Assembly: GCA_964291285.2 (NCBI GenBank)
Contig: OZ219787.1
Coordinates: forward strand, 1,440,001 to 1,504,000
DNA length: 64,000 nucleotides
Source of the DNA: Alphaproteobacteria bacterium
GTDB taxonomy: Bacteria; Pseudomonadota; Alphaproteobacteria; Bin95
Direction of reading: 5' to 3'
The notes under the pieces are model-generated. The model was not told the origin of the DNA and ran no database searches. It saw only the letters and a list, made by a program, of their open reading frames with translations. Within the stretch, counting starts at the first letter, position 1; each line of letters starts with the position of its first letter. Below, piece after piece: positions 1 to 64,000 of the stretch. The position numbers and the translations under genes are program-made.

Positions 1-1
1 T

Positions 2-1063
2 GTGGACGATGACGGGTCCGTCGTCGGGCTGACGCGGGACCGTCTGGAGGAATGGGTGATGACTGCGTGCCGGGACAAGATCAGGCCGGGCATTATCCCG
101 TTCTTCGAGACAGTCAGGGAGGTGCGCCCCGGCGCTGACGTGGCGATCGTGCGGGCGCCACGCGGTGTCGATGTGCACAGCCAGTGGCACAACAACAGAA
201 ACGCCTATTTCATCCGGGTCGGTACGCAGAGCCGGGAGCCGACGCCCCAGGAATTGAGCCGGCTCTTCCAGCAGCGAGGCGCCTTCCGCGTCGACCTGCG
301 GCCGGTGCACGGGGCGGCTGTCGGCGATCTGGACCGTCGTCGGCTCGAAGAGTATTTCAGGTCGATCCGTCAACAGGATGTCCCCGCTGACGACGACGAA
401 ACGGGTTGGCGGACCTTGCTGGTCAACACGGAGATCATGGTCGAGGGCAGCGCGAGCCTTTCAGGCCTGCTGCTCTTCGGGACCGCGCCTAATCGCTTCC
501 TGCCGCAGGCGGGCATCGATGCAGCGGCGTTTCCCGGATTGGAAAAGGACTACGCGGCACTTGAGCGGAAAACGCTGCGCGGCCCGATGACCCCCCTCAT
601 GGACGGCAAGGGCAATCTTCTGGAAGCCGGCCTCGTCGAGCAGGCGCTGGCGTTCGTCGGGCGCAACACGCCGGTGGGCGGCGGCCTCAAGGACGGCGCG
701 CGCCGCGCGCAGCGCCCGGCCTATCCGGATGAAGCGGTGCGCGAAGCTGTCGTGAACGCCCTGATCCACCGGGACTATCTCCTGGCGAATACGGATATCG
801 AACTGGCAATATATCGAAACCGGCTGGAGATCGTCTCGCCCGGGAGGCTTCCCAACGGCATAACGACCGAACGCATGCGCGCCGGGACCAGAGCCGCCCG
901 AAACCAGCTGTTGAAGGACGTGATGCGGGACTATGGCTATCTTGAGCATATGGGGATGGGAGTGCCGAGAAAGATCGTTCGCGGCATGAAGCAGCACAAC
1001 GGAACGGAACCCGATCTCGTCGAGGACGGCGAGCGGTTCGTCGTACGCCTCTTCGCCCGATAA
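2..1063 (+). CDS. AlbA_2 (Schlafen-like) plus HATPase_c_4/RecG-C-like ATP-binding protein, 5'-partial
   Basis: Begins in the AlbA_2 'GVDDDG' motif; YFIRVG; 'AVREAVVNALIHRDY', 'RLEIVSPG', 'RN..L..V', 'MGMGV' motifs. Confidence 0.85.
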   Translation: MDDDGSVVGLTRDRLEEWVMTACRDKIRPGIIPFFETVREVRPGADVAIVRAPRGVDVHSQWHNNRNAYFIRVGTQSREPTPQELSRLFQQRGAFRVDLRPVHGAAVGDLDRRRLEEYFRSIRQQDVPADDDETGWRTLLVNTEIMVEGSASLSGLLLFGTAPNRFLPQAGIDAAAFPGLEKDYAALERKTLRGPMTPLMDGKGNLLEAGLVEQALAFVGRNTPVGGGLKDGARRAQRPAYPDEAVREAVVNALIHRDYLLANTDIELAIYRNRLEIVSPGRLPNGITTERMRAGTRAARNQLLKDVMRDYGYLEHMGMGVPRKIVRGMKQHNGTEPDLVEDGERFVVRLFAR

Positions 1064-1283
1064 TGGGCACCACGATTTCATTGATGCCTGGAGGCGGCGA
1101 TCGCGGATTCCATTCGGCTGGAGCAGGCGCAGTCCCCGCAAGCCGAGCCTGCATCGGCCGGGAAGCCCTCGGAATTGCGCGATCCGTGCACAACGATCTG
1201 ACGGCCCGCCGGGCGCGCCGCAACGGCTCCGACGCGCTCGCCCGGCGCCTCGACGCCGCCTGAACCCATCGAGCGAGGACGAC

Positions 1284-4200
1284 ATGGCGCAAAGACCACC
1301 CCGGACGCCCTGGCATGAGGTCGTGACGCTGCGCGAGGATGTGCGCACGGGCGCGCTCTCGCTGGCCGACTTTGCCGCCGACCTTCACGATGTAGCGATG
1401 CAGAAGGGCGCGCGGCCGGTCTATGAGGATCCGGGCCGGTTCTTTGCGCTGACCTATCCGACCTTCCCGTTGCGGGAACTCGCGCGCGACGTGGCGCTGC
1501 GCCTCGCCGGCAGGAACACCAAAGCGATCCGCCAGCTCGAACTTACCTATGGCGGAGGCAAGACCCATACGCTGGTGACGCTCTACCATTTGGCGCACGA
1601 TCCGCAGTCGTTGCCGACGCTCCCGGCAGTCGAGCAGTTCCGCTCCCATGTCGGTGCACCCCTGCCGGCGGCGCGTGTCGCGGCGCTCTGCTTCGACAAG
1701 CTCGATGTGGAAAAAGGCATGGAGGTGCGCGGCCCCGGCAGCGGGCTGCGCTGGCTCAAGCATCCCTGGAGCGTGCTGGCGTTTCAGCTGGCGGGCGAGG
1801 AGGGCCTGCGCGCGCTTCATCCCGACGGCGCGAACGAGGAGCGGGAAACGGCGCCTGCCGAGCCGCTGCTCGCCGAGCTGCTGTCGCGGCCGCAGGCAAG
1901 CGGGCTCGCCACCCTGGTGCTGATCGACGAAGTGCTGATGTATGCCCGCGAGAAGGCGGCGATGGAGGAGGGCTGGCATGCGCGGCTGACCGACTTCTTC
2001 CAGTATCTGTGCCAGGCGGCGGTCAGGGTGGACCGCTGCGCCCTCGTCGCCTCGCTGCTCGCCTCCGATCCCGCGAAGAGCGACGCGCTCGGCAAGCAGC
2101 TGACCCGGCAGATTTTCGACATTTTCAACCGGCAGCGCGAAGAGGGGATCCAGCCGGTGCAGAAGGAGGATGTGGCCGAAGTGCTGCGCCGGCGCTTCTT
2201 CGAGTCCGGTTCGATCGCCGATCCCGACGCCTTCCGCCCCCATGTCACGGCGGCAGTCGCCAATATCGCCGGGGTCGACGAAACGGTCGGCAAGAACAGG
2301 GCAGGCGAGGAACAGCGTTTCCTCGACAGCTACCCCTTCCATCCAGGGCTGACCGATATTTTCTATGCCAAGTGGACCCAGCTGGACGGGTTCCAGCGTA
2401 CGCGCGGCATCCTGAGGACCTTCGCCATCGCGCTGCGCGACGCCGAGAAGTGGGACAGGGCGCCGCTGGTCGGCCCCAATGTCCTTTTGCCCGCACCCGG
2501 CGAAAACGCTCTCTCCGAGGCGGCGCGCGAGCTTGCCGGCACCGCCACGCGCGAGGTCACGGAGGGCGCCGGCAATGTGTGGAGCGCCGTGCTGGAGGGC
2601 GAGCTTGCGAAGGCGCGGGCCGTGCAGGACGATCACCCGGCGCTGAAGTTCCGCGAAATGGAGCAGGCGGTGTGCGCCGTGTTCCTGAGTTCGCAGCCTA
2701 TCGGCCAGAAGGCGCACACGCCGGAGTTGATGGCGCTTGTCGGCGCGGCAGGCCCGGACCGGATCGATGTCGAGAAGGGCCTGCGCCGCTGGACCGAACT
2801 CTCCTGGTTCCTCGACGAGGCGGAGTTCGCCGACGCCGCGACGCTGCCCCGGGCGTGGCGTCTCGGCAACAGGCCCAACCTCAGGCAGATGCATGACGAC
2901 GCCTGCGCCAACCGGGTCGCGGCGGAGCAGGTGGAACAGGCGCTGCTGGAGGAGGTGCGGCGGGCGAAGAGCCTCACCCAGGGTGCGGCGGCGGCAGGCG
3001 CAAGGGTGCACATGCTGCCGGAGCGGCCGCGCGACATCGGCGACGACGGAGAGTTCCATTTCGCCGTCCTGGGGCCGGACGCGGTTTCCGATTCGGGCCG
3101 GCCGAGCGCGCAAGCGCGGCGCTTCATCGACGAGACGACGGGGCCGGACCGGCCGCGAATCCGACGCAACGCCGTGGTTCTGGCGGTACCTTCGCGCGAC
3201 GGCCTGGACGCCGCCCGGGCAAGCATCCGCGAATATCTCGGCTGGGAGGAGGTGCGCCGCCAGCTCGACGGCCAGGGCGGCGATCCGGTACGTGAAGGGA
3301 TGCTCGCCGCCTCGACGGAGAAAGCGCGCAAGCGCATCCCCGGTGCGATCCGCCAAGCCTGGGCCATGGTCGTCGCCGTCAACGAGCACAACGACATCCA
3401 GGCGTTCAAGACAACCATCGGCGCGGAACCGCTGTTTGCGGTCGTCAAGGCGGACCGGCGGGCGCGCATCCAGGAGACCGCGATCAGCGCCGAAGCGATG
3501 CTGCCCGGCGGCCCCTACGATCTCTGGCGCGCCGACGAGGTATCGCGCCGCGTGAAGGATATTGCCGGCGCCTTCGCGGAGAATCCGAAACTGCCGAAGA
3601 TGCTCCGGCGAAGGGATATCCTCGGCACGATCGACCGGGGTGTGCGCGACGGCGTCTTCGTTGCGTCGCTGGTCAGGCCCGACGGATCGGTCAGAACCTG
3701 GTGGCGGACGCCGGTCGACGAGCAGGCCCGGTCGGATCCGGCATTGGAGCTGTTCCTGCCCGACAGGGCCACGCTGTCGGAACTCGACCCGCAGGCGCTG
3801 GCACCGGATGTGCTGCCGGAACTGTGGACTGGCGCCTCCGTCGCGGTGGCGGACCTCGCCGCCTACTTCGCCGGCGGGCGGATGGTAACTGTGCAGCGAG
3901 AGGGCTATGCGGAACCGGTCGGTATTCCGGCCTGTCCCCGCGCCGCCGTCGAAGCAGCCGTCGCGGAAGCCGTCCGCCAGGGTGTGCTGTGGCTTGTGAA
4001 CGGCCCCGCAAGCTTCCAGGACGAAACGCTGCCGCCCGGCATTCTGTCGGACGCCGCCGAACTGCGCGCGCCTTTGCCGCCGCTATCGGTGAACCGGTTG
4101 ACGAAGGATTCGGCGCCAGAGGCATGGAAAGACGGACAGGCCAGCGCCTTGGCCCTTTCCGCTGCGCTCTCGGTGCAGGCCGGCGCACCGCTGCCCTGGT

Positions 4201-4601
4201 CGATCCTGCGCCGGGCGATCAACGACGCGCTCGACGGACGGTGGCTCGCCCTGGCGCCCGAAAGCGGCGCCTGGCCGTGCCCGGCCGCAGGTGCGGCAAC
4301 CGTCATGCTGCGGGAACCCGAACCCGCCGGCTTCGAGGACGGCGGCAGCGAACCCGCGTCGGTTCGCAAGGGCCTGCACATCGGCTCTGCCGATCTTGCG
4401 CCCAACGAGTTGCAGGATCTGGTTGAAGCGCTGCCGGAAGTCATCACTGCCGCCGCTGGCGTCCCCTTGCGGTTCCATCTTCGCATGACGCTGGGGGACG
4501 GTGGCGAACTACACGCCGAAACGGCGGCATCCATCAACGATATCCTGAAAAGCGCCAACCCCGGCCTGCGCTTGAGCGGAGCCGAAAAGCCGAACGGGTG
4601 A
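1284..4601 (+). CDS. DUF499-family AAA ATPase (BREX-related/RM-like defence loci)
   Basis: 1105 aa; N-terminal PWHEVVTLREDV..FAADL, Walker A YGGGKTH, Walker B LIDE, 'SYPFHP', 'FQRTRG'; GAGG RBS. Confidence 0.85.
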   Translation: MAQRPPRTPWHEVVTLREDVRTGALSLADFAADLHDVAMQKGARPVYEDPGRFFALTYPTFPLRELARDVALRLAGRNTKAIRQLELTYGGGKTHTLVTLYHLAHDPQSLPTLPAVEQFRSHVGAPLPAARVAALCFDKLDVEKGMEVRGPGSGLRWLKHPWSVLAFQLAGEEGLRALHPDGANEERETAPAEPLLAELLSRPQASGLATLVLIDEVLMYAREKAAMEEGWHARLTDFFQYLCQAAVRVDRCALVASLLASDPAKSDALGKQLTRQIFDIFNRQREEGIQPVQKEDVAEVLRRRFFESGSIADPDAFRPHVTAAVANIAGVDETVGKNRAGEEQRFLDSYPFHPGLTDIFYAKWTQLDGFQRTRGILRTFAIALRDAEKWDRAPLVGPNVLLPAPGENALSEAARELAGTATREVTEGAGNVWSAVLEGELAKARAVQDDHPALKFREMEQAVCAVFLSSQPIGQKAHTPELMALVGAAGPDRIDVEKGLRRWTELSWFLDEAEFADAATLPRAWRLGNRPNLRQMHDDACANRVAAEQVEQALLEEVRRAKSLTQGAAAAGARVHMLPERPRDIGDDGEFHFAVLGPDAVSDSGRPSAQARRFIDETTGPDRPRIRRNAVVLAVPSRDGLDAARASIREYLGWEEVRRQLDGQGGDPVREGMLAASTEKARKRIPGAIRQAWAMVVAVNEHNDIQAFKTTIGAEPLFAVVKADRRARIQETAISAEAMLPGGPYDLWRADEVSRRVKDIAGAFAENPKLPKMLRRRDILGTIDRGVRDGVFVASLVRPDGSVRTWWRTPVDEQARSDPALELFLPDRATLSELDPQALAPDVLPELWTGASVAVADLAAYFAGGRMVTVQREGYAEPVGIPACPRAAVEAAVAEAVRQGVLWLVNGPASFQDETLPPGILSDAAELRAPLPPLSVNRLTKDSAPEAWKDGQASALALSAALSVQAGAPLPWSILRRAINDALDGRWLALAPESGAWPCPAAGAATVMLREPEPAGFEDGGSEPASVRKGLHIGSADLAPNELQDLVEALPEVITAAAGVPLRFHLRMTLGDGGELHAETAASINDILKSANPGLRLSGAEKPNG

Positions 4602-4875
4602 ACCGAACGCAATGCCTGCGCGCAGCAAAGCCGGGATTCCGATACGACACCGCCTGGTCGCCTTGCGCAGCAGAAACGGGGCGGCCTTTCCGCCCCGTTA
4701 TCCTCCAGCGCCGACGGCGGTCCGAAACGGTTATCGTCATTCGGAATCGGCACAACCTGCCAGAGTGGTTGCGCCGCGGCTGAATGGCACGACTGTGCCG
4801 CCGTGCTTGGCGGAACCTGCCGGGCGTTTCAGGTTCGGTAGTGTGACAATGTCGGCGGCTGCCGTTGTCATGTAA

Positions 4876-5007
4876 TACCACCGGCCACAGATAAGAACCG
4901 ATTAGCCTCTCTCGGCGGAGATTACCTCTTGCAGTAGGAGGCCTCGGCTCAGGAGGCGAGCTGCGGAGGGCGGCTCTGCTATAGGTTCCAATCAACGACC
5001 GTTGGTA
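4876..5007. mobile_element. 132-bp MITE-like element, copy 1
   Basis: Imperfect ~30-bp terminal inverted repeats TACCACCGG...CCGTTGGTA; flanked by TAA/TAA; 128/132 identical to 58577-58708. Confidence 0.85.
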
Positions 5008-6098
5008 TAACCGCGCGGCAGGCCGCACAAGGATTCTATATCCGGTCCGTGAAGCCGGAATTCGCAGATCAGGTTCTCGCGGTTGCGGACCTTTTCGTCA
5101 ATCAAGAGGCGCACCGATCGGCTCAGCAGGCGCGGCTGCTCCGGCGCCAGCGCTTCGTCATGGGGTTCGCTCTTCCTCCAGCCGCGTGCGCTGAAGGACT
5201 TCCAGAGACGCCGCTGATGTTCCTCGCTCAACATGTTGAGCTTGGCACAGCGCATGATCATTGCGCCGATCGAGACTTTCCAGCGTTCCTTGAGTGCAAC
5301 GAATTCATTGAGTGAAGGTGACCAGATCTCCGCAGCAAAACTCTCCGCAGGCATCAGGAATGCTCCACCGAAATCGAATGCCTGACGTTCGATTTCCTTG
5401 AAGTGTGCAGCGTTGTTCAGAGCCCTGGAGCCGAGATGACGGTGCAGAACCAGATGACCGAGCTCGTGCGCCGCATCCATACGCGAGCGCACGCATGAGT
5501 CCTTGTCCCGCGCGATCAGCACGTATGGACGCCCGTCCATCGCGGACCAATTCGACAGGCCATCCATCTTGACGGTCCCGGTTTCCTCTTTGAAAACCAC
5601 GATGCCGGCGTTCTCGAGAACGAGCAGAACATCGGAAATCGGTCCAATGCCGAGGTTCCAGCGGTCACGACATTCGGTCGCCATCCGCTCCACGTCTTCA
5701 TCCCGGATTTCCCGGTGGTCCGCTACGTCGAGGCATGGAACATCCACTTCGGGGAGATCCACCCAGTCTTGAAGACACAGGGCGATATCCTGGGCCCATC
5801 GCAGTCTTGACCGCATACGCTTGCGGATCGATTGCGCGGTGCTTGCCATGGACCGAAAGAACATCGGAGCGGAGCCGTGCGCAGGCAACGGTCTCATGAA
5901 GAACGCGGTCGGCAGATTGAGCGCGCCTGCAAGCGCGTCCAGTGCCTCCGGTTCGGGGGACTGACCGCCACCCTCCCAGCGCGAGATGCTGGAACTCGTC
6001 CTGTTGATCAGTTCGGCCAGTGCTACCTGTGTGAGGCCCCGGGAATCCCGGGCCTCGACCAGTCGCTCGGCCTGGAACCCCGGTGTGCCGCTGCGCAT
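4992..6098 (-). CDS. XRE HTH plus ImmA/IrrE-family metallopeptidase; C-terminal tail replaced by MITE sequence
   Basis: N-terminal HTH (RGLTQVALAELI..SSISRWE), 'AHELGH' zinc motif, 'ERQAFDFGGAFLMP'; stop codon lies inside the MITE. Confidence 0.88.
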   Translation of the reverse strand: MRSGTPGFQAERLVEARDSRGLTQVALAELINRTSSSISRWEGGGQSPEPEALDALAGALNLPTAFFMRPLPAHGSAPMFFRSMASTAQSIRKRMRSRLRWAQDIALCLQDWVDLPEVDVPCLDVADHREIRDEDVERMATECRDRWNLGIGPISDVLLVLENAGIVVFKEETGTVKMDGLSNWSAMDGRPYVLIARDKDSCVRSRMDAAHELGHLVLHRHLGSRALNNAAHFKEIERQAFDFGGAFLMPAESFAAEIWSPSLNEFVALKERWKVSIGAMIMRCAKLNMLSEEHQRRLWKSFSARGWRKSEPHDEALAPEQPRLLSRSVRLLIDEKVRNRENLICEFRLHGPDIESLCGLPRGYTNGR

Positions 6099-6111
6099 GG
6101 TCCGTTTCCCT

Positions 6112-6794
6112 TCACTCCGTTGCCGGGGTCTGGTTCTCAGGACCGCCGCCCGATGTCTTTTTGACGCGTGGAAAGGCCCTGTCCTTTACGATGATCTCGG
6201 CTTCGGCCGGCGCACGGATCCTCGTTTCAAGATCATGATAGAGGCCCAGCAGCTTCCGGATGGGTTCCAGTATCACCCACCCGGACAGGTCGGAACGCGG
6301 AATACCGAGTCCCACAAAGGCTGGCAAGCCGGAACCGCCGGTCCTTCTGTGCGCCGTCACTACGATTATCCCGCAAAGCCGGTCTGCGGAAGGCTCGGCA
6401 TCGCTTTCAGGAGATCAAGCTGGAGTGGATCGAGCCAGGCATTGAGGGCTGCCCACTCGCTGCGGAACCTCGTCGGACGGGGCGTTCCGCAATGCGACTG
6501 AACGTTACCGCGAATCATGTACACATCGCCGTGACTGACCACGCTATAGCGTCCGCCGGCGGGTCTGGTATGACGCGCAGCCGCCTTCAGTCCCGCATCT
6601 TGCGCGGCCATCCTGAAGCCTTCCTCGCAAAGGGCGTGGCGCATCTGGCCGAGCATGTTGGCGCGTTCGGGTTCAGCGTAGTCCCGGTGCGTCAGGCGGT
6701 AAGCCTTGGCAAAGGCTGCATCCGTGTGTTCGGAGAGGCCATGGAAGAACTTGGCCGGATAGCTGCTCAGAACACGGGAGATCGGATCGGTCAT
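6112..6794 (-). pseudogene. Hypothetical partner gene upstream of ImmA/IrrE, apparently frameshifted
   Basis: ORFs 6366-6836 and 6112-6360 join by a frame change near 6400 (..DLLKA / EPSADRLCGIIVVTAHRR..); the joined ORF ends 13 bp before the ImmA start. Confidence 0.6.
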
Positions 6795-7437
6795 GTTGAT
6801 CTCGGCAGATTGCGTTATAAGGATAATATCAGTCAATTTTTGCGTTTACAATAGAAGATCACAGGCTGATACAGCCATCCGGCTGCACCGCCCGACTGCA
6901 GCCGCAAACTCGACCGCAGAACCAGTCGGATAGACGGGCACGAATGGTCCATGTCCCGCGCTTCTCCTGGCTGCGCGCAGAACCCCAGCGCCGGCAACGA
7001 GGTTGGCGCGAAGCTGCGGAGCTCGTCAGGCGATGTCAATGTCTTCGGAGACTCGCCCGGCCACGGATGCCGCCGCTTCATCCAGCTCGCCCTGCCGTAG
7101 AGTGCGGCCGTCGTCCAGAAGATGCGCAGCCATGTATGGTTTTCATCTAGGTAGAGGTGACCGATCACATATCAACAGGCGTCTCGGAGGCGTGTGCGCT
7201 GTTTGGAAGTGCTTTCTGAGCAAGGCATTGCGGAGGGTCTGGATTTTTCTTACCCCGTCAGGATGGCTGATTTCCGGGGTTTTTGCGGTTTGAAGGGAAA
7301 GGTTTTGTGGATTTCCACCCCATGGCCGTGCGCGGGCTGGTTTTCGGGCGCGTCGCGTTGAGGCGCGGGACTGAGTAGAAGGTGTCGCCATCGGGCCTGC
7401 GGCCCCTGTTCCATCCACCGGCGCTGGTTGGGAGAAC

Positions 7438-8916
7438 GTGATGGCGACAGCGGAGAAGTTAGCCTTTTCGTGGTGGTCTGTGGAGGGCCTTGCGGACCTT
7501 GAGCGTCTGCGTGTGGTGCTCGACACGCTTCCCGACGAGAAGGTTGTGGCTGCGCTTGAGGCGGGTCGAGGCCGGGGTCGCAACGACTACCCGGTGCGGG
7601 CGATGTGGCGGGCTCTGATCGCGGGGATCGTGTTCCAGCATGCCTCGATGCAGTCGCTGCTGCGTGAGCTGGGCCGCAACCCGGCATTGCTTGAGATTTG
7701 CGGGTTCGAGGCGCTGCCCTTGCAGGGTGCGCCGGTGGTGGCGCTTTGCGCGGGGCGGGTGGTGAGGTATCCGGCGCCGTTGCGCTCGACGGTGCCGGGC
7801 GCCTGGAACTTCTCGCGGTTCCTGGGGCGCGTGGTGCGCCTTGAGGACGAGCGCGGCCTTGTGTCGGGGATGATCGGGCGTCTGCGCGCCTCGCTGTTCG
7901 AGGAGTTGCCGGACTTCGGTCGCCATCTCGGGTATGACGGCAAGGCGGTGGCGAGCCACTCGACGGGCCGGGTTGCCGGGGCCAGGGGGCAGACCTCGGA
8001 CCCCGATGCGGACTGGGGCAGGCACGAGACGGGCGGGGTGAACGCGAAGACCGGCGCGGTGTGGAAGAAGGTGAAGTCGTGGTTCGGCTACGGGCTGCAC
8101 CTGATCGCCGACACGGACCACGAGGTTCCTGTGGCCTTCGAGGTGACGCGGGCGTCGGCATCGGAACCCGGGGTGCTGTCCGGGATGCTGGAGGAGTTGT
8201 TCGCCGAGGCGCCGGAGATGGCCGGGCGCTGCGCCGATTTCAGCGCCGACCGCGGTCTCGACAACGCCCGCCTGAAGGCGCGGTTGTGGGACAGGTGGCA
8301 TATCCGCCCGCTGATCGACACGCGCCTGATGTGGCGGGCGGAGAAGAAGGAGCCGGGCCATGACCCGGCCCGGCCGATCACGCGACCGCTGTTCCCCGGG
8401 CGCGCCGACGTCATCGTTCATGACGAACGCGGCCGGGTGTCCTGCGTGTGCCCGCAGACCGGCGAGGTCCGCGCCATGGCCTTCCAGGGGTTCGAGGTCG
8501 GGCGCGGCGTCTGCGGCACGCTCAAATACCGCTGCCCCGCAGCCGCCTTCGGCTTCGAGTGCAAGGGACGCCGGGCCTGCCATCGGGCGGGTGGGGTGAA
8601 GTCCGGCGAATACGGCCGCATCCTGCGCGTCGACCTCGACAGCCATGACCGGCGTATCTTCACGCCCACGCCCTGGGGCAGCCCGTCATGGCGGCGCGGA
8701 TACAACCGGCGCACCGCCATGGAGCGGATCAACGCCCGCCTCGACCGCAGCTTCAACTTCGAGACCCATTACATCCGCGGACGCGCGAAGATGAAGACCC
8801 GCATCGGGCTGGCCCTGGCGGTCATGATGGCCATGGCGCTTGCACAGGCCCGCGCCGGACGCGTCGCACGCATGCGCTCCCTGGTCGGCCCGGCGCCATA
8901 CCTCGATACCGGCTGA
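7438..8916 (+). CDS. DDE transposase, IS1182/IS5-like (DUF772 plus DDE)
   Basis: 'GRNDYPVRAMW', 'GYDGK', 'DPDADWG', 'WFGYGLHLIAD', 'SADRG', 'YNRRTAMERIN' motifs; element ends not resolved (about 7170 and 12169). Confidence 0.8.
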   Translation: MMATAEKLAFSWWSVEGLADLERLRVVLDTLPDEKVVAALEAGRGRGRNDYPVRAMWRALIAGIVFQHASMQSLLRELGRNPALLEICGFEALPLQGAPVVALCAGRVVRYPAPLRSTVPGAWNFSRFLGRVVRLEDERGLVSGMIGRLRASLFEELPDFGRHLGYDGKAVASHSTGRVAGARGQTSDPDADWGRHETGGVNAKTGAVWKKVKSWFGYGLHLIADTDHEVPVAFEVTRASASEPGVLSGMLEELFAEAPEMAGRCADFSADRGLDNARLKARLWDRWHIRPLIDTRLMWRAEKKEPGHDPARPITRPLFPGRADVIVHDERGRVSCVCPQTGEVRAMAFQGFEVGRGVCGTLKYRCPAAAFGFECKGRRACHRAGGVKSGEYGRILRVDLDSHDRRIFTPTPWGSPSWRRGYNRRTAMERINARLDRSFNFETHYIRGRAKMKTRIGLALAVMMAMALAQARAGRVARMRSLVGPAPYLDTG

Positions 8917-9170
8917 CCCCTCAGCCGACTGCCGACAACGCTGACCCAACCCGCCGGACCCCGGCATACGGACAAACGCGACCGAAGGCCGGCGATGCTG
9001 CCGGGCTGGGCCGCTCAAGTTCGAAAAGCAACCGCGGCGACCGCCTCGAACGCCGGAACAAACAACATCAACACCCGGACCCAACGTCCCATCCGACCGG
9101 AAAAACCCCACAGCGCAAATTTCTCGTCTCGACAGGGAAAATTTTTAGTCGAACCGCGGGCTTTGTCTGA

Positions 9171-10101
9171 GAGCCTGACTCGAAACTCGCTGAAGTTTTT
9201 CAAGGCCTTGCGAGTCGGCGTGTTGTGAGCCGGATATGGGCGATGTTGATCCATGCTTCGCTTGAGGCGATGGATTTTTCCCAGTCTTTTGCCAGCCTGC
9301 GGCAGCGCCCGAGCCATGCGAAGGTGCGTTCGACGACCCATCGTCCGGGGAGGACTTCGAAGCCGTTGGCGGTGTCGGAGCGTTTGACGATTTCGAGCGT
9401 CCACTTGCCGATCCTGTCGAGGGCGCCGCGCAGTTTCGGCCCGGCATATCCGCCATCGGCGAACAGATGACGCAGCCAGGGGCAGGCGTGGCGGATGGAT
9501 TTCAGCACGGCCGGGGCGCCGTCGCGGTCCTGAACGTCGGCGGCATGTACGACGAGGCCGAAGAGCATGCCGATGGTGTCGACGACAGCGTGGCGCTTGC
9601 GCCCTTTGACCTTCTTGCCGGCGTCATAGCCGCTAACCCCGCCTGCCTCCGTGGTTTTCACCGTCTGGCTGTCGATCACGCCCGCGCTCGGCTGGGCCTC
9701 GCGCCCCTCGCGTTCGCGCGCCTGCACGGCCAGGTGGAACCGGATCGTCTGCCACAGCCTGTTGTCGCGCCACTCGTAGAAATAGCGCTGCACCGTCGAG
9801 ACCGGCGGAAAGTCCTTCGGCAGCTGGCGCCACTGACAACCGGTCGTGGCCATATACAGCACCGCATTTACGACCTCGCGCAGATCGGTCTGGCGCGGGC
9901 GACCGATACGGCAGGGCAACGGCATGAAGGGCTCGATCAGAGACCACTCAGCGTCGGTCAGATCGCTTGCATATCGTGGGCAGTCCCGCCGATACTCCCG
10001 GCGAGCGGTTTCGGTCCAGGGCATTCGTGGCTCCGTTCAGATGCATAACCGAACTGAATCACAATCCCTTGAAACCGCTCAACTCTTTTTGGGTCAGGCT
10101 C
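9171..10101 (-). mobile_element. IS5 family (IS1031-like) insertion sequence, 931 bp
   Basis: TIRs GAGCCTGAC(T/C)C(G/A)AAA; 3-bp duplication TGA at 9168-9170 and 10102-10104. Confidence 0.92.
9200..10024 (-). CDS. IS5-family transposase
   Basis: 'YASDLTDAEW', 'TGCQWRQLP', 'IDSQ', 'GRKRH', 'ADGGY', 'RWVVERTFAW'. Confidence 0.93.
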   Translation of the reverse strand: MPWTETARREYRRDCPRYASDLTDAEWSLIEPFMPLPCRIGRPRQTDLREVVNAVLYMATTGCQWRQLPKDFPPVSTVQRYFYEWRDNRLWQTIRFHLAVQAREREGREAQPSAGVIDSQTVKTTEAGGVSGYDAGKKVKGRKRHAVVDTIGMLFGLVVHAADVQDRDGAPAVLKSIRHACPWLRHLFADGGYAGPKLRGALDRIGKWTLEIVKRSDTANGFEVLPGRWVVERTFAWLGRCRRLAKDWEKSIASSEAWINIAHIRLTTRRLARP

Positions 10102-10270
10102 TGAGTGATTTCGGTCTGGCTGCCGGTGTTTTGGGGAACCCCAGACGTTTCTGGCCGCCGTCATGGTGGTTTCTTGATGCCGCGGTCCAGTGTTTTCGTC
10201 CTCGACGGGCGCAGTTGTTTTGCTGCGCCGTTCTTCGGCCCGAGCCTGTATTGCGGTGGGGGGTGGGGTA

Positions 10271-12067
10271 TCAGCCGCTGGGCGCGATCATAATCGCGTC
10301 GAGGGCCTCTTGGGCGCGGGCGGCGTAGTGCCGGTTGGCCTCGGGTACATATCGGAAGCGTCCGTCGCAGCGCACGATAGCGATGGCCGCGTTGCTCAAG
10401 CAGGCCAGATTTCCGGGCAGGTGGCGCACATATGCCCGGCAACGGTCTTCGTCATAGGTGAAGTCACGCACATAGTGCACACGGTTCTCGATGTGCCAGT
10501 GGTTGCGCACCAGATCGAGAAGCTCCTTGGGGCCGGCTCGCTCTGCGCCAAGCGACGTCAGGCTCCAGGTGACCTCGATGCTGCGCTTGCCGGTTTTGAG
10601 CATCTTGCGCTCGCGTTCCATGCGCATTGCCTGGCGGCGCCCGTGAAGGTGGGCGTAGCCGTCCCACTCGGCAGCGCAGAGGTCGACGACGGCGCAGCGT
10701 CGGCGCTCAATGCGACCATGGCCCTTGTCGACGGTTTCGTGCCAGGGCGCATCGCTGAAGTCGATCGCCTTGAGGTCTTCGAGGATGGTCTGCTGGTTGC
10801 CCTTCACCGCGCTGACCACGTAGTCGGCACGGCGTTCGAGCAGGCAACGCGCGGTCTCGTGCTGGGCGTGCATCGCATCGATGGTGACGATCCGGCCTGT
10901 GAGGTCGAGACCGCTGGAAAGTTCGCGCACGGCCGGGATTTCGTTGCTTTTGGAGCTGACTTCGACCTGCCCGAGGACCACGCCGGTGTCATGCGCCACC
11001 GCAGCGACCATCCTCCTGCGCCGGTCTTCGGTCTGCTTCGAGGCACCGCGCAAATCCTTTCCGTCCATGGCCACAGGCGCGTGCGCACTGCTGTGCTGTC
11101 CGGCCCACTGGCCGATGGCATTGTCCAGGGTCTGTGGCGGCAGGGCGGCGAGGATGTTGTGGAAGGTGGTGACCGCCGGCGGCGTGTAGCACTGCCTGGA
11201 TGGGCTCCAGAAGGCGCCCACCGCCTTGAGTTGCTTCTGGGAGAGCAGGGCGGCGAACTGGGCGAAGGCGTTCACACCCCGGTATCCGGCAAGCCGGGCG
11301 GCAACGGCCAGCGTCAGAATGGTGGTGAGCGCATAGCGCTTGCCCCGGGCATGGCGGTATTCGGGCACCTCGCCCAAACACTCGAACAGGCTGCGCAGCC
11401 GGGGCGCCGCCATCGGCTCGGTGTGCTGCTCAGCGTTCCAGTCTGCCGGTATCTCGGGATGGCTCAGCGCCTCGGGGGCGCCGTGTGTCAGTTCGAACAC
11501 GAAGACCTCCTTGGGCTGGCCGTGGTGACGCCAGCGCGCCACCCCTCCGGGCTCGCGGGCAAAGCCGCGCGTCAGACCCAGAGAGCGCCAGTTGGCCGCG
11601 CGGTAGCAGGTGCCGGCGAAGCGCGAGACGTCCACAAACGTCTCCGCCACAACAGCCGGATAGCCATGCGCCGCCCGCAGGTCCTGCGACAGCCGCCGCA
11701 CGCTCAGCCCCAGCACCCGCGAGGCAAGGTTGGGAACCCGCTCAGGCGTCAGGATGACAAAGCGCGAGTTGTTGGCAACCAGATGCAGGCGACGGAACTG
11801 CTGCTCCGCCGACCACCCGATCCAGCGGTCCCGCGCTCCCACCTTGAACGCTCCAGGCTGCCAGCCAACCAGGGCAAGCCAGGCCTCGCCATGAACCGCG
11901 ACATGGCGCAGACCCTTGCCGATGATGCCGTGGAACCGCAGATAGTGGTGCGCCGCTACCAAATCGTCCCAGCGCCGGTGCTCCCGTGCCCCCCAGGTCG
12001 GGCGCACCGTGACCGCGCGAAGATCAACCCAAACACCCGCAAACAGAAACCTCGCCATGACCGGCAC
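10271..12067 (-). CDS. ISAs1 transposase with N-terminal DUF4338 domain
   Basis: N-terminal 'HHYL','RDRWIGW','NNSRF','NLASR','ETFVD','GTCYRAANW'; C-terminal 'MDGK','KSNEI','IDAMH','VKGNQ','HGRIERR','HWHIEN..H..RD..EDR'. Confidence 0.9.
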   Translation of the reverse strand: MPVMARFLFAGVWVDLRAVTVRPTWGAREHRRWDDLVAAHHYLRFHGIIGKGLRHVAVHGEAWLALVGWQPGAFKVGARDRWIGWSAEQQFRRLHLVANNSRFVILTPERVPNLASRVLGLSVRRLSQDLRAAHGYPAVVAETFVDVSRFAGTCYRAANWRSLGLTRGFAREPGGVARWRHHGQPKEVFVFELTHGAPEALSHPEIPADWNAEQHTEPMAAPRLRSLFECLGEVPEYRHARGKRYALTTILTLAVAARLAGYRGVNAFAQFAALLSQKQLKAVGAFWSPSRQCYTPPAVTTFHNILAALPPQTLDNAIGQWAGQHSSAHAPVAMDGKDLRGASKQTEDRRRRMVAAVAHDTGVVLGQVEVSSKSNEIPAVRELSSGLDLTGRIVTIDAMHAQHETARCLLERRADYVVSAVKGNQQTILEDLKAIDFSDAPWHETVDKGHGRIERRRCAVVDLCAAEWDGYAHLHGRRQAMRMERERKMLKTGKRSIEVTWSLTSLGAERAGPKELLDLVRNHWHIENRVHYVRDFTYDEDRCRAYVRHLPGNLACLSNAAIAIVRCDGRFRYVPEANRHYAARAQEALDAIMIAPSG

Positions 12068-12552
12068 ACTGACATATCAAGAAAAAAATGGCCACCCCGG
12101 ACCCCACCTCAACATGGCCCACAGGCAGACAATTAATTCGCCCTGCTCGTCTCGACCATATGGTTGACAGGTGTAGGTGACGGTCGTAAAAGGCGCTTAT
12201 TTGCTGGCGTTGCGCGTTTTTGCGGGGCGTGATGATCGCAGTGATTGTGGTGCGGCGGTGTTTGTGACGGGGGCCTGGGACGGAAGGAGGGCGTAGCCCG
12301 ACTGGAGTCGCCGGCCCCCGTCGCGTTGATATTTTCGCCTGCCGAGGGGAGGGTGTCCTGGCGCTGTCGGCGGGGGTCGCCGGGCTGCGCGAGGGGGTAG
12401 ACTGGGGCTGCTGAGAACGATGCGGCGCCGGCCCCGTTTGCTAGGTGGCAACGACCGGCGCCGCACCCCCCGAGCCATGCAAGGCACGGCCCGTATGCGC
12501 AGTATCGTAGGCGTTCGGGCGTGGGTCCACCCCGTTCTCATCGGTCTTTGCG

Positions 12553-12987
12553 ATGAGGAACGCCGCCCGCCTGTTCACCTGCGCTTCGTGCCATCGCCAG
12601 GTTGTGCTGTGCCGGCGGTGCGACCACGGCAACATCTACTGCTCGCGTCCGTGCAGCGGCCGGGCGCGGCGGCGCTCGCTGCGCCTTGCCGGGCGTCGCT
12701 ACCAGAACAGCCGGCGGGGCCGTCACAAGCATGCCGAACGCCAGCGGCGCTACCGCGAGCGCCGTCGCGTCCGTGCGCCTGAGGAGGGGCGCCGTGCGCA
12801 GAAAGTGACGCATCACCCTTTGACCCGTTCACCGCGCCGTCCTGTTGTGGCGGGCATGCCGGCGGGGCGCTCGGGAAGGAGGCCCTTCGGACCCGACCGT
12901 CCCGCCGGAGTGTTCCGCTGCGATCACTGCGGGCGGTTCTGCGCCCGGGCGGTCTATCCGGGCCTGCGCCCGGCGCGAAGGGAGTGA
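12553..12987 (+). CDS. Small basic Cys-rich (zinc-ribbon-like) protein upstream of istA
   Basis: CASC..CRRC..CSRPC and C-terminal CDHC; ends 1 bp before the istA ATG. Confidence 0.7.
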   Translation: MRNAARLFTCASCHRQVVLCRRCDHGNIYCSRPCSGRARRRSLRLAGRRYQNSRRGRHKHAERQRRYRERRRVRAPEEGRRAQKVTHHPLTRSPRRPVVAGMPAGRSGRRPFGPDRPAGVFRCDHCGRFCARAVYPGLRPARRE

Positions 12988-12988
12988 G

Positions 12989-14494
12989 ATGGCGATCGAC
13001 CAGCAGACCCGGGCCGAGATCCTGCGGCTGTATTTTGCCGAGAAGTGGCGGATCGGCACGATCGCGCGCCAGCTCGGCGTCCACCACGGCACGGTCGAGC
13101 GCGCGGTGGCGGCCGCCGGGGCGCCCACGCCTGAGAAGCGGCGCAGATCTTCGATGATCGATCCGTTCCTGCCCTTCGTCCGCCAGACCCTGGCGGTCTG
13201 GCCGAAGTTGCCCTCCAGCCGGCTCTACCGGATGGCGGTCGAGCGCGGTTACCGGGGGTGCGAGAGCCACTTCCGGCGCATGATCGCGCCCGAGCGTCCG
13301 CGGCCGGTGGCCGAGGCCTATCTGCGCCTCAAGGCCCTGCCCGGCGAGCAGGCCCAGGTCGACTGGGCCCACTTCGGCAAGGTGAGGATCGGGCGTGCGG
13401 AGCGCCCGCTGATGGCCTTCGTGATGGTGCTCGGCCACTCGCGCCGCCTCTTCCTGCGCTTCTACCTCAACGCCGGGATGGACAACTTCCTGCGCGGCCA
13501 TGTCGAGGCCTTCGAGGCTTGGCAGGGCGTGCCCCGCGAGCTCTGGTACGACAATCTGAAGAGCGTCGTGCTGGAGCGGCGCGGCGACGCCATCCGCTTC
13601 AATCCCCGGCTTCTCGACTTCGCAGGCGCCTACCGCTTCCTGCCGAAGCCGGTCGCGGTCGCCCGAGGCAACGAGAAGGGCCGCGTCGAGCGGGCCATAC
13701 GCTATGTGCGCGACAGCTTCTTCGCCGCCCGCGCCTGGCGTGACCTCGACGATCTCAACGCCCAGGCCCGGGAGTGGTGCGAGGGCGTCGCCGCCGACCG
13801 CCCCTGGCCGGACGACCGCTCCCTCACCGTGAGCGAGGCCTTCGAGCGCGAGCGCGGCTCCCTGATGGCGCTGCCCGACGACCGTCCCCCCGTCGACGAG
13901 AGGGTCGAGGTCAGGATCGCCAAGACCCCCTATGCCAGGTTCGACCTCAATGACTACAGCGTCCCGCATACCCATGTCCGGCGCACCCTCACCGTGGCCG
14001 CGACGCTGGAAGAGGTGCGCATCCTCGACGGCATGGAGGTCATCGCCCGCCATCCGCGCAGCTTCGACAAGGCGGCCCGCATCGAGAACCCCGAACACAT
14101 TGAGGAGCTGGTCAGGCGCAAGCGTCACGCCCGCAGCCTGCGCGGGCAGAGCCGGCTGCTCCAGGCCGCGCCCAACAGCGAGCGCCTGATCGCCGAGGCC
14201 GCCCCCCGCGGCGCTTATATCGGCGCCACCGTCGCCGCCCTGCTGCGCCTGCTCGACCAATACGGCGCCGCCGAGCTCGAAGCCGCCATCGACGAGGCCC
14301 TCGAACGCGGCGTCCCCCATCCCAATGCCGTGCGCCTCAGCCTCACACGGCGGCGCGAACTGCAGGACAGGCCGCCGCCGATCCCCATCGACCTGCCCAG
14401 GGACCCGCGCGTGCGCGACATCGCCGTGCGCGATCACGATCTCGGCGGATACGACGGGCTGGCCGGCTACCATGAAAAGGACAGCGAAGAATGA
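12989..14494 (+). CDS. istA: IS21 transposase IstA
   Basis: N-terminal HTH, 'PGEQAQVDW', 'WYDNLK', 'EKGRVERAI'; ATG at 12989 after GGAG. Confidence 0.93.
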   Translation: MAIDQQTRAEILRLYFAEKWRIGTIARQLGVHHGTVERAVAAAGAPTPEKRRRSSMIDPFLPFVRQTLAVWPKLPSSRLYRMAVERGYRGCESHFRRMIAPERPRPVAEAYLRLKALPGEQAQVDWAHFGKVRIGRAERPLMAFVMVLGHSRRLFLRFYLNAGMDNFLRGHVEAFEAWQGVPRELWYDNLKSVVLERRGDAIRFNPRLLDFAGAYRFLPKPVAVARGNEKGRVERAIRYVRDSFFAARAWRDLDDLNAQAREWCEGVAADRPWPDDRSLTVSEAFERERGSLMALPDDRPPVDERVEVRIAKTPYARFDLNDYSVPHTHVRRTLTVAATLEEVRILDGMEVIARHPRSFDKAARIENPEHIEELVRRKRHARSLRGQSRLLQAAPNSERLIAEAAPRGAYIGATVAALLRLLDQYGAAELEAAIDEALERGVPHPNAVRLSLTRRRELQDRPPPIPIDLPRDPRVRDIAVRDHDLGGYDGLAGYHEKDSEE

Positions 14495-15285
14495 CCGACA
14501 CCCTCATGAACCGCGCCCGCGCGCTGGGCCTGCACGGCCTCCTCGCCCATTGGGGCGAAGTCGCGGAGCGCGACTGGCTCGCCTCCCTGATCGCGTGGGA
14601 AGAAGATGAGAAGCGCGCCCGAAGCCTCAAACGCCGCCTCGCCGACGCCCGCCTCGGACAGTTCAAGCCGCTCGCAGACTTCGACTGGGACTGGCCAAGG
14701 CGCTGCGACCGCATGGCCGTCGAGGACCTCATGACCCTCGACTTCCTCAAGGAGGCCGCAAACCTCGTACTGGTCGGACCCAACGGCGTCGGAAAGTCCA
14801 CCATCGCCGCCAATATCGCCCACCGCGCCGTCCTCGAAGGCCACATCGTGCGCTTCGCAACCGCCGCCAGCCTGCTCGGCGAACTCGCCGCCATCGACTC
14901 CGACACCCTGCTCCAGCGCAGGCTGCGCTTCTACGCCCGACAGCACCTGCTGGTCATCGACGAAGTCGGATATCTCTCCTACTCCAACCGCCACGCCGAC
15001 CTGCTGTTCAACATCGTCTCAAGCCGCAGCCAGCAGAACTCAACCATAATCACCACGAACCGCCCCTTCGCCGAGTGGAGCGAGGCCTTCCCAAACGCCG
15101 CCTGCCTGGTCGCCCTCGTCGACCGGCTCGTCCACAACGCCGAGATCGTCGCCATCGACGGCGACTCCTGGCGCCGCAAGGAAGCCGAGGAACGTCAGAA
15201 GCAGCGCAGCGCCGAACGCCGCCGCCGGCGCGGACCGAAAGCCGGGCAAAGCACTGGAAAGGCGAACCCGGTCCCGTCGCCATAG
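14491..15285 (+). CDS. istB: IS21 helper ATPase IstB
   Basis: Walker A GPNGVGKS, 'IDEVGY', 'TTN', 'DRLVH'; ATGA overlap with istA. Confidence 0.93.
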   Translation: MTDTLMNRARALGLHGLLAHWGEVAERDWLASLIAWEEDEKRARSLKRRLADARLGQFKPLADFDWDWPRRCDRMAVEDLMTLDFLKEAANLVLVGPNGVGKSTIAANIAHRAVLEGHIVRFATAASLLGELAAIDSDTLLQRRLRFYARQHLLVIDEVGYLSYSNRHADLLFNIVSSRSQQNSTIITTNRPFAEWSEAFPNAACLVALVDRLVHNAEIVAIDGDSWRRKEAEERQKQRSAERRRRRGPKAGQSTGKANPVPSP

Positions 15286-15287
15286 CC

Positions 15288-16160
15288 ATGCATCCCTCCC
15301 GCCCCCGCGAGCGGCGGGTGCGGGCCGAGAGCCTGCGGGGCTATCCCCTCGAACCCGTCGCCCGAGCCCTCGGCTACCGCAGCGATCCCGACAATGCCGT
15401 GCGCTGGAGACGGCCAGGATCGGTCCTCTCCATCAACCGCTTCATGTTCTACGACCATCTGCGCGCAGAGGAGGGAGCCGGGGCTATCGAACTGGCGGTC
15501 CATGCGCTCGGATGCACCCCGCCGGACGCCATCGACTTCCTCGCCGAACTGTCCGACCTCTCAATGCCCCCAGGCGGCCGCCGGCAGGCGCCGGCCAAGG
15601 ACCCCCGCTGGCCCAACCTCCGGCGATACCTCGTCGAGCGGCGCGGCCTCGCGGACGCGCTCGTCATCCTGTGCCGCGACCTCGGCCTGGTCCATGCCGA
15701 CCCTCACGGCAACCCCGTGTTCGTCCGCCGAAACGCCGCCGGCGAGGCTACCGGCATCGAAACCGTCACCGCTGACCGCAAAACGACCGCGGGCGGCGGC
15801 TTCTGGATGTCCTGGGAGACCGAATGGCCACACGCCGTCATCCTGGCCGGCAACGCCCTCGACGCACTCTCCATCCTCTCCCTCCACCTCGGCCCGGTAA
15901 AACGCACCGAATGCGCCACCGTCTCCACCGGCGCCGTCGCCACCAAAGTCCCCAAATGGATCGAGGCATGGAACCCGCGCCTCATCTTCTGTGCATACGA
16001 CGCCACCACAAACGGCGATCACGCCGCAAGGCGCCTCGCCCGCAACGACACCAGAATCGTCCGGCTGCGACCCGCACTCGACAACCGGGACTGGAACGAC
16101 ATGCTCATCCGCGACCGAGCCGGCGAACCAATCGAAACCGATGACCAACAGATCAACTGA
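15288..16160 (+). CDS. DUF3991/Toprim-like (primase-derived) protein with degenerate catalytic motifs
   Basis: 'GAGAIELAVH', 'RRYLVERRGL', 'GNALDALS', 'CAYDATTNGD', 'DWNDML'; starts 2 bp after the istB stop. Confidence 0.7.
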   Translation: MHPSRPRERRVRAESLRGYPLEPVARALGYRSDPDNAVRWRRPGSVLSINRFMFYDHLRAEEGAGAIELAVHALGCTPPDAIDFLAELSDLSMPPGGRRQAPAKDPRWPNLRRYLVERRGLADALVILCRDLGLVHADPHGNPVFVRRNAAGEATGIETVTADRKTTAGGGFWMSWETEWPHAVILAGNALDALSILSLHLGPVKRTECATVSTGAVATKVPKWIEAWNPRLIFCAYDATTNGDHAARRLARNDTRIVRLRPALDNRDWNDMLIRDRAGEPIETDDQQIN

Positions 16161-16238
16161 AAAACCGCAACCGGCCGAAAAATGTCAGCGAATAGGCGCG
16201 CTCTGTAACCGTCGCTAACAGGCAGGCAGATTACGACG

Positions 16239-16790
16239 TCAAGCGTCGCCGGCCGGTCCGCCTGCGCCCCTGTAGAACAGATCGGGCTGCGGCGGGGTTG
16301 TCCGACCGGTTCCGTCATCGGACCCTGACCCCGCCGGCCTGACCGGTGCTTTCGACACTTCCGCCGTTTCCTCTGCCGTCTCCGGCAGAACGGCTGCCGC
16401 GACTATTGCAGCGCGCTTTTCGCCGAGCACCCGGCGAAGCAGTTCGAGTGCCTGCTCGCGTCGACCGTCCCGATCCATCGCCTTGAACCGCGCTTCCAGC
16501 AGGGCGCGCATGCCGTCCGCGAGATTCGACGGCGCTTCGCCGCCGCAACGCAGATCGCGGGCAGCCGCCGTCATGGTGCGGGAGAGGTCGCGCTGCTCGC
16601 CTGCATCGAGGACCAGCGGCCGGGCAGCCACCGTCTCCGGAAACGGGTCCACGGTGAGCGCACATTCGCAGAACCAGGGTGAGAACTGCTTTCCGCGCTC
16701 GGCCGCCCAGGCGCCGATTTGCTCCCGCTCTTCCCTGGTCAGGGAGACCGTACGGTTCATTCCGGGCTTTCGGTTGCGAGGCTTCGTCAC
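16239..16790 (-). CDS. Hypothetical protein with N-terminal RHH/MobC-like motif
   Basis: 'RTVSLTREEREQIGAWAAERGKQFSPWF'; GTGA overlap with the upstream gene. Confidence 0.55.
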   Translation of the reverse strand: MTKPRNRKPGMNRTVSLTREEREQIGAWAAERGKQFSPWFCECALTVDPFPETVAARPLVLDAGEQRDLSRTMTAAARDLRCGGEAPSNLADGMRALLEARFKAMDRDGRREQALELLRRVLGEKRAAIVAAAVLPETAEETAEVSKAPVRPAGSGSDDGTGRTTPPQPDLFYRGAGGPAGDA

Positions 16791-17119
16791 GAGAGGCCTT
16801 CCTCTTCGGCAAGAAGCAGCAGCCGGACCGCTTCCCCGACCGTGACAGTCGCCGTTCCGCCTCCCGGAGCGCGAAAGACGAACCGACCGGACCGCGAGGC
16901 ATACAGGGCGTCCTCGCAGAGGCGACTCTGCCTGTCCTCCGTAAGCACAAGCGGATGCCCGGACGGCTTCGGGGCCTCGCCCGCGCCTTCGCCCGCCGCC
17001 CGCCGGCAACACAGATACCCCAGGCGCGAGATCGGCATCTTCCACTTCCTGGCCCGCCTGCGTATCCGTTCCCAGACCTCCGGCGAGCAGTAGACGCAAT
17101 AACGCTTCGCGAGCTTCAT
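16787..17119 (-). CDS. Small RHH-like protein
   Basis: 'CVYCSPEVWERIRRRARKWKMPISRL'; coupled to both neighbours. Confidence 0.5.
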   Translation of the reverse strand: MKLAKRYCVYCSPEVWERIRRRARKWKMPISRLGYLCCRRAAGEGAGEAPKPSGHPLVLTEDRQSRLCEDALYASRSGRFVFRAPGGGTATVTVGEAVRLLLLAEEEGLS

Positions 17120-17124
17120 CCGAC

Positions 17125-17304
17125 CTAACCCGCTCCCGGCCTCATCGAACCCTTCAGCTCCCCCCAGTCGAGCAGCACCCGCACGACATATTCGGAGATC
17201 GACAGCCCCTCCGCATCGGCGTCTTCGCGGATCGCATCCCACTCGGTCTCGGTCGCCAGCACGCAGCGCTGCCTGCGCTTCTCTCCCCGGGTTCTTCTCG
17301 CCAT
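17125..17304 (-). CDS. Small CopG/RHH-like protein
   Basis: 'CVLATETEWDAIREDADAEGLSISEYVVR'; AGGAGG RBS. Confidence 0.6.
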   Translation of the reverse strand: MARRTRGEKRRQRCVLATETEWDAIREDADAEGLSISEYVVRVLLDWGELKGSMRPGAG

Positions 17305-17556
17305 TCGTCCGCCTCCTGATCGGTTGCACCAGTTACCCCGTCCATATAAGCTGTACTGAAAATGGATGCTAGATTCGATTTCACCCATATCGTCTTTCAG
17401 CGCCTCAAGCCGACAGGAGATGCCATGCAATTATCCATATAATAGAGCTGAAGATCAACCTCAATCAATATCTCATGATCGTTCTGCTCGGCCATGCCTT
17501 GTCACCTTCCCGGCATGCCTTCCTCAACACCGATATGTGACGATTTTTCATCAGAG

Positions 17557-17603
17557 CTTATACAGACTCAATGGACAGTCTGTCAACGAATATATGGTTG
17601 ACA
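17557..17603 (-). promoter_or_regulatory. Candidate sigma70 promoter overlapping the palindrome TGTCAAC-N9-GTTGACA
   Basis: Minus-strand TTGACA-N18-TATAAG pointing at the RHH operon; palindrome at 17581-17603 in an AT-rich patch. Confidence 0.4.
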
Positions 17604-17732
17604 TGCTCGATAACATACTGTATCAACAAAGAAGAAATGGGAGTCCATTGAGCTTCATGCAGGCATGGTGAAGGCAACTTAGTAGTCGTCTTTAACCACA
17701 CATCTCGTGTTGGCTTGCGTCCGGCGCGCCCG

Positions 17733-17858
17733 ACGGCCCGGCTGCTCGGGCACTCCAAACTGCGCATGACCCTGCGCTACGCCCATTTCGCCGACCGCGA
17801 CATCGAAGCCGCGGCCGAACGGGTCGGGGAAACCATCGGTTCGCTCATGGGCCTCTAG
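17733..17858 (+). pseudogene. Tyrosine integrase C-terminal remnant
   Basis: Translates TARLLGHSKLRMTLRYAHFADRDIEAAAERVG..*; no upstream part. Confidence 0.8.
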
Positions 17859-18554
17859 GGGTTCTGGAGGGGGCCCGTCTTCAAGTGGCGTGCTGGTTCC
17901 AGCGCGGGATGGCCTGCTGGTGCTGCCGGCCGTTGAGACAGAAGTAGAGCTTGGACCGCTGGTAGTCCGGGAGGAAGGATACGACGCTTCCAAGGCAAGC
18001 GGCGCGCCTGGAAGTGGTTTTGGACACCGGATGCCGCTGACCCCGCGACACGGTCGTCCCGCCGGTCCGGATCGCGCATGGGCTCCAGTTCATGACAACC
18101 GGCCCAGGCTCTCCACTATCATCCTGCCGCTAACGAACCCTGGTTCGCTGGAAGTGCGGTATGCGACTGGCAACGAATCGGTTTTGGGACTGCCTGTTCG
18201 CTGCGGGAGCGCTTTACGGCCTTATAATCCTGCGTTCCGATGTTCTTTCCGGATGACGGCTGTCACGCGTGAGCTGCCAGCCTTTCTTGCGACACACTTG
18301 CAGATGTGCCGTGCTGGTGGACGCCATGGAGATGCTGCCGTTCAGGGTGGATCGAATTTCGGCGGACGATCGACTTCGCTATACCGCCTTAAAGTGGACC
18401 AGCAACTCTTGCGCGCCATCAACTCGCCGGCCTTGGAGCTACCCGGTCCACAGATCCGTGAGGTCTGGAGAAAACCGGTCGTTCCCGGCCGTTTTCGGTT
18501 CGCATCCGGCAGGCTTCCCCGGGCTCCGAGGCCGGGGCGGCGATACGGACCGGA

Positions 18555-18935
18555 CTACTCGAAGGTCCGGAGATACGCGATCACGTTTATCCGGTCCTTC
18601 TCCTTGCGCAGGCCCGCAAAGCTCATCTTGCCGCCCTTGATGACATTCTTGGGCTTGGTCAGATAGGCGTCGAGCGCCTCGGCGGTCCACACGAACCCCT
18701 CTTCCTTCATGGCCAGGGCGGGCTTGGAGTATTTGTAGCCTTCCACGGAAGCGATTTCCCGGTCGACGACCCCGTTCAGGATGGGGCCGATCTTGTTCCT
18801 GGCCTTCTCGCCGACGGCGTGGCAGGCCTTGCACTTGCGGAAGACCTTCTTGCCCTTGGCCGGGTCGCCCTCCGCGAGGACGGGACCCGCAAGGCCGAGG
18901 CCGAGCGCGACGATCAGCAGTCCGGCAATCTTCAT
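18555..18935 (-). CDS. Cytochrome c (c2/c550 class I)
   Basis: Signal peptide, 'GDPAKGKKVF', CKACH haem motif, 'GPILNG', 'KMSFAGL'. Confidence 0.92.
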   Translation of the reverse strand: MKIAGLLIVALGLGLAGPVLAEGDPAKGKKVFRKCKACHAVGEKARNKIGPILNGVVDREIASVEGYKYSKPALAMKEEGFVWTAEALDAYLTKPKNVIKGGKMSFAGLRKEKDRINVIAYLRTFE

Positions 18936-18964
18936 CCTTTTCCTCCTCTTCCCTGAAACGGGGC

Positions 18965-19897
18965 TCAGGCGACGAGCGCCTCCAGCCTTGCTCGCGGGTG
19001 ATGCGCCAACGCGCGGTCGATGGCGCGGCGGCCCATGATGCAGAATGCGGTCGAGAGGGCGTCCGCGAGCGCGGCCTGCGGCGCCGATACCGAGGCGAGC
19101 CGCCAGCGCACGGCGGGCCTGCCGGTGCGGGGATCGAGGATGTGCCCGAGCCCTCTCCCGGCATCCAGAAGGGTTGCATGCGGCGCGGAGGTCGCGAGTG
19201 CGCGGTCGGAAAGCACCGTGCGGCGGACGGGCGTTCCGTCCGCAAGCGCGATTCCGGCGCGCCAGGGCCTGCCGTCCTCCCGGCTCCCGAGCGCCTGGAT
19301 TTCCCCGGTGTCGATCAGCAGGTCCGTCAGTCCCTGCGCGCGGAGCAGGCGGGCGACCCGGTCCGCGATATAGCCCTGCGCGATCCCGTTGAGGGTGAGC
19401 GCCATACCGGGCTGGTCGAACCGGACGAGGCCGGCCCCGGACCGCACATGCCGCCAGCCGACGCGCGCAAGCGCCGCCGCGATCTCGCGAGAGGCCGGCG
19501 CCCTGCCCTCGGCCGCCGCCCTCGCATGAAGCTGCCAGAGCGGCTGCACCGAGGCATCGAACGCGCCGCCGGTGGCCGCGTTGGCGAGCCGGGCGAGGTC
19601 GAGGAGCTCGAGCATTTCGTGCGAGGGATGGCGGAGCCGGCCCGCGCCGTTCAGCCGACGGAGTTCGGAACCGGTCCTGTAGAGGCTGAAAATGTCTTCG
19701 AGCCGCGCAACTTCCGCCTCGACCCGCCGGGCGATCCGGGATGCCGCGGCGCGGTCGAGGCCGGTGAGCGTCAGCGAGGCTTCCGCCCCGAGCGCCCGCC
19801 ACCGCCGGCGGAACGGCCGGGCCCCGGCCGGTCCGGCCAGCGCCACGCCGGCCACAGCGGCCGACATGGCGAGGAAGCGCCGCCGCACGGTCCTCAT
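18965..19897 (-). CDS. nosX: FAD:protein FMN transferase NosX (ApbE family)
   Basis: Tat motif RRRFL, 'LNGIAQGY', 'DTGE', 'HILDPRTG', 'ADALST'; position in the nos operon. Confidence 0.9.
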   Translation of the reverse strand: MRTVRRRFLAMSAAVAGVALAGPAGARPFRRRWRALGAEASLTLTGLDRAAASRIARRVEAEVARLEDIFSLYRTGSELRRLNGAGRLRHPSHEMLELLDLARLANAATGGAFDASVQPLWQLHARAAAEGRAPASREIAAALARVGWRHVRSGAGLVRFDQPGMALTLNGIAQGYIADRVARLLRAQGLTDLLIDTGEIQALGSREDGRPWRAGIALADGTPVRRTVLSDRALATSAPHATLLDAGRGLGHILDPRTGRPAVRWRLASVSAPQAALADALSTAFCIMGRRAIDRALAHHPRARLEALVA

Positions 19898-20406
19898 TGC
19901 CGGCCTCCCGAGGCGAGGTCGATCTCGGCGGGCGAAAGAAAGGCGGCGTCCGGGATATCGGCAAGCGCCAGCACGGCGCCGCCATGCCGTTCGGCAAAGC
20001 GGGCGGCGGCGTCGGCCGAGGCGAACGGCACGATTTCGGACGCGCCCATGCCGCCCCGCACATCCGCGCCGACCACGAAGCGGGCGTCGCGGGCGAGAAC
20101 CCAATTGTCCGCGCCCGGCGCCTCCCAGCTCGGCGCAGCACCCATGTCGGACACGTAGAAGGCGCGCAGTTCGGCCTCGCGTTCCGGGCCCTTCGCATAG
20201 ACGAGCGCGTCGCGGACCTGCACGAAGAAGAGCGGCTCGGGGTAGCCGTCCAGGTGGATCTGCGACTTGGGGCCAGCATGGTCGAGGACGGTCATCCTGC
20301 AATAGTGGCCGACCGCCTCGGCCGTCAGGCGGACCGGGTCGGGCAAGGCGGTCTCGTCCTCGCCGCAGCCGGCAAGGAGCGCAAGGAGGAGAAGCAGCCG
20401 CCTCAC
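19894..20406 (-). CDS. nosL: Copper chaperone lipoprotein NosL
   Basis: Lipobox LAGC, 'GHYCRM..DHAGPK', 'YVSDMG', 'GGMG'. Confidence 0.92.
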   Translation of the reverse strand: MRRLLLLLALLAGCGEDETALPDPVRLTAEAVGHYCRMTVLDHAGPKSQIHLDGYPEPLFFVQVRDALVYAKGPEREAELRAFYVSDMGAAPSWEAPGADNWVLARDARFVVGADVRGGMGASEIVPFASADAAARFAERHGGAVLALADIPDAAFLSPAEIDLASGGRQ

Positions 20407-21227
20407 GGGTCGGTCCTCGAAATGGCGAGCCGGGCGAGGCCCAGCGCGGCGACCGGCCAGAGGAGGAGCGAGGCGAGCGGCGCCCCGCCCGGCAGGGCGT
20501 CGGCAGCGCCGGTCATGCCGGTTGCGAGCGCTATCTGCCCGGACGCGGCGACGTTCCAGAGGCGGAAGGCATCGGCCGGGTTGAGCGTCAGCAGCCACGG
20601 GAACAGCTCCTGCGTGAAGAAGCCGCCATCGTCCGCGACCACGGCCCCGAGCAGGCCGAGATCGTAGAACACGACCAGCACCAGCCACACGCCGACGGCG
20701 GCCCCGGCGCTTCCCGCCATGCTGCCCGCGAGCGCGGACACCGCATAGCCGATGGCAAGGAAGGTCGCGCCCAGCAGGATCGAGGAGCCGATCAGCCGGG
20801 CCAGCGCCAGGACGCTCTCGGACCCGGCCCCGCCGGCCGCCGCCGCCGCGAGCCCGGCTGCGCCGAAGCCCGCCGCCATCGCGACCGCCAGCACGGCCAA
20901 GTGGGCGATGAGCTTACCCGCGAGGAGCTCGCCCCGCGTCAGCCGGTAGCTCAGCAGCAGGGCGAGGCTGCCGCGCTCCTTCTCGCCGGAGACGGCATCG
21001 AAGGAAAGCAGCAGGGCGAGCAGCGGGGTCAGATAGACGGCGAGCGTGGTCATCGAAGCGACCGAGACGGTGAGCAGATCGACGCCGAGCGTTCCGGTCG
21101 GCGCGGAGCCGGCGAAAGTCAGCGCGAGCGCGAAGAGCAGCATCAGCAGGGCCGCAGTCAGTGCCCAGCGGTTGCGCCGCGCAATGCGGAATTCGGCGAG
21201 CGCGACGACAAGCGCGCGGGCGGTCAC
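20403..21227 (-). CDS. nosY: ABC permease NosY
   Basis: Hydrophobic; 'RRNRW', 'GEKERGSLALLLSY', 'NPADAFR'. Confidence 0.92.
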   Translation of the reverse strand: MTARALVVALAEFRIARRNRWALTAALLMLLFALALTFAGSAPTGTLGVDLLTVSVASMTTLAVYLTPLLALLLSFDAVSGEKERGSLALLLSYRLTRGELLAGKLIAHLAVLAVAMAAGFGAAGLAAAAAGGAGSESVLALARLIGSSILLGATFLAIGYAVSALAGSMAGSAGAAVGVWLVLVVFYDLGLLGAVVADDGGFFTQELFPWLLTLNPADAFRLWNVAASGQIALATGMTGAADALPGGAPLASLLLWPVAALGLARLAISRTDP

Positions 21228-22123
21228 GGGCCTGCCCCCTCGGAATAGTGCCGGTAGATGTCGTCCAGGTCCGGCTGGATGACGTCAAAGTCGGCTACCA
21301 GGGCCCCGAGTGCGGCGACCTCCGCAAGGCGGGCCATCTTCTCCGAGGGCGGGCACAGGATCTCGACCGACGCCCCGTTCAGCCGCTCGCCGCCGAGGCG
21401 CGCCTGAATGTCCGAGGCGCGCTCGCCCGCCGCAGTCACACGCAGCCGGACCGGGAGGCCCGCCGCCTCCCTCAGCCGGCCCAGCCTGTCGCAGGCGGCC
21501 ATGCGGCCCTCGCGCAGGATTGCGATGCGGTCGGTCTGCGCCTCAAGCTCCGTCAGCGCGTGGCTGGCGATCAGCACGGCGGCGCCCTCGCCCGCCAGTT
21601 CGTCGATGATGGCGTAGAGCTCGCGGCGCGAGACTGGGTCGAGGCCGCTCGTCGGTTCGTCGAGCAGGGCCACGGCCGGGCGGCCGAGCAGGACCTGGGC
21701 CAGGCCGAGCCGCTGGCGCATGCCCTTCGACCAGGTTCCGATGCGCCGGTCGGCGGTGCCGGCGAGGCCGACGCGGTCAAGCAGGGCCGGCGCCGACGCC
21801 CGCGGGACGCCGGCCAGGCTCGCGAACAGGCCCAGCTGCTCGCGGCCCGTAAGCGCCGGATGAAAGGCCGGTGCCTCCGGCAGGTAGGCGGCCGCGGCCC
21901 TGGCGGCCGGGGAGCCGGCAGCGGCGCCCCCGACCGAAACGGTCCCGCCGTCGGCGCGAATGAGCCCGAGCGCGAGCTTCATCAAGGTCGTCTTCCCGGC
22001 CCCGTTATGGCCGAGCAGCGCCACCCGCTCGCCGGGGGCGACGGCCAGCGAGACGTCCTGCAGGACCCGGCGCGAGTCGTAGGCCTTGCCCACGGCGTCG
22101 AGCCTGAGGACGCTATCCGCCAT
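21224..22123 (-). CDS. nosF: ABC ATPase NosF
   Basis: GHNGAGKTT, 'SKGMRQR', 'LDEPTSGLDP'. Confidence 0.92.
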   Translation of the reverse strand: MADSVLRLDAVGKAYDSRRVLQDVSLAVAPGERVALLGHNGAGKTTLMKLALGLIRADGGTVSVGGAAAGSPAARAAAAYLPEAPAFHPALTGREQLGLFASLAGVPRASAPALLDRVGLAGTADRRIGTWSKGMRQRLGLAQVLLGRPAVALLDEPTSGLDPVSRRELYAIIDELAGEGAAVLIASHALTELEAQTDRIAILREGRMAACDRLGRLREAAGLPVRLRVTAAGERASDIQARLGGERLNGASVEILCPPSEKMARLAEVAALGALVADFDVIQPDLDDIYRHYSEGAGP

Positions 22124-23372
22124 CGCCCTGCTCCCAATGCGGCGCCGGCGGCTCCACGGGCCGCATCAGGGGGTGGCTGTCGATGACGCCGCCCGGAAGG
22201 AGGGCCGGAAAGGCCGACTGAGACCAGCGCACGAGCTGGACCGCCGGGGCGCCGAGCAGCCACTTGGCCGCGGGCTGGCGCCAGAGCACCCGATCCATGG
22301 CGTCGTTCGGGCGGTAAGGGGCGTCCGCGACGCCGTCGCCGTCCAGGTCGAAGGCGGCGAAGTCGGACCAGTGGTTGCCGCGGCCCTTCACGGACCAGTC
22401 GATCCAGCGGGAGCCCGCATATTTCACCTGGGTGCGGTTGCCGATGAAGGCATTGCCGACGATAGTGTTGCGCTCGGAGCCCGCGGTGAAGTGGATGCCG
22501 ATGGCGCAGCGTTCGAACCGGTTGTCCTCGATCCGGTTCTTGTGGGCGTTGTAGATGAAGGCGCAGCGGTTGGCGCCGTCCAGCACCCTGTTGCCGCGAA
22601 CCACTGAGCTGTTGGTGTAGTTCAGCATGATCCCGTGCTCGGCGTCCCCGATGGAGGTGTTGCCGATCACCTTCACCCGCTTGGAATACATGATGGCGTA
22701 GCCGAGATCGTTGCCGACCGAGAGGTTGTCCTCGACCGTGCTGTTGTGCGCATACATGTAGTGGACGGCGAAGCGCAGGTCGCGGAAGCGGTTCCTGCGG
22801 AAGATGTTCTTCTTGGAGGTGTTGATGAAGATGCCGTCGCGCCCCCAGCGGATGTCGTTGCCTTCGACCGCCGCGCCCGGCGCGTTCCAGACATAAACCC
22901 CGTTGCCGCGGGCGTTGACGCGGCGGTCCCTGCGTCCCTCGATGACATTGCCGGCGACGCGCGCGCCGCGCGCGCCGTGGATATCGACGCCGTGGAGATT
23001 ACCCACCAGCTGGTTGCCCTCGACCACCGCGCGGGCGGCTTTGCGGCCAAGCTTTATTCCGGAATCGAGGGTTTCGTGAGAGGAGCCGGAGCCGCGTATC
23101 TCCAGCCCGCTGATCTCGACATCGGGCGCCCGCACCGTAATCGTGGAGCCGGCTCCGGGACCAGCGACGACCGCCCCGGTGCGGCCCCGCAGGGTCAGCG
23201 GCCGGTCGATCTCGACGCCGCCCGTGTGAACCCCGGCGGCGAGGATCAGCACATCTCCGTCCGCCGCCGCGGCGATGGCCGCCGCCAGCGCGCCGGGCCG
23301 CGCCGGCACCTCCCGCTCCGCCGCCAGCGCGGGCGAAGCCAGAAGTGCCAGTGCCAGCCCGGCGCGGCGCAT
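22113..23372 (-). CDS. nosD: Periplasmic maturation protein NosD
   Basis: Signal peptide, beta-helix repeats, 'RFAVHYMY', 'GNHWSD', 'DLDGDG'. Confidence 0.93.
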   Translation of the reverse strand: MRRAGLALALLASPALAAEREVPARPGALAAAIAAAADGDVLILAAGVHTGGVEIDRPLTLRGRTGAVVAGPGAGSTITVRAPDVEISGLEIRGSGSSHETLDSGIKLGRKAARAVVEGNQLVGNLHGVDIHGARGARVAGNVIEGRRDRRVNARGNGVYVWNAPGAAVEGNDIRWGRDGIFINTSKKNIFRRNRFRDLRFAVHYMYAHNSTVEDNLSVGNDLGYAIMYSKRVKVIGNTSIGDAEHGIMLNYTNSSVVRGNRVLDGANRCAFIYNAHKNRIEDNRFERCAIGIHFTAGSERNTIVGNAFIGNRTQVKYAGSRWIDWSVKGRGNHWSDFAAFDLDGDGVADAPYRPNDAMDRVLWRQPAAKWLLGAPAVQLVRWSQSAFPALLPGGVIDSHPLMRPVEPPAPHWEQGDGG

Positions 23373-25276
23373 CACGCGGCTCTCGGCTCGACGAACATCC
23401 GCCCGCGCATCTCCATGTGGAGCGCGTGGCAGAACCACTGGCAGTAGAACCAGTGGACGCCCGGGCGGTCGGCCGTGAAGGTGACGGAGGCCGTCGCCTG
23501 TGGCGGGATCTCGAAGGCGATGCCGTAGTTCGAGAGGCAGAACCCGTGGGTCACGTCATCCACATCGTCCAGGTTGGTGATGTAGATCGTGACCTCATCG
23601 CCCTGGCGGACGGTGAACTTCTCCATCGAGAACTCGGGCGCCACCGAATACATGTAGACGCGCACCTTGTTGCCGTCCCGGATCGGCTCCTCGGCGCCGT
23701 CCTCGAGATCGACACCGTCCGCCGCCGCCTGCCGGACGGCGTCGGAGAAGGTCGGATCGTCCCGGTCCCATATGGTCTTCGGGTTCACGATGTCGCGGCG
23801 CACGATGATGCAGTCATGCGGCTCGGCGAAGGTCGGCCCGTCATGGACCACCTTCATCTCGTCGGACGAAATGTCGATGAGCTGCTCGTTCTCGGGCTTC
23901 AGCGGCCCGACATTGATGAAGCGGTCCTTGGAGAACTTGTTCATCGAAACGAGCCATTCGCCGTCCGCCTCGGCCGTCTCGCCCATGGTGGAGTGGTTGT
24001 GTCCGGGCTGGTAGTGGACATCGACCTTGGAGATGATCGGGTCCACATCCTCGCCGGCATAGGCGCGGATGGCCTTCTCGACGTCCCATTTCACGATCTG
24101 GCTGTCGAGGAAGAGCGTGGTGAAGGCCCCGCCCTTGCCGTCGAACGCCGTGTGGAGCGGCCCCAGGCCGAGCTGCGGCTCGGCGACGATGCAGGAGCGC
24201 GGATCGGCATTCTCCGAGAAGAGCGCATCGACCTTGGTCACGTCGATCACCGAGACCGTGGGCGAGAGCTTGCCGTTGATGACGACATGGCGCTTGTCCG
24301 GGGCGGTGTTGCAGCCGTGCGGGCTATTCGGGATCGGTACGTAGCGTGTGTATTTCGAGCCCTTGCGCCCGTCGAGCACGCGCACGCCCTTCAGCATCTG
24401 CCCGTCGCCGGCGGCCACGCCCGCCTCGATCGCCTTGATGTCGAAGATGACGCAATGGTCGGTCTCACTGGCGGTCATCTCGGCCAGGTTCATGCCCATC
24501 TCGGAGTTGTAGCTGGTCGAGAAGGCGTATTTGCCCTGGTAGTCGGCGTCGCAATTGTCGAGATTGCCGGAGACGATCACCTGCCAAGCGACCGTCATCG
24601 TGTCGCCGTCTATGGCGGTGAAGATGTTGACGTAGTCCTCCGGGCTGTCGAGGATCCTGCCGTCGTTGACAAGCGGCGTTTCGTGCTCGCCATTGGCGAA
24701 GATGTAGCCGGTGCGCGGATATTTCTGCGGGCGCAGGCCGTGGATGTCCGCTGCGTTCGGAATCTCGATGATCTTGTCGCACTTCATGATGTCGCAGCGC
24801 ACGCGCGCGACGCGGGTGTTGGCCTTGTCGTTCATGAAAAGGTAGCGCCCGTCATAGGTGCCGTCCGTGAACGACATGTGCGGGTGGTGGAGGTCCCCGT
24901 TGTCGTAGGTGACGCGGCCTCTCGCGGCCAGGAACTCCCTCGTTTCCGGCAGGAGGCCCTCGGTCAGCACCTTGAGGCTCTCGTTGGTCTGGCCCCAGCC
25001 GGTCGCGGAACAGCGGTTGAAGACCGGCACGCGCATCAGCTCGCGCATGGAGGGCACACCGATAATGCGCAGCTCGCCAGCATGGCCGGACGACCAGAAG
25101 CCGTAATACTCGTCGAGCTGTCCGGGGCCGAGGGCATGGCTGCCGGTCGCCGCCCGCGCCGGTCCCGGCGCCGCGACGCCTGCGGCCGCCGTTGCCGCCG
25201 CCGCCACGGCGCCGCCGGCGGTAGCCCGCATCAGGCCGCGCCGGGTGACACTGAATTCGCTGGGCTTTTTCGTCAT
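23372..25276 (-). CDS. nosZ: Nitrous oxide reductase, clade I (Tat)
   Basis: Tat signal TRRGLM; CuZ histidine motifs DLHHPH, PHG, PLH, PGH, EPHD; CuA motif [12 protein letters not shown]. Confidence 0.97.
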
Positions 25277-25280
25277 GGGT

Positions 25281-27437
25281 TCACTCCTTCGGGGATGTGG
25301 GAGGGTCGGGTGCGCGGGCAAGTGCCGCCTTGAGGGCGCCGGTGCTCCGGGCGAGCCGCTCGCGGCTCCGCTCCCGCTTGATGCAGACCGGGCACTTGGC
25401 TGTGGACTGGTAGAGCACCTGGCAGTGCAGGCAGTTCACGCATTCGTTCGGGTTGATCTCGCCCGTCGGGTGGATGGCCTGGACGGGACATTCGTTCGCG
25501 CAGAGCTGGCAGGGATGGCCGCACTCGTGGTACCGCTTTAGCCAGGCGAACATGCGAATTCGGGCCGGGATCGCAAGCGCGGCGCCCAGCGGACAGAGAT
25601 AGCGGCAGAAGAAGCGCTCGACGAACAGGCCGGTGGCCAGCAGTGCGACCGCGAACAGCACGAACGGCCACTCGCGGACGAATTTCAGCACGATGGCGGT
25701 CTTGAAGGGCTCGACCTCGGCGAAGGTCTCCGCGAGCGGGATCGAGGCCAGCGAGATGCCGAACAGGCCGAGGAAGAGTACATATTTGACCGGCCAGAGG
25801 CGCTCGTGCAGGCTCCAGGGCAGCTCCCATTGCGGCACGCGCAGCGCGCGGGCGGCCTTGTTGGTCAGTTCCTGGAGCGCGCCGAACGGGCACAGCCACC
25901 CGCAATAGGCGCCGCGGCCCCAGAAGATCAGCGCCGCCGCTACCGAGAACCAGAGGATAAAGACCAGCGGGTCGAGCAGGAAGGCGTCCCAGACGAAGCC
26001 CGTGCGCAGGCTGCCGAACAGCGCCATCAGGTTCACGACCGAGAGCTGGGCGTTCGCATACCAGCCGAGGAAGAAGAGCGTGGCCGAGAGGAACCCCATG
26101 CGCAGCCAGAAATAGAGCCGGGCGTTCCTCGTCACCTGGCGCTGGAAGAAGAAGATCGCGGTCAGCAGCGCGAGCATGACGGCGAGCCCGGCGATCTCGA
26201 ATCGCCGGTCGTGCCAGACCCGCTGCCAGAGCGCCGCTTTGGCCTCGGCCTCGCCGGTTGCCGCCTCCGCCGCGAGGACCGGCGGCAGGAGGTAGTGCTC
26301 CGGCAGGCGGTAGCCGAGATCGAAGGTGAGGAACCGCTTGTCTACCGCGCCCACCGCGCGCTGTACCAGGAGCTGCAGGCGCCACGGCTCGCCCGGCTCG
26401 AACGCCGCATGGGCGGGAATGCGGAAGATATCCAGCTCCGTGAAGGCGGGCGCGCCTGCCGCGGCGATCTCGCCGAGCCGCTTGTGGTCGCGGTCGAAGA
26501 AACGGATCGACCGGTCGCCCTGGATGAGCTGGATGCGGTCGAAGATGCCGCCCCGCACATAGCCCGAGCCCTTGAACGAATAGCGCCCGCGGCCTGCGAC
26601 CAGGATGGCGTGCCCGCCCTCGCCGACCCACTCCCTCAGATTGGCGTATTCCGCTCCGCCCAGCAGGCTGAGTCCGATGGAGGGTACGCTCGCCAGCGCC
26701 GCGCGCAGGTCGATGAAGGTCTCTTCGGGCGCGCCCCGCTCGGGCCGGGCGATGGCCTTGGGATCGCCCGTGGCCTCGAAGGCCGCATTGACCTGGGACA
26801 GATCGAGGGACAGCGCCCGCACCGAGCCGTCCCCGGCGAGCGAGGCCCAGTCGAAAACCTCCTCCCTTGCCATGTCCGGCTTGCGCGCCGGACCGGCGGC
26901 GGCTTCGGGCGCAAGCCCGCCCAGGCCGAGCGCGCGGGCCACCTTGAGCCCGGCTCTGATGACCGAATCGTCGATCACCATCACTGTCACCGTGGCCCCG
27001 GAGACGATGTCGAGATCGTGCGCCGAGCCTCCTTCGGCGGCCTCGGCCTTCAGGTCGATGCCGGCATAGCCTTCCGTCAGCCGGCGCATCTTCGCGTCCG
27101 GGATGCCGATCAGCACGATCGGCTCCGAATGCTCGACCAGCCGGACGCCGGCGAGGACGGCGTCGGGGGAAATCGCGGCGACGACATGGATCGGCTTGCC
27201 GGAATAGCCGGTCGTGCCGACGAAGTCGGATGTGAGGAATGCCCAGCCGACCGTGTCTCCACCGGCCAGGACGGGTGCAACGGGGAGGTCGCTGCGGACC
27301 GGCCCGTAGCCGGTCGCCCCGGGGACGAGCGCCTCCGGCGCGAGCCCGCCCAGAAAACGCGGCAATTCGGACCCCCACGCGGCAATCGGCAAAGCCGACA
27401 GCCACAGGAGCAGGCCGACGATCGAGCCGCGGGACAC
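25281..27437 (-). CDS. nosR: NosR membrane flavin/Fe-S protein
   Basis: 'GYSGKPI', FMN site SGATVT, CGWLCP, CRYLCP, 4Fe-4S Cys clusters. Confidence 0.95.
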
Positions 27438-27468
27438 CGGATGTTCCTCCGTGCTGCGGGCGGAAACC

Positions 27469-28191
27469 CTAGCGACTTCGGTTCCTACGCTCCTTGACGC
27501 GGGTCAAGCGAATTCCTCGCAGGACGGCTCCCTGTGCTTCTTCGCAGTCTTCTGCTTTCCGGCGCGGCGAAGTGCCGGTCCGCAGCGCCCGGCAGAACGC
27601 GGTGCTGACCTCCGCCTTATTCAACGTGTAGATGTGGAAATCCGTCACACCCTCGGCGGCGAGGCGCCGGCACCGCCCGGTCGCCACCGCGGCAGCGACG
27701 GCCGCGCGCGCCTGAGGCCGCTCGTCCAGGTCCTCGAGCATGCGCTCCATCCAGTCGGGTATCGAAGCCCCGCACCTGGCCGAAAATCGCTTGAGCCCGC
27801 CGAAATGGCCGACCGGCATGATGCCCGGCACGATCGGCGCACCGATCCCGGCTGCCCTGGCGCGGTCGATGAAGCGCAGCACCGTTTCCGTGTCGAATGC
27901 ATATTGCGTGATCGCGAAGCGGGCGCCGGCATCGAACTTGCGTTTGAGGTTGTCGATATCCGCCTCGAGGCTCGCCGCCTCCGGGTGAACCTCCGGGTAG
28001 GCGGCCACGGCGATGTCGAAATCGGCGACGCGCATGAGCCCCTCGACCAGATCGACCGCGAAGGGATAACCGCCCGCGGATGGGCGGTAAGGCTCGATCC
28101 CCGGCGCATCGCCCCGTAGTGCGACGATGCGCCGGATGCCGGAGTCCCAGAGTTCACGGGCGAGCGAGTCGATCTCGCCCCGGCGCCTCAC
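27469..28191 (-). pseudogene. metF: 5,10-methylenetetrahydrofolate reductase, N-terminally truncated
   Basis: 'ALRGD','AYPEVHP','LKRKFDAGA..ITQ','PGIMP','HIYTLN' present; N-terminal SFEFFPP and AHLTC motifs missing. Confidence 0.75.
27494..27507. promoter_or_regulatory. FNR/NNR/DNR-type binding site for nosR
   Basis: Perfect palindrome TTGAC-GCGG-GTCAA about 60 bp upstream of the nosR start. Confidence 0.75.
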
Positions 28192-29882
28192 TCCGGCTTG
28201 CGGAAGAGCTGGATGCCCCAGGCCAGATGTCCGGCATCCGCGGCCTTCACCCAGTTCTCAAGGCCGATGGTCATCTTGTCGAGATACCCGGCCGAGGCGC
28301 CGTTTTCGCGCAACTCGTCGTAACGGGCCGTGAGGTCCTCCCGCACCCGGTCGTAGTGGGTGCGGAGATGGCCGGTCATGTTCTCCTGCGCCAACACCTC
28401 GAAACCCAGTGCCTGCGCTGCTTCGCGGTAGAAGCGCGCGGAGCCGAGGCTGTTGAGCTGGAGCCGGTCGTAGACGGGCTGGAGCACGCCGTCCGGCACG
28501 TCGTCGGCCTGCATCGGGTCGGTGAAGACGAAGTAGCCGCCCGGCTTCAGAACGCGCCAGACTTCGGCCAGCACCCTGTCGCGCTGGTCCGAGTGCAGGA
28601 TGGCGTCCTGACTCCATACCGCGTCGTAGCTGGCGTTCGGATCGGGGATGTTCTCGAAGACGCCGTGCACCACCGATATCCGGCTGCCGAGCTTCGCCTG
28701 ACGGTTCCTGGCCCGGTTGGTGTCGTTCTGCGTCTCTGAGATGTTCAGGCATGCGGCCGTGCAACCGGTCCGCTTGACGAGGCGCCGCATCGAACCGCCG
28801 TAACCGGCCCCGATGTCCAGGACGCGGGTGTCGGGGCCGACATGCGGCAGCATCGCCATCATCCGGTCGACGGTTTCGGTGCTGGCCTCGCGAATGTCCC
28901 GCGTCGTCTCGTAGATGCCGATATGCAGATCCTCGCCGCCCCAGACCATCGAGTAGAACGTGTCGGCGTCGTCGCTGTCGTAATAGTCCTCGGTGGCGTC
29001 GCGAACGTCGCTCTCACCCTCTTCGCGGACGCCGCCGCCCCAGCGTACGACATGCAGCGTGGATTTCTCGGCGACATGAATGAAGAAGTCCGGCTCGTTC
29101 TCTGCGTAGGTCTCCTGGAAGTCGCCATAGGTGCGCACCCGTGCGAAGCCCGCCTCGCTGAGCAGGCGGCGCACGTAGTTCTTGCGAATCGGACTGAGGT
29201 TGAGCGTGTAGCTGGAACCGTCGGCGAAGCTGTATTTCATCCGGACGAGGCTGTCGTCGATATATTCGGGTTCCGCATTCACCTCGTCGCCGCAATAGTA
29301 GTATTTGTGCTTGGATGAGAAGCCCTCATCCAGCATGGCGTCGTAGTTGCGCTGGTCCAAGATCAGCATCCCGTCATGCTTCAGCGCGGCGTAGAACTCG
29401 GCCAGGGCCCGGCGGCGGTCTTGCTCGTCATGGAGGTGGGTGAACGAGTTGCCAAGGCAGATGATCGCGTCGTACTTGCCCTGGATGTGACGGTTCAGCC
29501 AACGCCAGTCGGCCTGGACGGTCTTGAGGATCAGCCCGCGCGCCCTGGCATTGTCGAAGGCCTTGGCCAGCATCGTGGCCGACCCGTCGCTCGATGTCAC
29601 ATCGAAGCCGGCCTCGGTCAGCCGCACCGAGTGGAAACCCGTGCCGCAGGCGACGTCCAGCACGGATTCCTTACCGCGGGCGCGAAGCACGTCGATGAAG
29701 AACTGCCCCTCGCTCTCGGCGCGCGCCGCCCAGTTAATCAGCTCGTCCCACTTCTCCACAAAGGACAGGATGTACTCGCCGCGGTAGAGATCGGTTTCGC
29801 GGTCCTCGAGCGGGTCGTCGCTGTAGCTCTGACGATCGAGCGCGAACTCCGAGTTCCTCGTCAACAGGGACGCATTTTCCAT
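28188..29882 (-). CDS. Fused glycine/sarcosine plus sarcosine/dimethylglycine N-methyltransferase (de novo betaine synthesis)
   Basis: Two SAM domains (LDVACGTG; LDIGAGYGG); 'FVEKWDELI','CLGNSFTHL','YYDSDDAD..WGGEDLHIG','WSQDAILH'. Confidence 0.88.
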   Translation of the reverse strand: MENASLLTRNSEFALDRQSYSDDPLEDRETDLYRGEYILSFVEKWDELINWAARAESEGQFFIDVLRARGKESVLDVACGTGFHSVRLTEAGFDVTSSDGSATMLAKAFDNARARGLILKTVQADWRWLNRHIQGKYDAIICLGNSFTHLHDEQDRRRALAEFYAALKHDGMLILDQRNYDAMLDEGFSSKHKYYYCGDEVNAEPEYIDDSLVRMKYSFADGSSYTLNLSPIRKNYVRRLLSEAGFARVRTYGDFQETYAENEPDFFIHVAEKSTLHVVRWGGGVREEGESDVRDATEDYYDSDDADTFYSMVWGGEDLHIGIYETTRDIREASTETVDRMMAMLPHVGPDTRVLDIGAGYGGSMRRLVKRTGCTAACLNISETQNDTNRARNRQAKLGSRISVVHGVFENIPDPNASYDAVWSQDAILHSDQRDRVLAEVWRVLKPGGYFVFTDPMQADDVPDGVLQPVYDRLQLNSLGSARFYREAAQALGFEVLAQENMTGHLRTHYDRVREDLTARYDELRENGASAGYLDKMTIGLENWVKAADAGHLAWGIQLFRKPE

Positions 29883-30475
29883 AGTTCGATCCTTCTCCCG
29901 GTTATCCGCCGGTCCCGTCCGGACCGGCTTGTCATGGACCGACCCGGTATGGGGCCGATGCTCGTCGGATGCCGTTTGCGCCATAAGCCGGGATCGGGCC
30001 TGCAATTCGGCCCCGTCCCCTCAAAAGTCCGGCGCGTCCCGCCCAGGCAAGCGCTTGCGCCGTTGCAAGGATGCCGGCAGGGGCTCGTTGCGGCCAACTC
30101 GGCCGCTGTGGAGGCCGCAATCGATGACAACGATGCGGCGCTCTCGAAGTCAGTTCAATGACAAGGGAAGCTCCCGGGACCGTTCGGTCGCCCGGGCGAG
30201 CCACAGCTTCCCCCTAGAGACGGAACGACGATATTATGGGATGAGGCTCTTGTAAAACCAGCCCCTGCCGTCCTCGCTTACCGGCACGCCGCTCAACCGG
30301 GCGGTTCGGGAACACGCCGCCCCTGTTGCCGCTCGCGCTCGCGACGTCGAGTTCGGGGTTCTCCTGCGTGACGTCCGATCTCCGGGCGGCGGCGCCGCGG
30401 TCGAAGGAGGCGGCGCCAGCCTCCACCCGCTATAGCGAGCTGGAGACAGAACGGCGCAAGAAGTAGCGTCGCCGG

Positions 30476-30640
30476 ATGCTCAGGGTCCTCGCCCATATCG
30501 CAGCGATCGCCGCGCTCTGGTTTGTCTTTTCCTTCGCGCTGTTCCTCGGGCTCCAGGTGGATCCCCTCTACGGCAATATCGGGATCGGGGTGACGGTCGC
30601 GCTCGCGGCGGCCTACGTCTATTTCGGGTGGCTCCGATGA
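30476..30640 (+). CDS. 54-aa two-helix membrane protein (not in the ORF track)
   Basis: MLRVLAHIAAIAALWFVFSFALFLGLQVDPLYGNIGIGVTVALAAAYVYFGWLR; GC-rich third positions. Confidence 0.5.
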   Translation: MLRVLAHIAAIAALWFVFSFALFLGLQVDPLYGNIGIGVTVALAAAYVYFGWLR

Positions 30641-31274
30641 GGTGCTTGCCAGCGTTGCCACCGACTTGTCGGTATCGACGATCTGAATCAAGGTCTTCGT
30701 CCGCCGGGTGAGCAGAACGAACAGTCAGCTGATGAACGTGCGCAACCCGCGCATGTCGAGGAATGCGCCCGGTACAAAGCGCCAGGCCGACGCCCTCATG
30801 GACTCCAGGGCGAACCGGAAATCTCCCGCTACCCGTCGCAGGCTGCAAACACGCCAATGGTAGGTCAGTGGGTTTGAGGCAGTCCGCTCTTGGCCGGATA
30901 AGTGATAACCCTCGGCCATTGGGAGGCCGAGGGTTTGACGATGAGGATAATGACCACAGCCCGGTGGATGATCGTGAGTCTGAGGATGAGTATCGATCCC
31001 TCCGCTTGCCACCGACAGCAAGCGGTCCAGTTTCCTTTGCTGCTGGACGGCACGTAACCCCACTCGCCTCGAAGGCCGTTGTCGGTTCAAACCGTCGAGG
31101 AAAAAATTTCGGATCACGTCACGGCTTCGGCTTCCCCAGAAAGAGACTCTCCTTCCATGTTTCCTCCGTCTTCGCTGTTGCCCGGTGCGGTGCTTGGACG
31201 CCGATCAGCGCCATAAGCCATTGATCGCATTCGATCATGAAGGGTCAGAGCCCAGTGCTTAACGACACCCACCA

Positions 31275-31422
31275 CTATCCCGAGTAACGGCTCCAGCTGC
31301 CTATCGAGGGGCGGTCCTTCGATACGCGCCCGCTGGCGCGGTCGCTACTCAGGACTAGGGAGTTGGCGGCCCCATGTCGTCGCCCCGGACCCCGATCCGG
31401 GGACGAGCCGGGGTCTCCCGAC
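31275..31422. repeat. Palindromic REP/RIME-like intergenic elements
   Basis: 'CTTCGATACG..hairpin..CTACTCAGGA' and 'CCCCGGACCCCGATCCGGGG' hairpins downstream of an oxidoreductase. Confidence 0.45.
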
Positions 31423-31531
31423 GAAGGCTTACCCCTGTTGCACGAGGCTTCGGATCGCCGCTGACGCGCCGTCCGGGACAACGACTGGGGCTCTCTACCG
31501 ACGGGCCCTGTCAACCCGAACGGATCGTGCT

Positions 31532-32851
31532 CTAACGCTCGGCGGCGCCCGTGGCGGCAAAGCGGCTGACCCGGCGGTTGACGACGAAGCGCAGGATCGG
31601 GTCAGGCGGCAGGAGCGTGGCGCGCGGCAGCGATAGCACCACCTGCAGCAGCTCGCTGTCCTCCCCGCAGATATGCTCGGCGAGCAGCTTGCCGCCGATG
31701 GCGCCCTTGGTCATGGGCGCGACGTCGCAGGACATGAGCGCCCAGAGTCCTTCGCGGACGGAACCGAAGATCGCGCCCTCGTTGCGCGTGAAGCCGAGTA
31801 TGCCGCCCCAGGTGCCGGCGAAGCCTATATCGCCCAGGTCCGGCCAGCGGGCCTCGATGCTGCGGCGGTGAATATCGGCGACGCGCTCCATCAGCGCCAG
31901 CGGGAAGCGTTTTCCGCGCGCATACCAGAGCGTGTTGCGCATCAGGATGCGGCGGTCCCGGGTCAGGCGGACCGTGCTGCCGTTCGAATGGGCGGGCAGC
32001 AGGCCGAATTCCCCCTCTCCGCCGAGCATCGCCGCCTGCGCGTCCGAGAGCGGTTCGGTCAGGCTGGCGAAGCTCGCAAGCGGCACCGCCCGGTGCTTCA
32101 GAAGGCCCATCTCCTCGGTGAAGATATGGGTGCAGAGCACGACCTGGCGCGCCTCGACCGTGCCGTCCGGGCAGGCGAGGCGGAAGCCCTCCCCCGTGCC
32201 CATCTCCAGAACCGGGCTTTCCTCGTAAAGCGCGACATTCGCCGGCAGGGTCGCGGCGAGGCCGCGCATCATGGCGGACGGCTGGACGAGGGCGGAGCCG
32301 TCCACCCGCACGCCGCGCCGGTAGTAGCGCGAGCCGGTGACAGCCTTGACCCCGTCCCGGTCGAGTTCACGCCATGGCACGCCCAGCGAGTCGAAGCCGT
32401 CCGAGACGTTCCTGAGTTCCGCCTCCGCACCCCCGCCGGCAGCGACATAGATACGGCCCCAGTCGCTCCACTGGCACTGGATCTGGTGTTCCCGCACGAG
32501 CCTGCGAAGCCAGTCGGTGCCGGCCGAGGACAGGCGGACGTTCTTCCGCGCGGCCTCCATGTGCTTCATGCCGCCATGGCTGTGGTTGTCCAGCATGAAG
32601 CCCGCATTGCGCCCGGACGTGCCGTAGCCGACCCGACTCGCCTCGATGAGCGCCACACTGTCATCGGGCCGGAGCTCAGCGAGGCGCCGGGCGGTCGAGC
32701 AGCCGCATATGCCCGCGCCGACAACCGCGAAATCGACTTTCACCCGGCCCTCGACCCGTCGCGCGGGCGGCGGAGGAGGCAGGCTCTCGAACCAGCCGTT
32801 GCGCGGTCCGTCATCGGGCAGCTTCCGCGCCCCGAACCTTCTCGACGCCAT
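31532..32851 (-). CDS. FAD-dependent oxidoreductase (DAO/PuuB-like amine oxidase)
   Basis: VVGAGICG, 'GTSGRNAGF', 'WGG'. Confidence 0.85.
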   Translation of the reverse strand: MASRRFGARKLPDDGPRNGWFESLPPPPPARRVEGRVKVDFAVVGAGICGCSTARRLAELRPDDSVALIEASRVGYGTSGRNAGFMLDNHSHGGMKHMEAARKNVRLSSAGTDWLRRLVREHQIQCQWSDWGRIYVAAGGGAEAELRNVSDGFDSLGVPWRELDRDGVKAVTGSRYYRRGVRVDGSALVQPSAMMRGLAATLPANVALYEESPVLEMGTGEGFRLACPDGTVEARQVVLCTHIFTEEMGLLKHRAVPLASFASLTEPLSDAQAAMLGGEGEFGLLPAHSNGSTVRLTRDRRILMRNTLWYARGKRFPLALMERVADIHRRSIEARWPDLGDIGFAGTWGGILGFTRNEGAIFGSVREGLWALMSCDVAPMTKGAIGGKLLAEHICGEDSELLQVVLSLPRATLLPPDPILRFVVNRRVSRFAATGAAER

Positions 32852-32911
32852 GTCCGGTCCCCCCTGGATTATCAGGTAACGGCGGCCTGCCCGGCCGCAG
32901 CGAAGCCGGAG

Positions 32912-33343
32912 CTACCCGGTGGCGATGTAGTCCTTGAGGGCCTGCGCCTCGGCTTCGATCTCGCTCATGCGGGCCTTCACAACATCGCCGATGGACACGA
33001 TGCCGACCAGCTCTTCGCCCTCCAGCACGGGCAGGTGGCGCATCCGCCCCTCGGTCATCCGCGCCATCAGGTCGTCTATATGGTCCGAGCGCGCGCAGGT
33101 GATGACCCGGCGCGTCATGATCTCTTCGACCGGACGGTCCAGCACGTCGCGTCCGTGCTCGGCAAGCGCCGCGACGACATCGCGCTCGGAAACGATCCCG
33201 ACGAGCGCACCTCCGGGCGAGGACACCGGCATGGCGCCGATGCGCCGCTCGAACAGCACGAGCGCGATGCGCCCCACCGATTCGCCGGGATCGGCCGTCA
33301 CCACCTCATGGCCCTTGTCGGCGAGGATCTGCGCAACGAACAT
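32912..33343 (-). CDS. CBS-domain protein
   Basis: 'GIVSERD', 'RHLPV', 'GIVSIGDVVK'. Confidence 0.92.
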   Translation of the reverse strand: MFVAQILADKGHEVVTADPGESVGRIALVLFERRIGAMPVSSPGGALVGIVSERDVVAALAEHGRDVLDRPVEEIMTRRVITCARSDHIDDLMARMTEGRMRHLPVLEGEELVGIVSIGDVVKARMSEIEAEAQALKDYIATG

Positions 33344-33729
33344 GTTCCATTCTCCGTCCGGACATGAAACGGCCCCGCCGGAACTCGGGTTGCACGGCGG
33401 GGCTTTATCGATGGTGTTTCGATGGGTCTCTTTTGAAACCTGTCGCCCGCCGCAGGGCGGTCGGGCCAGTCTGTTTCTCTTGTCGGATGGCCCCTATGAG
33501 GGGCGGACCCGGACCGGTGGTTTCATGGCGTTCATCCTCCTCGATCCTGACCGGCAACGCCCATCGCATTCCCGTCTTCGCAAGACAAGTCTGCGACCTT
33601 CCGTCGCAAGCTGTCAATAAAAACTATATACTCAAAATCAACGGCTTGCGGATTTTCTTGTGGCAGAAAAGCGCATTTCCGCAGGTGCGGGTCGCCGGAC
33701 GGACTTCCTCCGGTCCGGACGCAATCCGG

Positions 33730-34536
33730 TCAATGCGCCATGAAGACGGGGAGCGTGCTTTCGGCGAGGATGTGGCTGGTCGGGCCGCCCAGGATCATCT
33801 GGCGCAGCCGGCTGCTGGTGTAACCACCCTTGAAGACCAGATCGGCCCCGAAGGCGGCGGCCTCCGCCAGCATAGCCTCGCCCGCGCTGCGCCGCCCGCG
33901 CTGCCGCACCGCCGACTCGACCGGCAGGCCGTGCCGCGCCAGCCCTTCGGCTATTTCCGCCGCGCTCGGCCCGGGCACGAACGCGCCTTCCACCGTCACC
34001 ACCAGCACGCGCTCCGCTTGCCTGAGCAGCTCCATGCCCATGGCTATGGTGCGCGCGGTCTCGGTGCTGCCGTTCCAGAGGACCGCGATGTTCGCGCCGA
34101 AATCCTCCGGCGCCTGCGGCGGGGCGACCACCATCGGACGGCCGCTCTCGAACAGCACCGCCTCCAGCGTGCTCATCGAGGGCGAGTCGCCGGCGCCGGT
34201 CGGCCGGCCGACCACGGTAAGGTCGAAGGCGCGGGCGCGCTCGGAGACATCCAGATGGCGCGCGACCTCCTCCCGCCATGCGTGCGGGCGCCCTTCAAGC
34301 GCCGCTTCGAAACGGGTGCGCGCGCGGCCGGACGCTTCGTTGTCGCGGCGTTCCAGATCGTCGAGCAAGGCCGGCGACGCCGCGTCCGCCGCGCCGGCAG
34401 CCATGATGTCCGGCAATGAACGGCGCTGGTAGAAGCCCTCGACATACGCGCCGAAACGCCCCGCCACGATCCGCGCGCAGGCCAGCATCGAGTCAAGCCC
34501 GCCCGCCTCGTTCATCGGCACCAATACGGTCTTCAT
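33730..34536 (-). CDS. Universal stress protein (tandem USP)
   Basis: 'DLTVVGRP','ESGRP','WNGS','GGYTSSRLRQMILGG'. Confidence 0.88.
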   Translation of the reverse strand: MKTVLVPMNEAGGLDSMLACARIVAGRFGAYVEGFYQRRSLPDIMAAGAADAASPALLDDLERRDNEASGRARTRFEAALEGRPHAWREEVARHLDVSERARAFDLTVVGRPTGAGDSPSMSTLEAVLFESGRPMVVAPPQAPEDFGANIAVLWNGSTETARTIAMGMELLRQAERVLVVTVEGAFVPGPSAAEIAEGLARHGLPVESAVRQRGRRSAGEAMLAEAAAFGADLVFKGGYTSSRLRQMILGGPTSHILAESTLPVFMAH

Positions 34537-34695
34537 CCGTCCCTCCTTCCGCCTCGGTTGCACGGGGCCCTTCCCATGCGTTCGATTTGCGACGGCCTTA
34601 TGAAATCGCGTCAAAATGACGCAGTCAACAGTGCAGCATTCATGCCGGCGGCAACGGCCTCGCCGCGGCGCCTCAGGCTGCCCGCCGGCCTTCGT

Positions 34696-35829
34696 TCATG
34701 CGCCGTGCGGGGCGAGGATCTGCCTCACCGTGGCGACATCCTGGAGCTTGTCGAAACCGGCGTTGATCTCCTCGAAGCCGATCTTGCGATCGATCAGCCG
34801 GTCCACCGGCATCCGGCCCTGGCGGTAGAGGTCGATGAAGCGCGGAATGTCGCGCACCGGCACGCAGCTTCCCATATAGGAGCCAAGGATGGATTTCTCC
34901 TGGGCCACGAGCTCGCTCTGGTTGAAGGTGAAATCGGCCGCGGCCGGCGAGAGGCCGGCGGTCACCACCGTGCCGCCGTAGCGGATGCTGTTCCACGCCG
35001 TTTCCATCGCCTTGATCGTGCCGGCGAGCTCGACCGCGAAATCCACGCCACCGCCCGAGATGTCGTGGATCTGCTCGATATGGTCGGCATCGCGGGCATT
35101 GACCGTGTGCGTCGCGCCCAGCTGCCGCGCGAGGCCGAGCTTCGAGTCCTCCAGATCGACCGCAATGATCTGCCCGGCGCCGGCGAGCTTCGCGCCGAGC
35201 AGGCCATTCAGCCCGACGCCGCCAAGGCCGATGATCGCCACGCTGTCGCCGGCGCGCACCCGCGCGGTGTTGATGACGGCGCCGGCGCCGGTCATCACCG
35301 CGCAGCCGAAGATCGCGGCCTCCTCGATGTCGATCGACTTGTCCACGACCACGCAGGTGCCCCGGTCCACCACCGCATATTCCGCCATGCAGGAAATGCC
35401 GGTGTGGTGCGCGATATATTCGCCGTTCAGCTTCAGGCGCTGTTCGCCGGACATGAGCTGGCCCTGCCCCTTGGTGCGCGCCGCCGTCTCGCAGACCTGC
35501 GGGCGCCCTTCCAGGCAGCGCCGGCAACGCCCGCAGGCGGAGCCGAACTGGAAGACGATATGGTCGTCCGGCTTGATGTCGTGGACGCCCGGCCCCGTCT
35601 CGACGCAGATGCCGGAGCCTTCATGGCCCAGCACCATCGGCACCGGGCGCGGCCGGTCGCCGTTCAGCAGCGAGAGGTCGGAATGGCAGAGGCCCGCCCC
35701 GCCGATCCTGACCAGCACTTCTCCGGGCCCCGGCGGTTCGAGCTCGACTTCCATGATCTCCACGGGCCTGCTGTGGGCGAACGGGCGCGGCGCTCCGCAT
35801 TGCATCAGCACGGCGGCGGTCATCTTCAT
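34696..35829 (-). CDS. Zinc-dependent alcohol dehydrogenase
   Basis: GLCHSD, GHEG, CGRCRRC..C, GLGGVG. Confidence 0.92.
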   Translation of the reverse strand: MKMTAAVLMQCGAPRPFAHSRPVEIMEVELEPPGPGEVLVRIGGAGLCHSDLSLLNGDRPRPVPMVLGHEGSGICVETGPGVHDIKPDDHIVFQFGSACGRCRRCLEGRPQVCETAARTKGQGQLMSGEQRLKLNGEYIAHHTGISCMAEYAVVDRGTCVVVDKSIDIEEAAIFGCAVMTGAGAVINTARVRAGDSVAIIGLGGVGLNGLLGAKLAGAGQIIAVDLEDSKLGLARQLGATHTVNARDADHIEQIHDISGGGVDFAVELAGTIKAMETAWNSIRYGGTVVTAGLSPAAADFTFNQSELVAQEKSILGSYMGSCVPVRDIPRFIDLYRQGRMPVDRLIDRKIGFEEINAGFDKLQDVATVRQILAPHGA

Positions 35830-35980
35830 GCCTCGGATATCCTCTCGTTCCAAGTCCGGCCGGGGGAGAATAGCCGAGCCGGCGCAAGGCAAACAGCCGC
35901 CCGGCAGGGTCCGCCGCCTCGCCTTGACCGGGCAGGCGAATGGTGGATGCTCGCCCATCCCCTTTTCGAGAGCAGGATTC

Positions 35981-37075
35981 ATGGTTAGCCAGACCGAGGG
36001 CGAGTTTCTCTGCCTTCACGAGATCGTCCACCGCGCGCACAACAATCTGAACCGGAACTACTGGGACTATCTGGCGGGCGGCAGCGAGAGCGAGGCGACG
36101 CTCAGGCGCAACCGCGCGGCGCTCGACCGTCTGGCCCTGAAACACCGCGTGCTCCGCGATGTCTCCACCGTCTCGGCCCGACGGCGCGTGCTCGGCCATG
36201 AGCTGCGTCTGCCGGTGCTGCTGGCGCCCATCGGCTCGCTCCAGAGCTTCGATCCCGGCGGCGGCGCGGCGGCGGCGCGGGCGGCGCACGCCTTCGGCAC
36301 CATGAACATCCAGAGCTCTGTCTCCCAGCCGGGCCTGGAGGAGACCGCCGCGGCGGCGCCCAACCCCAAGGTCTATCAACTCTATGTCCGGGGCGATGAT
36401 GACTGGGTGGACGACATCGCCCGGCGCGCTATCGCCGCCGGATATACGGCGTTCTGCATCACCGTCGATACCGCCCATTACAGCCGGCGCGAGCGCGACA
36501 TCGCCAAGCGTTTCGTCAAGCCCTGGCGCATCGACAACCGCAATATGGAGTTCCAGGGCGCCTTCAACTGGGACAACATAAAGCGCTTCAAGGACCGCCA
36601 CGACATCCCTCTCGCCATCAAGGGCATCGGCACGGGCGAGGACGCGGCGCTCTGCGTCGAGCACGGGGTGGATGTCGTCTATGTCTCCAATCACGGCGGT
36701 CGCCAGCTCGACGCCGGGCGGGGCGCGCTCGACATATTGCCGGAAGCGGTCGCCGCGGTGGCGGGCCGGGCCGAGGTCTGGGTGGACGGCGGCATCCTGC
36801 GCGGCACGGACGTGGTCAAGGCGCTGGCGCTCGGCGCGAACGCGGTCGGCATCGGGCGGCTGTCGGCGGCCGCCCTCGCGGCGAACGGAGAGGCCGGCGT
36901 CGTCGCCATGCTGGAACTGCTGGAGGACGAGGTGGTGACCGCGCTCGGCCTCATGGGCTGCACCGGCTGGCAGGACCTCGGCCCGGACTATGTCGCCCGC
37001 GCCGGGCTGACCTCCCAGCCCTCGGTCTTCAGCGGCTACCCGCTGCTCGATCTCGACGAGACGGGCTATAACTGA
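35981..37075 (+). CDS. FMN-dependent alpha-hydroxy-acid oxidase/dehydrogenase
   Basis: 'SNHGGRQLD', 'DGGILRGTD', 'IKGI'; ATG at 35981. Confidence 0.9.
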   Translation: MVSQTEGEFLCLHEIVHRAHNNLNRNYWDYLAGGSESEATLRRNRAALDRLALKHRVLRDVSTVSARRRVLGHELRLPVLLAPIGSLQSFDPGGGAAAARAAHAFGTMNIQSSVSQPGLEETAAAAPNPKVYQLYVRGDDDWVDDIARRAIAAGYTAFCITVDTAHYSRRERDIAKRFVKPWRIDNRNMEFQGAFNWDNIKRFKDRHDIPLAIKGIGTGEDAALCVEHGVDVVYVSNHGGRQLDAGRGALDILPEAVAAVAGRAEVWVDGGILRGTDVVKALALGANAVGIGRLSAAALAANGEAGVVAMLELLEDEVVTALGLMGCTGWQDLGPDYVARAGLTSQPSVFSGYPLLDLDETGYN

Positions 37076-37117
37076 GGGGTATCGGCTAGGACCCCTTGCC
37101 TGGAGGAAGGTATCGAG

Positions 37118-37936
37118 ATGAACCGGGAACCCCTGCGCGAGATCACCGATGGGGAAATCCGCACCTTCCGGGAAGACGGGGTCGTCCTGCTCAAGGGCCT
37201 GTTCGACATGGAGTGGGTCGAGCGAGTACGCGGCCTCGCCGAGGCGGACATGAACACGCCCGGCGAGATGAAACAGGAGCTGGCGAAGGACGGCGACCCG
37301 GGCCGCTTCTTCAACAACACATTCCTCTGGCCCCGCAATGACGACTTCCGGGACATCGTGTTCAACTCGCCGGCAGCCCGGATCGCCGCCCGCCTGATGG
37401 GCGCCGACAAGGTCAACATCGTGTTCGACCAGTTCCTCATCAAGGAACCGGGAACGCAGGAGAGGACCCGCTGGCACCACGACCTGCCCTACTGGCCCAT
37501 TAACGGCGACCAGGTCTGCACGCTCTGGCTGGCGCTCGACCCGGTGGATGCGGCCTCCGGCGCCGTCGAGTATGTCCGGGGCTCCCACAGGTGGGGCACG
37601 CGCTACAAGGCCGAGGCTTTCCTGGGCGAGGGCCGCTACAAGGAGGACCTGCCGCCGGTCCCGGATATCGAGGAGATGCGCGGCGATCTGGAATTCGTCC
37701 AGCCCGAACTGGAGCCCGGTGACTGCACGGTGCATCACGGGTTGACCGTGCATGGTGCGCCCGGCAATGCGACGGCGGACCGGCGGCGGCGCGCCTATGT
37801 CACCCGCTGGGCCGGCGATGACGTCGTCTATTATCCGCGTCCGGGCATCCAGCCGATGCTCAGGGACCCGGACATTCCGTCGGGCGGCCCGCTGGACAGC
37901 GACCTCTGGCCAGTTGTGTGGCACGGCGCGCCGTAG
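37118..37936 (+). CDS. Phytanoyl-CoA dioxygenase family (Fe/2OG) protein
   Basis: WHHD, 'WLALD', 'GSH', 'HGLTVHG', 'RRR'. Confidence 0.9.
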   Translation: MNREPLREITDGEIRTFREDGVVLLKGLFDMEWVERVRGLAEADMNTPGEMKQELAKDGDPGRFFNNTFLWPRNDDFRDIVFNSPAARIAARLMGADKVNIVFDQFLIKEPGTQERTRWHHDLPYWPINGDQVCTLWLALDPVDAASGAVEYVRGSHRWGTRYKAEAFLGEGRYKEDLPPVPDIEEMRGDLEFVQPELEPGDCTVHHGLTVHGAPGNATADRRRRAYVTRWAGDDVVYYPRPGIQPMLRDPDIPSGGPLDSDLWPVVWHGAP

Positions 37937-37961
37937 GGATGCCTCCCGTGTCCGCCGCCGT

Positions 37962-38258
37962 TCAGGCGTCGGTCACGTCGAAATAGCGGATGCCCGGACG
38001 CTCGGTAAGGGCCTCGAAGAGCCGATCGCTGTCGCCCCGCTCCCGCCGCCAGGCCAGGTATTTCTCATAGTGCCCGCGCGTTTCCCAGGCAGCCGACAGC
38101 ACCAGATTGTCGGTGTCGTCGCCGTTCTGGAGCACCTCGACGCTTATGCAGCCCTCCTGGGAACGGGTTTCCGGCAGGATGGACCGGAAGTGCGATACGA
38201 CATCGGCCCCGGTGCCGGGTTTCGCCTTCATTTCGAAAAGCACTCTTACGGCCATCAT
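37962..38258 (-). CDS. ABM (antibiotic biosynthesis monooxygenase) family protein
   Basis: 'ETRSQEGC','W.T..HYEKYLAWR'; GGAGG RBS. Confidence 0.8.
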   Translation of the reverse strand: MMAVRVLFEMKAKPGTGADVVSHFRSILPETRSQEGCISVEVLQNGDDTDNLVLSAAWETRGHYEKYLAWRRERGDSDRLFEALTERPGIRYFDVTDA

Positions 38259-38474
38259 GAGTTCCTCCAATTTGTACAATGAGAATAACTCAAATTACTG
38301 ACCAGCGAAACTTCAAGTGTGGCATATCGGAGCCAAGCCTGTGCTTTTTGCTGGCACTTTGCCGCGACTATGGCGACGATAACCGGGGCAAGTAAATAAC
38401 TCTCCACGAAGCACCCACTTCGGCATCCTTGCCAGGCCCTTCCATTCGAGGCATATGTGACATAAGCAGTTGCG

Positions 38475-38503
38475 TTGACACGATTATTTCAGTCCGCTAG
38501 ATT
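38475..38503 (+). promoter_or_regulatory. sigma70 promoter upstream of the integrase pair
   Basis: TTGACA-N17-TAGATT. Confidence 0.6.
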
Positions 38504-38769
38504 GCGGCCATGGAACCCACAGTCGCCAAACGAGACAAGAGAGCGAGTGCTTACGACCCGTTTCGCACGCTCGCATTCCCGCTGCGCTTACGAGAAAATC
38601 GACCCGTTCCACCACAGGACGCCATCCGTCGAATCCGGTTCGGCGAGGCCGTGACGGAGAGAGCGATGGCGCAGACCGAATTCGGACCGGACCTGCCGCA
38701 ACGCGGAGCCGGCATCGTCGTCTTCGTCGTCGCCATGACCGAACGCCCTCGTCTCCGGAGCAGGACGCC

Positions 38770-39951
38770 ATGAAGCAACGCCAGTACCGCACCCTCTCCA
38801 AGCGTATCGTCGACAGTCTCCCCGTCGATGGCAGGGACACCGTCTACTGGGACCGCGAGCTGCCCGGTTTCGGCCTGCGCGTCTACGCGAGCGGCAAGAA
38901 GGTCTTCGTCGTCCAGACGCGAGCCTTCGGCCGTTCCAGGCGCGTGACCCTCGGCGAGCACGGCAACCCGTTCTCCGCCGACCGGGCCCGCAAGGAGGCT
39001 GCCGAGGTCATCGTCCGCATCAAGACGGGGCAGCCGCCGATACCGAAGGACCCAGCCAACGATCCCACCGTCGCCGACCTCGCGGACCGCTACTTCCGCG
39101 AACATGTCGAGATGCACTGCAAGCCGGCCACCGTCTCCCGCTACCGGATCACGCTGCGCAAGCACATCGTGCCCGCCCTCGGCGGGCGTCTCGTCGCCGA
39201 GGTCGAGCACAGGGACATCCTGCGCTTCCACGACGCGCTGCATCACAGCCCCAGTGTCGCCAACCGGGCGGCCGACATTCTGGTCAAGATGTTCAATCTG
39301 GCGGACGCGTGGGGCTGGTGTCCCTCGGGGCGCAACCCGGCCCGGAGCGTGCCCCGTTTCAGGGTCGAGAAGCACGAGCGCTTCCTCACCCGCGAGGAAC
39401 TCTCCCGGCTCGGCGAGGCGCTCAGGGCCGCGCCCGCCGGGCGCCGGGCGTCCCCCCATGCGGCGGCCGCCATCTACCTTCTCGTGCTGACCGGATGCCG
39501 GCGCAACGAGATCCTCGGCCTGCGGTGGGACGACCTCAACTTCGACACTGGCGAGATACGGCTGCGCGACTCCAAGACCGGCGCGCGGATGGCGCCGATG
39601 CCGGCAAGGGTGGCCGCGGTGTTCGCCGGCCTTCCCCGCACGCCCGGCAATCCCTGGGTCTTCCCCGGCAGGAAGAAGGGCGCGCACCTGGTCAACCTCA
39701 ACGACTCCTGGGGCCGCATCCGCAAGGACGCCGGTCTCGACGGCGTCCGCCTGCACGACTTGCGCCACACCTTCGCTTCCAGGGCGCTCGCGCTGGGCGA
39801 GGGCCTGGCGATGATCGGCGACCTGCTCGGCCACCGCAAGGTGAGCACCACCGCGCGTTACGCCCACCTCGCGCGGGACTCGGTGCGGGTGTCCTCGGCC
39901 CGGGTCGCCGCCGACATCGGCGCCAGGATCATGGCGCCGGACGGCCGCTAG
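38770..39951 (+). CDS. Tyrosine integrase 1 (arm-binding domain)
   Basis: 'WDRELPGFGLRV', TGCRRNE, SKTG, HDLRH, LGH..TTARY. Confidence 0.93.
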   Translation: MKQRQYRTLSKRIVDSLPVDGRDTVYWDRELPGFGLRVYASGKKVFVVQTRAFGRSRRVTLGEHGNPFSADRARKEAAEVIVRIKTGQPPIPKDPANDPTVADLADRYFREHVEMHCKPATVSRYRITLRKHIVPALGGRLVAEVEHRDILRFHDALHHSPSVANRAADILVKMFNLADAWGWCPSGRNPARSVPRFRVEKHERFLTREELSRLGEALRAAPAGRRASPHAAAAIYLLVLTGCRRNEILGLRWDDLNFDTGEIRLRDSKTGARMAPMPARVAAVFAGLPRTPGNPWVFPGRKKGAHLVNLNDSWGRIRKDAGLDGVRLHDLRHTFASRALALGEGLAMIGDLLGHRKVSTTARYAHLARDSVRVSSARVAADIGARIMAPDGR

Positions 39952-39988
39952 CGCGCCCGCGTCAACGCATACTCCGGAAGGACACTCC

Positions 39989-41191
39989 ATGCACAGCACC
40001 AACAAGCTGACCCTCTCCAGGCAGTCCGTCGACCGGCTTCAAGTCGCTGACCGGGAGATCGTCTACTGGGACCGCCACCTGCCCGGCTTCGGCGTGCGCG
40101 TCTATGCGACCGGGGCGAAGGTCTACATCGCGCACGCGCGTTCCGGCGGGAAGACCCGGCGCGTCACCATCGGGCGCCACGGCGCATGGTCGACCGAGCG
40201 CGCCCGGCGCGAGGCCGGAGCGCTGATCGCGGACATCAAGGCGGGCAGGACGCCGGGCCGTCCCGGCGCGGACTCCGCGTCCGCCACTGGGCCGACGATC
40301 GCCGGGCTGGCGGACGACTACATGACCCGGCATGTGGCCCTGCGCTGCAAGCCGTCCACGCAGCAATCCTGCCGCCACATCCTCGACAGGTTCCTCCTCC
40401 CCCGGTTCGGGGCGCTGCGCCTCGGCGAGATCACGCCCGATCACGTTGCCGCGCTGCACTACCGGCTCCGCGAGACGCCCATCATGGCGAACCAGACGGT
40501 CTCCCTGCTGTCGCGGCTCTTCCTGAGGGCCGCGGCCTCGGGCGACGCGCCGCCTGGCGGCAACCCCTGCCGGTTCATCAGGAAGTATCCGGCGCGAAGC
40601 CGTGAGCGCTTCCTGTCCGAGCAGGAATACGACCGGCTGGGCGCCGCGCTCGACGAACTCGAAGGCGCGGGCCGGGTCCTTGTCAGCGCCACCGCGGCGA
40701 TCCGCCTGCTGATGCTGACCGGCTGCCGGCGCAACGAAATCCTCACCCTCAAATGGGAGGATGTCGACCTCGAACACGACGAGCTCCGGTTGCGCGACGC
40801 GAAGACCGGAGCGCGCGCGGTCCCGCTGTCGCCGACGGCGAGAGGAGTGCTCACCGCCATCCCCCGGCAGCCCGGCAATCCCTGGGCCATCTTCGGGCGC
40901 GAACCCGGAACGCACCTCGCCAATCTCAACTCGTCGTGGGGGGTGGTCCGCCGCGAGGCCGGACTCGAGGACATGCGGCTTCACGACCTTCGCCACAGCT
41001 TCGCCAGCAGGGCGCTCGCGCTCGGCGAGAGCTTGCCGACGATCGCCCGGCTCCTCGGTCACAGCCAGATCCAGACCACCGCCCGCTACGCCCACCTCGC
41101 GCGGCAACCGGTGAAGACCGCCGCCGCCACCGTCGCGGACAGCCTCGCGGACGACATGGGGCCGGCACCGGGCGCTCCCTCCATCACCTGA
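39989..41191 (+). CDS. Tyrosine integrase 2 (paralogue of integrase 1)
   Basis: Same motif set intact (TGCRRNE, AKTG, HDLRH, LGH..TTARY). Confidence 0.93.
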   Translation: MHSTNKLTLSRQSVDRLQVADREIVYWDRHLPGFGVRVYATGAKVYIAHARSGGKTRRVTIGRHGAWSTERARREAGALIADIKAGRTPGRPGADSASATGPTIAGLADDYMTRHVALRCKPSTQQSCRHILDRFLLPRFGALRLGEITPDHVAALHYRLRETPIMANQTVSLLSRLFLRAAASGDAPPGGNPCRFIRKYPARSRERFLSEQEYDRLGAALDELEGAGRVLVSATAAIRLLMLTGCRRNEILTLKWEDVDLEHDELRLRDAKTGARAVPLSPTARGVLTAIPRQPGNPWAIFGREPGTHLANLNSSWGVVRREAGLEDMRLHDLRHSFASRALALGESLPTIARLLGHSQIQTTARYAHLARQPVKTAAATVADSLADDMGPAPGAPSIT

Positions 41192-41454
41192 CCGGCAGCC
41201 CTGTGCGCACTGCCGCTGAGAGTCTGTTCCTGGAGTAGCGGTTGGCCTCAAGACATGGTCGCTCAACGGGTGTTGAGGCCGATATGGGGGTTCCCATGGC
41301 TTGGGGGGAGACCATCCAGGCGAAGTGTCAAGGACCGGATGACCATCGGCAAAACGGCCTGAACGACGAGGAGTGGTCGCTCGTGGTTCCGCTGGTCCTG
41401 ATGTAGGGGGCGGCCGCACTCGACGAATCCGCGCCGCGTGTATCTATCCGGTCT

Positions 41455-41886
41455 GTACCGTCGAAGTTCTCGATCCACGACCCCAGCACCGCGCAGCCCA
41501 GCACGTTCACGACCTCCCGAACTCGCTGCTCCATCTCCTCGAACGCCGCCGGACAGGGCTCCGGGGCAAGCGCCGCACGGCACACGGCCGCCAACCCCGT
41601 CAGCGCCTCGAGAACCCCAGCCGGCAAGCCCGACAGATCGATGACGAAGACTGCGCAGGCTGCAACACTGGCATGGAACCGCTCCCGAGGGTGACGTGTA
41701 CACAACATCCTGACCGCCTCTGGCAGGGCGAAGCGGTCCCACACAACATCTCCGCCATCGTGCAACCGTGACAAATGCCGGCCCTCCAACCCCCGATTGT
41801 CACCAAACCTCGTAATCGGGGACCCGAAACAAAGGCAAAATCTCAGTAAATAAACTGATTACAATAGCCATACCGGACTTGCACCC
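41455..41886 (-). mobile_element. ISKra4-like 5' remnant
   Basis: Peptide 'IDLSGLPAGVLEAL..AFEEME.RVRE.VN.LGC.VLGSWIE' parallels the N-terminus of 44270-45511; shared upstream leader; possible end GGGTGCAAGTCC. Confidence 0.6.
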
Positions 41887-41965
41887 CGACGATATCAACT
41901 CAACTCCATGATCCCACGCTTCATTCGCAGCGCCGTCAGAACACAACCCATCCCATATCAACGTC

Positions 41966-42241
41966 TCACCTCTGGATTAAATTCAGGGATAAGCAGGTAG
42001 TTTTAAGAAAATTCCGCATGTCATTTTTTCTCGTGGAAGATGCATAAAATCCGTCCATCACGGGATACATTTTGACATTCCCATTTGGCGCCTGCAGCGC
42101 TGCGGTGTGCAATTTAAATATGAAGTTGGCGCTTTTTGCGAGCGAACGGGACATGGACACTTGTATACCCATGACGTCAATCCACGCCGCATATTCTGGT
42201 GAAGCAGGTGGAAAATGGTCAGCATTAAATATCAGCGGCAT
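41966..42241 (-). CDS. Short low-GC ORF, possibly a truncated nucleotidyl-cyclase-like protein
   Basis: 'AAWIDVMG' and 'VMDGFY' resemble the two Asp motifs of class III cyclase-fold proteins. Confidence 0.35.
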   Translation of the reverse strand: MPLIFNADHFPPASPEYAAWIDVMGIQVSMSRSLAKSANFIFKLHTAALQAPNGNVKMYPVMDGFYASSTRKNDMRNFLKTTCLSLNLIQR

Positions 42242-42291
42242 AACGTGTCTTCGATCTTGTGGATTTCGTGCCAAGACTCTTCGTTCCTTAA

Positions 42292-43101
42292 TCAGAGTGG
42301 GTTGTCGGGCTTGGCATCATCCCTGTTGCTGAGATATCTGCCTACACCATCCAGGATCTGATCAACGATAGCAAGACAGTGCTGAATGAAATCCGAGCTC
42401 ATGTAGAAAATCCATGGTTTGCCACCAGTGCTAGACTGAGTGAACCAATTCAAGGGCCAATGGTTATGAAGTATTGACCTCGCAAATTTCTCTCGCTCAT
42501 CTATTGGCCATTCGAACCCATTATGAAACATCCTATTACGGTATTCGAATAACGCCGACAGGGTCTTAAAGAGGTTATCTGGCAGATACGCCATGAGTCC
42601 AGTACATTCCGAGAGCTGCCGTATTCCCCTGACGAGGTGCTTTTGCCGTTTGCTCCCTTCGAACACATAGTGCGGGTCCCAGAATGCATCATGGAGAGTG
42701 GAAACATGCCTTTCTGTTGCACAATTTACAGGCAGTGGGCTTGCGCGGACCTCCTTGAAAACTGCAACAAACAACGACTCGACAAACGGGGCTAGCATGC
42801 CAATGGCTGACATACTATGTGCGGCATCTTGAAATACGGAGCCGTGTAGGTGGTCGATCCTCGAGTCCTGCAGGTAATCGGCGTAGGCTCCGCTGTGCTT
42901 GCGGATTTCAGCCTCCAACGCCTTGATTTCCGCTTCCAGGTTCTTGTCGCTCTCACTATTGCGCTTCAAGAGGCTTTTGATCGCCAATAGCTGGGCTTCC
43001 AAGTCGTACTCCTCGATCAGAAACAGCGCTCGATCGCGATTGGTGATTTCGAATGGGTCCGCCTCAGCTGTCTCCAAGTCAGGTAAGATCTCATTGCTCA
43101 A
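42292..43101 (-). CDS. Hypothetical protein with HEPN-like RX4H motif
   Basis: 269 aa, helical; 'VESLF' ... 'YRNRMFHNG'. Confidence 0.6.
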   Translation of the reverse strand: MSNEILPDLETAEADPFEITNRDRALFLIEEYDLEAQLLAIKSLLKRNSESDKNLEAEIKALEAEIRKHSGAYADYLQDSRIDHLHGSVFQDAAHSMSAIGMLAPFVESLFVAVFKEVRASPLPVNCATERHVSTLHDAFWDPHYVFEGSKRQKHLVRGIRQLSECTGLMAYLPDNLFKTLSALFEYRNRMFHNGFEWPIDEREKFARSILHNHWPLNWFTQSSTGGKPWIFYMSSDFIQHCLAIVDQILDGVGRYLSNRDDAKPDNPL

Positions 43102-43117
43102 TCGACCATCCTCTAGG

Positions 43118-43918
43118 TTATACGTTCACGTATTCTATGCCGGGCAATCCTCGGGAAACAGGTACATTAGGCTCGTTATGTGGAAAAACACGCAGTCTCG
43201 GAGTTTGATGGTCAACGCCGTGCCAGGGATCCATGACCCGTGCCAATCCGGATATCGAGCGGTTTACCGCGCCCCACGCTTTTCTTTCCCCCGTCCCCGC
43301 TCCGACGAGGTCATAGCCCACTTGGTCGGCTGTGACCCGGATGCGGTGCTCCCCGCCCCTCATCGCCCAAGAGATTTCGAAGTCTAGGAACTGATCGAGC
43401 ACCGGCGTCCAATATCCCACGACGAGCAATGTGGGAAAGCCCTTTTTGGACGCAGGCCGCAGCTGTTTGGCGGCGCGGTTAATTTTGTTTCGGACGCGTT
43501 TGGCCTCTTGCTTCAGACTCGTCGTCTCCGCTTCTCGACACATTGAGAGGGATATCTCGCCATCGTCTGACCGGAAGCTGCAAAAGGGAACGACAATCTC
43601 CTTGATTTCAGCAATCACTTTCGGCGCATCAGGCCTGTCCCAGGTCAACAATACGTCGGGCATCCTGCGGCCACGCTCGTTCTCATAGTCCATGCTCTCG
43701 ACTTGGACGTCCCAAGTCTCGGCCCAGATTCTAAGGTCGCGTTCCACCTTTCCCTTGTACTGTCCATGCGAGTGCATCACGCGCGTCATTCCCACATGGT
43801 CCGACATCGCTCCGCATGTGCAGCTGCCCCCCGTCCCATATGCCTTGCGTTCTCCTCCCATCCGCTTTCCTTGGCTTCGACTATCCACCATCCACGCCCC
43901 CATCTCTTTAGGTAGCAC
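43118..43918 (-). CDS. Hypothetical protein with PD-(D/E)xK-like motif
   Basis: 'MPDVLL...IAEIKE'; start uncertain. Confidence 0.5.
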   Translation of the reverse strand: MLPKEMGAWMVDSRSQGKRMGGERKAYGTGGSCTCGAMSDHVGMTRVMHSHGQYKGKVERDLRIWAETWDVQVESMDYENERGRRMPDVLLTWDRPDAPKVIAEIKEIVVPFCSFRSDDGEISLSMCREAETTSLKQEAKRVRNKINRAAKQLRPASKKGFPTLLVVGYWTPVLDQFLDFEISWAMRGGEHRIRVTADQVGYDLVGAGTGERKAWGAVNRSISGLARVMDPWHGVDHQTPRLRVFPHNEPNVPVSRGLPGIEYVNV

Positions 43919-44269
43919 ACTGCCGCCTACCGCGAACCAATCTCGTACGCCTCCATGAGGTCGATGTTCGTCCTATACGCCCATCTACCTGCCTTTCACC
44001 GAGCAAACAACCGACCGCGGGGATATCTGATCACGCCACAACGCGCCGTAACCGCGAGGTGCCATGCCGCCGGACCCGGATGTTAACGGCCGGCCCGGGC
44101 CTGGTGATCACCGCCCTACAGCGCCAAGCCGGCCCAATGGTCCATCGATCCCACGGCTGACGGAACGGATACCCCGCGCGTAACCGTTCGACGCTCGGGG
44201 GATCAGTGTGGCAACAGGCCAAGCCGAACGTTCGGAAGCTGGCGGTTTACCTCGGGACTGCATCACTCC

Positions 44270-45511
44270 TCTGTGACGAGGGTTTTGTTTGCGGCCTCGA
44301 CGACACCGGAGCCGATGGCGATGCTCCGGTCGCTGAGGTGGCGGTATCGCATGCGCTTGCGGTGCTTGCGGAAGAAGGCGAGTTCGCGCTCGATGGTGGG
44401 GCGCGCGGTGCGGTTGCTGCCTGCCTTGTCGCGCAGGTAGCGCAGCGCCCTTATGACCCTGGCGCTGCCGTGCGGGTCGTGTCGCAGGGTATGGCGGCAA
44501 GTCTCGAACCAGTTGGGATCGACGGCATGGTCGGAGGCTGTGCGGAGATGCTCGCAGGCGTGCCAGAAGTCGACGGCTTGCGCTTCGGGCGAGAGGCTCT
44601 CCGGGAAGGTCCAGTTGTCGGGGGCGCCCCCCGCCTTCGCAGGGGCAGGCTCTGGCGAGCGCAACGACCGCGATATCGGGGCACGCGCGGCGGATATGCG
44701 CGACCTCGCTTGCGAGCTGGGCCTTCAGCGTGCGCTTGCCGCTCTCGGGCATACGGGCGAGATAGAGGGTCTTGAGCCGTTCGCCTTCCCGGTCGTGCAA
44801 GGAGACCGTGCCGCAGGCGGCCTCGCGCCAGCAGGCCTCGTCGCGCCCGTCCTCGCCGGCGCGCAGCGCCACCATCACGCCGTCCAGCGAGACCGAGGCG
44901 CTGACCGCCCCGGACGGGATGTCCTCCCTGTCGCGGATACTCTCCAGCGCCTGCGGTCCGAGGCCTTCCCAGCGCTCATGCATGGTCCGGACGAGCCGTT
45001 GCAGCGTGCTCGCGGACGGCCTCATGGCGCCCATCTCCGAGAAGAACCCCTCCGCTTCCCGCGCCGTGCCGTGACCCATCATCATCAGCCCGGTCCGGGC
45101 GGCCGGGCGCGTCAGGTAGTCGTTCACCAGCCCCAGGCTCTCGTCCACCGGCACGAGCGAGGGGCCGCCCACGCCGTGGCGATAGCGCGCCCGCCTGTAG
45201 GTCACCGGGCCGAGCGTGCTCATGATCGTCTTCGGCGTCGCCGCCACACGGAACCGCCGCTGCCCGGCCCGCTCGACCCGCTCAGCCCCGTCGTCGAGGC
45301 GCTCGATCCACGACCCCAGAACCTCGCAGCCTAGCGCGTTCACGCTCTCCCGAACACGAAGCTCCGCTTCCTCGAATGCAACCGCGCATGGCGCGGAAGC
45401 AGGCGGCTCACGACAAACCGCAACCAGCCCCGACAGCGCCTCCAGTATCCGAGCCGGCAAGCCGGCAAGATCGATGGACGAGCAGGATGCAGACTGCTTC
45501 GAAACGGCCAT
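44270..45511 (-). pseudogene. ISKra4-family transposase, frameshifted and 3'-truncated
   Basis: 'SLDGVMV','GAPDNW','DFWHACEHL','IGSGVVEAANK'; frameshift caused by an insert near 44628-44653. Confidence 0.8.
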
Positions 45512-45940
45512 GGGGCCGCTCTTTTGGTTGCGATTGCTTCAGAACGACATCCTACCCGCCTCCGGCGGGTGGAGCGGTCCCGCACAACGCCCGAGCGCCC
45601 ACAGAAGCGACCGCTCGCGCGGGATCGGCGGGCCGGTCACGATGCCGGAGCAGACCGCCAGGGCGTCCGCCACGGGCGGCATGGAGGTTGTCGCGGCGGC
45701 CGCCGGCGGGCAGGCCACCTCCGCAAGTGACCGGCGTTCCCCTGGCCGCCGATACAGGCCCCGGTGAGTTGGGTGGCCTGAACGGCCGCCGACCGCACAT
45801 TCCCGTCCTGCGCCGGCCCCCCGCCTGCGCGCCGGCACAAGCTCCCCCGGCGCGATGAGGAAAGGGCCGCGGGGGTCCGGTGAACGGCCGGGCGCCCGGA
45901 GGGAGCCCGCGCCGCATTTCCGCCATTCCGGAGGCTGCCG

Positions 45941-46960
45941 ATGACCGACACCGTTTCCGCCGACTACACGCTGCGCCCGAGCGAACTCGCGCCGACCCTG
46001 GCGCTGCTGGTCGAGGCGCGCCAGCCCTGCATCCTTTGGGGCGCGCCGGGCTGCGCCAAGAGCGCGCTCGCGCAGCAGGCCGCCGCCGAGGGTTCGCGCC
46101 GCTATGTCGACGTGCGCGCGCTGCTGCTCGATCCGGTGGACCTGCGCGGCATCCCGTGGCGCGACGCCGACGGGCGCACCCGCTGGGCGCCGCCGGCCTT
46201 CCTGCCGCCCGCCGGCGACCCCGGCCGCTGGCTCATCAACCTGGAGGAACTGCCCTCCGCCGTGCCGATGGTGCAGGCGGCGCTCTACCAGCTGGTGCTC
46301 GACCGCAAGGTGGGCGAATACGAGCTGCCCGGGGGCGCCTCGCTGATCGCCTGCGGCAACCGCGAGAGCGACCGCGGCGTGGTCCACCGCATGCCGACGC
46401 CGCTGGCGTCGCGCTTCGTCCATCTGGAGGTCCGGGTGGACGCGGAAGACTGGCTTGCCTGGGGGGCCGCTAACGGCATCGCGCCCGAGGTGCTGTTCTA
46501 CATCCGGATGCGCCCCGACCTGCTGCACTGCTTCGATCCGCAGGCGAAGGAGAAGGCGTTCTGCTGCCCCCGGACCTGGGAGATGGTCTCCGGCATCGTC
46601 AACCGGCGCGCCGGTCCCGACCCCTCTGTCGAGCGGGCGCTGTTCCGGGGCACGGTGGGCGAGGCGGCGGCGGTCGAGTTCTCGGCCTTCCTGAAGGTGT
46701 GGCGCGAACTGCCCCATCCCCGGGCCGTGCTCGACGATCCCGGGAACGCGGTCGTGCCGGACAATGCCAGCGCCCTGATCGCGCTCTGCGGCGCGCTCTA
46801 CCGCATGGCCGACGACATCACGCTCGACGCCATCGTCACCTATGCCGGGCGCCTGCGCCGCGAGGTCGGCGAGTTCCTGGTCGGGTCCTGCATCCGGCGC
46901 GACCCCGCCCTCCAGCACTCGCCCGCCTTCATCCGCTGGGCCGCCGCACGCACGCAATGA
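45941..46960 (+). CDS. MoxR-like AAA+ ATPase
   Basis: WGAPGCAKS, 'DLRGIP', LEEL, 'ACGNRESDR', 'SRFVH', 'PRTW'. Confidence 0.85.
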   Translation: MTDTVSADYTLRPSELAPTLALLVEARQPCILWGAPGCAKSALAQQAAAEGSRRYVDVRALLLDPVDLRGIPWRDADGRTRWAPPAFLPPAGDPGRWLINLEELPSAVPMVQAALYQLVLDRKVGEYELPGGASLIACGNRESDRGVVHRMPTPLASRFVHLEVRVDAEDWLAWGAANGIAPEVLFYIRMRPDLLHCFDPQAKEKAFCCPRTWEMVSGIVNRRAGPDPSVERALFRGTVGEAAAVEFSAFLKVWRELPHPRAVLDDPGNAVVPDNASALIALCGALYRMADDITLDAIVTYAGRLRREVGEFLVGSCIRRDPALQHSPAFIRWAAARTQ

Positions 46961-46982
46961 CCGCCCCTTCAGGAGGACACCG

Positions 46983-47882
46983 ATGAACCTCAGCCACGAC
47001 GCCATGCTGGTCAGCCTGCGCATCGCCGCCTGGTCGGGCCGGCTCCATGACCGCCAGGCCAGCACCCATGTCGCCGTCCACCACGAGGCGAGCGTCAGCG
47101 CCGGGCGCTACAACAAGTGCCTGCTGCCCCGGACCGCCTTCGCCGCCCTCAACGCCACCGTCAGCGCGGCGCGCGCGGCCCATGACGCCCAGACCCTGCC
47201 CTGGGACGACCGGGGGAGCCGGCTGCTCCCCGTCGCCAACCACGAGCGCTACACGGGGCTGATGGACGGCTTGCGCGAGCGCATGGTGCGCGAGCGCGCC
47301 CGCTTCATCGAGGACTATGACGACAATATCGAAAAGGCCCGGCTCGACCTCGGCAAGCTGTTCCGCATCGGGGACTATCCCTCGAAGGAGGCGCTCCGGG
47401 ACAGGTTCGGCCTGCGCTGGCGGATCGTCCCGGTGCCCGACGCCGACCATTTCATGGCGAAGCTCGCCTCCGACGACACCGACCGGGTGAAGCGCGACAT
47501 CGAGAGCCAGGTGGAGGAGCGGCTGCACGATGCGGTGGGCGACCTCTACCGGCGCCTGGGCGAGGCCGTGGAGCGGGTCTCCGAACGCCTGCGGGAGGAC
47601 GGCGAGGGCAAGCCGCTGGTGTTCCGGGACTCGATGATCGGCAACATCCGCGACCTGGTCGACATCGTGCCGCGGCTGAATATCTTCGGCGACGACGAAC
47701 TCGCCCGGCTCTGCGGGCAGGTGAAGGAGAAGATCGCCGGCGTCGAGCCGGACGCGCTCAGGCCGTCGAAGAGTTTCGATCCGGTCGCCCGCGCGCGGGT
47801 GAAGCGCGATGCGGATGCGCTGGCGGAGAGGTTCGCGGGATATTTCGCGGCGGCGGTCTCCCCGGCGCGGGAGGCCGCGTGA
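46983..47882 (+). CDS. DUF3150-like protein
   Basis: 'AMLVSLRI..WSG','TLPW','YPS','FRDS','PRLN'; lies between the AAA and vWA genes; AGGAGG RBS. Confidence 0.65.
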   Translation: MNLSHDAMLVSLRIAAWSGRLHDRQASTHVAVHHEASVSAGRYNKCLLPRTAFAALNATVSAARAAHDAQTLPWDDRGSRLLPVANHERYTGLMDGLRERMVRERARFIEDYDDNIEKARLDLGKLFRIGDYPSKEALRDRFGLRWRIVPVPDADHFMAKLASDDTDRVKRDIESQVEERLHDAVGDLYRRLGEAVERVSERLREDGEGKPLVFRDSMIGNIRDLVDIVPRLNIFGDDELARLCGQVKEKIAGVEPDALRPSKSFDPVARARVKRDADALAERFAGYFAAAVSPAREAA

Positions 47883-49192
47883 TGGCCGCCCGCCCTTGCC
47901 CGGAGTCGGCGCAGCGGGTGAGCCGCTGCGTGACGGCGCTGCTGCGGGAGCAGCCCTTCTTCGGCAGCTTGGCGCTCCGCCTGCCGGTCCGCGCCGACGC
48001 CGGCAGGAAGACGCTGGCGAGCGACGGGCGGGAGATCCGCTATTCGCCGCAATGGGTCGCGGAGACCGGGGCGCACCTTATCGGGACCGCGATCGCCCGG
48101 GTGGTGCTGGCCTGCGCGCTGAAGCACCACACGCGCCGGGGCGAACGCGATCCGGAACGCTGGCAGCTGGCCTCGCAGCTCGTCACCCACGGCCTGCTGC
48201 GCGATGCCGGCTTCACCCTGCCGCCCGGCGCGGAAGCCAGGGACGGGATCAGCGTCGAGGAAGCCTACGAGCAATTGCCGAAGCCGGACGAAGGTGGATC
48301 CGGCGGCGGCAATCCGCCGGACGCCGGAGGAGGTTCGGGCACCGATGGAGCCGAATCTCCAACGGCCGACGGGGGCGATGACGATGAGCAATCCGGTAAC
48401 GGCGATGCCGGGAGAGACGACGGCTCGGCGGAGGCGCCGAGCAATGGCAACGGCGGCGACGCAAGCTGCGATCCGTCGGGCACCGGCGAGGTCATGGACG
48501 CGCCGGCGGGCGGCGCCGGGGACGGCGCGCCTTCGCCTGGCGACATGACGCGGGAGGAACAGGCCTGGGACGAGGCCATGCACCAGGCGCTCGGTCTCGC
48601 CAGGGCCGAAGGCCGGTTGCCCGGCGCGGTCGAGGAAACCGTCCGCGGCGCCCATGCGGGCGCGCTCGACTGGCGCTCGCTGCTGCGCCGCCACATGACC
48701 GACGCGGCGAAGAGCGACTATTCCTGGAGCCTGCCCAACCGGCGCTTCATCGACTCCGGCCTCTATCTCCCCTCGATCCGTTCGGAGGGCATGGATACCA
48801 TCGCCGTCATCGTCGACACCTCGGGCTCGCTGCCGGCGGAGACGCTGGCCGCGTTCTGGGCCGAACTGCGCGAGGTCGCGACGGAGGTCCGGCCCGAACG
48901 CGTCGTCGTGCTCCAGGTCGATGCGGCAGTGCAGGACGCGGCGGAATACGCGCCGGACGGGCTTCCCGGCGAGATCGCCGTCAGGGGCCGGGGCGGCACG
49001 GACTTCCGCCCGGGCTTCGCATGGCTCGACGAGCAGGGGATACAGCCGGGCGTGTGCCTCTACTTCACCGACATGGAATGCTCCCGCTATCCGGAGACGG
49101 AACCATCGTTCCCGGTGCTGTGGTGCGACCACGGGGACAGCCCGTGGCGGCAACCCGCGCCCTGGGGCGAGCGCATCGACATCGCCGCCTGA
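47882..49192 (+). CDS. DUF2201-like peptidase-fold plus vWA protein
   Basis: 'PFF', acidic linker, 'DWR', MIDAS 'VDTSGS', 'GGTDF', 'FTD'. Confidence 0.85.
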   Translation: MAARPCPESAQRVSRCVTALLREQPFFGSLALRLPVRADAGRKTLASDGREIRYSPQWVAETGAHLIGTAIARVVLACALKHHTRRGERDPERWQLASQLVTHGLLRDAGFTLPPGAEARDGISVEEAYEQLPKPDEGGSGGGNPPDAGGGSGTDGAESPTADGGDDDEQSGNGDAGRDDGSAEAPSNGNGGDASCDPSGTGEVMDAPAGGAGDGAPSPGDMTREEQAWDEAMHQALGLARAEGRLPGAVEETVRGAHAGALDWRSLLRRHMTDAAKSDYSWSLPNRRFIDSGLYLPSIRSEGMDTIAVIVDTSGSLPAETLAAFWAELREVATEVRPERVVVLQVDAAVQDAAEYAPDGLPGEIAVRGRGGTDFRPGFAWLDEQGIQPGVCLYFTDMECSRYPETEPSFPVLWCDHGDSPWRQPAPWGERIDIAA

Positions 49193-49440
49193 CCTCCGAC
49201 GGCGGCGCGCCGCTTCCCGACCCTCCACGGCGCCTTCGTCTGGCTGCGTGCAGGACCTGGACCCCGCGCCGTCTTCCGCCTTTCCCGATACCGCCGCACC
49301 GCGCCGTCGGCCGTATCCGGCGCCGGCGCCCGCCGGACCGCACCGCCCGGAGCCGGAGCGGGGCGGCGGTCCGGGCAGGCGCGGGGCAGCCGGAGTGGGC
49401 CGCCCGCGCCGACCGTCCGCAACCCTCCATGGAGACTGGC

Positions 49441-51828
49441 ATGAACTTCATCGCCCCCGGGGCCGCGCCGCTGATCCGGGACATCCCGCTCGCCCGGCTC
49501 GGCCTCGCCCCCGAGAACGTCCGCAAGACCCCGCCCGATGCCCGGGCCGACGCCGAGCTCAAGGCCTCCATCGCCGCCCTCGGCCTGCTGGAAAACCTCG
49601 TCGTCCGGCCGGAGGAGCCCGGTTCGGACGGCATCGGGCGCTATGCCGTGGTCGCTGGCGGGCGCCGCCTCAAGGCCATGCAGGCGCTCGTCGGGGACGG
49701 CGTCCTCGACGCCGACCACCCGGTGCCCTGCCTGGTCAGGACCGGCGACGCCGAGCCGGCCGAACTCTCGCTCGCCGAGAACGTGGTCCGCATCGCCATG
49801 CACCCGGCCGACCAGGTGGTCGCGTTCACGAAGCTGGCCGACGCCGGCCAGCCGGTTGCCGCCATCGCGGCGCGGTTCGGCGCCTCGGAGCGCACCGTCG
49901 AGCAGCGCCTGCGCCTCGGCAACGCCGCGCCCGAGCTTCTGGACGCCTACCGGGCCGGCGGGATCGACCTCGAAGTGCTCAAGGCGTTCGCCGTCACCGC
50001 CGACCGCGCGCGCCAGATGACGGTATGGGAACAACTCTCCGGACAGGCCGGCCGCCCGTCGGCCTGGCAGGTGAAGCGCCTGCTGACCGAAGAGCGCGTG
50101 CCGGGCGCCTCGGCCGTCGCCCGCTTCGTCGGGGTCGAGGCCTACGAGGCCGCGGGCGGCCAGGTCATGCGCGACCTGTTCGCCGACGAATACGAGCACG
50201 GCATCTGGTTCGAGGACCCGGTGCTGCTGGAGAAGCTGGCGGCGGAGAAGCTCCGGACCGCCGCCGACGAGCTGGCGACCCGCTGGAAGTGGGCCGCGGC
50301 CATGGTCGAGGTCGACTGGAGCGACACCGCCCGTTACGGGCGCATCGAGCCCCGGCCCGGCGCGCCGACCGACGCGGAGCGTGCCGGGATCGACAAGCTG
50401 ACGACCCGCCACGACGAACTCGTCAATCTCGATGACGACGAGTGGACCGAGGAACTGGCCGCCGAAGCGGAGGCCGTCGAGGCCCGGCTCGACGGGATCG
50501 AGGCCGCCGTCGAGGCGCGCGCGGTGTTCCGGCGCGAGGACTTCGCGATCGCCGGCTGCATCGTCACCGTCGGCCATGACGGCGCGATGCAGGTCATCCA
50601 GGGCCTGGTGAAGCCCGAGGACATGCCGGCGGAAACCGGCGCCGCCGGCAACGGCCACGACGCGCACGCCGCCGCGCAAGATGCCCACACCGCCGGTCAT
50701 GGCGTTCACACCGCCGGCCCGTGCGTTTCGGGGCCGGCGGCGCCGCCGAAGGACCCCGAATCCGAGGCGCGCAGGGAGGCGGGCGTCGGCGTCGGGCTTG
50801 CCGACGACCTGCGCGCGATCCGCACCGCGCTGGTCAAGGCCCATCTCGCCGGGGACTTCGAGGCCGCCTTCGACCTCGCGCTGTTCCGGATGGGCCGCGC
50901 CGTGTTCGCGCCGGGCCGTCACGGCCACGCCCTCGACATCGCGGTCAAGGAAACCCCCGACAGGCCCATGACCCGCATGAACGATGCCGGTTTCGCGGCC
51001 TGGTCGCCGGGCGAGGCCATGCTGGAGGACCGCTCGCACCTGTCGCTCGACTGGCTGGCGATCGAGGACGACGGCGGATCCTTCGCGGCGCTCCGGGCGC
51101 TGTCCGAGGCGGAGAAGCAGGCGCTGTTCGCGGCCTGCGTTGCGCGCACGGTGAAGGGCCAGCTCGCCTTCGAGCCGCAGGCGCGGCCCGAACTCGAAGC
51201 CACGGTGGCCCGGCTCGGCATCGACTTCGCGCAGCATGTCCGCCCGACGGCGGCGATGCTGTGGTCGCGGATTCCCAAGGCGCGGGTCCTCGACATCGCC
51301 CGCACGGTGTTCGGCATCAACTGGGCCTCGGCGCGGTCGAAATACAGGAAGCCGGCGCTCGCCGAGGCGATGGAGGCCGCCTTCGCCGCCGGCGACCCGC
51401 CGGTCGGGGTGAGCGCCGCCATGCACGCCGCCGCGCTCGCCTGGACGCCGCCCGGCTTCACCGCGTTCGACACCGGGCGCACGGTCGGCGATGCCGGGGA
51501 GGAGGCGACGGACGCCGCGGGGACCGCCGCAACCCCGGAAGGTGCCGAAGCGACCTCCGGAACCGGTCCGGCGGCGCCGGCCGGCAACGGTCATGCGACC
51601 GAGGCCGCTGCCGCACCGCAACCCCCGGAAGGCGCAGCGGCGGAGGCCGGCAACGGCGCCGCCGACGCGGTCGATACCGCTCCTGAGACCGATCCGGGCG
51701 ATGCCGGGGAGGCCGGTCCCGGCACGGTCGCCGCGAACGGGCCGGACGGTATCGGGGCGACCGGCCCGGTCAACGGGCATGCCGCCCACCCGACGGAGAT
51801 CCCCGAGTTCCTCCGCCAGGTCCGGTAG
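49441..51828 (+). CDS. ParB/RepB/Spo0J N-terminal domain protein (ICE/plasmid type)
   Basis: 'NVRK','GLLENLVV','AGGRR','SLAEN..R..MHPAD', HTH. Confidence 0.88.
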   Translation: MNFIAPGAAPLIRDIPLARLGLAPENVRKTPPDARADAELKASIAALGLLENLVVRPEEPGSDGIGRYAVVAGGRRLKAMQALVGDGVLDADHPVPCLVRTGDAEPAELSLAENVVRIAMHPADQVVAFTKLADAGQPVAAIAARFGASERTVEQRLRLGNAAPELLDAYRAGGIDLEVLKAFAVTADRARQMTVWEQLSGQAGRPSAWQVKRLLTEERVPGASAVARFVGVEAYEAAGGQVMRDLFADEYEHGIWFEDPVLLEKLAAEKLRTAADELATRWKWAAAMVEVDWSDTARYGRIEPRPGAPTDAERAGIDKLTTRHDELVNLDDDEWTEELAAEAEAVEARLDGIEAAVEARAVFRREDFAIAGCIVTVGHDGAMQVIQGLVKPEDMPAETGAAGNGHDAHAAAQDAHTAGHGVHTAGPCVSGPAAPPKDPESEARREAGVGVGLADDLRAIRTALVKAHLAGDFEAAFDLALFRMGRAVFAPGRHGHALDIAVKETPDRPMTRMNDAGFAAWSPGEAMLEDRSHLSLDWLAIEDDGGSFAALRALSEAEKQALFAACVARTVKGQLAFEPQARPELEATVARLGIDFAQHVRPTAAMLWSRIPKARVLDIARTVFGINWASARSKYRKPALAEAMEAAFAAGDPPVGVSAAMHAAALAWTPPGFTAFDTGRTVGDAGEEATDAAGTAATPEGAEATSGTGPAAPAGNGHATEAAAAPQPPEGAAAEAGNGAADAVDTAPETDPGDAGEAGPGTVAANGPDGIGATGPVNGHAAHPTEIPEFLRQVR

Positions 51829-51936
51829 GCGACCGCAGACCCCGCAAGACGCCCCGCCGGCGCATTGCTCCGGGCTTCAGGCCCCGGGCAGCGCCGGCGG
51901 GGCGTTTCCGTTTCCGCAATCCATGGAGGTCCGTCC

Positions 51937-53682
51937 ATGAACCGGACGATCCGCGCCCGCATCCACGAAACCGCCGTGAAGCGGGTCACCCGCATCTACG
52001 CCGCAACCCTGGCCGACATCTTCGCCGAGACCCTGCAGAACAGCCGCCGCGCCGGCGCCACACGGGTGCGCATCTCGGTTGCCGCCGCCCGGCCGCACGA
52101 AACCGCCGCCATTGCGAGCGAGACGCCGCTCACCGTCACCGTTTCCGACGACGGCTCAGGCATCGCCGACCCCGCCGTGCTGCTGAGCTTCGGCGAGAAC
52201 GGCTGGGACGACGCGCTGGTCCGCCGCGAGGACGCCGCCGGCTTCGGCTTCGCCAGCCTCGCGCGCCGCAACTGCGCCGTCTCGTCCAGGCCCCGCTCGC
52301 CGGACGGGCAGATATTGCCCGGCTGGCGCGTCGCGCTGCAACCGACGCATTTCCTCGGGGAGGCCGACGCCGGGGTGCAGGGCGACAACGAGGCCCCGTA
52401 TCCCTGCGGGACGGCAGTCTCGTTCGAGGCCACCGAGGCCGCCCTGGCCATCCGCAGCGCGGCCGGGAATGCCGCCCGCCACTACCCGCTGCCGGTCGTC
52501 TTCGATGACGGCGGGGGAGACGGCGCCGGGGAGGAACTGCCCCGCCGCGCCTTCCTCGACGGCGCGGTCCATGTCGAGCCCTGGCGCGGCCTCGTCTTCG
52601 GCGTCTTCAGGGACCGCCGCAGCGGCTACAACGACCCCGACCTCAACGTCTTCGGGCTGACCCTGGCGCTCCGCCTGCCCACGGTCGAGACCGTCCACGG
52701 CGCGACCTGGACCGTATTGGCGGATCTGGAAGACTGCCCGGACCTGGAACTGGTCCTGCCGGCCCGCAAGGAAGCGGTCGAGAACGCCTTCCTGACGGAC
52801 ATGCGCGAGGCCGCGCGGCTGGCGGTCTGGCGCGCCATGGCGGCCGACCCCTCGCCGCGCCCGGCCTTCGCCGACTGGACGCGGGCGCGCAAGGCCGGCA
52901 TCGCCATCGCGCCGCCGCCGGCCGCCCTGCGGCCCTGGCGGCCCATGATCGCCGACTGCAACGACTGGCGCGATCCGGGCAAGCTGGCCGATGCCGGCCA
53001 TGACGCCCTGGTCATGGACCGCGATCCGGAGCCGCCCGAGGCGCAGGCGCTGTGGCGCGCCGCCGAGCGCGCCGGCATCGCGCCGCGGCTCTTCGAGGCC
53101 GACCGGCGGCTGGAGGGCCATGGCTGGTACGACGCGCTCGACCGGGTGACGGATATAGCCGTCCGGGTCGCTGCCGGGGACGACTGGACGACGCTCGCGG
53201 AGTATCCGCTGCCCGGGCCGTCTCGCGCCGCGCCCCTGCCGGCCCGCCCCGCCGCCATTCGCATCGCGCTCACCGTTCGCCCGGCGTCGGGGCCGGAACG
53301 CACCCTCGACCTGCCGGCCGACATCGCGTTCGCCGGCGAGGCCTGGTCCCGGATCGACGAGGCCATGCCGCTGGTCACCGAAGACAGCGCCCTCCAGCCG
53401 CACGAGCTCGCCGCGCTGCTCATGGCGGGGTTCTTCTCGCCCTGCGACGATGCCGACGCCGACAGCCGGGAGACCCAGCGCGTCCGTTTCGAGGAGGACG
53501 CGCTGCATCTCGCGACCCGCCTGCTGCTGTCCGACGACGAGGCCTGCCGGACATCCATCGCCGAGGCGGTGCGGCGCGAGCTGATGTGGCTTGCGCCCCG
53601 CAACCGCGCCGTCGACATCCGCATCCGCCGGCCCGACGTCACCGTGATCCTCGGCGACGGAAGCGCGGCGGACGGCGCCTGA
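51937..53682 (+). CDS. HATPase (GHKL) domain protein
   Basis: 'ETLQNSRRAGA','SDDGSGI','AGFGFASL'. Confidence 0.8.
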   Translation: MNRTIRARIHETAVKRVTRIYAATLADIFAETLQNSRRAGATRVRISVAAARPHETAAIASETPLTVTVSDDGSGIADPAVLLSFGENGWDDALVRREDAAGFGFASLARRNCAVSSRPRSPDGQILPGWRVALQPTHFLGEADAGVQGDNEAPYPCGTAVSFEATEAALAIRSAAGNAARHYPLPVVFDDGGGDGAGEELPRRAFLDGAVHVEPWRGLVFGVFRDRRSGYNDPDLNVFGLTLALRLPTVETVHGATWTVLADLEDCPDLELVLPARKEAVENAFLTDMREAARLAVWRAMAADPSPRPAFADWTRARKAGIAIAPPPAALRPWRPMIADCNDWRDPGKLADAGHDALVMDRDPEPPEAQALWRAAERAGIAPRLFEADRRLEGHGWYDALDRVTDIAVRVAAGDDWTTLAEYPLPGPSRAAPLPARPAAIRIALTVRPASGPERTLDLPADIAFAGEAWSRIDEAMPLVTEDSALQPHELAALLMAGFFSPCDDADADSRETQRVRFEEDALHLATRLLLSDDEACRTSIAEAVRRELMWLAPRNRAVDIRIRRPDVTVILGDGSAADGA

Positions 53683-53992
53683 CCGGCCGCCGCCATGCCC
53701 GCCTCCGAAGCGACCGCTCCGCGTGACCCCGGCGACGAGGCGCGGAAACGCGCCATCGCCGTGTGGACCGACCCGCCGATGCCGACCGGCCGCACCGTCA
53801 CCGTCCGTGACGGTCACCGTCCGCGACGGCAGGGCCGCGGTCGAGCCGGCCCCCACGGCCCGGACCCGGAAGTCCCGGCCCGCCGATCCGCCCGGGATCC
53901 GTTCACCCCGACGCTGCCCCGTTCCGCCATCGGCCCCGTTCCCGCTTGCCGGAACCGGGGCGTTTGCCTTCAAACCCGCGGAGGACGCCGCC

Positions 53993-54757
53993 ATGCCCGA
54001 TTCCCTGCCGGCTCTCGACGACATGCCGCTGCACGACATGCCCGCAGCGCCGGCCCCGGATCGCGGTCCGGGGCAGGCTCTGATCCGCAAGACCGCCGAC
54101 CGCCGCCGGCTCCAGCGCCGCTTCCTCCGCGCCGGGCGCGAGGCGGTCGACGACCGCGACCTGCTCGAACTGCTGCTCTCCGGGCGCCCGCCGGTGGACG
54201 ATGCCGGGGCGCTTGCCCGCGCATTGCTGGACACCTTCGGCGCCGCGCCGCGCGCCCTCGCCGCCCGTCCGGACCGGCTGCGCACCGTTCCCGGCCTGTC
54301 TGAAGACGCCATCGCCGCCCTCAAGGCCGCCGAAGCGCTCGCCATCCGCATGGCGCGGGCCGAAATGCCCGACACCCTGCGCCCGTCCCTCGCCGGCTAC
54401 GACAGGGTGATCGAATATTGCCGCACCCTCGCCGGCCACCGCGAGGTCGAGCAGTTCCATCTCCTCTACCTGAACCGCAACAACCTCCTCATTGCCGACG
54501 AGCGCCTCCAGAAGGGCTCCGTCTGCCACACGCCGGTCTATCCCCGGGAGGTCTGCATCCGCTGCCTGGAGCTTCAGGCCAGCGCGGTCATCGCGGTCCA
54601 CAACCACCCGTCGGGCAACCCGGAACCATCGAGAGCCGACATCGCCATGACCGAACGCCTACGCGACGCGCTGAAGACCATAGAGGTCACGCTGCTCGAC
54701 CATCTGATCGTCACGCCGACCGGCTCCGTGAGCTTCCACGAGAGGGGGTTGCTCTGA
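53993..54757 (+). CDS. radC: RadC/JAB-domain protein
   Basis: 'E.F..LYL','VYPREV','HNHPSG..PS.AD','LDHLIV'. Confidence 0.9.
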   Translation: MPDSLPALDDMPLHDMPAAPAPDRGPGQALIRKTADRRRLQRRFLRAGREAVDDRDLLELLLSGRPPVDDAGALARALLDTFGAAPRALAARPDRLRTVPGLSEDAIAALKAAEALAIRMARAEMPDTLRPSLAGYDRVIEYCRTLAGHREVEQFHLLYLNRNNLLIADERLQKGSVCHTPVYPREVCIRCLELQASAVIAVHNHPSGNPEPSRADIAMTERLRDALKTIEVTLLDHLIVTPTGSVSFHERGLL

Positions 54758-54834
54758 AAGGCGAACCGATGACCTCCCCGGTGCGCCCCCGGCCGCGTCG
54801 GGCCGATCCCCCGCCACCCAGCCCGGAGACCGCC

Positions 54835-55362
54835 ATGCTCCACCGGATCACCGGCCGCGCCACGAAGTGCGGCCCGTCCGCGATTTCCGCGATCGCCGGC
54901 GTGCCGACCCACGAGGCCGCCGCCGTCATCCGCCGCCTGTTCGACCGGCCCTCGGTGAACGGCGTCTTCATCGACGAACTCGCCGCCGCGCTCGAAGCGT
55001 TCGGCTGGGCGCCGGACTACGCGCTCCGCCATCCGGAATACCGGAACCGCCGTTTCGCCCGGCGCGAGCGGGAATGGGAGCGCCTCTTCGCCGGCGTCCC
55101 CTTCGACGAGCGCGCAATCACGCTGGGCGCGTTCCTCGACGCCGCGCCCGCCGGAACCTGGGCGATCTCCGCGAGCCGCCACTTCGTGGCCTGTGCGGAC
55201 GGCTTCGTCGCGGATTCCGGTGCGTGGTTTGCCCGCATGCCGGCTTTCTGGTTCCGGGCCGACCCCGGTCACAACCGCGTCGCGCTCCGCCGCGTCCGGG
55301 AAGCGGTCCGGTTCGTGCGCGTCACCGGCATCCCCCGCAACCCCCGTCCGCAGAAGGGCTGA
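54835..55362 (+). CDS. Hypothetical protein (CGP...H pattern, possibly papain-like fold)
   Basis: GGAG RBS, high-GC codon usage, 'CGPSAISAI' and 'HFVA'. Confidence 0.55.
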   Translation: MLHRITGRATKCGPSAISAIAGVPTHEAAAVIRRLFDRPSVNGVFIDELAAALEAFGWAPDYALRHPEYRNRRFARREREWERLFAGVPFDERAITLGAFLDAAPAGTWAISASRHFVACADGFVADSGAWFARMPAFWFRADPGHNRVALRRVREAVRFVRVTGIPRNPRPQKG

Positions 55363-55593
55363 CCATGCCGCAGGTCTTCTTCACGGGTTTCCGGATTCAG
55401 GGCGACGGCGCCTCGTTCGCCGGTCACTACAGTCACGCCAGAGGCGCCGCCAAAGCCATTCGCGCCTGCGCCCCCAAGGATGACGAGTTGCATCGCATTG
55501 CAGGCCATCCAGAAGCAGAATTTCCACCAGCTGCATGCCACGATCCGCCAGCGCGGGCGATACTGCCACGAATACACCATGTCCACCGAGGTG

Positions 55594-56809
55594 CAGGGCA
55601 ATCGCTTTTGGGCCTGTCATGCTGCGGCCCGGATCAAGTTGAGGAGGAAGTCGTCGTTCCAGGCGGCGCGCTTGAGTTTTCCGCGCATGGCGTCTTTTGT
55701 GGGTTCGCGGCGTGCGATGTTGAGGGCGAGGCGTCGGATCAGGGCGAGGTTTTCGGGTCCGTGGTCCTTGCGGTTTCGCTGTCGGTCCTCGTTCATGGTC
55801 ACGTCGAGCACCCAGTGCAGGCAGTTTTCGATGGTCCAATGGGCGCGCGCGGCGTGCTGGAAGCGCTCGGGCGCGCGCGGCGCGCTCATGATGTAGTAGC
55901 GGGTTTCGGTTTTGGTGCTCCTTGCGGTTTCGCGCCTGGCCTGGATCTTGCCGATGGCGGCCAGCCCCGGCCAGTCATGGCGCTCGCGCAGCCATGCAAT
56001 CTCGTGGCAGACCGAGGCGCGGCGCGTCTCGATGCGCCCGTGATCGCCATCGACATGCTGACATGATTGGAGTTTGTCCGCCTGGGCGGGATCGTCCAGA
56101 TACAGGCGCACATCCTCATACAGGCTGCCCTGATTGCCCTTGAGCGCCAGCACATGGTCCCCGCCCCTGGCGGTAACGGCCTCGGCCGTCGCCCGCTGGG
56201 TATGCATCGCGTCCGCCGTCACGATCCCGCCCTTGAGCGCCAGCATCTCCAGCAGCTTCGGCATCGCCGCAATCTCGTTGGACTTGTCATCGACCTTCAC
56301 CTGGCCGAGCACCAGGCGGGTCCCGGCGGCGAAGGCCTGCACCAGATGCACCGGCGAGCGCGCCGCGGCATCGGCGAAGGAACGCCGCAGCGACTTGCCG
56401 TCAATCGCGATCACATCGCCGTCCAGAACCGCCGCCCAGTCCTCCAGAAGCCGCAGCAGCACTTTCTGCAGGCTGTCGGGATCGAGGGCGTTGAACAGGT
56501 CCGAAAACGCATCGTGGCTCGGGATGCCGTGCTTCAACTCCATGAAACGGCGCAGAAACCCTTCCTTCGCCCGACCGAAACGCTCCATGTCCGCGCATCC
56601 CTCCCCGCCGCACAAGGTCGAGAGCAGCGCGATCATAAGCATCTCGTGCAGAGAGTGGCGCGTCGCATTGCTGCGACGCGGATCCGTAACTCCTTCGAAT
56701 ACTGACGAAAACTCCTCCATCTCACACCCCAACTCAACAGAAACGGAAACGGGAGTGTGAATCGAAAACGCAAACTCCTAAAAGCTAATCTTCAAAAGCG
56801 ATTCCCCTG
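55594..56809 (-). mobile_element. ISAs1-family IS, 1216 bp
   Basis: 17-bp TIRs CAGGG(C/G)AATCGCTTTTG; 10-bp duplication CACCGAGGTG at 55584-55593 and 56810-56819. Confidence 0.95.
55617..56732 (-). CDS. ISAs1 transposase
   Basis: 'DPR','PSHD','IDGK','KSNEI','DAMH','LKGNQ','HWTIEN.LHW.LD'. Confidence 0.93.
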   Translation of the reverse strand: MGCEMEEFSSVFEGVTDPRRSNATRHSLHEMLMIALLSTLCGGEGCADMERFGRAKEGFLRRFMELKHGIPSHDAFSDLFNALDPDSLQKVLLRLLEDWAAVLDGDVIAIDGKSLRRSFADAAARSPVHLVQAFAAGTRLVLGQVKVDDKSNEIAAMPKLLEMLALKGGIVTADAMHTQRATAEAVTARGGDHVLALKGNQGSLYEDVRLYLDDPAQADKLQSCQHVDGDHGRIETRRASVCHEIAWLRERHDWPGLAAIGKIQARRETARSTKTETRYYIMSAPRAPERFQHAARAHWTIENCLHWVLDVTMNEDRQRNRKDHGPENLALIRRLALNIARREPTKDAMRGKLKRAAWNDDFLLNLIRAAA

Positions 56810-57175
56810 CACCGAGGTGGAACGGGACAGCCCGACCCGGCAGCCGCCGACAAACGATGCCGGGGACACGGTGACCGGGGCCATGCGCGGCCTCGCGCGC
56901 TGGCTCTACCGCAGCTTCGCACCGAGTACGAACACCTGAGCTCGGACGAAGCGGGCGACGAAACAATTGCGGCCAACTCCCGGTCGTTTGCGACCTCTGG
57001 AAACCGGTTCGGCTGACAGGGTGCATCGACTGGACTTCAACCCGCCAATTGTGGATTTTCGTCACGTCGCAGGCGTCCTTCGCCCCCAATCGTCCGTCGC
57101 TGACCGATCGTTGACAGTGCCGTACTCCGTCAGGCAATCCATCGACGCTCTTGCTCGATACACCCGGCAGTCCCC

Positions 57176-58207
57176 ATGCCCGACCTCTACGCCATCAATC
57201 TTCATCTTCAGGAACGGCTCGAACAGGAGTGGCACGAGGAAGTCCGCGCCGTAGAGGCCGCGCGCTGGCTCGACAAGGCCAGCCTCCTGCGAAACCGCAA
57301 GAACGGCCTGCCGTTGCGCAGATTGCTGTGCGCCGGGCGTATTGCAGGCCAGGTGCAGCGTCCCAACCGGAAGAACGGCGCATGGTTCGTTCGCCGGCTC
57401 GCCGTATCCCGCGACCCCGACGCGATCCGCGAGGCCCGCGAACGGATGCGCCGCTGTCTGCCCATCGACCGTGACGCCCTGCCGCCCGACTGGCCGGTGA
57501 ATCAGGGGCCTGCCGCCTTCTGGCAGGAACTCGGCAAGACCGTAGCCGCCTTCGGCTACCTGGAGCACATTCTGGCCTCCACCTGCTACGCGCTCCTGGG
57601 GACGGGCGAGAGGGCAATCGCCCTTCTTGAGGAGAACGACCATGAAGCCCTGTCCGAGTGGTATAAGCGGCTCCTGCGCTCCCAGACCGACAGTCTGTAC
57701 CGCCTCACCTGCGAACTCGACCGGGTCCTGACCGAAGGCGGGCTGATTCCCCGCGCCGTTTGCGAGGATCTCGTCGCGCGCCTCGATGAACTCCGGCCCT
57801 GGCGCAACGCACTCTGCCACGGCGCATGGCTCAGCGTCGATGAGGACGGTTCCGCCCGCCTTGAGCACGTTTTCAGGCATGAAGGCCTTCCCGCCGGATT
57901 CGAGCATCGGAACGTTGACGTCAAGCGCCTGTCCGACATCCGCGCCCGCACGGTCGATGTCACCATACGCATCGCCGAAGCCGCCTCCGTCGCCGGTCCC
58001 GCCTACACCCACATGGGCGGCACCGGATACGCCCTCGCTACCGTAATTCCGCGCATGTACGCCCCGGGGAGCGCTCCTCCCGAACCGGACCTGCTGAGTG
58101 TGGCGCGGCGCGCTATCGAGCGCGACCACACGCTCGCCCGGGAGAGGCTCTTTCGGGGTCTGGGGACGTTCACTACCGGCGGGACCGCGCCGACCGAACG
58201 GGAATAG
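57176..58207 (+). CDS. Hypothetical protein with HEPN-like RX4H motif
   Basis: 'FGYLE' ... 'WRNALCHGAW'. Confidence 0.6.
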   Translation: MPDLYAINLHLQERLEQEWHEEVRAVEAARWLDKASLLRNRKNGLPLRRLLCAGRIAGQVQRPNRKNGAWFVRRLAVSRDPDAIREARERMRRCLPIDRDALPPDWPVNQGPAAFWQELGKTVAAFGYLEHILASTCYALLGTGERAIALLEENDHEALSEWYKRLLRSQTDSLYRLTCELDRVLTEGGLIPRAVCEDLVARLDELRPWRNALCHGAWLSVDEDGSARLEHVFRHEGLPAGFEHRNVDVKRLSDIRARTVDVTIRIAEAASVAGPAYTHMGGTGYALATVIPRMYAPGSAPPEPDLLSVARRAIERDHTLARERLFRGLGTFTTGGTAPTERE

Positions 58208-58576
58208 CCAGGTCTCTCAGCCTCCTCAGCCGGCCGCTCCGCCGGGTGCGGCCATCCCAACGCTCCCCGGCGACTTGCCGGAACTGCGCATCCTGCCGGG
58301 TTGGACGCGGTCCGGCGCGGCCTTGCCAACCGGTTTCAGCCGGTCTTGATCGCCCGCCAGGCGCCTTCCCGCCCATCGCTTGCCCGCCTTGCACCGTTTC
58401 GACGGTGAACATCAAATCCTCCCACGAGACCGCGCGGCCGTATCTTTCGTTCATCGGCTCAATCATCGCCTGAATACGATTCGAGAATTCCGGCTGCTAT
58501 CGGCAACGCTGCGGCCGATTTTCCGCGGCCGCACTTATCCGTCTTGATGCCTGAGCGCCCTCCGCAGCCCCACTGA

Positions 58577-58708
58577 TACCACCGGCCACAGATAAGAACC
58601 GATTAGCCTCTCTCGGCGGAGATTACCTCTTGCAGTAGGAGGCCTCGGCTCAGGGGGCGAGCTGCGGAGGGAGGATCTGCTATCGGTTCCAATCAACGAC
58701 CGTTGGTA
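58577..58708. mobile_element. 132-bp MITE-like element, copy 2
   Basis: Same TIRs as copy 1; flanked by TGA/TGA (58574-58576, 58709-58711). Confidence 0.85.
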
Positions 58709-60421
58709 TGACACGGCCCGGGCGGACCGTCCGCTGTTCCGGCCAATTCCCTCCATCTTCGCGTCTCCGTGCGTCCCGCCGGCGGGAGTCCGGCCAGCCG
58801 TCCGGGGGCGGTCCGCCGGGCGGCGCGGGAGGACTTGCGCCGCCGGCCGCCGTCACGCCCTTCCAGCACGGAGCCTGCCATGCTCGACGCCCCCACGGCG
58901 CCGGACGCCCTCGCGCGTCCTCTTCCTCCCTCAGTCCCTACCGCCCCGCCGGCCCGCCCGGCCGCGGGCGATGCGCTCTTCGCCGCCGCCCGAACCCTGC
59001 TGCCGGCGCTGGAGGTCGGACGGCCGCTCGACGCCGCGACGCTGCGCGACGCCATGACAAAGGCCTTCGGCGCCACCGACGCCGGGGGCGGCTGGGTGTG
59101 GAAGGACGCCTACGAGGCCGCCGAGGCGGCCGTGGTGATCTTCATGCAGCGCTACGCCCGGGCCATGCGCCGGAACGCCGGCGGACCCCGCCGCATGCTG
59201 GCCATGCTGGAGGCCCTCGCCGCGCTGGAACCGTCGCATACCAGGCGCTCGGAGGAACAGGTCCTGCTCCAGCAGTTCTCGACCCCGCTACCGCTCGCCT
59301 ATGCCGCGCTTCAAGCTGCCGCTATCCGGCCGGGCGATACCGTGCTGGAGCCGTCCGCCGGCACCGGCATGCTGGCGGTGATGGCGCAGTGCGCGCTCGG
59401 CGACCAGGCGGCAGGCGCGCTCCATCTCAACGAATACGCGCCCACGCGGGCGGGGTTGCTGACGCGGTTGTTTCCCGAGGCCATTGTCACCGCCTTCAAT
59501 GCCGAGACCATCGCCGACCGGCTGCGCGATGTCCGTCCCACCGTGGTGCTGATGAACCCGCCCTTCTCGGCGACGCCCGGCGTCGACCGTATCAGCCATC
59601 ACGCGGATCTGCGCCATGTCCGCTCGGCCGCCTCGATGCTGCCGCCGGGCGGGCGGCTGGTCGCGGTCACCTCGGCCCATTGCGCGCCCGGCGGCACCGC
59701 ATGGCGCGATGCCTTCGGCTCGCTCGACGACGCCCGCTGCCTCTTCACCATGGCGATCGACGGCCGCGCCTATGCCAGGCGCGGCACCGGCTTCGACACC
59801 CGCCTCACCGTGCTGGAGCGCGGCGCCGGACCTGAAGTCGAGCTGGACACGACTGCCCGCGCCGCGAACGCTGCCGGGCTGCTCGATGTCGTCATCGCGC
59901 GCGTGCCGAAGCGCCAGCCCATCGCATCCGTTCCCGCCGGACCCGCGCGCGACCTGTTCGGCGCCGCCGTCGCACCGCCGCCCGCGAAGCGGCAGGGCCC
60001 CAGGCCCGCATCGACCGCCGAGATGCGGCAGGCCCATGACCGGGGGCCGGTCTCCGAACTGGTCGTCGAGACCGGGCCGGTCGAGCCGGTTGCCGCCGCC
60101 GACACCGGCCCCTGGGCGCCCTGGCGGCCCGGCGTCTTCCAGGTGCCGGGCGCGGTCGAGCATCCGACGCCGCTGGTGCAGTCCGCCGCCATGGCCGCCG
60201 TGCCCCACCCGGCGCCGGCATACCGGCCCATGCTGCCGGAGCGCGTGGTGACCGAGGGCCTGCTGTCCGACGCCCAGCTCGAGAGCGTCGTGCTGGCGGG
60301 CGAGGCCCATTCCCGCCATCTCGCCGCGCAATACCGCATCGGCTCCGGCTGGGAGACCGTCCACCGCTGCCCGCAGGACGGCGAAGTTGAAGAACCCGGC
60401 ACGTCTCCGGCCACCCGGGAC

Positions 60422-60517
60422 AGCCTGCCCCGGACCGGATCCGGGAGCCTGCCCCGGACTCGATCCGGGAGCCTGCCCCGGACGGGATCCGGGAGCCTGC
60501 CCCGGACGGGATCCGGG
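60422..60517 (+). repeat. Four tandem 24-bp hairpin units, in frame (SLPRT[G/R]SG x4)
   Basis: AGCCTGCCCCGGAC(CG/TC/GG)GATCCGGG repeated four times. Confidence 0.92.
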
Positions 60518-61473
60518 GACGAGACCCTGTCGGAACCGGTGCGCTTCCGCCGGGGCTGGATGCTGGGCGACGGCACCGGCTGCGGCAAGGGCCGGCAGGT
60601 CGCCGCCGTCATCCTCGACAGCCGGCTGAGGGGCAGGACGCGCGCCCTCTGGCTGTCGCAATCCGACAAGCTGCTGGAGGACGCAAGGCGCGACTGGACC
60701 GCTTTGGGCGGGCTGGAGAGCGACGTCATCCCGCTCGGCGCCTTTCGCCAGGGGCGGGAGATCCCCCTCGACGAGGGCATCCTGTTCGCCACCTACGCGA
60801 CACTGCGCTCGCCCTCCCGCCAGGGCAGGCCCTCGCGGCTGGAACAGGTCGTCGAATGGCTCGCCGGCTCGTTGGACGAGGAGGACCGCCGCGCCTTCGA
60901 CGGGGTCATCGTCTTCGACGAGGCCCACGCCATGGCCAACGCCGCCGGCTCGAAGAGCGGACGCGGCGAGACGAAGCCGTCGCAGCAGGGAAGGGCCGGC
61001 CTGCGCCTGCAGAACGCCCTGCCCGACGCCCGCATCGCCTATGTCTCCGCGACCGGCGCCACCACGCTCCCCGGCCTCGCCTATGCGGGGCGTCTGGGAT
61101 TGTGGGCCGCCGGCGAGACGCCGTTCGAGACCCGCACCGCCTTCGTCTCCGCCATGGAGGCCGGCGGCGTCGCCGCGATGGAGGTCGTCGCACGCGATCT
61201 GAAGGCCCTCGGCCTCTACCAGGCAAGGGCGCTCGCCTATGACGGCATCGAGGTCGACATCCTCGAACATTCGCTCACCCCGGAGCAGCGGCGCATCTAC
61301 GACGCCTATGCCGACGCCTTCAAGGTGATCCACCACAATATCGGGGAGGCGCTGAAGGCCACCGGCATCGTCCGGGGCGAGGACACGCTGAACAGGAACG
61401 CCAAAGCGGCAGCGCTGAGCGCCTTCGAGGGCACGAAGCAGCGCTTCTTCGGCCATCTGCTCACCGGCATGAA

Positions 61474-63169
61474 CCTAAATCCGGCAGTTGACGAGCTTGA
61501 TCGCTGTCTCGGGGTAGTGTGAACGGTCGGATTTGGGCGTGGATTTCAGCACGTGGTCGCGGCCCTGGGTGGCGGCAGCCAGGGTTGACGCCCCGGTTCG
61601 CGGCCATGGAGGTATTTCCTGAGCGCCTCGGCGAGGATGCGGCGCCAGCGATCCCCGGCGCTCAACTGCTCCGCAGTTTGCGTCAGCGACCGGAAGAAGC
61701 CGGCGATCCGGCGCAGCGCCGCCATCACCGTCTTGCGACGCCCGTGATGGGAGGTCACCGTCAGCCGGGTCTGGCCGGCGTGGTGGGTCTGGCGGGCAAC
61801 CCCGTGCAGGAGCAGCGGCCGGCTGGTGATCGCCTCGCGGTGATGGTCGGGGTCGGCGAGGCGCACGAACAGGCTCCACCAGTTGTAGATGAGCGCGATC
61901 AGCCGGGCCATGTGCCGGCAGCGCGTCAGGTCGCGCGTGGTGAAGCCGCCCCAACCCCACTGGTTCTTCAACTCGTCGAAGCCGTTCTCCGCGTCCGCCC
62001 GGTCGCGGTAGAGCTGGGCCAGCGAGCGTATCTCCAGGTCCAGCGAGGTCGCCAGCACCGCGAACTCCCACACCCCGGTGCCGGGCTGCGCCTCGGTCCA
62101 GAACAGCTCGCCCTGGGCCTTGTCGCCACGCGTCAGCGCCAGCGTCGCAGGAAGCCGCCGACGCAGCACCACAACCCGGCGCGTCCGGCTCCAGCCCTGC
62201 AGACGCAGATCGGCCCCGATCCCCGACCAGCCCTGGCCTGCATCCTCCCAGCCGTCCCGCACCATCAGCCGCTCGGCAAGCCGGCGCGCCCCCTTCGTCA
62301 GGCGCAGCTTGAACAAATAGTCCAGACCCGCAGCCTCGCACGACGCCATGTTGGCCTCGCTGCCCCAGTCCTTATCGCCCCGCACCAGACGCGGCCAGCG
62401 ATCCCGACCGAGACGGTCGAGCAACGCCCACAAGGACGGCGCCGCGCGCCTCGAATGGTGATGGTTGCCCGGCGCCACCTCGACATCCAGAACAAGCCGC
62501 GTGCCCGCCATCAGGAACGCATGGCAGGCATGCGAGGGGCGGCCCGGCTTCTTCGGGTTGTAGCTCACAACCGCCCCCTCCTGACGACCGTAAAGCGCCT
62601 TGATCGTCGTGTCGCAGTCCAGAACCCACGGCTCCCTCAGCAGCGGACGGACCACCTCGTCCAGATGGCCCTGAAGCCACGATGTGCCGACATCCGCACC
62701 GATCCGCTCCAGACCGCGCCGCACCGAATCCTCGCTCGCAACCTTGTCCATACCCAGCAGCGCAGGGTTCACCCCGTCGCCGCGCAGCGACGTGATGTGC
62801 GCATAGCGAGACTGCCCCGCCAGAACCGACAGAAGAACCGTCCCCAGGACATCCCGCTTCGACGGCGCGTTCGGGCTCGTGTAGTGCAGCGGGCAGTCCG
62901 CAACCAAAGCGTCAAAGCGACCGCTTACCTTCAGGTATTCCGAGAAAAACGCCAGATGCCCCAGCGGCGTCACCGCCGCATCAGGGTCCCATTCCACATG
63001 AACCGCGCCGCCGAAGGTGTCCACCTTCACCGACGCTCGGGCGACATCCCGCACAGCGCCAGGATAATCACCCAAAGGGTGAGCCTCTTCGGCCCCTGAA
63101 AAGCCGCTCATACCCGCAGACTACAAGGGATTCGGCAAGGCCAAGCCATCCTCAACTGCCGGATTTAGG
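61474..63169 (-). mobile_element. IS1380-family IS, 1696 bp
   Basis: Perfect 18-bp TIR CCTAAATCCGGCAGTTGA; 5-bp duplication ATGAA. Confidence 0.93.
61546..63111 (-). CDS. IS1380-family transposase
   Basis: 'VTPLG','LDCDTT..YG.QEG...YNP','RGD','YRDRADAEN.FDELK'. Confidence 0.88.
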   Translation of the reverse strand: MSGFSGAEEAHPLGDYPGAVRDVARASVKVDTFGGAVHVEWDPDAAVTPLGHLAFFSEYLKVSGRFDALVADCPLHYTSPNAPSKRDVLGTVLLSVLAGQSRYAHITSLRGDGVNPALLGMDKVASEDSVRRGLERIGADVGTSWLQGHLDEVVRPLLREPWVLDCDTTIKALYGRQEGAVVSYNPKKPGRPSHACHAFLMAGTRLVLDVEVAPGNHHHSRRAAPSLWALLDRLGRDRWPRLVRGDKDWGSEANMASCEAAGLDYLFKLRLTKGARRLAERLMVRDGWEDAGQGWSGIGADLRLQGWSRTRRVVVLRRRLPATLALTRGDKAQGELFWTEAQPGTGVWEFAVLATSLDLEIRSLAQLYRDRADAENGFDELKNQWGWGGFTTRDLTRCRHMARLIALIYNWWSLFVRLADPDHHREAITSRPLLLHGVARQTHHAGQTRLTVTSHHGRRKTVMAALRRIAGFFRSLTQTAEQLSAGDRWRRILAEALRKYLHGREPGRQPWLPPPRAATTC

Positions 63170-64000
63170 ATGAAGTGTCCGAGCCTGATCCGCGCCATCG
63201 AGGCCGACCTCGAAGCCGGGCGCTCGGCCGTGGTCCAGCTGGTCTCGACCGGCGAGGCGCTCATGGAGCGGCGCATCGCCGAGGTCCCTGCATCCGAGTG
63301 GGACGACCTCAATATCGACCTCACGCCCCGGGACGCCATCCTGTCCTGCCTGATGCACGCCTTCCCGGTGCAGTTGCAGGAGCCCTTCACCGACGACGGC
63401 GGCAAGCTGCTCAGCCGCCCCGCCAGGGACGCCGACGGCAACACGATCGTCTGCAAGGAGGCCGAGGAGCGGCGCGACGCCCTGATCGAAAAGCTCGCCG
63501 CGCTCCCGCCGGTGCCGACGGCGCTGGACCGGCTGGTGCAGCATTTCGGGCACGAGGCCGTCGCCGAGGTCACCGGCCGGTCGCGGCGGGTGCTGCGCAT
63601 TGTGGACGCAAGGGGCGAACGCCTCGCGCTGCGCTCGCGGCCCGCCTCCGCCAACCTCGCCGAGACCGCCGCGTTCATGGACGGGAGCAAGCGCATCCTG
63701 GTGTTCTCCATGGCCGGCGGCACCGGGCGCAGCTACCATGCCGACCTCGCTTGCGGGAACACGCAGCGGCGCATCCACTACCTGCTGGAGCCCGGCTGGC
63801 GGGCCGACCAGGCGATCCAGGGGCTCGGACGCACCCACAGGACGCACCAGGCCAGCGCGCCGCTGTTCCGGCCCGTCACCACGGACGTGAAGGGCGAGCG
63901 CCGCTTCATCGCCACCATCGCCCGGCGGCTCGACAGCCTGGGCGCCATCACCCGCGGCCAGCGCGACAGCCAGACCGCCATGGGCGACGCCGCGCTGTTC

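Follow-up and report, generated by a model that had tools for sequence, protein, structure and literature searches.

Elements of the IS21 family encode two essential proteins according to the available sections of PMC11208146. IS21, described there and in those of PMC10293859 as a two-protein system, serves as the current structural model of the licensing of a DDE transposase by an AAA+ ATPase. Positions 12172-16220 of the 64-kb window, the whole stretch of DNA that was analysed, are occupied by an IS21-family element of 4,049 bp with ends TGTAGG...CTAACA, in which four conserved genes are found between the repeats rather than istA and istB only. The locus raises the question of whether all four genes belong to the mobile unit and, if so, what the primase-like product of the last gene might contribute. 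The features of the element are as follows.

12172..12211, + strand: left terminal inverted repeat (IRL), beginning TGTAGG; 27 of 40 positions identical to the reverse complement of 16181-16220; left boundary exact in all 22 genomic copies
12259..12270, + strand: second occurrence of the terminal 12-mer, TGTTTGTGACGG, a candidate internal IstA site (L2) found with a loose pattern
12262..12325, + strand: long GC-rich hairpin followed by a U-rich stretch in the 381-nt leader, predicted by folding
12553..12987, + strand: orf1, 144-aa basic zinc-ribbon protein
12989..14494, + strand: istA, IS21-family DDE transposase, 501 aa
14491..15285, + strand: istB, AAA+ helper ATPase, 264 aa
15288..16160, + strand: orf4, 290-aa protein of DnaG/T7-gp4-like primase fold; its Toprim site is degenerate (AGNALD, YDAT) and its acidic tail (ETDDxxI) specific to the clade
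16181..16220, - strand: right terminal inverted repeat (IRR), finishing CTAACA; right boundary exact in all 22 genomic copies

The first-pass annotation had described four tightly coupled genes enclosed by inverted repeats, the last ending about 20 bp before the right repeat. The gene junctions (a 1-bp gap between orf1 and istA, a 4-bp overlap of istA and istB, and a 2-bp gap between istB and orf4) and the copy boundaries agree with that description, and the orf4 stop codon was measured to lie 20 bp before the right repeat. The repeats, read from the sequence, are about 40 bp long, imperfect and of the TG...CA type; they were not among the best 25 of 61 inverted pairs ranked by length in a repeat search. 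A blastn search of the source genome with the 4,049 bp returned 18 full-length copies of 99.68-100% identity, all spanning query positions 1-4049 exactly, together with 4 more copies interrupted by other insertions, as well as fragments. Because the copies compared share identical ends, the element boundaries are established independently. A perfect 5-bp target duplication flanks 14 of the 22 copies and a 7-bp duplication flanks one, while none is present at the 12172-16220 copy itself (flanks ACAGG and GGCAG). Two copies on contig 4 have their flanks swapped, which indicates inversion between them. Four of the five contigs contain copies, in numbers that roughly track contig size. The element is a recently active, high-copy IS21-type insertion sequence, and the four genes, tightly arranged on one strand, all belong to its mobile unit.

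Other genomes contain the same order orf1-istA-istB-orf4, with its own ends and duplications, the proteins being 56-90% identical. The proposed search of genomes for istAB accompanied by the same two extra genes showed that the layout recurs, being uninterrupted at 52 of 64 public genome loci (18 assemblies) and also in five genomes of the same genus. Fifteen representative IstA sequences of four-gene elements form one clade (SH-aLRT 100). The counter-observation named beforehand, other copies that terminate directly behind istB, does not hold in this clade: multi-copy sets in four further genomes have orf4 enclosed by their ends and are flanked by duplications of 5, 5-6 or 7 bp. The lineage reaches 13-22 copies per genome, with independent multiplication of the four-gene unit in at least five genomes. 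The family is rare, with two of 401 genomes positive in a class-wide sample, the source genome being counted among the two.

The two central genes encode the canonical transposase and AAA+ helper. IstA matched NCBIfam transpos_IS21 with 244.4 bits (cut-off 160) and Pfam Mu-transpos_C_2 (E 2e-24), while its matches to rve and HTH (HTH_23) stayed below the Pfam cut-offs; IstB matched NCBIfam IS21_help_AAA with 208.1 bits (cut-off 200) and Pfam IstB_IS21 (9e-55). In passing the NCBI IS21 equivalog models, and in its 4-bp istA/istB overlap, imperfect TG...CA repeats and 5-bp target duplication, the element resembles canonical IS21 and IS5376; it differs from canonical IS21 in the two extra conserved genes between the repeats and in its size of 4.05 kb. 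Target duplications of the IS21 family range from 4 to 8 bp. The search for repeated IstA sites (L1/L2 and R1/R2) gave a single candidate for the right-end counterpart of the terminal 12-mer, with one mismatch under the loose pattern; the window contains 25 matches to that pattern where 12 are expected, leaving L2 a candidate only. The leader fold at 12240-12345 has a dG of -58.4 kcal/mol (z -4.6), and 0 of 200 shuffles were equally stable. No Rfam family matched the hairpin. A loop sequence about 85% identical to its own is present in the same genome within the leader of another multi-copy insertion sequence, where the outer stem differs.

The product of orf1 belongs to no Pfam or NCBIfam family. 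Its cysteines follow the pattern CxxC-x6-CxxC-x6-C-x3-C ... CxxC, and in alignment A2 Cys 10, 13, 20, 23, 30, 34, 123 and 126 are invariant. A profile search recovered 3,818 representative protein clusters, and the family was encoded upstream of istA on the same strand in every locus with DNA reaching that far, locus L126 being the exception. Omega for orf1 is 0.28-0.49, and the median NG86 omega over 105 pairs is 0.41, compared with 0.34 for istA and 0.25 for istB. The orf1 gene is older than orf4 and was inherited from a large IS21 subgroup in which this Pfam-less zinc-ribbon family stands upstream of istA. That orf1 is an old accessory of a much wider IS21 subgroup was absent from the first-pass annotation. 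The protein would most likely be a regulator of istA that binds nucleic acid in the leader or at the ends; small zinc-finger regulators of other insertion sequences would be a parallel for such a role.

The fourth gene had been called primase/DUF3991-like with a degenerate Toprim site, and both parts of that description hold. Its product scored 26.3 bits against Pfam DUF3991 (cut-off 24.5) and 19.3 bits against Toprim_2, below the cut-off of 22.1, and has the DnaG/T7-gp4 primase-type fold, with an N-terminus resembling the zinc-binding domain followed by an RNA-polymerase/Toprim domain. MobV-relaxase fusions and plasmid proteins annotated "DUF3991 and toprim" are 25-30% identical over more than 90% of the length, which places orf4, by homology, in the plasmid/transposon DUF3991-Toprim lineage; the plasmid DUF3991-Toprim proteins and MobV relaxase-primase fusions are its likely source. 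Those proteins occur in mobilisation and conjugation contexts, whereas orf4 lies inside an insertion sequence and its site is degenerate. The Toprim Glu position is Gly (AGNALD) and the DxD position reads YDAT, as had been noted. Among 84 alignable homologues the DxD position is DAT in 65, and the Glu position is K in 31, G in 20, A in 19, D in 3, N in 2 and T in 1; homologue P0067 keeps the Glu and has GAT at the DxD position. Both E and DAD are kept only in seven distant homologues. Loss of the Toprim Glu and of the second Asp of DxD extends throughout the insertion sequence clade. The N-terminus shows no CHC2 ligand pattern CxxH...CxxC in alignment A1, with only H57, H72 and C76 near-invariant. 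Acidic residues D192, D238, D244 and a DWND stretch are still conserved, and A1 contains 32 invariant and about 60 near-invariant columns.

Conservation of the degenerate motifs and dN/dS had been proposed as checks, an unconserved or decaying Toprim frame being the outcome that would speak against the proposal. The degeneracy is clade-wide, and in 15 divergent representatives all frames are intact (280-306 aa). The median omega over the same 105 pairs is 0.54, the highest of the four genes, with the bootstrap upper confidence limit under 1 in all five independent pairs. Omega is 0.48-0.51 for the three domains, 1.43 for the linker and 0.33 for the tail. With omega at about 0.5 the gene is under purifying selection and is therefore not decaying cargo. 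Its rate is about twice that of istB (dN 0.28 versus 0.09), which is also compatible with dispensable cargo under weak selection.

Three of the seven distant intact-motif homologues adjoin other DDE transposases. At L028 a reverse-oriented homologue with intact motifs is enclosed in the inverted repeats of another IS21 element (IstA 30% identical), the ends of which show no target duplication; at L030 and L032 such homologues lie downstream of an rve/Mu-type transposase and an AAA_22 ATPase, and at L031 and L032 an AAA_25 protein is also present. As evidence these contexts are weak: all four loci are short contigs, and they come from three fragmentary genomes within a single genus.

Sister elements contain a different gene in the position after istB. 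At 22 of 33 eligible sister loci a small gene overlaps or lies just past the istB stop, encoding a protein of 62-78 aa with the C-terminal consensus FDDDIxF. The SSB of the host itself ends in DLDDDIPF, and the small protein is, by this acidic-hydrophobic tip, a putative SSB C-terminal-tip mimic. The small gene was not found in the four-gene elements, where orf4 occupies the slot after istB and has replaced it; the orf4 tail ETDDxxI, with D, G, S or N as last residue, is not a copy of the SSB tip. The small gene with its SSB-tail-like end, and its replacement by orf4, were absent from the first-pass annotation. The gain of orf4 was late and confined to one clade; the sister elements move without it. 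The acidic tip of SSB recruits at least 17 partner proteins, according to the available part of PMC7145534.

The best explanation, to which a probability of roughly 0.45 is assigned, is a four-gene IS21 element in which orf1 was inherited and orf4, a dead primase, is a non-catalytic transposition accessory that links transposition to replication or repair. The idea of a hand-off to replication is put forward because orf4 shares its slot with the SSB-tip mimic and has primase ancestry, both of which are indirect. The protein would be an adaptor between the IstA/IstB complex and single-stranded DNA or the host primosome. At the product of IstA/IstB strand transfer it would bind either a component of the primosome or DNA that is single-stranded or gapped, and the product would then be passed to host replication restart or gap repair; in the sister elements the SSB-tip mimic would do the same job. 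The specific roles, orf4 as a non-catalytic accessory that hands the strand-transfer product to the host and orf1 as a nucleic-acid-binding regulator of istA, are proposed tentatively, at somewhat less than even odds. Metazoan Twinkle offers a comparison, its gp4-type primase domain being retained although priming has been lost.

It is rather unlikely that orf4 is instead cargo of a transporter insertion sequence, retained for a benefit to host or element that lies outside the chemistry of transposition; interference with host priming, or with the replication of plasmids or phages, would be examples. Its omega exceeds those of istA and istB, its gain was late and sister elements are mobile without it, and transporter insertion sequences with passenger genes are an accepted class in the available part of PMC9330008; as in that class, extra genes lie between the inverted repeats and move with the element. 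The extra genes here are, however, packed in an operon with the transposition genes and conserved over the whole lineage (for orf1, thousands of protein clusters), orf4 begins 2 bp past istB in the exact slot of another conserved small gene, and the orf4 family adjoins three different DDE/AAA+ modules. The lack of a PADLOC defence-family match for orf4 is weak evidence in the same direction.

The first-pass annotation had compared orf4 to the target selectors of Tn7-like elements, in which case the dead primase would recognise some DNA structure, such as lagging-strand template or incoming conjugative DNA, and steer IstB and IstA to it. Like Tn7 and Tn5053-type elements, this one combines a DDE transposase of the Mu type with an AAA+ regulator and additional proteins encoded downstream; orf4 follows the AAA+ gene as the selectors do, its ancestry lies in plasmid mobilisation primases, and the niche is open, IS21 not being reported with a target selector in the available part of PMC10293859. 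Comparison of the insertion sites gave no support to this analogy, which is considered quite unlikely. The 14 reconstructed empty sites have no sequence consensus, the copies are spread over the contigs roughly by size, and orientation agreed with local GC skew at 9 of 22 copies in the source genome and, across four further genomes, at 24 of 42 (p 0.44), the skew being noisy, weak and irregular in these rearranged genomes. Repeated DNA was present at 24 of 44 flanks, compared with 223 of 600 windows drawn at random; this weak excess (odds ratio 2.0, p 0.025, flanks non-independent) could equally reflect insertions tolerated in junk DNA. No TniQ/TnsD or TnsE family was found in orf1 or orf4 in Pfam at E up to 0.01, and the site or orientation specificity of those selectors was not seen.

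A working primase with non-canonical metal ligands, supporting self-primed replicative transposition, is improbable. The conserved acidic residues and DWND stretch would favour it, as would the intact appearance of the relatives at L030-L032, where the AAA_25 helicase-like neighbour at L031 and L032 resembles a split T7-gp4 primase-helicase. The two-domain fold is shared with DnaG and T7 gp4, but orf4, of only 290 aa, shows no CHC2 pattern and lacks the Toprim Glu, the second DxD Asp and any helicase or helicase-binding domain; the Glu position varies freely, Thr replaces the second Asp in most homologues, and the close intact-motif relatives keep both E and DxD. Single substitutions at these residues of DnaG abolish priming. 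Captured DNA in decay, suggested by the missing catalytic residues and the fastest evolution of the four genes, is scarcely credible, being contradicted by the intact frames, omega below 1, the conserved columns and the independent multiplication of the unit.

The non-catalytic accessory reading may extend beyond this clade, although the wider form is doubtful. A large IS21 subgroup would then be more than a two-protein system and would itself supply the connection between the strand-transfer complex and the replication or repair machinery of the host, in most members through the zinc-ribbon regulator and the small SSB-tip mimic recruiting SSB partners such as PriA, and in the four-gene clade through an exapted, catalytically dead gp4/DnaG-type primase that took over the job. 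The related Mu-type transposons of the same genus, whose primase genes look intact and are in some cases accompanied by helicase-like genes, would point to a family of transposons equipped with primosome parts of their own.

Neither a primase, Toprim or zinc-ribbon gene in an IS21 element nor a transposon-encoded SSB-tip-like protein was the subject of any paper retrieved in a full-text literature search. These elements flag genes that RefSeq misses or miscalls, and a function-bearing context is gained for two protein families without a Pfam model. The two-protein picture of IS21 would be extended by a lineage of 13-22 copies per genome that always carries a dead primase, and by a larger sister group with an unannotated zinc-ribbon gene and an SSB-tip-like small gene. 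Overall, the results suggest that the steps following strand transfer, namely disassembly, gap repair or replication, and regulation, are partly element-encoded.

The element at window 12172-16220 is a 4,049-bp insertion sequence of the IS21 family in which four genes are arranged head to tail.

Genes of the element, in window coordinates
12553-12987, + strand: orf1, zinc-ribbon gene, 144 aa
12989-14494, + strand: istA, DDE transposase, 501 aa
14491-15285, + strand: istB, AAA+ helper, 264 aa
15288-16160, + strand: orf4, primase-fold (DUF3991-Toprim) gene, 290 aa

The gene junctions consist of a 1-bp gap between orf1 and istA, a 4-bp overlap between istA and istB, and a 2-bp gap between istB and orf4. 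IstA and IstB were recognized by both Pfam and NCBIfam; in NCBIfam, IstA matched transpos_IS21 with 244 bits (cut-off 160) and IstB matched IS21_help_AAA with 208 bits (cut-off 200). Direct reading of the terminal repeats (12172-12211 versus the reverse complement of 16181-16220) revealed identity at 27 of 40 positions, with TGT at the start of the element and ACA at the end; the repeats were absent from the 25 longest pairs of the repeat-finder output. IS21 is described as encoding two essential proteins (PMC11208146), and this two-gene organisation is the only one of the IS21 features tested from which the element departs. The class of transporter IS is defined in PMC9330008.

No Rfam match was obtained for window 12000-16400, and the promoter scan returned 0 promoter-like sites, with terminator-like sites at chance level. 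Folding of the 381-nt leader of the element predicted a very stable hairpin (window 12262-12325). Its loop (∼53 nt) recurs with ∼85% identity at eight other places in the host genome (G000), for example G000:C5:226645, where it belongs to the leader of another multi-copy IS, which has an IstB-like gene of 34% identity; there, the outer stem differs from that of the window with pairing kept, also with no Rfam match. The istA frame is open upstream of its start in the window. A frameshift fusion of orf1 with IstA was considered and dropped, as 56-439 nt separate the matched part of orf1 from istA in sister elements, the related IS21 elements with orf1, istA and istB that lack orf4. On the left, the element is neighbored by a 598-aa ORF (10271-12067, - strand) that is DruA-like in its N-terminal part (Pfam DruA, 2e-19) and also carries the transposase domains DDE_Tnp_1_assoc and DDE_Tnp_1, the 1-kb region of which is repeated 12 times in the genome, and on the right by a 286-aa ORF (16239-17099, - strand) matching no Pfam family.

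The genome of 6.1 Mb (5 contigs, 68% G+C) contains 18 full-length copies of the element with 99.68-100% identity, each spanning positions 1-4049 of the query exactly, in addition to four copies split by other insertions and fragments. Perfect 5-bp target duplications flank 14 of the 22 copies and a 7-bp duplication flanks one; no target duplication was found for the window's own copy. Two copies on contig 4 (G000:C4:400813-406562 and G000:C4:645215-649263), which lie in opposite orientation, have exchanged flanks with the flanking 5-mers reciprocally swapped, an indication that recombination between the two copies has inverted ∼240 kb. Multi-copy sets were also found in four other assemblies, with element lengths of about 4.09, 4.09, 4.24 and 4.28 kb when the ends were set by the points where copies cease to be alike. 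All of these elements start with TGT, finish with AACA and include orf4, with duplications of 5, 5-6 or 7 bp. The duplication length varies by sublineage (loci L079-L098 versus the window and L039-L071), being 5 bp in G000 and the genome G010, 5-6 bp in G007 and 7 bp in two other assemblies. The first-pass annotation had named copies ending directly after istB as evidence against a four-gene unit; given the 18 intact copies and the orf4-inclusive ends in four assemblies, no such copies are seen in this clade. The element is thus an active four-gene IS21 with all four genes inside the mobile unit.

Within the genus, 9 of 16 further genomes matched an orf4 query, and neither the 20 genomes taken from two sister genera nor the 24 other families sampled gave a match; a profile of orf4 matched 2 of 401 genomes in a class-wide sample, the host genome being one of the two. 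Scanning one genome per species yielded 64 loci in 18 assemblies, with records labeled Alphaproteobacteria, Defluviicoccus, Thalassobaculaceae, Pseudomonadales, Dehalococcoidia and Gemmatimonadota, labels to be read with the caution that short high-coverage contigs may be mis-binned. The order orf1-istA-istB-orf4 is uninterrupted in 52 of the 64 loci, the remaining 12 showing a cut at the contig end, internal deletion, interruption or rearrangement, and one of them (L074) being a lone orf4 remnant. On long contigs, L093 (442 kb, labeled Dehalococcoidia) holds an istB fragment with a frameshifted orf4, and L074 (5.3 Mb) holds the lone orf4 fragment. These degraded remnants indicate that the element family also decays in place, and in view of them the family may cross phyla.

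No Pfam or NCBIfam family matched orf1. The alignment of its homologues revealed eight cysteines that never vary, in the patterns CxxC-x6-CxxC-x6-C-x3-C (close to the N-terminus) and CxxC (close to the C-terminus), together with a strongly conserved basic helix pair. The AF2 model (pLDDT 72) gave nothing below E 5 in a Foldseek search of the PDB, the top match being the YacG zinc finger, and only unnamed clusters in the Atlas. A profile search nonetheless retrieved 3,818 representative clusters at E ≤0.001 and 2,529 at E ≤1e-10, which share no Pfam family. In 80 metagenome loci found with the profile, orf1 precedes istA in the same orientation wherever the DNA reaches, with the exception of L126, and IstA is mostly 50-67% identical to that of the window. 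A primase-like gene was present only in L101 (IstA 76%) and in none of the 11 loci with at least 1 kb past istB. The IstA tree placed the 15 four-gene elements in one clade (SH-aLRT 100) among these relatives, a result from a quick maximum-likelihood search; the outgroup used as the root has a very long branch, and some "three-gene" rows are cut-off contigs. By these comparisons orf1 is older and far more widespread than orf4. Its product probably binds nucleic acid and has a regulatory role at the ends or the 381-nt leader. The orf1 homologue ahead of istA (L179:4501-4890 and L180:4501-4860) is wrongly annotated in two RefSeq plasmids, those of Burkholderia sp. PAMC 28687 and Methylotuvimicrobium alcaliphilum 20Z, the region carrying only a short opposite-strand CDS in the former and only a short partial CDS in the latter.

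The annotation of both plasmids includes a small ORF that runs across the istB stop (L179:7194-7412 and L180:7260-7451). With the two products as queries, a homologue was found after istB in 22 of 33 eligible metagenome loci, those with a complete istB and at least 220 nt downstream; some of the remaining loci have more diverged versions recognized by eye. In the sister elements L102-L178 (for example L121:3118-3321) the gene encodes 57-69 aa where a clean start is readable, and in several it starts 4 bp ahead of the istB stop. Pfam gave nothing credible for the product. Its alignment has the C-terminal consensus FDDDIxF, resembling the C-terminus DLDDDIPF of the principal SSB of the host genome, in which 39 SSB-family matches were found. 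At least 17 partner proteins are described as docking on the acidic tip of SSB (PMC7145534). The small gene was not found in the 15 four-gene representatives or the 64 genome loci, and orf4 fills the slot after istB in the four-gene elements; thus, an accessory gene linked to the biology of ssDNA and the primosome has given way to a second one of related ancestry.

In Pfam searches orf4 scored just over the cut-off for DUF3991 and just under that for Toprim_2. The AlphaFold model, built with 31 homologues, was confident, with a pLDDT of 84 and a pTM of 0.82, and the significant Foldseek matches were exclusively to DnaG-type primases, the T7 gp4 primase and Twinkle; the orf4 profile against PDB sequences gave a single chance-level match (E 0.22). 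Comparison with annotated plasmids revealed 25-30% identity over more than 90% of the orf4 length to domains of MobV relaxase fusions and to proteins annotated "DUF3991 and toprim", the probable source lineage of orf4 on the basis of sequence. PADLOC had no match for orf1 or orf4.

Distant relatives of orf4 lie beside other transposition modules. In L028 (L028:16-3406, contig 682 of the same-genus genome G004), 26-nt inverted repeats that are 92% complementary with TG...CA ends surround istA and istB along with a DUF3991-Toprim gene in reverse orientation that retains E and DxD. The IstA is only 30% identical to that of the window, identifying a different IS21, present as a single copy with no target duplication seen. 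In L030 (G002 contig 305) and L032 (G014 contig 30), an orf4 homologue with intact motifs comes after an rve/Mu-transposase-C transposase and an AAA_22 ATPase on the same strand, and the primase-like gene of L032 and L031 (G002 contig 42) is directly preceded by an AAA_25 (RecA/DnaB-like) gene. The arrangement in L030-L032, on contigs of ∼4.3 kb, could be that of a transposon that brings along a primase and a helicase. The four contigs with these relatives are short, belong to three fragmentary genomes within a single genus and are not a census; they are suggestive of a partnership of the orf4 family with other transposition modules. That orf4 is cargo unrelated to transposition is unlikely.

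The first-pass annotation proposed that orf4 is a target selector analogous to those of Tn7-like elements. The 14 reconstructed empty sites revealed no consensus beyond the G+C richness of the genome. Cumulative GC skew of the five contigs was too irregular to place origins and the local skew of the flanks was taken instead, a weak test of orientation: the top strand of the 100-kb flank, in element orientation, was G-rich for 9 of 22 copies in the host genome, and that of the 10-kb flank for 24 of 42 in four other genomes (p 0.44), neither indicating bias. The 1-kb flanks were repeated elsewhere in the genome somewhat more often (24/44) than random windows (223/600; odds ratio 2.0, p 0.025, the two flanks of an insertion not being independent), a weak excess in favor of target selection, for which tolerated insertion into mobile DNA is an equally easy explanation. 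Repeats are extremely abundant in this genome, the 223 of 600 random 1-kb windows being those with another copy of at least 200 bp. With neither a site consensus nor an orientation bias, the proposal gains no support and a role in target choice is improbable.

That orf4 is a still-active primase is highly improbable. In 84 alignable homologues the position of the Toprim Glu is K in 31, G in 20, A in 19, D in 3, N in 2, T in 1 and E in 8, and the DxD triplet is DAT in 65 and DAD in 7, the rest being other non-DxD triplets. Both E and DAD are kept in only seven homologues (P0089, P0091, P0092 and the genes in L028, L030, L031 and L032), which are the most distant, with 36-44% identity to orf4; the eighth sequence with E, P0067, has GAT at DxD. 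The degenerate motifs reported in the first-pass annotation therefore hold across the IS clade. Residues surrounding the lost catalytic positions are conserved (A-L-D-A-L; F-C-A-Y-D-A-T; G-D), and a freely varying Glu with a fixed Thr for the second Asp is the pattern that would be expected when the fold is kept and catalysis given up. The alignment contains no CHC2 pattern in the N-terminal domain. An acidic tail, E/Q-T/I-D-D-R-x-I/L-x, is conserved in the IS clade and missing from the distant homologues. With the primase fold but without the catalytic residues, orf4 is not filed as a primase.

Decaying DNA is scarcely credible as an explanation of orf4, the frame of which is intact (280-306 aa) in 15 of 15 divergent representatives. 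Identity to the window protein is 55-78% for orf4, 63-90% for orf1, 75-89% for IstA and 86-97% for IstB. The median omega (Nei-Gojobori, 105 pairs) is 0.54 for orf4, 0.41 for orf1, 0.34 for istA and 0.25 for istB, values that compare the genes and are not absolute since synonymous sites are constrained in G+C-rich genomes. In five phylogenetically separate pairs the omega of orf4 was 0.46-0.57 with a bootstrap upper limit below 1 in all five, which places orf4 under purifying selection. By part, omega was 0.48-0.51 for the three folded parts, 1.43 for the linker and 0.33 for the last ten residues.

Neither an IS21 with a primase/Toprim or zinc-ribbon gene nor a transposon-encoded SSB-tip-like protein is described in the main texts of the full-text literature searched; ISfinder or TnCentral may list such elements, and registered examples without a publication may exist. 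The description of an active four-gene IS21 with a selected, degenerate-site protein of primase fold, an SSB-tip-like gene replaced and an old zinc-ribbon accessory is held with a probability of about 0.9. More tentatively (0.35-0.4), orf4 may be a non-catalytic adaptor at the strand-transfer product of IstA and IstB. Its binding partner would be ssDNA, gapped DNA or a primosome component, and the binding would aid disassembly, gap repair or replication, a role that the SSB-tip mimic would play in the sister elements.
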